28,975 bases of DNA, from NCBI GenBank assembly GCA_010093705.1, contig MU006094.1, positions 1,463,550-1,492,524 on the forward strand. The letters run 5' to 3'. Shown here piece by piece: positions 1 to 28,975 of this stretch. The translations under genes were made by a program, and so were the position numbers. The notes under the pieces were generated by a model. The model was not told the origin of the DNA. It ran no database searches and was given only the letters and a program-made list of their open reading frames with translations. The stretch is from Patellaria atrata CBS 101060 (taxonomy: Eukaryota). The first letter of the stretch is position 1; each line of letters begins with the position of its first letter.

Positions 1-2070
1 GTCCCCGCGTTGTAGACATCGAAATCGACGAGGAAAGCGGCGAATACAAACCCGAGTCCCGGCCAACGAACATTATGAACAGTGTACTCGTCAGCTTTAC
101 ACTCATCATTGTTACAGTGATGTTGGGTGCTGGATTTAGGCAAATCGCGATTGAGGTCTCCGTCGATCGGGGCTACATCCGGCTAGCCTTCGCCGCTCTT
201 GTCCCTGTCCAGGTATTCTTCACCTTAGTAAGCCTCTCCCCCATCCTTCCATCTGATGCCTACCTTTAATCGTTATCAAGAGTAAAGCTGACCTCCTTTA
301 GTTCTTCGCCCAAGTCATTGTAGGGTGTATCGCACAATGCGTTGGACCTGTGCGGCAGATGACCGAGAACTCAAGGTTCTACTCTGCACTACTCCCACGT
401 CGTCTCACCGGGAAGACGTTACCGCATATCACCATTCAATGCCCTGTTTACAAGGAGGGTTTAGCTTCCGTTATTGCGCCAACTGTCAAATCGATCAAAC
501 AAGCCATGTCGACGTACGAACTCCAGGGAGGCTCGGCTAACATGTTCATCAACGACGACGGGCTGCAACTGTTGGGCGAAGATGAGCGTCAGGCCAGGAT
601 CGACTTTTATGCGGACCACTGCATCGGCTGGACGGCACGACCTAAGGATGGTGCAGATGGCTTCGTCCGAAAGGGTAAGTTCAAGAAGGCGTCCAACATG
701 AATTTTGGGTTGATGTTGTCCAACAACGTCGAGGAGAAGCTGGTTCAGGTACAGCGGACTGAGGATTGGTCCCAAGCCGATGAAGCCTTTGAGTACGAGC
801 GCTGTTTGAAGGAAGTCGTCGAGGAAAACGGTCGGGCTTGGGCCGATGGTAACATCCGCGTTGGTGATTACATTCTACTCAGTAAGGCTACTCTACGCCC
901 TTGTGCTACTGGGGCTAACTGGGTTCAGTTGATTCCGACACGCGTGTTCCTGCAGATTGTCTGCTAGATGCCGCAAGTGAGATGGAGCAATCTCCCGAGG
1001 TTGGCATCATGCAATTCTCCAGCGGTGTCATGCAAGTCGTACATACGTACTTTGAGAACGGTATCACCTTCTTCACCAATCTCATCTACACAGCGATCAA
1101 GTACACGGTAAGCAACGGTGATGTTGCGCCTTTTGTCGGCCACAACGCCATCCTGCGGTGGTCTGCCATTCAACAGGTCTCCTTCTTTGACGAAGACGGT
1201 TATGAGAAGTTTTGGTCCGAATCCCACGTATCCGAAGATTTCGACATGTCACTCCGCCTACAGGTTGACGGGTACATCATCCGTCTAGCCGCATGGGCCG
1301 GCGAAGGCTTCAAGGAAGGAGTGTCTCTAACCGTATATGACGAGCTAGCCCGATGGGAAAAGTACGCATACGGTTGCAACGAGCTGCTGTTCCACCCTAT
1401 CCGATTTTGGCTCGTGCGTGGGCCCTTTACGAAACTTTTTCGCACATTCCTATTCAGCAACATCCGTATGACATCCAAGATCACCATTATCAGCTATATT
1501 GGAACCTACTACGCTATTGGCGCCGCTTGGATTATGACCACGGCCAACTATTTTGCTGTAGGCTGGTTTAACGGCTATCTTGACAAGTACTATATCGACT
1601 CTTGGAAGGTATGGTTCAGTATCGTTATTGTCTTTAACGGCTTAGGTAATGTCGCACTTGCGGTTATGAGGTATCGCATCGGCGAGCGCACCTTCTTCGG
1701 CGCCCTACTCGAGAACTTCAAATGGGTTCTTATGCTCGCCATCTTTCTAGGTGGCCTCTCCCTCCACGTCTCCCAGGCACTGCTGGCGCACATGTTCGAG
1801 GTCAACATGGTATGGGGTGCTACAGCTAAGGAAGCGGAGTTCTCCAACTTCTTCATCGAGGTGCCCAAGGTGCTGAAGAAGTTCAAGTTCTCAATTGCTT
1901 TCGCGCTCTTTGGTATTGTCGCTATGGTGGTACTTGCGACGGCTGGCTTTGTGCCGCACGATTGGAAGATTACTGACTTTGTGGCCATTTTGCCCATGGC
2001 GACAGTTACGGCAAGTCACTTGCTGCTTCCGATCGTCTTGAATCCTGCTTTGATGACTTTTTCGTGGTAG
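1..2070 (+). CDS. Membrane-bound processive glycosyltransferase family 2 protein (CesA-like), 5' partial; exons <1-227, 302-881, 929-2070
   Basis: Three ORFs are joined in frame by GT-AG introns 228-301 (branch GCTGAC) and 882-928 (branch GCTAAC). The spliced protein has DDG, IDSDTRVP (DxD), SEDF (TED-like) and ELARW (QxxRW-like) motifs, followed by several hydrophobic TM segments. Confidence 0.9.
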
Positions 2071-2749
2071 ATGTGGTGGATATGAACGATTGTTTTGTAT
2101 ATTTCTCTCCCCGACCAGGAATTTCCAAGGGGCTTATCTAATTATATAATGACTAGGTTCTTATAAAGGTGGGAAGGATATAGACGTTGATTCTACTAGG
2201 GATCGCATAAGCATCGGGCGCGGTATAAAGATGAATCACATTCTCTTGCACATAGGGGGAGGGTAATTGAGAGAGGGTATATTCAGTGATTGATCGGCAT
2301 TTACACTGTACATAACATTTGAGAAACCTAATATTTAAGCCTTGTGATGATGCCTCTTAATTCCTATTATTATAATGTTCCCATTTCCTGTGTATGGCCT
2401 AGAGTCACGCAGTCGCTATACTTAGCAGTGAGCGATCATTAAATCTATTGCCGTAGCTGGAGCTAGCCACTTGGTATTTACTGAACGCTCAACGCCACAC
2501 ACTCAAAGACATGATTTATTAGCAATTCATGGAATAAAAAGTTAGATTGTTTGGGGAAGTAGAGGTGATAATCCTGGAGTAGACTCCATGATGAATGAGT
2601 CTCCGTTGTGGAGGAATATGGACAGACAAATACTTTCGATAAGGTGAAGTACGAGCTGACTTCCTTAATCCAGAGAGAAGAGGCAAGATATATATCGTGA
2701 CATATTGAGGCTAAGAAACATTTATCAGAGTCTGAAGCTCCCCAAGACC

Positions 2750-3814
2750 TTAAATTCCGAGGGCTTGCGCAACACTCTCTTCGAGGTCCTCGTTCGGGAG
2801 TCCCAGCTTTTCATTCCACAGCTCCCTGCCCTCCGCTTCATAATCACCGTACGACTTGACCAAAAAACCTGCCTTTATCAGTGGATATGCAGCAGCGAAT
2901 CCAGCTCCTTCTGTCAAAGATGCCTCCGCCTCCTTAATCTTTGCCTCCCCGTTAACCTCCTCGATCACGTATTTCTCCCCTGAAACTTTTTCGGCAACAG
3001 AAATGAGTTCCTGTTGAGAAGTTGTGAAAGATTTGATGAATACATAGATATTTTTCGTAAGTTCCGGTTGCTGAAGGATGCGTGCTACCGCGATGCCGAT
3101 GGTGGGACGGCTAGTCACGATGAAGCGCTGTCTACCTCCGTTCCAAAGCGTGGCTTTCCGTGTGCTCGGAAAAATCTCGAAGAAGCCGAAATTGAGGCAC
3201 TGCAGTCAAGCAACCGATTAGATATGCATTTCTAGTTGCGTATCCAAGAATTCAGACAAGAAACATAGGGGTCGTGGAAGCTCTTACTAGGTCGAGGAAT
3301 GGCCCTGAAATGACGCTCGTCCAGCTCAAGCCGTCCTTCTCCTTAGATTTGAGATACTCGACCGCCTCGAGTTTGGCCGTGGCCCCATTTGCTGGCGCTA
3401 AAAGCTGCTGAAGCCCCTTATTCGTAGTGTCGCTCCCGAATTCGCTTGGAATGAACCGTTTTACACCAGCCGCAACAGCTGCATCGATGAAGGTGAACTG
3501 CGATTCGAAACCCACATGGCCTACGGCAGAGACGACAGCATCTTGGCCCTTGAAGAGGGGGGTCAGTGCTTCCAGGGTGTAGTCGCTGCGTACGACTTTG
3601 ACAGCTTCAGGAAAGTCGGATGTAGAATCCGGTCGCGTGAGGACGGTCACAGTAAAGGGGCTTGAGAGGAGTCCTGTAAGAATGTGGGAGCCAATGTTGC
3701 CACTGGCCTAGTAGAAGATTGTTAGTATGTGTACCTAATGTAATGTATTGCAGCATTGGTAGGAAAGTGAGGGAAGCGTACCCCTATAAGCAAGACATTC
3801 TTGATCTCTGCCAT
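2750..3814 (-). CDS. NmrA-like / isoflavone reductase-family NAD(P)-binding protein, 300 aa; exons 3814-3782, 3707-3288, 3199-2750
   Basis: The spliced N-terminus MAEIKNVLLIG-ASGNIGSHIL gives the Rossmann GxxGxxG motif. AAVAAGVKRFIPSEFG and WTSVISGPFLD are typical of the family. Introns 3781-3708 and 3287-3200 are GT-AG and keep the frame. Confidence 0.9.
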
Positions 3815-4639
3815 GGTTTTCGCAATGGAGCAGGTATCAGTGCTGAAGGCACCTTGCGAGTTGTACAGTTGGAGAAAGCTCTCTGTCTAATCTCCAAACC
3901 ACCCGGATTTGTATACAGGTTAAGAAAGTGCATAGCTTGCTCTTATATGTCCTGCTCCGCTGTTACCGGGTAGTGGGTTTCCGCATCAAGGGTGGATTGT
4001 TAATTGGATTAAATGTGGTTCATTAGGCCATCGGGATGTATGACAACGAGAGGTAGAAAGCAGTAGGATTGTAGGAAGATATCATTTAGTTACATAAGGT
4101 CGGGAAGTGTGAAGTGCCTATATCCCGTTATATTGGCACGGAGAGACGGGGAAAAAGGCGGAGTTAAGGGGACTCGTAATTATCTAACTCGTATAGGCAT
4201 AAACTGAAATCCTCTAAAACCGGAGCATTGCCGCGCTGAGAAATCGAAGATTTTAAATACAGTAGTTCTAACTTAATAAGCAGCCCCTGAGCTTAAGGTA
4301 CTTGATACGATGTCACTTCAGGCTGTCAGATGAGTCCTTTTGGAACAGTTGGTGATAGCTTCAATCTTAATGGACTTGGCAAAGGAGCAAATCCATATTT
4401 CAAGGCCGGTACCCATATGTATGTGCCCCTTCGCTACCCTCCGTAGCTTCGCCAATAATTCATGGAGCAGCAGATATGAGCACTCCTCGTAGAGAATGAG
4501 AGTCGGTTTGAACGGTTCTTTGGAGCTTGATTAGATATTACCATTAATCTTGCTAGTTTTTACATCTCTTTTGCCCCGTTTACAACCCGTCATCATTTCC
4601 ATATGTACCCGCCCACCCCTCCATGTTCCTGGATTTCTC

Positions 4640-5432
4640 TGACATCATTGCCTGCTATATCCGCTCGAACTCCACGTCAGGAGAGATTATCCCCCTAGTA
4701 AGGAGTGTAAGACTAAGCGCGAAAGGCCGCAAGTCTATCAGATACGGTCGAGTTGAGGTAGTGGCAAAAATTTCTAAGGGGAATTGGTCATGGCCCGCTA
4801 TTTGGATGATGCCCGAGAAGTCCGTAGTCCGTACCCAAATAATACTTAGCCTCTGTCGCAGTTATTATTCAGCGCTTTATTTGCCTACCACAACAGTACA
4901 GTGACTGGCCACGAAGCGGCGAAATTGACATCGCTAAGGCCAAAAGGCAATTGGGAGGAGTACGTTGAAGGTGGCCGAGACATCTTCCTCAGCACGGTGC
5001 ATTGGAGTCCAACACCTCAGCACGTAGTATGTTTACGACATTGACTTTAGAGATAAGATGATGTGAGAACGTGGTTACTTTGAAACTACAGTTGAGAACT
5101 CGACACTGTTAGAGAACCCATGGGATACGGGAAGAGACAATACGCCTTTCGATCAGAGCTTTTACTTAATTCTGAACGTTGCTGCTGGCAGCAAACTAGA
5201 TGGTTTCCGTAAGTTGACTATTGATGGGGCTACCAATACCAAGTGAGACTTCGCGCGACTGACAGCAATTTAGAAATGGGCGAGGAGACAAACTCTGGAT
5301 TGACGACAATGCCAATCCTGTCCATGATTTCTAGAATGCGGTGGATGACTCGCTAGCGACACGGGGTGAGGAAACGAAAGGGGGATGACAGTAAAGTCGG
5401 TTAAAATGTGGCAAGAGGGGAAATGCACCTGA
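4640..5432 (+). pseudogene. Degenerate GH16 beta-1,3-glucanase / beta-glucan-binding protein (C-terminal half recognisable)
   Basis: Translated motifs: RYGRVEVVAK..GNWSWPAIWMMP, intron 4827-4896, YSDWPRSGEIDIAK, GGRDIFLSTVHWSP, NTPFDQSFYLILNVAAG, intron 5209-5273, MTVKSVKMWQEGKCT*. Lesions: frameshifts near 4942, 5195 and 5380; stops TGA 5064-5066 and TAG 5332-5334; catalytic EIDIxE reads EIDIAK. The 5' boundary is uncertain. Confidence 0.88.
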
Positions 5433-5705
5433 ATGAACTCACCTGTTCGGTGAACGCGTCTAGGAAGAGTGATTTAGGGAGCCAGTTATTGTAATATATA
5501 TAGATTGGGCGGTCATGGAATGCTTGCACGAAAGTGTGCAGTCGTACGGTGGATTCATAATTCACACTCGAGTATATGCGTGCAAGCACTCTCGAAATCG
5601 TTCATTTAGAGGTGACGTCGCTTTGACACTTTACCAGTGTAATGAAACTTTGAAATGCTTAGAATATTGGTACGTAAAGTTGTTCGTAGGGTATTACTTC
5701 AAGAC

Positions 5706-6460
5706 TTACTTCCGCTTAATGCCCAACGCAGTACTGTAATCCTTCTTCTTCCTTTTCATCCTGTGGAAATGGGGGATAGGGACCGAGATATCACACAATC
5801 CGTCCAGGATAGAGATCCCTCCGATTACTTTGCTTGACTGGTCTTGAAACGCCTCCTAGGCCGCTTTTTCGTCTTCCAGATTGTGCACTTCTTGTTCCCT
5901 TGGGGTCGAACGTTTGGAAGTACCCAAAGCCTCGGTTGGTTCAAGTTGAAGTTTCTCCCTCCTTGCGTTTTGGACCCGAATTTCGTCCAAAGCATCGGTA
6001 ATAGCCATATCTGTCTTCGTCTGCTGTGTCTTTACTTCGAAATCTTCAATAACATTCCGCTCTCCCTCTTCACGTTTCAACCGACCTAGGGTCTCTTCTT
6101 CTGTCCGTTTAAATTTCTAGTCTTCCGCCAGTGTTCAAGGAGCTTTGCACCGCTTTCACATTCGTGGTCACGATTCTTTGGGTCGGTTTTGAAGGTGATT
6201 GAGGACGAACAGCGGGTGTAGCGGATATAGAAACGATAGATTGGAATGGTGAGATATTTCTGGTCAGTTATTTCCTTGCGAGAGTTAAACCTGCGGCCTT
6301 TGTAAATGTAATCTCCACATTTGGTGCATTACATGGGGAAAGGAGTGTCCAGACGGACGGTTTGGAGCTTTTGGTTCGTGGTGGACCTTCTCTGTCGGGG
6401 AACGCTGAGAGGGTCGAAATCGGGTGGGTAGTATTTGTTTAGGACTTTGCGTTCGGACAT
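5706..6460 (-). pseudogene. YJU2: Pseudogene of splicing factor YJU2/Cwf16/CCDC94, intronless
   Basis: Reads [82 protein letters not shown]. Lesions: stops at 6331-6329 (TAA) and 5858-5856 (TAG), a frameshift near 6116-6090, and a Zn-ligand Cys read as Tyr (6220-6218). Confidence 0.92.
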
Positions 6461-7015
6461 ATTGCTAGATATGTGATTAACGGTAGCTTTACTATTCGTA
6501 TATGCGTATTTGGAAAGTTAAGGAGTTGATGAATATGGAAAAGATTGTTAGATGTACCATTAGATGATTGTGGTCTGTATTGATGGTTTAGTCTAACCTA
6601 TTTAGAGTTAGGGGTAGAACTTTATCGTTCAGTGGCATTACTTTAGCAAGCTTTGCCTTAAGCAAGTCTAGCTAGAACTTACATTGATTCAACACTGTAA
6701 TCATCAATCAATAACATGATTTTTGATTGCCTAAATCATCCACTGTATAAGATGTCTAAAGGCGGAGACGGGAGAGATTCCGAATGCTTGCTTTCTATTT
6801 AACCTCCAAGGCTTGTTATATACTGCGCGTCGCCGATACCTTTCGTTTTCATCAACTTAATCGCTTGGATAAAATACTGGTAAAACCACTACTTACGCCT
6901 CACCACTCATCCCTTTGAAAATGGGCGCTCTGCCACAGCCGTGATCTATTTTGCCCACCATGCCCTCGAATCCGACTTCCCCTCCATCGATAGAGGGATC
7001 AGCACCAGTTATACT

Positions 7016-9024
7016 ATGCGCTTGTCCACGCTAAACTGCAGCTGGAGAACTTCTGCTCTCCTCTTCGCCGGCTTCTGTTTACAATCCACATCAGTTTTGG
7101 CGAATTCAGATGTGGAAAGAATAGGACTGTTTGAGTATGAGAAATCACATCTTTCACTAAGAGCGCTAGAGGATACCCTTTACGGGTCTGATAGGGGATT
7201 CCTTCAATTTGAAGACGTTGACAGCAAATTCAAACTACGGCGAAAACAAGCAGGCTGTAAAGTCTATCCCGGAGACCCCGAGTGGCCGAGTGAAGAGACT
7301 TGGGAGAGCTTCAAGAATTCCGTGGACGGAAATTTGATCAAAACCGTACCAAGGGCTGCGGTATGCTATCCGGGACCAGATTATGACGAACAGAAGTGTA
7401 CCACGGTCACAGCAACCTGGACAGACTCGTATGCACAATCCGCAAACCCAGTAGAAGTTCTCTCCCCAGCTTTCCAAGGATTAACATGCCAACCGCCGAC
7501 CTTGTTTCCCAACGGAAATTGCACCCTAGGGGGTTATCCTGTTTATGTCGTGGACGCGAGGAAGGTATCGCAGATTCAACTAGCAGTACGCTTTGCGAGA
7601 GATAATGGAATTCGACTCGTCATCAAGAACACCGGACACGATTTCCTAGGCAAATCACTCGGTGCAGGCGCCCTTAGTATCTGGACTCACAATCTGAAAG
7701 GTATTACGTTCATATCGGATTATCAAGATGACAGTTCGGATTACCAAGGTCCAGCATTCAAGGTTGGCGCCGGCGTTCAGGGCTACGAGCTATACAAGGC
7801 TGCCGAGGAGCAGAATCTCGTCGTGGTTGCGGGAGAGGGAGAAGTAAGTTGATTCATGATTTGCACATTTTCTACACCCTGTGTCAATGATAACCGCCAT
7901 TGGGTATATTACTGACCGTCTAACCGATACAGACTGTTGGTGTAATGGGCGGATACATTCAAGGGGGAGGTCATTCTCCCCTTAGCTCCATATTAGGTAT
8001 TGCAGCAGACCATGTTCTGGAGATTCAAGTTGTCACACCAGATGGTCAATTCCTTACTGTGAACTCCAAAGCGTATTCGGACCTGTTCTGGGCACTGAGA
8101 GGGGGCGGCGGCTCTACATTTGGCGTTGTAACGTCCGTGACTGTCAAGGCCCACAAGAATGTCCCGGTTACTGTTGGAACATTTCAATTCAGTGCTGCAG
8201 AAACAGGTCTCTCAACCTTCTGGTCTGGTGTCCGGGCTTATTTCGATACCTTTATCCCTTACTCAAATGCTGGGGTATACACCTATTTCTGGATATTTCC
8301 TCCTGCTATTACGGGTAACTTTCTTTTCAGCATGCAACCATTCTTTCTTCCGAACAAAACACTTTCTGAGACAGAATCGTTACTGGAACCCTTCTTGATA
8401 AAACTCACTTCTCTTGGTATCTCAGTTACTCCAAACCTCACCCACTACAACACTTTCTACCCTGCCTGGCGCAATGGTTTTCCTCTTGAACGTGTTGCAA
8501 CACCTACTTCAGCCACGGGCTCTCGTCTGTTTCCTCGAACGAATTGGGAAAGCGAAAATAAGCTTGATGCAACCTTCGACGCGATCAAAGCCGCCTCGGA
8601 CGCTGGGAATCTCCTAATCGCCTTCAACATCGCCCCAAGAGCGCAACGCGGGGGAAGTCCCAATAACGCTGTCAATCCTGCTTGGCGCAAAGCTGTGATG
8701 CACGCTATTTCCGGCGCATCATGGGCCCTCGATGCAACACCGGCGGAGGTGTTAAAGGTCAGGGAGACTTTTCAGGCTGGAGTGATGCAGAAATGGAGAG
8801 ATGTATCTCCCGGTGCGGGTGCCTATTTAGGTGAAGCGGACATTTTGGAGCCTAGTTGGCAACAGGCTTTTTACGGGAGCAATTACCAGCGATTGAAAGG
8901 TATTAAGGAGAAGTATGACCCTCAGAACGTTTTTTGGGCACCTACCGCAGTCGGTAGCGAAAAGTTCAAAGTTATCACGGAGGATGGGCTTCCAGGTCAG
9001 AACGGAAAGTTGTGTGAGGCATAA
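7016..9024 (+). CDS. Secreted FAD-linked oxidoreductase (FAD_binding_4 + BBE domain), 639 aa; exons 7016-7843, 7933-9024
   Basis: Signal-peptide-like N-terminus; KNTGHDFLGKS (His for covalent FAD), GGYIQGGGHSPLS, LFWALRGGGGSTFGVV, and the C-terminal FYGSNYQRLKGIKEKYDP BBE motif. Intron 7844-7932 (GTAAGT..ACTGAC..CAG) joins the two ORFs in frame. Confidence 0.93.
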
Positions 9025-9842
9025 TGAATATATGAGGATGTCTATTGATGATCTGAGATTACAGTGAGGTCGAAGTTGATCAATGTTGATTTTCAAATAC
9101 CAACCGTGCTGAAAATGAACAAGACCCGGCAGCAAAGTACTCTTAGGTAATATGAGCGGAATCCGAAGTTCATTTCTCAATACACCAAAGAGGGCACGCA
9201 AGGTGGCAGGCTGATGTTGCACATTGAAGCCTGAATACGCTTTTATTGGCACTACCTCGTATTTGTAGTGGAGCGATTTTCAACGGAAAAGGGAGCCTAT
9301 TATCTTCTGCGTTATAAGATACAGATACCGTTAGAGGAAAACTACTGAGATCAAAGTGTTGACCAAGCTTCGTTTCCCGCACAGCTGAGTTAGTTGTCTA
9401 GTTGAGAGTCTTTCGAACGCGCTTGAGTCATATTACAGTGCGGAGGATGAGCACGAGATAAGTGAAAAATGCGATGACAGAATCAGGGAACGATAATGAT
9501 GATGAGAGAAATTCGACTTGATGTGAAAGCAGAAAGAACAAAAAGGGACCAAAATAGAATAATTGCGAATTTAGTCGAGTTACATTCCAGTCCTGTCGTG
9601 AGGTGGTTTGGATGTCGTTGTTGCTGGGCAACTGTGTCGAGGCGAGGCATTGTTGATCATCCCCCACCATCCTCACCTTCCAACATTTCATTCCCCACTA
9701 TGCTCAACAACCTTCAAAATTTCCCTGTTCTCACCTGTTTCTACTTCCACTCCAATCTTCATCCAACAAGCCAGTCATTCGCTCTTGCATCTTACTTCCT
9801 ATTTCGCTTTAACGGCCCAGGTGGGCAATCACCACCACAGCT

Positions 9843-12039
9843 ATGGCGACTGATTCCTTTTCTTCCTCACAAATCCACCACGATCTGAAGCTACCCATCC
9901 CTCCACCTCCTATCCATACCCGCTCGAATAACGACGAAATGTATCGACCGTCAACTCCAACCCAGAATGCCTTCATCTCGCCCCAACAGACTCCTCAAGG
10001 TAGCCCGAGCAAAAACCAATTCCCGCCAGGTGCCTACGATCTCCCCAACGTCTTCGAGAATGCAATGAAGTTGGTGCCCAATATAGGTTCTCCTAGCAAG
10101 ATTGGCCGAGGGCAACAATCTCCCTCGTCTCCGAGCAAAAATACGTTGTCGTTTGCAGAAGACAACTTTGGTGGGTCACCAACTAAACAAGGCTTCGGCG
10201 CAGAGACACCTCCTAGTCCCTCAAGAAAGACAAATAAGGAGAACACCCCTCCAGGAACCAGGCCTCCATTGTCCAAGGAGAATAGCTACTTGAACCAAGC
10301 GGCTGTTTCGAGGCAGGAGCCCTACCGGCTTCGGGATCAGCCAGACCAATCGACCCGCTATCAGTCTACCACTCGAGGACTGTCTGCAGACGACCTCGAG
10401 AGGGTAAGAAAACCATCGGTTCAGAGACTTGCAAATGTTACTCAACTTTGTCAGTTTGTACAACATCATGAAACCTAACCTGCTGCTAACTATACTTCAC
10501 AGACTTTTTGGACTATTATTATGACCTTCTCAGCTATGTCCATAACCGTCAAAACCGAATGTCGCAGTTTCGATCGCAGGTTCCTCCCCCTCCAGAAACC
10601 CCACAAGGCGAATTTGATGCTGCTCTTAGCAAGTATCTCGGTAGAGAACGCGCCAACCTGCGGAAACGTAGAACTCGTTTACGACACGGTGATTTCCAAA
10701 TTCTTACACAAGTCGGTCAGGGAGGTTATGGCCAGGTGTACTTGGCCCAGAAAAAGGACACAAGGGAAGTCTGTGCACTTAAGATCATGAGCAAGAAACT
10801 TCTTTTCAAACTTGACGAAGTCAGACATGTGTTGACGGAGCGTGACATTCTTACCAACGCGAAGAGCGAATGGCTTGTCCGACTTCTATACGCATTCCAA
10901 GACGAGAAGAGCATTTATCTTGCAATGGTAAGTTTTCTTTGCGTGTTTCGAGGTCTACAAAATTTCTCATAATGTTAGGAATATGTCCCTGGCGGCGACT
11001 TCCGCACATTACTCAATAACACCGGCGTTCTTCATAATCGACATGCACGCTTTTATATAGCCGAGATGTTTACTTGCGTAGACGCACTTCATCAACTGGG
11101 ATATATTCATCGCGACCTTAAACCCGAGAATTTTCTTATCGACAGTACGGGTCACGTCAAACTCACCGATTTTGGTCTTGCTGCGGGCATGCTAGCACCG
11201 GCAAAGATTGAGTCGATGCGAATCAAACTAGAAGAAGTGGGTAATATTGCAATGCCTTTCGGTCGTCCTATGGAAGAACGCACTGCGGCTGAAAGACGAG
11301 AGGGCTATCGCAGTCTCCGCGAGCGTGAGGTCAACTATGCAAAGAGTATCGTCGGCTCTCCGGATTATATGGCACCCGAGGTGCTCAAAGGAGAAGAGTA
11401 TGACTTTACAGTCGATTACTGGAGTTTGGGATGCATGCTTTTTGAAGCTCTAGCAGGCTACCCTCCATTCGCTGGTGCAACGGTGGATGAAACATGGCAA
11501 AATCTGAAAGATTGGAGAAACGTGCTTAAGAAGCCCGTGTACGAGGACCCAACATACTTCCTGTCAAAACGAACCTGGGATCTGATCATTCGCCTGGTTG
11601 CTTCTAAACGGAGCCGATTTCGTGGTATTGGTGAGATCCATTCCCACGTTTACTTCGCAGAAGTCGATTGGAATCACTTGAGAGAACAACGGGCTCCCTT
11701 TGTACCCGAGCTTGATAGTGAAACTGACGCAGGATACTTTGACGACTTTGGTAACGAGGCGGACATGGCTAAGTACAAGGAGGTCCATGATAAGCAGATG
11801 GCCTTGGAAAGCATGGCCGATAGAGATGATAAGATGGGTAAGAGTCTATTCGTGGGCTTTACTTTTAGGTATGTGCAACCTTTACTGTTTACGTGGATTT
11901 TCAAGTGCAACAGTTGTCCGATTTAGAATATTAACCATGACCCAGGCATCGCAAACCGGCCACGGATGAAAACGGGAAGCCGAGTAGCCCACGGAAACCT
12001 CTTCCGACAACTGACGGCACCTTTGGGACAATCTTCTAA
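9843..12039 (+). CDS. DBF2: NDR-family Ser/Thr kinase Dbf2/Sid2, 671 aa; exons 9843-10449, 10503-10927, 10979-11868, 11946-12039
   Basis: ERANLRKRRTRL N-terminal regulatory region, QVGQGGYGQV, HRDLKPEN, DFG with an insert, SIVGSPDYMAPE, and the FVGFTFR hydrophobic motif. Three GT-AG introns keep the frame to TAA 12037-12039. Confidence 0.95.
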
Positions 12040-13517
12040 TTCTAGACTGCTTTTTTCTCCTACCGAAGTTTTGCTTGATGATCCTGGGTTTATGCCAACT
12101 CCAGTTACGGGTATCCTTGCGTATTAGTCATTTGGTTCTATTGCGACGAAGTGAGCATGGAACATCTAGGCGTTGGAATGGTATGTGGAAACCCGGAAGT
12201 TAGGCATTGGGTATTGCATTGAAGGTAGGGTTTCATGCAGGTAGCGTAATGAGCTGTATGAGTATTAAAAAACGACGATTAATCTACAAAAGTTGTTGTC
12301 ACACATTATATCCTCTTTGATGGTATTTTCAACCTGTGGGAATCTGATCATATGAGGAGGTACTAGAAAATACTACCGCCATTGATTCTGGATTGCTAGA
12401 ATGTACGACACATATCCCCCAATCCAAACCACTCGTGGTTTCAAGACTTTTCTTCGTAGCAATGTTTCCTTACTCTCTAACTACTTCCCTTGTGAGGTGC
12501 CTTAGTATCCAAGCTGTTGCTGAAATGCTAAACCAACAATCATCATTTTCTTTGTTTTCAAAATACCACACTCTTCTACAGAGCTCACTTTAATTCGGCC
12601 AGTCTTCTAGAGCTGAACTTCATCAGCCTTACTAGTAGCATGCCGACTCAAACCCTTACCGTTCCATACCTTTCTACAGATATACGTAATATAATCTGAA
12701 TCTGTCCCTTGAAAGTGACCAGAATGTACATGCGTTTTCTGAGCTTCCCGATCTGATCAATACTTTTCGCTGAGTTCGAGAAGAGAATCTGCCTATGTAT
12801 ACTTCATCTAATGAATATTTATGGCGCACAGCTCGCAATTTGGACAGCCTCCCGCAAAGAATTGCGGATTGGCTAATAAACCCTACTATTCTCAGTGTCA
12901 AACGACTTGTATAACTTAAAATCTTAAGCGTCAAAATCGCGAATTGAGGCTGTAAGGGTCGCGTAAAGCGAGATTCATGTTCTACGGTCAAAGCCCTAAT
13001 ACTATACTTGTTCCCTTGGATTGAATTAGCCTGTAACACGGAGCCGAACGAGCGGAAGTTAAGGCTGAGTTTTGGCTTGTCAGATGAGCTTGTCCGTGTT
13101 AAGGATCGCAGACTAGATATGTGGAAGTTTTGAGAGCACTTGAGGGCGAAGACAAAGGGAGAGAGATCAATTTAGGAGTCTATAGGGGAATATTGCAGGA
13201 AGGCCAAAGAATGTTGTATTTGTATAGCTGTGTGCAAACTTTCCAGGGAAAGGTATAATTCCTGCAGTATGAAGCAATTTTGGTGACCAATATGGTAGAG
13301 ATGTCTCTTGAAGGTAAACTTGGCACCCCCATGTTAATATAGTTTGACACCTTTGTTAATGTCATCTTAGTCAAACAATGCATCGAAAGAACTCAAAAAG
13401 TAGAAAAGAAAATAATAATGTAATTGTGGACTTGAATCGAGTTGAAATCAAGCTTCTATTCAAGTAAATCAACCGTTAATATCATAGCGGTCGCATTTCT
13501 TGTTATCTATTCTGTCT

Positions 13518-14258
13518 CTACCCCTGAACGGTGAAATAATTGGCCCTGATCGGTGGTTGTAGAGCTGCTGCTGCGACAAATCTTGTATAATTGAAGGGAA
13601 GACGCGCATTCACGACCTGTTGTTCACTTGCTGGAACGGCAAAGTTCGCAGGCTGATCAAACAAGAGCTCAATGTAGTTGTGAGGATGAGGGGGGTTCTC
13701 AGCCGGCGGTGAGGGACCAAAATAAGAGGATGGCTGAGTGCCAGTCCCTGGTGCTAGGATGTACGAGCCCGTTGAGCTCTGCCTTCCGTTATATTTGACA
13801 TCTCTGAACAACCCGTGGAGAACGATGCCACGTTGTCCTGCTGGAAGACCGCCGAAATTCGCCGGACTAAAACTGTGGGTTAGAACTATACAATCATTAG
13901 GGAGTACCATATCTGGTGCTTACAGGTCAATGTCTGCATTTTGGTCAATTAATGATAAAATGACGTTAAAGTTGAGTTCTTACCAATCATCATAATCAGA
14001 TATGTCCCGTTTAGCGGTACATCACTAGTTCCATAAGTTGGCATCGTGGCAGTTTCTGGACTATGTCAGGGCTAATATGCACAGTTGTCGCACTTAATAG
14101 CTCATACGTTGCTTCGTAAACCGTTCCCCTGGTGGATCAACGACGTTAGTGCCATATATGACATCGAGACGGCCCGGAACCTGATGAACAAAGCCCGGTG
14201 GTGTCTCCGCAAGGCCAACGGAGGCAAACGCAAGAGCGAGAAGCGAAGAAAGGCGCAT
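13518..14258 (-). CDS. Secreted phosphatidylethanolamine-binding (PEBP)-family protein, 193 aa; exons 14258-14108, 14055-13984, 13933-13924, 13866-13518
   Basis: Signal peptide MRLSSLLALAFASVGLA followed by ETPPGF. The spliced TYLIMMIDIDLP (PEBP DxDxP-like) and YFGPSPP..HPHNYIELLFDQP motifs are present. Three GT-AG introns of 52, 50 and 57 nt keep the frame. Confidence 0.85.
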
Positions 14259-14794
14259 CTTTTGCTAAGGACAACAAAGACTTAGGAGATATAAGGGAAA
14301 CATCCACTTGCAGGTAGGAACCCGTTTCTATTGTACTTGGAGCATCTTGTGATATTTCCCGGCTCAAGGACCATCACATCATTATTAGATCCAGGTCACG
14401 TTGTTTGATTTTGAGTGTAGCAAATTTAATGATCTCTAACAATACAAAACCAATTTGAGAGACTCATATCGAAAGACCACTGGGAGTTAGGATTTCGAAG
14501 AAGAACGTGGTCAACGTGCAGATCAACCGTCTCGGCGCCCTTTAGATGAAAATAGGATGGCTAAGGAGAGATTAATACCCTTGTTACCCCGCATGGGCAG
14601 AAGGTGTCTGTTCAAATGAGAGTTGCGACAATACAAGTGCCGATACTTAGAATTGATGGATATTTAAAAATGGGAGCAATATTGTAGGAACCAACTTTGT
14701 TCGTAGGTTGACGTAGAGGTGGAATACTGCTACGTACTCCATAAGCAGAAGGGGATTTGATACTAGAGGCGGGGGTTCCGAGAACTACAGAGGC

Positions 14795-14817
14795 GGGACG
14801 GGGCGGAGCGGGGCGGG
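14795..14817 (+). other. G-rich tract matching the G-quadruplex pattern, overlapping SYGGRG (CreA-type) boxes
   Basis: GGG AC GGGG CGGAGC GGGG C GGG; GCGGAG at 14803-14808 and GCGGGG at 14808-14813. It lies in the divergent intergenic region. Pattern match only. Confidence 0.35.
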
Positions 14818-15364
14818 ACGGATTGAACATAAGCTTTTCCCGCTTATTAGGTAGTTAGGACACTGTTGAGGTAGTTACTGTGATTGCTATCTGCAATATC
14901 AATTCAACGAAGCCTCATCTTTACTGTAACAGCTCGGTGTTTGCCTTTCGATGATTGAGCCCGGAAACTGAAAGCTCGGGACTAAATACACATTATACCG
15001 CCCTTGATATGACCGACGTCATCTAAAGTTCCCTTCACTAATATGGGGGCGACTTAGTAGCGTTTTTGACATCAAAAGGTGGCAATTCCAAGGTAGTGAG
15101 CTGCCGTGTTGCGGTGTCATCGGGGCTTGTTCCACGTCGGATCGGGCCGTTACCACCGGAAATCTTGGTTATCATTCTCTAGCTTGTCCTTGAATTCTGC
15201 GGAGTATTTGGTGGTGACAGAGACACAAACTTTAGACTGCCTTGTTTTATGACTCACCAATCTTTCCCTAGAGTTCGAGGGATTCCTTGTGAAAGAGCTT
15301 CCAAATAGCGACATGCAAAATCATTCAGCATACGCTTTTCATAGTCCACCGTCCTCATGCGATA

Positions 15365-16730
15365 ATGAGTGACATGAAAACCCAACAACCAGCTATCGGT
15401 GCCGGATCAATCGGCTTTTGAATGGCATACTATCTGGCTCAAGCGCAGCGTGAACCGGGCGATGTCAATATCAAAAAGATAATAGTCATAGATGCTTGCG
15501 AGTTCCCCTTTGGAGCGACATCCGGGACCTGTTCTGGGTGCATACATTATTTCTTCGACGATAGCCAGGTTGTGAAGCTCGGAAGATATTCATTCGCTCT
15601 TTGGGAGAATTTCTCTGCTGACGACGCTTTCGTTACTACAGTGGGTTGGCGGTCTGAATCGGTCTTCGGAATAAAACATGGTGATGAGGGTAATAAAAAG
15701 GTTTTGCCGGATTAGCTACGCTGTGGTACAGATTGGAATGTGGTTACTAACTTCCGTAGATCGCACAACACGCTGGTGCAAGTTCTACTTAATGGTCACA
15801 GCGTCCTTATGGGATATAGCTGACGCGGGCGTTGATATAGAAATCCAATTGGTGTGGGCACTTGGCTCTCGAGACGATGCCTCGAACTTGGCGTACAAAT
15901 CTGGACATCTACTACTGTAGCTAAAGTGGAGCTAGATGGGGAGCGTAGAGTTAGGGGAGTGACCTATACAAGAAAAGAGGAGAGGTCCATCAAAGTCACA
16001 TGCGAAACGTTAGTTCTTGCCGGAGGGCCGTGGACCCCGTCAATCTATCAGATATTATTTCCCTCGTCTCCTGTACATCTCGAGCTAGCAATGGATGCTG
16101 GAGACTGGATAATATCCCGAAATCCTCACCCCTCGTCGGATAAGTCAATCTCATTCGTGGGACTGAATGATATAATCGGCGAAAGACTTGAGTTTGTGGG
16201 TCGAGACGATGGAACAATATGGGTGTGTAGAAAGAGGGTCTCAACTGGTGCTCTTCCCGCTCTCGGACAGGTCGGCAGCGTGGATGCTAAAATGATAGCG
16301 AAGCTCACAGGACACGGATACAGATCCATTAGGCTCCCTCTTGGCGATCATCCTGATTGTCTTCAAGAGTTACAAGTTGTAAGTCTCGGCCGCGCTTTTA
16401 GGCCCTCAACCGGTACTGGTCGCCCCATGATGGACGAGGTGAAGTCCTGTTTGCTCATAGAAGCCGTCAACACCAACAAGCTTGAAACAGGAGAGACAGG
16501 TAACGTATTCGTCTGCTAGGATCATGGAGCTCATGGCCTTGATGTTGGGTCCGGGCAGTGGAAAGATTATGAGTCAAATAATCCGGAACGAACGACCCTA
16601 TATTGACATGAGACCATTCAAATTCCCGGTGGGAACTTCTGCACACAGTTCTCTACAGGAATCTAGTCCGGCGAGAAGAAGTAACGTTCCCACGGAGCTC
16701 CGTTGTTCGATTCGGGCCACAGGTCAATAA
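15365..16730 (+). pseudogene. Pseudogene of a DAO-family FAD-dependent oxidoreductase
   Basis: Reads IGAGSIGF*MAYYLA (GxGxxG), ATSGTCSG, LVLAGGPWT, GRAFRPST..GRP, and VC*DHGAHGL/MLGPGSGKIMSQII. Stops at 15419-15421, 15713-15715 and 16517-16519; frameshift near 16540; intron 15778-15840. Confidence 0.85.
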
Positions 16731-19110
16731 GATAATGTTCACAGGACTGTTGGTTCAACAAGGATAGTTCTAACCGTAATAGATCTACGAGGGGGGATAG
16801 CTGAGATGTACGGGGTATCTGGGTCATAACCGTCAAGATCGTTAACCTATGGTAGTCTTAAATGGACGAAGTTGTATTTGCGAGTTAAGGAAACATGCAA
16901 GTAGATCTAGCTCTTCGCGCTCTGAATAGTACTCAAAATGACTAGCTCATCAGGGGTAGCGATAACAATATTATCATTCAATGTAAAGAGCAAATGAAAT
17001 GCAGTTCCGCACATTTGAGATACAATACTAGATCCTTGCTTCTTAGTACATCAACAAGTGGACATGGGGCAAACGAAGACGCTCGTTGCTCCTATCGGTG
17101 ATCAACCTTTTGCCTATTACATTTTATTAGATTTTTAGTAATGAGGCGTCAGCAACCGTGTCCTGCGCTTTTACGAGATTATCCCGGAAGACTATGTTGA
17201 GTCATAGTGTACGAATGCTTTTTACAATCTGTGAATCGTTAGATCTCTTTAGAATTTTGGGGCATACTTACAAGCGGAGCGCGTCAACGAGTCTACAAAT
17301 TGGGTCGGAATGTGCATATGGTAATTTTATATTAACATTTAGTCCATGGGAGAATGTAACGATACAAGTTAGTTAACCATGACTGGGGATACTTGGCGAG
17401 GATATCAAAGTATGGGCTTGCAGCTACCAAAAAAGGAGTAATAGCGCCGTATGCTGTATATACTGTATGGTAAGAGCCTGTGATTCGCAAATCTTGCTTG
17501 ACTGAGAACTGTTCCACACTTTTTATCTAAGCACACCGGTATTGGCGCACAAAAATTTGCGCATGTTTTTCCTTAGGATGACTATGCAGTATATACTGTT
17601 CAATTTAGACGGGAGATGCTGAGTGTACGAGAGAGAGTTCTCATCTTTCAATGAGACCTATAATGTAGCCAAAAGGCGATTTTGTGGTGACAATATCCAG
17701 GAACTGTTTTATTAATTCGGCAGAACTTTAAGAGCAGAGAAACACAGATCTCTCGTCCCTAACAGCCGCATTCAGTACGAAAGGACTTAGAACCAGGATT
17801 GAAGGAGTATCCAAATTGCGTCAGTTCTATCAAGGCTGTGGTTAACTAATTGATTTAGTAGGCCAGGGAAATCGTAGAACAGATGCCCTTGCATGACTTT
17901 GGCCTGGATATCTTATCCTTGGGGCAATTTGTTATAGAGAACGCGGTCGAAAAGTCACGAAGGATACTCATAATGCAGCGCTATTGGTAATAATAGTCCA
18001 TAAGCAAATGCCGTAACATCGGAGGTATCCCAAGCGTGGGATTCGATCGTAACACCTTTCGCGAAGTTCGAGGGGATAGTTAGCTTTCTTGAGTTCACTA
18101 TCTAGCTAAATAACAGACTGCAAAGACGTGGGCTCGTTACATATTGCGAAGTTGCTAAGGACTTTCTGTAAATAGGACCACACTGGTAAAATTGGAAGTC
18201 TATGTCCGCAGGATCTCTCAACCGGGACCACATGGGAGGTACAGTACTTGTGTCTTACAATGAGACGAAGTTTGCTATGTATAAGTTGAAGGGTCGTGTC
18301 TGTAAGGTAGGCGGTAGCTGGGTCTGTGGTGTCGTTTCGCCGTCAAGTAGCCTCTACATCTCTTCCAGTGGAGTGTACAATATGAGCAATGGGGCCACCG
18401 TGCTGTGGTGCCTATTATCGCCATGCGTAGAGGCCATAAGCAGTTGGTGAGACGACTTGAAGTTACAAAGGTAGGTTCCTGGTAGGTTTTGTTGTTTTCG
18501 AACCAAAAGGATCTGTGACATGGTTTGCGGAGTATTCCATAAGAGCTGGTTCTTAGGTTGTCGCGCGGGTTCCGTGGTCTGTGGGCCGGCCAACCGCTTC
18601 TAAGCGACCTGACGAGACCTGATATCTTCCTACACATCACTATCACTACGTCTGAGGGATATTTCGCAATTCGTTAACCTATGTATCGAATGGAAAGCGA
18701 TCCTTGTTGGTGGTCTTCTGGACTTGTATTGTACAACGAATGGTACTTGTATCCCACTCTTCCTTCCAGTATGGCCAGGACACGAGATATGTGTTGAATA
18801 GGGGATGTGAGTTTACTGGAATACAGACCATGCTCGGAGTCCCCATACTCCAAGATAACAACAGGATATCAACACTACCTGTAACTCATCTATCTGATGG
18901 TTTAATCACGTCAGGGAATAGTTAAGGGAGTCCCTCCCGGGGAACTGGTTTGTTCAGACACACTTCACCTTGGTTAACACTTGAGCGCGCTCCGACACAT
19001 TATTGAAAAGGTTTGATTTAACTATACTATTGCCGACAAACCTAAACAGAACATTAAAGATCAAAACAATCCCAAACAAAGTTTTCAACGCAGAGGGCAA
19101 GACTGATTTA

Positions 19111-20706
19111 TCAAGGTCTCCACCCTCCCGTCCTGGTTCGAAATAAGCCCTCAGGATCCACGTTCATGGCAACAGACCTAGCCAGAGCCCTATTTTCAGG
19201 CTTCAGGCGCCCAAAGTAGTCCTGGCGGTAGAATCCATAGTTCATGAAAAGCGGTAGGTACGCTTGCGGTAGGGTGCCGTCGGCCTGCCAGGCAAGGACC
19301 CTGTTGCGGACCCCCGTGTAAGTTGCTTCTAAAGTGTCAGCCATCCGGTTATACTCTGTCTGTGGAATGAAGCTGTAGTTCATTTCGATAATGATGCGAT
19401 CCACTGAGTCGTCGGCCTCAATTAGGTCCGGTCCTCGCGCCTTTGCCTGCTGGGCGATGCGTCTTGGAAATGGCTGTTATATAAGAGGAGAAATCAGTAA
19501 CCTCTCGAGTCATAATATTAGAACAGGAGACTAGATGCTCACCTGCCAGGCGATGGATGCTACGATCCCTGGAACGAGCAATGCAGTACTCGAGACATTA
19601 CGCCAGTGCGCATGAAGAGATTCCATAACCTTCACACTGTTAGCGGCCGAAGGAATCGGAACTGTCTCGGTCCCAATATCCACTACGGAGCCCCTGACGA
19701 CAACCCAATTGCTGAAGGCCATAAGATCAGCATATGTACGCCTCCTGAATGTGTTTAGCAAGGGACGAGGCCCGACATCAGTGAAGTTATTGAAGATTCC
19801 ATCTGGGACGACTGGCCCGTCGTAAAACAGAAAGATGATCCAAGAGTCGACTAAGTTCAAATTGGCTCGCTCTGCAGTCACGATAACAGCTGCCTTGTCG
19901 TCATCGTTGTACTCGGTAAAGTCCCGTACGGCCTTTAGTAACTTGGATGCCACGGCGGGCGTGTGTTGAAAGATTAGGTTTCCACCGTATACATCACCCT
20001 GGCGGCGAGCCTGTAGCCGGTAGTTGGTCACGATACCGAAGTTGTTTCCTCCGCCCCTGAGCGCCTTGAACAGATCCGGATGCGTCGAGGCGGACACATG
20101 AGCAATGGTCCCATTCGCGAGCACGAGCTCGTACTCTAACACCGATGACGCTGCCCAGCCATACTGAGCTGACATGTACGAGAGCCCACCGCCTAGCACC
20201 AAACCGCCCACACCAGTATTGCCGATCCGACCACCGACAAAAGTCCAGCCACTACCCTGCAATTTTGCTGCTATGCCATCCAGTCGGTTACCCGGGCCAA
20301 CGTCGACAATTCCGGTGGCCCGATCTAGGTCAGCCTGATCGAGATGGTCCGTTGATATGAGGGGACCACCTTCGACACTTGAGAAGTAGTTGTTAGGATT
20401 ATGTCCGCCCGACTTGACGGCAAAGTGCTCCGTACTGTTGTTGAGTACCTTGACGATAGTTGCAACCTCGGCCGCGGAGTTAGGGAAAATGATGCATGAC
20501 GGCTTGAGCGCGCTGCATGATGTTGACCAATATTGAGTCTGCTCTATAATGTAAGCTGGGTGTAAAGGACGAGTGACGTTGATGTTTCCCAGGGCCTCGA
20601 TGGTTGCGCATGTGTCAGCATACGCCAGCCTGGCAACCCCAATGGCTGAGACTATAATTAATCGAAGTGACAACATCGTGGGCCTTAACGGTCGGTATGA
20701 GAGCAT
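19111..20706 (-). CDS. Secreted FAD-binding (FAD_binding_4, BBE-like) oxidoreductase, ~500 aa; exons 20706 (or 20676)-19543, 19473-19111
   Basis: Signal peptide; FAVKSGGHNPN, GGRIGNTGVGGLVLGGG and DLFKALRGGGNNFGIVT motifs; C-terminal VDPEGLFRTRTGGW. Intron 19542-19474 (GTGAGC..ACTGAT..CAG) joins the two ORFs in frame. Confidence 0.92.
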
Positions 20707-22779
20707 GAGAGGGTCCTCCTAGACGTGCGAAGCTTATAGTCGGATAGCAGTTGGCAACGTGCAGGTTCACACCGGTTTATATAGACTTCAGCCTTCTTAT
20801 CTCATTTTTAACTCACTCAATATCTCTTGGCGGCTAACCGAATAGTGCGATAGGTATACTATCCATCTGTCACAGGATCGAGACGAAAAAAACAGCCAAG
20901 AGGGCATTGAGTCATGTCATATTAAGTTAAATCCTACTCGAAGGGAAAGAGTGAAAGAGCAAGCGAATTTCAACCTTAATTCTCGCCTGGAAATGCAGGT
21001 TTTCGGGAAATGTTACTGAAGAATCAAGACTAAGTGACAGAAGCATGTGTATAATACTAGTACCTACCTCTACTATACCCAGATTTGTCCTGAAGGTTCC
21101 AAAAGAGGGTGTCAAGACTTTAAAGCATGACGCCTAGCATCCCGTATCTGCATGCAGGACTCCCGGGCCTTTGGTTAGAAATAGTAGTACCTAGTTGAAA
21201 TGAACCTTCAACCTTGTGACCGGGTGAACGTCTTATATTTCCTCCACACGTATCCCCACCTATACAACAATTCGTTTCAGCGCCATTCCAACCCTACTAC
21301 GGGTTTGCTGGATAAGAGTTACAGAGGTAGACTCTTGCTCATCTAGCGCCAGCTGCGATGGAACTTGTTTGACGAAACTGACGTTCGGGGTGTGGAGATT
21401 TCCGCCTAAAAGTAGTCCAACACTAGGACTAGAATTATTGACAAGCAACATTGGATTAGAACATTTTTGCCGCGTGCCTGGCTCTGCCTAGTGTGATTTT
21501 TCGTTCCCCAGATCCGAGTCCAGGGATAACTTGACGGCATTCACCTCCACCTTATTTCTCCTTATTTCTTCCCACGTTTTCATGTGCTGGCGACGCCAAT
21601 CGGCCGGACCCGAGGACGTCGCCTAACACGGATAAATGATTTAGCGGCAAGAGTACATCATCTTGCAGCTTTTCTATCGATTCAAGGGTTTGCGTTATCA
21701 AAGCACTTTATAGCCTAATAATGAACAAAATGGACTTGAGAAACTGAATCGACGATCAAAACTCTTCAGAGGATGGGATATAGGCACGAGGACGACTCAG
21801 TACTGTACTTTACAACGTGAATGCAAATCTACTAGATCAAAACTCCGTGCAAAGGTACGTGTTGATCGCAACTTTTGCAAATACGAGACATGGATATATC
21901 GAGATACAAGAAAGAAAGAACTTACAGTATAAAATGAGATTGAAGGTTTGATGCGGATCTTAGGTACGGATGATCCCGCTACTGTAAAACTTAAAACTAC
22001 CTTACCTTGTTCGCAAACCCCCCGCCAGCTCCTTCCCGTTCCCTAGTTCCACCAGCACTTTTCTGTTCGTCTATTTATATCAAAACAACTGGTCAAGATA
22101 AGCTAATACAACTGCATTCAACTGTCCATGCAATGACATCTGAAAGGATGGTACTGCACCAGTATCACAGACGGTTCTGAACAACTCCGTCCCAAATAAG
22201 TTGCTGTAGAAATCGTCCTAGGCCGTTCCACGCCAGATAATAGTGAGGTTGGTCGACCGTCTTTCGCTCTGGAATATCAAGCGGGGCGGAAAGAAGTTGC
22301 GGAGCGGAAGGCAGAGGCTTAGATAGGTTGTTCACATTTCGCCCACACAGCCGATAGTTCTACTTCGGTTGAAGAACAGATCTCGCGAGATGTATGCATT
22401 CGTAAAGATCTTTCTAAAGGCTTCTCTTAAAAGAAAGAGAAACTGCAAGGACGCTTTTTGAGCGCGGTGCAAACTCCTTTTTCTGCTCAAGTGAGTAGAC
22501 CTAATAGGGAGAAGCATGAGCCAGAGTTTTCGGGTAGATTCAAACTGCGATTAGAATTAGAGGGCTTCCCAACCATGATTTGAATAGCGAAAATGCTTTT
22601 ATGACGTTTCACAATCAAGAGGACATTCTGATTTTGGTCTCGATGATACTACCTTTTGGCAGAATGCTAGACTCGGTAGTTCAAGGCGGTGAGCTAGGTC
22701 GAAATGAGATTTTTTTCGAAAAACCAAAAACAAAACATTTTTCTTCACGACAACTCAGAGAAACAAAACGGTGCTCAAC

Positions 22780-24809
22780 ATGTCAAAATCAGGCAAAGTG
22801 TGCCTTGCCTACTCGGGCGGACTCGATACGTCGTGTATCCTGAAATGGCTTCTTGACCAAGGGTACGAAGTCGTTTGCTTTCTGGCCGATGTTGGACAGG
22901 TGAGTCAACTTTGCGGCACAAGGGTGCGTAGAAATTCATGAGATATATCTAGTATTGGCGACATGACGATAGCCTTATGGGCAAGATAAGATATTAATAC
23001 GGACATACTCTTCGAAATCTAGAGTATAATCGGATATAATCTTAGCTTGCCCGTACATCCATTGTTGTGTCTCTAGTACTACGCATTCTCATAAATTTCT
23101 ACAATTCTGATGTAACATAAGCTGCAATGCTCGATTCGAGATGCTGATTGCCTGATCTGTAGGAGGAAGATTGGGATCAAGTTCGTGCAAAAGCAAAAAA
23201 GCTAGGAGCAGCCAAGATGGAGATCAAGGATCTTCGCCGCGAGTTTGTAGAGCAGACCTGCTTCCGCGCAATCCAGTGCAACGCACAATATGAGGGTCGT
23301 TACTTGCTTGGTATGAAACTCGTCTAGCAAAATATGATCTCAATTCTATTAACACCAATACAGGTACAAGCCTTGCACGTCCTATCATTGCTCGAGCACA
23401 GATGAAGTTTGCTGCCGAGGAGGGTTGTGAGTTTTCTGTTATACCAATCTACTGCAAGGCTTTTACTAATCCCAAATAGGCCAATATGTCAGTCATGGAT
23501 GTACAGTAAGTACTACTAGTTCTCAACCAGCCTACGAAAACTGGGAACAACTGAATCTGCAATCAATATTGCAGCATGCGATAGCACTCATGGCTCCAAC
23601 AACTGACAGGACTTAGGGGAAAGGCAATGATCAAGTCCGTTTCGAGTTAGCATTCCTCGCGATTGATCCCAAGATTAAGATCATAGCTCCCTGGCGACTA
23701 CCCGAATTCTTTGAGAAATTTGAAGGTAGACAGGCGCTACTAGACTATGCTGAGCACTCGGGCATTCCAGTGACATCAACGAAGGCCAAGCCATACAGCA
23801 TGGATGATAACATTGCCCACTGCAGCTATGAGAGCGGGCAGCTAGAAGATCCATCCTTACCTCCTCCGGATGGCATGTGGACTCGGTGAGTGCTCAACGC
23901 TAATGATCTAATGCACTGGTTATTAACTATCATAAGCACCAATAACCCAGTCACTGCACCATCTACGCCCCAGGAGGTTACTATTCGTTTTGAGAAGGGC
24001 ATTCCAGTCAAGGTGAGCTCTGAAGGCAAGGAATGGACGGACAGCCTTGAGCTCTTCATTGCTCTCAATGAGCTGGGAAAAGTCCACGGCATAGGAAGAA
24101 TTGATATCGTTGAGGTAGAGTGACTTACATTTTCTATTCCGGCAACGCTAAATATAGTAGAATCGTTTTATCGGAATCAAATCGCGAGGCTGCTATGACT
24201 CACCGGCTATGACAATTGTAAGTTGAGTCAGTGCTCGTGCGAGTCAGTAAATTAATGTCTTTATAGCTACAAGCCGCACATCTGGACATTGAAGGCCTTG
24301 TCATGGACGGAAAGGTACGGTCTCTCCGCGACCAGTTCGTGACACACACCTGGTCGGAAATCATTTACAACGGACTGTCAGTTCTCTCTACTAAATTCGT
24401 CGGCTCTGTTACTAATAGACGTGACAGCTACTTCTCACCTGAAAGAGAGTTCGTGGAGAACAGTCTTCTGTTCTCTCAGAGGCGGGTTGTAAGTCTTGCC
24501 TTCCACGTCCACAAGTCTTCAACTCTAACGCCTATCATAGAACGGCGAGGTCCGGCTTCAACTGTACCGCGGCAACGTTTGGATCACAGGTCGTTCATCC
24601 GAGACTGAAAAGATGTATTCTGAAGAGGAGTCATCCATGGATAGCCTCGTTGATTTCAGCCCTGTTGACACTAGTATGCTACAGTCTATCTCCTTGTCGC
24701 GTGCAGTTCTAACTATCGTATAGCCGGGTTCATCAGCATAAATGCTATCCGTCTCAAGAAGTTTGGCGTACAGAAGCAGGAGGAAGGTCATAGCCTTGCA
24801 AATGCGTAA
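22780..24809 (+). CDS. ARG1: Argininosuccinate synthase, 416 aa, 11 exons: 22780-22899, 23163-23310, 23364-23426, 23480-23505, 23617-23885, 23937-24114, 24161-24217, 24267-24376, 24428-24488, 24541-24673, 24724-24809
   Basis: [58 protein letters not shown] and YFSPERE signature motifs. Ten GT-AG introns give a 1251-nt open frame. Confidence 0.97.
22911..23127 (+). ncRNA. Long nested imperfect RNA hairpin filling ARG1 intron 1 (function unknown)
   Basis: Nested helices: 22911-17/23121-27, 22928-43/23087-102, 22950-70/23061-81, 22976-92/23039-55, 23005-11/23021-27. About 65 pairs including 7 G-U, with 3 mismatches. Confidence 0.75.
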
Positions 24810-25384
24810 ATCTTGATAGAAATTACGTCAAGGTCTACCACTCTACTAGTTTTCAATTGACACGAAACACTTATTGCAATTTAACAATAGGAGTTAGCCT
24901 GGAAGCGGATGGCCAGGCTAATACGCATTCAATAACTTAGTATGGGTAGCGTTCAATGCTCTAACAGGATTCTAGATAGAATGTAAAATTGTGTCACGCC
25001 TTCACGGCCCCAATTATATGGCCGACACCTTTATTGTCTGCCTCGCACAGCATAATATCCCTGAAATACCTAACCCTGTCACAAATCTTGATCATTGGTC
25101 GGAGCATTTCGGAGCAATATATGTGAGATAAACTGGATCTACAGGTGCACGGAGTATATCGCTTGATTTGCTACTACTGAGAGATGCGGACTATTTGTAT
25201 ACAGAACGAAGACAACGAGCATGAATCAAAGGAAACAGATAAAACAACACAGATACACGTTGTGTTAGAGATCTATTTCAATACAGTTTGACACAACGTC
25301 TCAAGCTAACATTCCATACCACTATTTCCACTAGCCAGCATCACATTGACCCAATGGTAAGCTCCTCCATCTAACAAGTTCTAT

Positions 25385-25942
25385 TGTTACAACGGGAGTC
25401 TATACTTATCGAGACAGAACTAGATAAGTCTAGAAACGCGCCTGGTTTCTCACTTAGCGTGGTCAACCACAAAGGTAGGTTTGGCGAAGTGATAGGATAC
25501 GTATAACAAAGGCACTTCAAGTTGTCGACACAACTTGCTGACTCCTTGACTTCGGGTAACGCTCACAATGAGACAGGACGTACTGTATGGAAGCAGCGTG
25601 ACAAGTGAAGTCAAGTTCAAAACCGTAACATCCAAATCTATAGGTAAGATTGATGGTAAGAATAACTACGAAGAATCTAAATACATGAGGGAAAGACCGT
25701 CCTTAAATATTCCTATCCTCCATAGTCAATTTGGTGGTGCTCCCACTGCTCCCGTGCTCCCACCTAGGGATCACTGGGAGCATGGGATCGCGTAGTGCTC
25801 CCACTGCTCCTGTGCTCCCACCTAGGGATCACTGGGAGCATGGGATCACGTCACGTGATCTCCGTGCTCGTTGTTCCGTTCCGACGTCCTCGTGCTACCA
25901 TTCCGCTGGTGATGCACTCTCTGTCGTCCTGTGGCCGTAACA
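25385..25942 (-). mobile_element. Probable LTR of an LTR retrotransposon (558 bp, solo-like, reverse orientation)
   Basis: Termini TGTTAC...GTAACA (TG..CA with a 6-bp inverted repeat). On the minus strand, GC-rich tandem repeats come first, then TATTTAAGG (25709-25701), then a pyrimidine-rich stretch, which resembles U3-R-U5 order. No matching TSD and no second LTR in the window. Confidence 0.6.
25737..25851. repeat. Two near-identical tandem 58-bp units, each containing a hairpin
   Basis: Units start at 25737 and 25795 (GTGCTCCCACTGCTCC[C/T]GTGCTCCCACCTAGGGATCACTGGGAGCATGGGATC[G/A]CGT). In each, CC[C/T]GTGCTCCCA can pair with TGGGAGCATGGG. Confidence 0.95.
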
Positions 25943-25989
25943 CTGGTATCCAGCCATCTGATATCCAGCCACCTTGCGTGACCCTCAAT

Positions 25990-27347
25990 TTCACCAATAT
26001 TCAAGACGTATGGTTACAAGATTATAAGCTAAAGGAGCACAACGTCTCTTTTGCTTCTTCCCCAACCTGTTGGACGAATAATCACCTTGGAATGGAGTGG
26101 TTAACCAACGTTTTTGAACCTCAGACGAAAGCAAAGGCTAGACAGGCTCGTGATTGGAGGTTACTGTTGGTTGATGGCCACGGATCACACCTAACACTTC
26201 CCTTTGTTGACTATTGTATCAAGCATCGGATTATACTTGCAAACTTTCCCCCTCATAGTACCCATAAGCTCCAACCTCTTGACGTGTCTCTCCTCTCACC
26301 ACTATCCACGTACTATAGGCAAGAGCTAGATAAGCTGAAGAGTCATAGTGAGGGTAGATATACTGTTACAAAGAGAGATTTTATACGTCTATTCCTCCCC
26401 GCCTTTGAAAAAGCCTTTGTTCCAAAGAATATCCTAAGTGGATTTGCAAAAACAGGTATACAACCATTCAATCCAACGGCTATACTCAAGATATTTGAAG
26501 AGGTGGATGTTCCAGCTGGTCCAGTTGATCAAGAATTATCATCAGACGAATCAGAGATAAACACAAGTGATTGGAGGACTATAAAGAGGAGGTTAAAGGA
26601 GGAATTTGGCCCTACCCCTGACTTAAAAACTCAAAAGCTGAGCGACACCTTATTACTCGCTATCAACGAGAACCAGTCACTTAAACACCGTATAAAGGGG
26701 CTAGAAGAGACTTTAGATCTTGAAAAACAGAAACGTAAGCGTGGTAAACCTATCTTTAAAACTGCTGGCATGAAACTAAATTCAAAATCAACTTTTTGGA
26801 CACCTGCTAAAGTTAGCCGTGCTCTAGACGCAATACGTAGACAAGAAACTGCCTCAAAAGCTGAAGATAAGGTAAGAAAAGAGGTTACTAAGGCAGAGAA
26901 ACAGAAAGAACTGGATGAAAGGCGGCGTTTACAGGCCCAAGACAAGGCAGACAGGCAGGCTAAAGCAGCAGCAGAAAGAGAACGCTTTAGCGCGTTTAGC
27001 TAAACAGCAGCTTAATACTGAGATCAAGGCTTCAAGAGTACGAAAACGAGCACTTATTAGAGCAATTACAACTACTCAAAAGCCTCAAGTTGTTGCTATT
27101 GATGCCCCTCAAGGGGGGGGGGGGGTTGGTGAGGCCTCAACACGGCCTCAACGCTCACGGCGGCCTCCACAACGTTTTGAGATATCTGAAAATTAGTTAG
27201 ATAGGTTCAACAGCATCAAGTTACTACACCATCTAAATCTCCAGCAGCTAGCACGTATATTGAGATAATAGCATTAAAAGATAGATGGGGTCAAATTGTC
27301 CAGACGTCCGTGCAACAGCCGAATCGTGCACGAGCCCGAACCTACGT
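25990..27347 (+). mobile_element. 5'-truncated pogo/Fot1-family (Tc1/mariner superfamily) DNA transposon; partial DDE_1 transposase plus probable right terminus
   Basis: WTNNHLGMEWL..VFEP, RLLLVDGHGSH and FPPHSTHKLQPLD motifs; a charged C-terminus with a frameshift near 26980 that ends RPQRSRRPPQRF. The probable right TIR has two CGTGCA..GCCGAA-like repeats and ends ACGT at 27347. The N-terminal HTH, first catalytic D and left TIR are absent. Confidence 0.88.
27113..27125 (+). repeat. G13 homopolymer in the transposase 3' region
   Basis: 13 consecutive G residues. Confidence 0.9.
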
Positions 27348-27792
27348 CTAAAAGCGGCTACGGACTATCTGTTTTTGGTGGCTACCGCTAAAGCCCTCAT
27401 GTCCGTTCACGGCAATGTTTCAACACCTCTTGCGATTGTATTCTTTTCACTACGCATCTATCGCGTCTTTCGTTGGCACGCTACTCGCTGATACTGTGCC
27501 CTTACCAAGGGAAAAAAATGGCTGGTGGAGCGGTGGGGGTGTCTATCTAATGGACGATGGTGAATGCCCTTTTATATTTCGTCTGTCTTCTCCATGCAAG
27601 TAGATGGCGAGCCTGCGCCACGTCGTAGCCTCGTGGGTAGCGCGTTGAATCACTGCTATATAATCTTCCCATCATTTGTCCTTCGAAGTCTGCTTCCCTC
27701 CTGTCGACGTTCGACTTATAGACCTAGGACTGATATGCCGAACGAATCACACGAGTAACACTTACCGGGAGGTCGCTCGCGAATTTAGTTTT

Positions 27793-28975
27793 ATGGCTCT
27801 CATACGCCTCTTGCACCGCAAGCCCGACGGAGAGATCGTCTTTCGCGAACCCACCGGCGGCGATGTCCCTTCCTACACAATACTCTCCCATACCTGGGGA
27901 AAAGAGGAGGTCAGCTTTCAAGACATGGAAGCCGGCACGGCTAGGAGCAAGGCTGGCTGGAGGAAGATAGAGTTCTGCGCTAAGCAGGCTACAGCAGACG
28001 GACTACAATATTTCTGGATAGATACTTGTTGTATCGATAAAAAGAACGCCGTAGAGCTTTCAGCGGCTATCAATTCGATGTTTCGGTGGTATCAGAAGGC
28101 AGTGCGGTGCTACGTCTACCTTTCAGATGTCTCTATTCACGGTGAAGGTCAGGACGGACAGTCTAGCTCTACATGGGAAGCCGCATTTAGGAAGAGTCGA
28201 TGGTTCACTCGGGGTTGGACGCTTCAAGAGCTTATTGCGCCGGCACAAGTCGACTTCTTTAGCTCCGGGGGCAATCGACTCGGGAATAAGCTATCGTTAG
28301 AACAAATGGTCTACGATATTACCGGTATCAATAGAAATGCTCTCAGTGGTGATCCGTTGCCCACCTTCACTATTCCTGAGCGGATGTCTTGGGCAGAGCG
28401 CCGCCAAACCACTATCGAAGAAGATGAGATCTACTCGCTCCTTGGAATCTTCAATGTCTCATTACCCCTTATCTATGGCGAGGGAAGAGAAAATGCATCT
28501 AGACGGCTTCGAGAAGAGATAGACAAGGTCAATAAAGGTTAATTTAACTTCTACTAAAGGGAGACCGAATAGTGCTCACGAAACTAGGCGCTAACTTCGA
28601 ACGATTTTCTATCGGCCTTAACCTCTCGACCCTACCTCACCATGTTCAATTTGTTGCAAGGTCGAAGGAGCTTACGGAAATGCACCGGATGCTCCACGGC
28701 CACAGCACTCGATCTATTGTTATCCTTCATGGTCTTGGAGGGATCGGAAAGACTCAACTAAGTCTCGCCTACGCTATGCGACACGAAGAAAAGTTCAGTG
28801 CAATATTCTGGTTAAATGCGAATGACGAGGGTTCTCTCAAGCTTAGCTTTCGAGCCATCGCTCAGCAGATCCTAAAATATCATCCTTCGACCAGTCTACT
28901 TGCTAGTATAGACTTGGACGACCTCGACCAAGTAGGGCATGCGGTCAAGGCCTGGCTCGATCTCCAGAAGAATAC
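27793..28975 (+). CDS. Fungal NLR-like protein: HET domain + NB-ARC NTPase, 3' partial; exons 27793-28537, 28588->28975
   Basis: HET motifs YTILSHTWG, YFWIDTCCIDK, AINSMFRWY and SRWFTRGWTLQELIAP. After intron 28538-28587 the frame continues FVARSKEL..ILHGLGGIGKTQL (Walker A, 28731-28754) and AIFWLNA, and stays open to the window end. Confidence 0.92.

Follow-up and report, generated by a model that had tools for sequence, protein, structure and literature searches.

A probable palindromic insertion in the first ARG1 intron of Patellaria atrata

The first intron of the argininosuccinate synthase gene (ARG1) of Patellaria atrata CBS 101060 carries a 217-nt imperfect palindrome that is predicted to fold into a single long hairpin. 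Since this hairpin is missing from the 53- and 50-nt introns found at the same position in two relatives, sequence comparison identifies it as a presumptive lineage-specific insertion into an older, normally short intron. It is probable that this palindromic insert is tolerated through its own folding and is not a conserved regulator of ARG1. The intron 1 hairpin does not reveal a new class of regulatory RNA. It offers a small, clean illustration of a fungus with short introns coping with an intron expanded four-fold, self-complementary DNA leaving the effective length unchanged, and is one more case to set beside symmetrical introns, introner-like elements and zipper stems.

The ARG1 gene and the predicted fold of its first intron

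The DNA analysed is a stretch of 28,975 nucleotides (about 29 kb) of contig MU006094.1, called the window here. The spliced model of ARG1 rebuilt from this sequence has 11 exons and 10 introns at 22780–24809 on the forward strand and encodes 416 amino acids. Its full product is letter-identical to the NCBI protein "argininosuccinate synthase [Patellaria atrata CBS 101060]" (P0001), and the public annotation therefore has the same ten introns. The peptide encoded by exon 5 is 100% identical to this protein and matches Pfam families PF00764 and PF20979. The introns are, in order, 263, 53, 53, 111, 51, 46, 49, 51, 52 and 50 nt long. The initial annotation had singled out intron 1 as a length outlier, and this is borne out by the gene model: of the nine remaining introns, eight measure between 46 and 53 nt. 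Retention of intron 1 leads to an in-frame stop after 13 codons. Among the papers found on Patellaria atrata and introns, none, judged by titles and the beginnings of abstracts, concerns ARG1 or its first intron.

The features of the gene and of intron 1 are as follows; names beginning with L denote related loci, introduced in the next section.

22780..24809, forward strand: argininosuccinate synthase gene (ARG1 orthologue); spliced model identical to P0001, Pfam PF00764 and PF20979
22780..22899, forward strand: exon 1, 40 codons, ending in phase 0; 92% amino acid identity to exon 1 of L022
22900..23162, forward strand: intron 1, 263 nt, GTGAGT...TAG; position common to L022, L023, L025 and L027
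22901..22906, forward strand: 5' half of the basal helix (6 bp), covering donor positions +2 to +7; pairs with 23133–23138 in the minimum free energy (MFE) and centroid structures
22911..23127, forward strand: 217-nt imperfect palindrome, with left arm 22911–23011, loop 23012–23020 and right arm 23021–23127
22928..23102, forward strand: best-preserved palindromic core, 175 nt, from the inverted self-match of the sequence
23133..23138, forward strand: 3' half of the basal helix in the MFE and centroid structures
23144..23148, forward strand: candidate branch-point motif CTGAT, from sequence; its A lies 15 nt before the 3' splice site
23163..23310, forward strand: exon 2, from the spliced gene model

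The fungal branch-point consensus is CTRAY. By this consensus, we take the CTGAT at 23144–23148 to be the candidate branch point of intron 1; a second CTGAT is present at 23152–23156.

Folding with ViennaRNA gives intron 1 an MFE of −88.7 kcal/mol on the forward strand, against a mean of −59.7 (sd 4.6) for shuffled sequences (z −6.35), and −74.5 kcal/mol on the reverse strand (z −4.06), with none of 200 shuffles as stable in either case. This comparison of both strands with shuffled controls had been proposed along with the original description, and as a predicted structure the hairpin is genuine and well outside what chance would give. A 240-nt sliding fold across the window places the intron 1 region as the top forward-strand outlier (residual z −4.15). 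The other nine ARG1 introns have z values from −1.49 to +1.33, that is, no comparable structure.

All five nested helices that had been named recur at the same positions in the MFE structure, in which the main hairpin (22911–23127) comprises 79 pairs, including 10 G-U pairs. The terminal arms of the core, 16 nt each, are 94% complementary, with TA dinucleotides just within both ends. Subtracting the hairpin leaves 46 nt, a normal intron size for this gene as had been claimed, made up of the 11 nt that precede the hairpin and the 35 nt that follow it. The donor was also said to be wholly unpaired, and this does not hold: 22901–22906 pairs with 23133–23138 in both the MFE and the centroid structures. 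In L022 and L027, the MFE structure of the short intron consists of an equivalent basal helix, and two changes in P. atrata retain the pairs as wobbles. The short introns fold no better than shuffles (z about −0.9), and the basal helix is treated as a lead only.

Orthologous introns and divergence of the arms

Relatives were sought by scanning metagenome contigs with P0001, which yielded 28 loci, and P0001 was compared with these by tblastn. L022, L023 and L025 are identical over the 131-nt stretch compared and were counted as one organism; L027 represents a second. In both, an intron lies exactly after residue 40, at the same codon boundary as intron 1 of P. atrata, and measures 53 nt in the first organism and 50 nt in the second. 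Six fungal loci (L014, L015, L018, L019, L020 and L028) align without a break from residue 9, 12 or 13 to residue 86 and hence lack this intron. The comparison of intron 1 covers these loci; the remaining 18 are bacterial-like or distant, lack a 5' end or resemble spliced transcripts.

The hairpin was not found in the orthologous intron 1 of either relative. The conserved pairing for which covariation analysis had been suggested is consequently missing from both relatives that have the intron. In the sequences around it, the exon 1 protein of L022 is 92% identical to that of P. atrata, 102 of 120 and 124 of 148 exon nucleotides are the same, and the first 10 bases of the intron are identical. 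The last 35 bases are colinear with the short intron of the relatives, 17 of the 35 being identical by hand count. The 11 + 35 nt that can be matched to L022 are exactly the pieces that flank the hairpin.

The age of the palindrome can be judged from its arms. In a full alignment of the left arm (22911–23011) with the reverse complement of the right arm (23021–23127), there are 72 matches, 11 transitions of the G-U type, 6 of the A-C type, 9 transversions and 12 gap columns. The arms are complementary at 72 of 98 aligned positions (about 73%) and differ at 26 of 98 (27%). Between P. atrata and L022, 73 of 178 third codon positions differ (41%). The lower divergence of the arms would make the palindrome younger than the split from L022, provided that it has evolved neutrally and began as a good inverted repeat.

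It is conceivable, at a very low probability, that a long, structured intron was the ancestral state and that the hairpin was lost by deletion in the relatives. Only two independent relatives have the intron, and their sequences are very alike, so that a single deletion in a shared ancestor would suffice. Given how similar their introns are, L022 and L027 may be each other's closest kin, and parsimony alone cannot then separate one insertion here from one ancestral deletion there. Against an ancestral hairpin stand the divergence of the arms, 27% as compared with 41% at third codon positions between the species, and the length of the relatives' introns, both of which (53 and 50 nt) fall within the 46–53-nt range of eight other ARG1 introns in P. 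atrata. Insertion in the P. atrata lineage is very probably the better reading.

A different possibility is that the hairpin is a selected structure of the sense-strand RNA that controls ARG1 splicing, for example through intron retention responsive to arginine or citrulline. The fold of the forward strand is 14 kcal/mol more stable than that of the reverse strand, there are ten G-U pairs within the MFE hairpin, and the premature stop 13 codons into the retained intron could allow splicing control to act as a switch. The case for constraint on the sense RNA had been made from a ratio of seven G-U to one A-C deviation. This ratio is right within the five helices chosen, and it is inflated because the helices were delimited by surviving pairing, while A-C mismatches tend to fall between helices, where they go uncounted. 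Once all arm positions are counted, the ratio is 11 to 6 (two-sided binomial p = 0.33) and the argument for constraint fails. The sense strand of the hairpin has nearly equal G+T (109) and A+C (108). Counts of G-U versus A-C that are restricted to hand-picked helices exaggerate the evidence for constraint at the RNA level. Transversions and gap columns are about as frequent as G-U-type changes, and the sequence looks like the decay of a once better palindrome rather than its upkeep. Repeat-induced point mutation (RIP) or strand-biased mutation behind a G-U excess was considered and dropped, there being no significant excess to account for.

Neither relative with the intron has the structure. 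Rfam 15 gave no match at the gathering score in the window and seven related loci, and the best E-value within 22700–23400 was 1.8. The hairpin is also a simple foldback, in which no junction or asymmetric internal loop looks like a ligand pocket. The suggestion of a splicing-control element in ARG1 is thereby left unsupported, the structure being absent from the only relatives with the intron and no Rfam family matching it, and we regard such an element as very improbable.

The weak Rfam matches that do occur (ceN89, MIR8562 and SNORD53, E 1.8–4.8) are far under their gathering scores. A snoRNA was rejected, since there is no Rfam support for one and a symmetric foldback is unlike the box C/D or H/ACA layout. 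The excised intron could in principle serve as a small-RNA precursor, either a milRNA or a hairpin siRNA, cut by Dicer from the imperfect stem of about 100 bp. The length and imperfection of the stem are as in known long-hairpin precursors. The match to a plant miRNA precursor model, whose gathering score is 211, reaches 16.5 bits and reflects hairpin shape only. The hairpin is not conserved in the relatives, and no further genomic copy or evident target was found at ≥80% identity, which leaves a precursor role improbable.

Probable origin of the palindrome and comparison with known elements

The dispersed copies that would mark a repeat family were sought in the contigs of two sequencing runs, the only ones listed as containing this DNA (265,941 and 236,822 contigs; 64.3 and 77.8 Mb), which were compared with 22600–24200 at ≥80% identity. 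Both runs come from one sample and one study, are probably DNA and may be the source of the window itself. The hairpin is crossed by one contig in each run, without a single difference. No second copy of 22911–23127 was found at ≥80% identity among the contigs of this one sample (64.3 and 77.8 Mb), a comparison sensitive enough to recover matches of 46 and 53 nt at about 83–85% identity elsewhere on 22600–24200. Nor was there another copy of the hairpin within the 29-kb window (blastn, word size 7) or across the 28 related loci. The check for a dispersed family, which had been put forward as a way to tell a mobile element from an ARG1-specific one, accordingly returned no copies at ≥80% identity in the sample contigs, the window or the 28 loci. 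Within this threshold, which copies as diverged as the arms (27%) would escape, there is no young repeat family. Neither an active MITE nor an introner family is indicated by these sequences, and membership in a repeat family is unproven.

Some features of a MITE or foldback element are present. The small insert has inverted arms that pair along their whole length (72 of 98 positions), as in a MITE. Multiple dispersed copies are lacking at 80% identity. No target-site duplication could be identified at 22911/23127, there being no direct repeat at 22910/23128. The TA at both ends of the core (22928–23102) is itself palindromic and part of the palindrome, and proves nothing. An insertion boundary at 22927/22928, suggested by a CACAAG hexamer that also occurs in L022, was considered and is less likely, as it would need 15 outer base pairs between old and new sequence.

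The palindrome is most likely a decayed foldback or MITE-like insertion or an inverted duplication. The earlier proposal of an introner- or MITE-derived insert survives in part: insertion into a pre-existing short intron agrees with the 53- and 50-nt introns of the relatives, while descent from a family is not shown, with no copies at ≥80% identity.

We infer both the origin of the insert and a mechanism by which it would be tolerated. In the lineage of this fungus, an old phase-0 intron of about 50 nt would have acquired some 217 nt of palindromic DNA in its loop region, either from a foldback or MITE-like element or by a one-off inverted duplication. Decay would since have brought the complementarity of the arms down to about 73%. 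In the pre-mRNA, the insert would pair with itself into one long hairpin and loop out the added length, so that the spacing between the donor and the branch region is kept about as in a 46-nt intron, with an effective intron of 11 + 35 nt. A spliceosome accustomed to introns of 46–53 nt could then still remove intron 1, in the manner of a zipper stem. An arginine-prototrophic fungus needs this removal, since retention truncates the protein.

In Rhytidhysteron rufulum and two other fungi, regular introns have taken up repetitive elements (PMC3609843); this is the closest described situation and gives the insertion scenario a precedent. As with known inverted-repeat insertions in introns, the ARG1 insert is a short non-coding segment inside an ordinary short spliceosomal intron and would be removed together with it. 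Unlike them, it has no demonstrable copy or target-site duplication, and is perhaps a unique inverted duplication.

Introner-like elements (ILEs) of the kind found in Dothideomycetes are long, structured and multi-copy (PMC3609843). Sister (stw)introns in Hypoxylaceae have terminal inverted repeats of 45–55 nt, no target-site duplications and decaying symmetry (PMC8469720). ARG1 intron 1 resembles both groups in being unusually long and strongly symmetrical inside, with a stable predicted hairpin, in the decay of symmetry with age and in having its key splice nucleotides outside the main stem. Those elements differ in being whole introns gained at new positions, with many near-identical copies. 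The ARG1 insert lies within an older common intron and is single-copy at ≥80% identity.

This bears on the idea that the whole of intron 1 is a degenerating ILE of the dothideomycete kind, inserted as a unit. The host is a dothideomycete by best protein match. ILEs exceed regular introns in length and have stable predicted structures (PMC3609843), and intron 1 likewise is longer than regular introns (263 versus 46–53 nt) with a stable predicted structure (z −6.35). Internal symmetry is reported for fungal ILEs and for the Hypoxylaceae sister introns (PMC8469720). An ILE would be a whole intron with its own splice signals at a new position, whereas the position of intron 1 is common to the relatives, where the intron is short, and the ends that bear its splice sites are orthologous to that short intron, so that the element has no splice sites of its own. 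ILEs also occur as many near-identical copies in unrelated genes; here, only the source contig covers 22911–23127 at ≥80% identity, and no near-identical copies were found in the sample contigs. Insertion of intron 1 as an ILE has only a slim chance of being right.

The tolerance of the insert through folding finds its nearest analogy in the zipper stems of Saccharomyces cerevisiae introns, which are poorly conserved between species and are defined by a total linker of 42–85 nt (PMC12350175). The ARG1 stem is placed as a yeast zipper stem is, starting at 22911, 11 nt past the first base of the intron, and ending at 23127, before both CTGAT motifs. Its linker falls short of the yeast range, measuring 11 + 19 = 30 nt to the putative branch point A at 23147 or 11 + 27 = 38 nt to that at 23155. 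The ARG1 structure thus differs from the yeast zipper stems both in its linker, about 30–38 nt as against 42–85, and in its stem, which at about 100 bp is far longer. The yeast limits may not be transferable to a fungus with complete introns of 46–53 nt.

There is a small chance that the insert has been co-opted, the hairpin being stacked on the older 6-bp helix between the donor and a box upstream of the branch point, and the two together either tuning ARG1 splicing or yielding intron-derived small RNAs. If so, this would be a young structured intronic RNA, specific to the lineage, that had only recently arisen from a palindromic insertion.

Other observations in ARG1 and the window

The intron content of ARG1 varies widely. 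P. atrata has 10 introns, intron 2 is missing from L022, and in L027 the breaks between the aligned segments (HSPs) point to further introns near residues 161 and 179. Five more distant loci (L014, L017, L018, L020 and L028) have an 8-nt micro-exon between two introns at residues 86–90, which reads CTTGCTTG, or CTTGCTCG in L028. The second longest ARG1 intron in P. atrata is intron 4 (23506–23616, between residues 119 and 120), at 111 nt; its counterpart in L022 (3479–4000) is 522 nt long with a GC-rich interior. Around this position, the alignments of six other loci are broken over about 200–580 nt, and short exons are possible within the gaps. Intron 4 has no Rfam match and no special fold in P. 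atrata (z −0.03).

The position of intron 2 (23311–23363) is old, being common to L014, L017, L018, L020 and L028. In both runs, its span is matched almost exactly (23313–23365) by a short contig of very high depth, with 9 differences in 53 nt. These contigs are 115 nt long at a depth of 3800 and 360 nt at a depth of 25000, whereas the contig of the gene itself has depths of 310 and 464, and their flanks are unrelated and AT-rich. The difference in depth ratio between the runs, 12-fold versus 54-fold, suggests that the contigs are organellar or other non-nuclear DNA. A 46-nt match to 22807–22852, in the region of the conserved ATP-binding motif of ARG1, occurs in a second contig of these runs, of lower depth (53 and 85) and with GC-rich flanks, which probably belongs to an argininosuccinate synthase gene from a different organism in the sample.

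An open frame at 25768–27003 on the forward strand encodes a DDE_1 domain (PF03184) of a pogo/Tc1-type transposase whose N-terminal DNA-binding part is missing. Terminal inverted repeats were not found around this frame, which is probably a truncated remnant of a DNA transposon, 1 kb downstream of ARG1. Its presence near the gene indicates that DNA transposons have been active in this genome. A link between the remnant and the ARG1 hairpin was considered and rejected, as the hairpin has no similarity elsewhere in the window (blastn, word size 7) and the terminal repeats of the element were not found.

The second strong hairpin-forming element of the window lies at 25700–25900, a region that folds at −89.4 kcal/mol (z −6.59). 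It includes two tandem 58-nt units at 25734–25849 that are 95% alike and rich in internal inverted repeats (TGCTCCCA / TGGGAGCA); comparison of these units with the ARG1 hairpin gave no sequence similarity. In further open frames at 6941–9024 (forward), 19531–20706 (reverse) and 27664–28542 (forward), FAD_binding_4/BBE oxidase domains occur twice, alongside a HET heterokaryon-incompatibility domain; such content is ordinary for a filamentous ascomycete.
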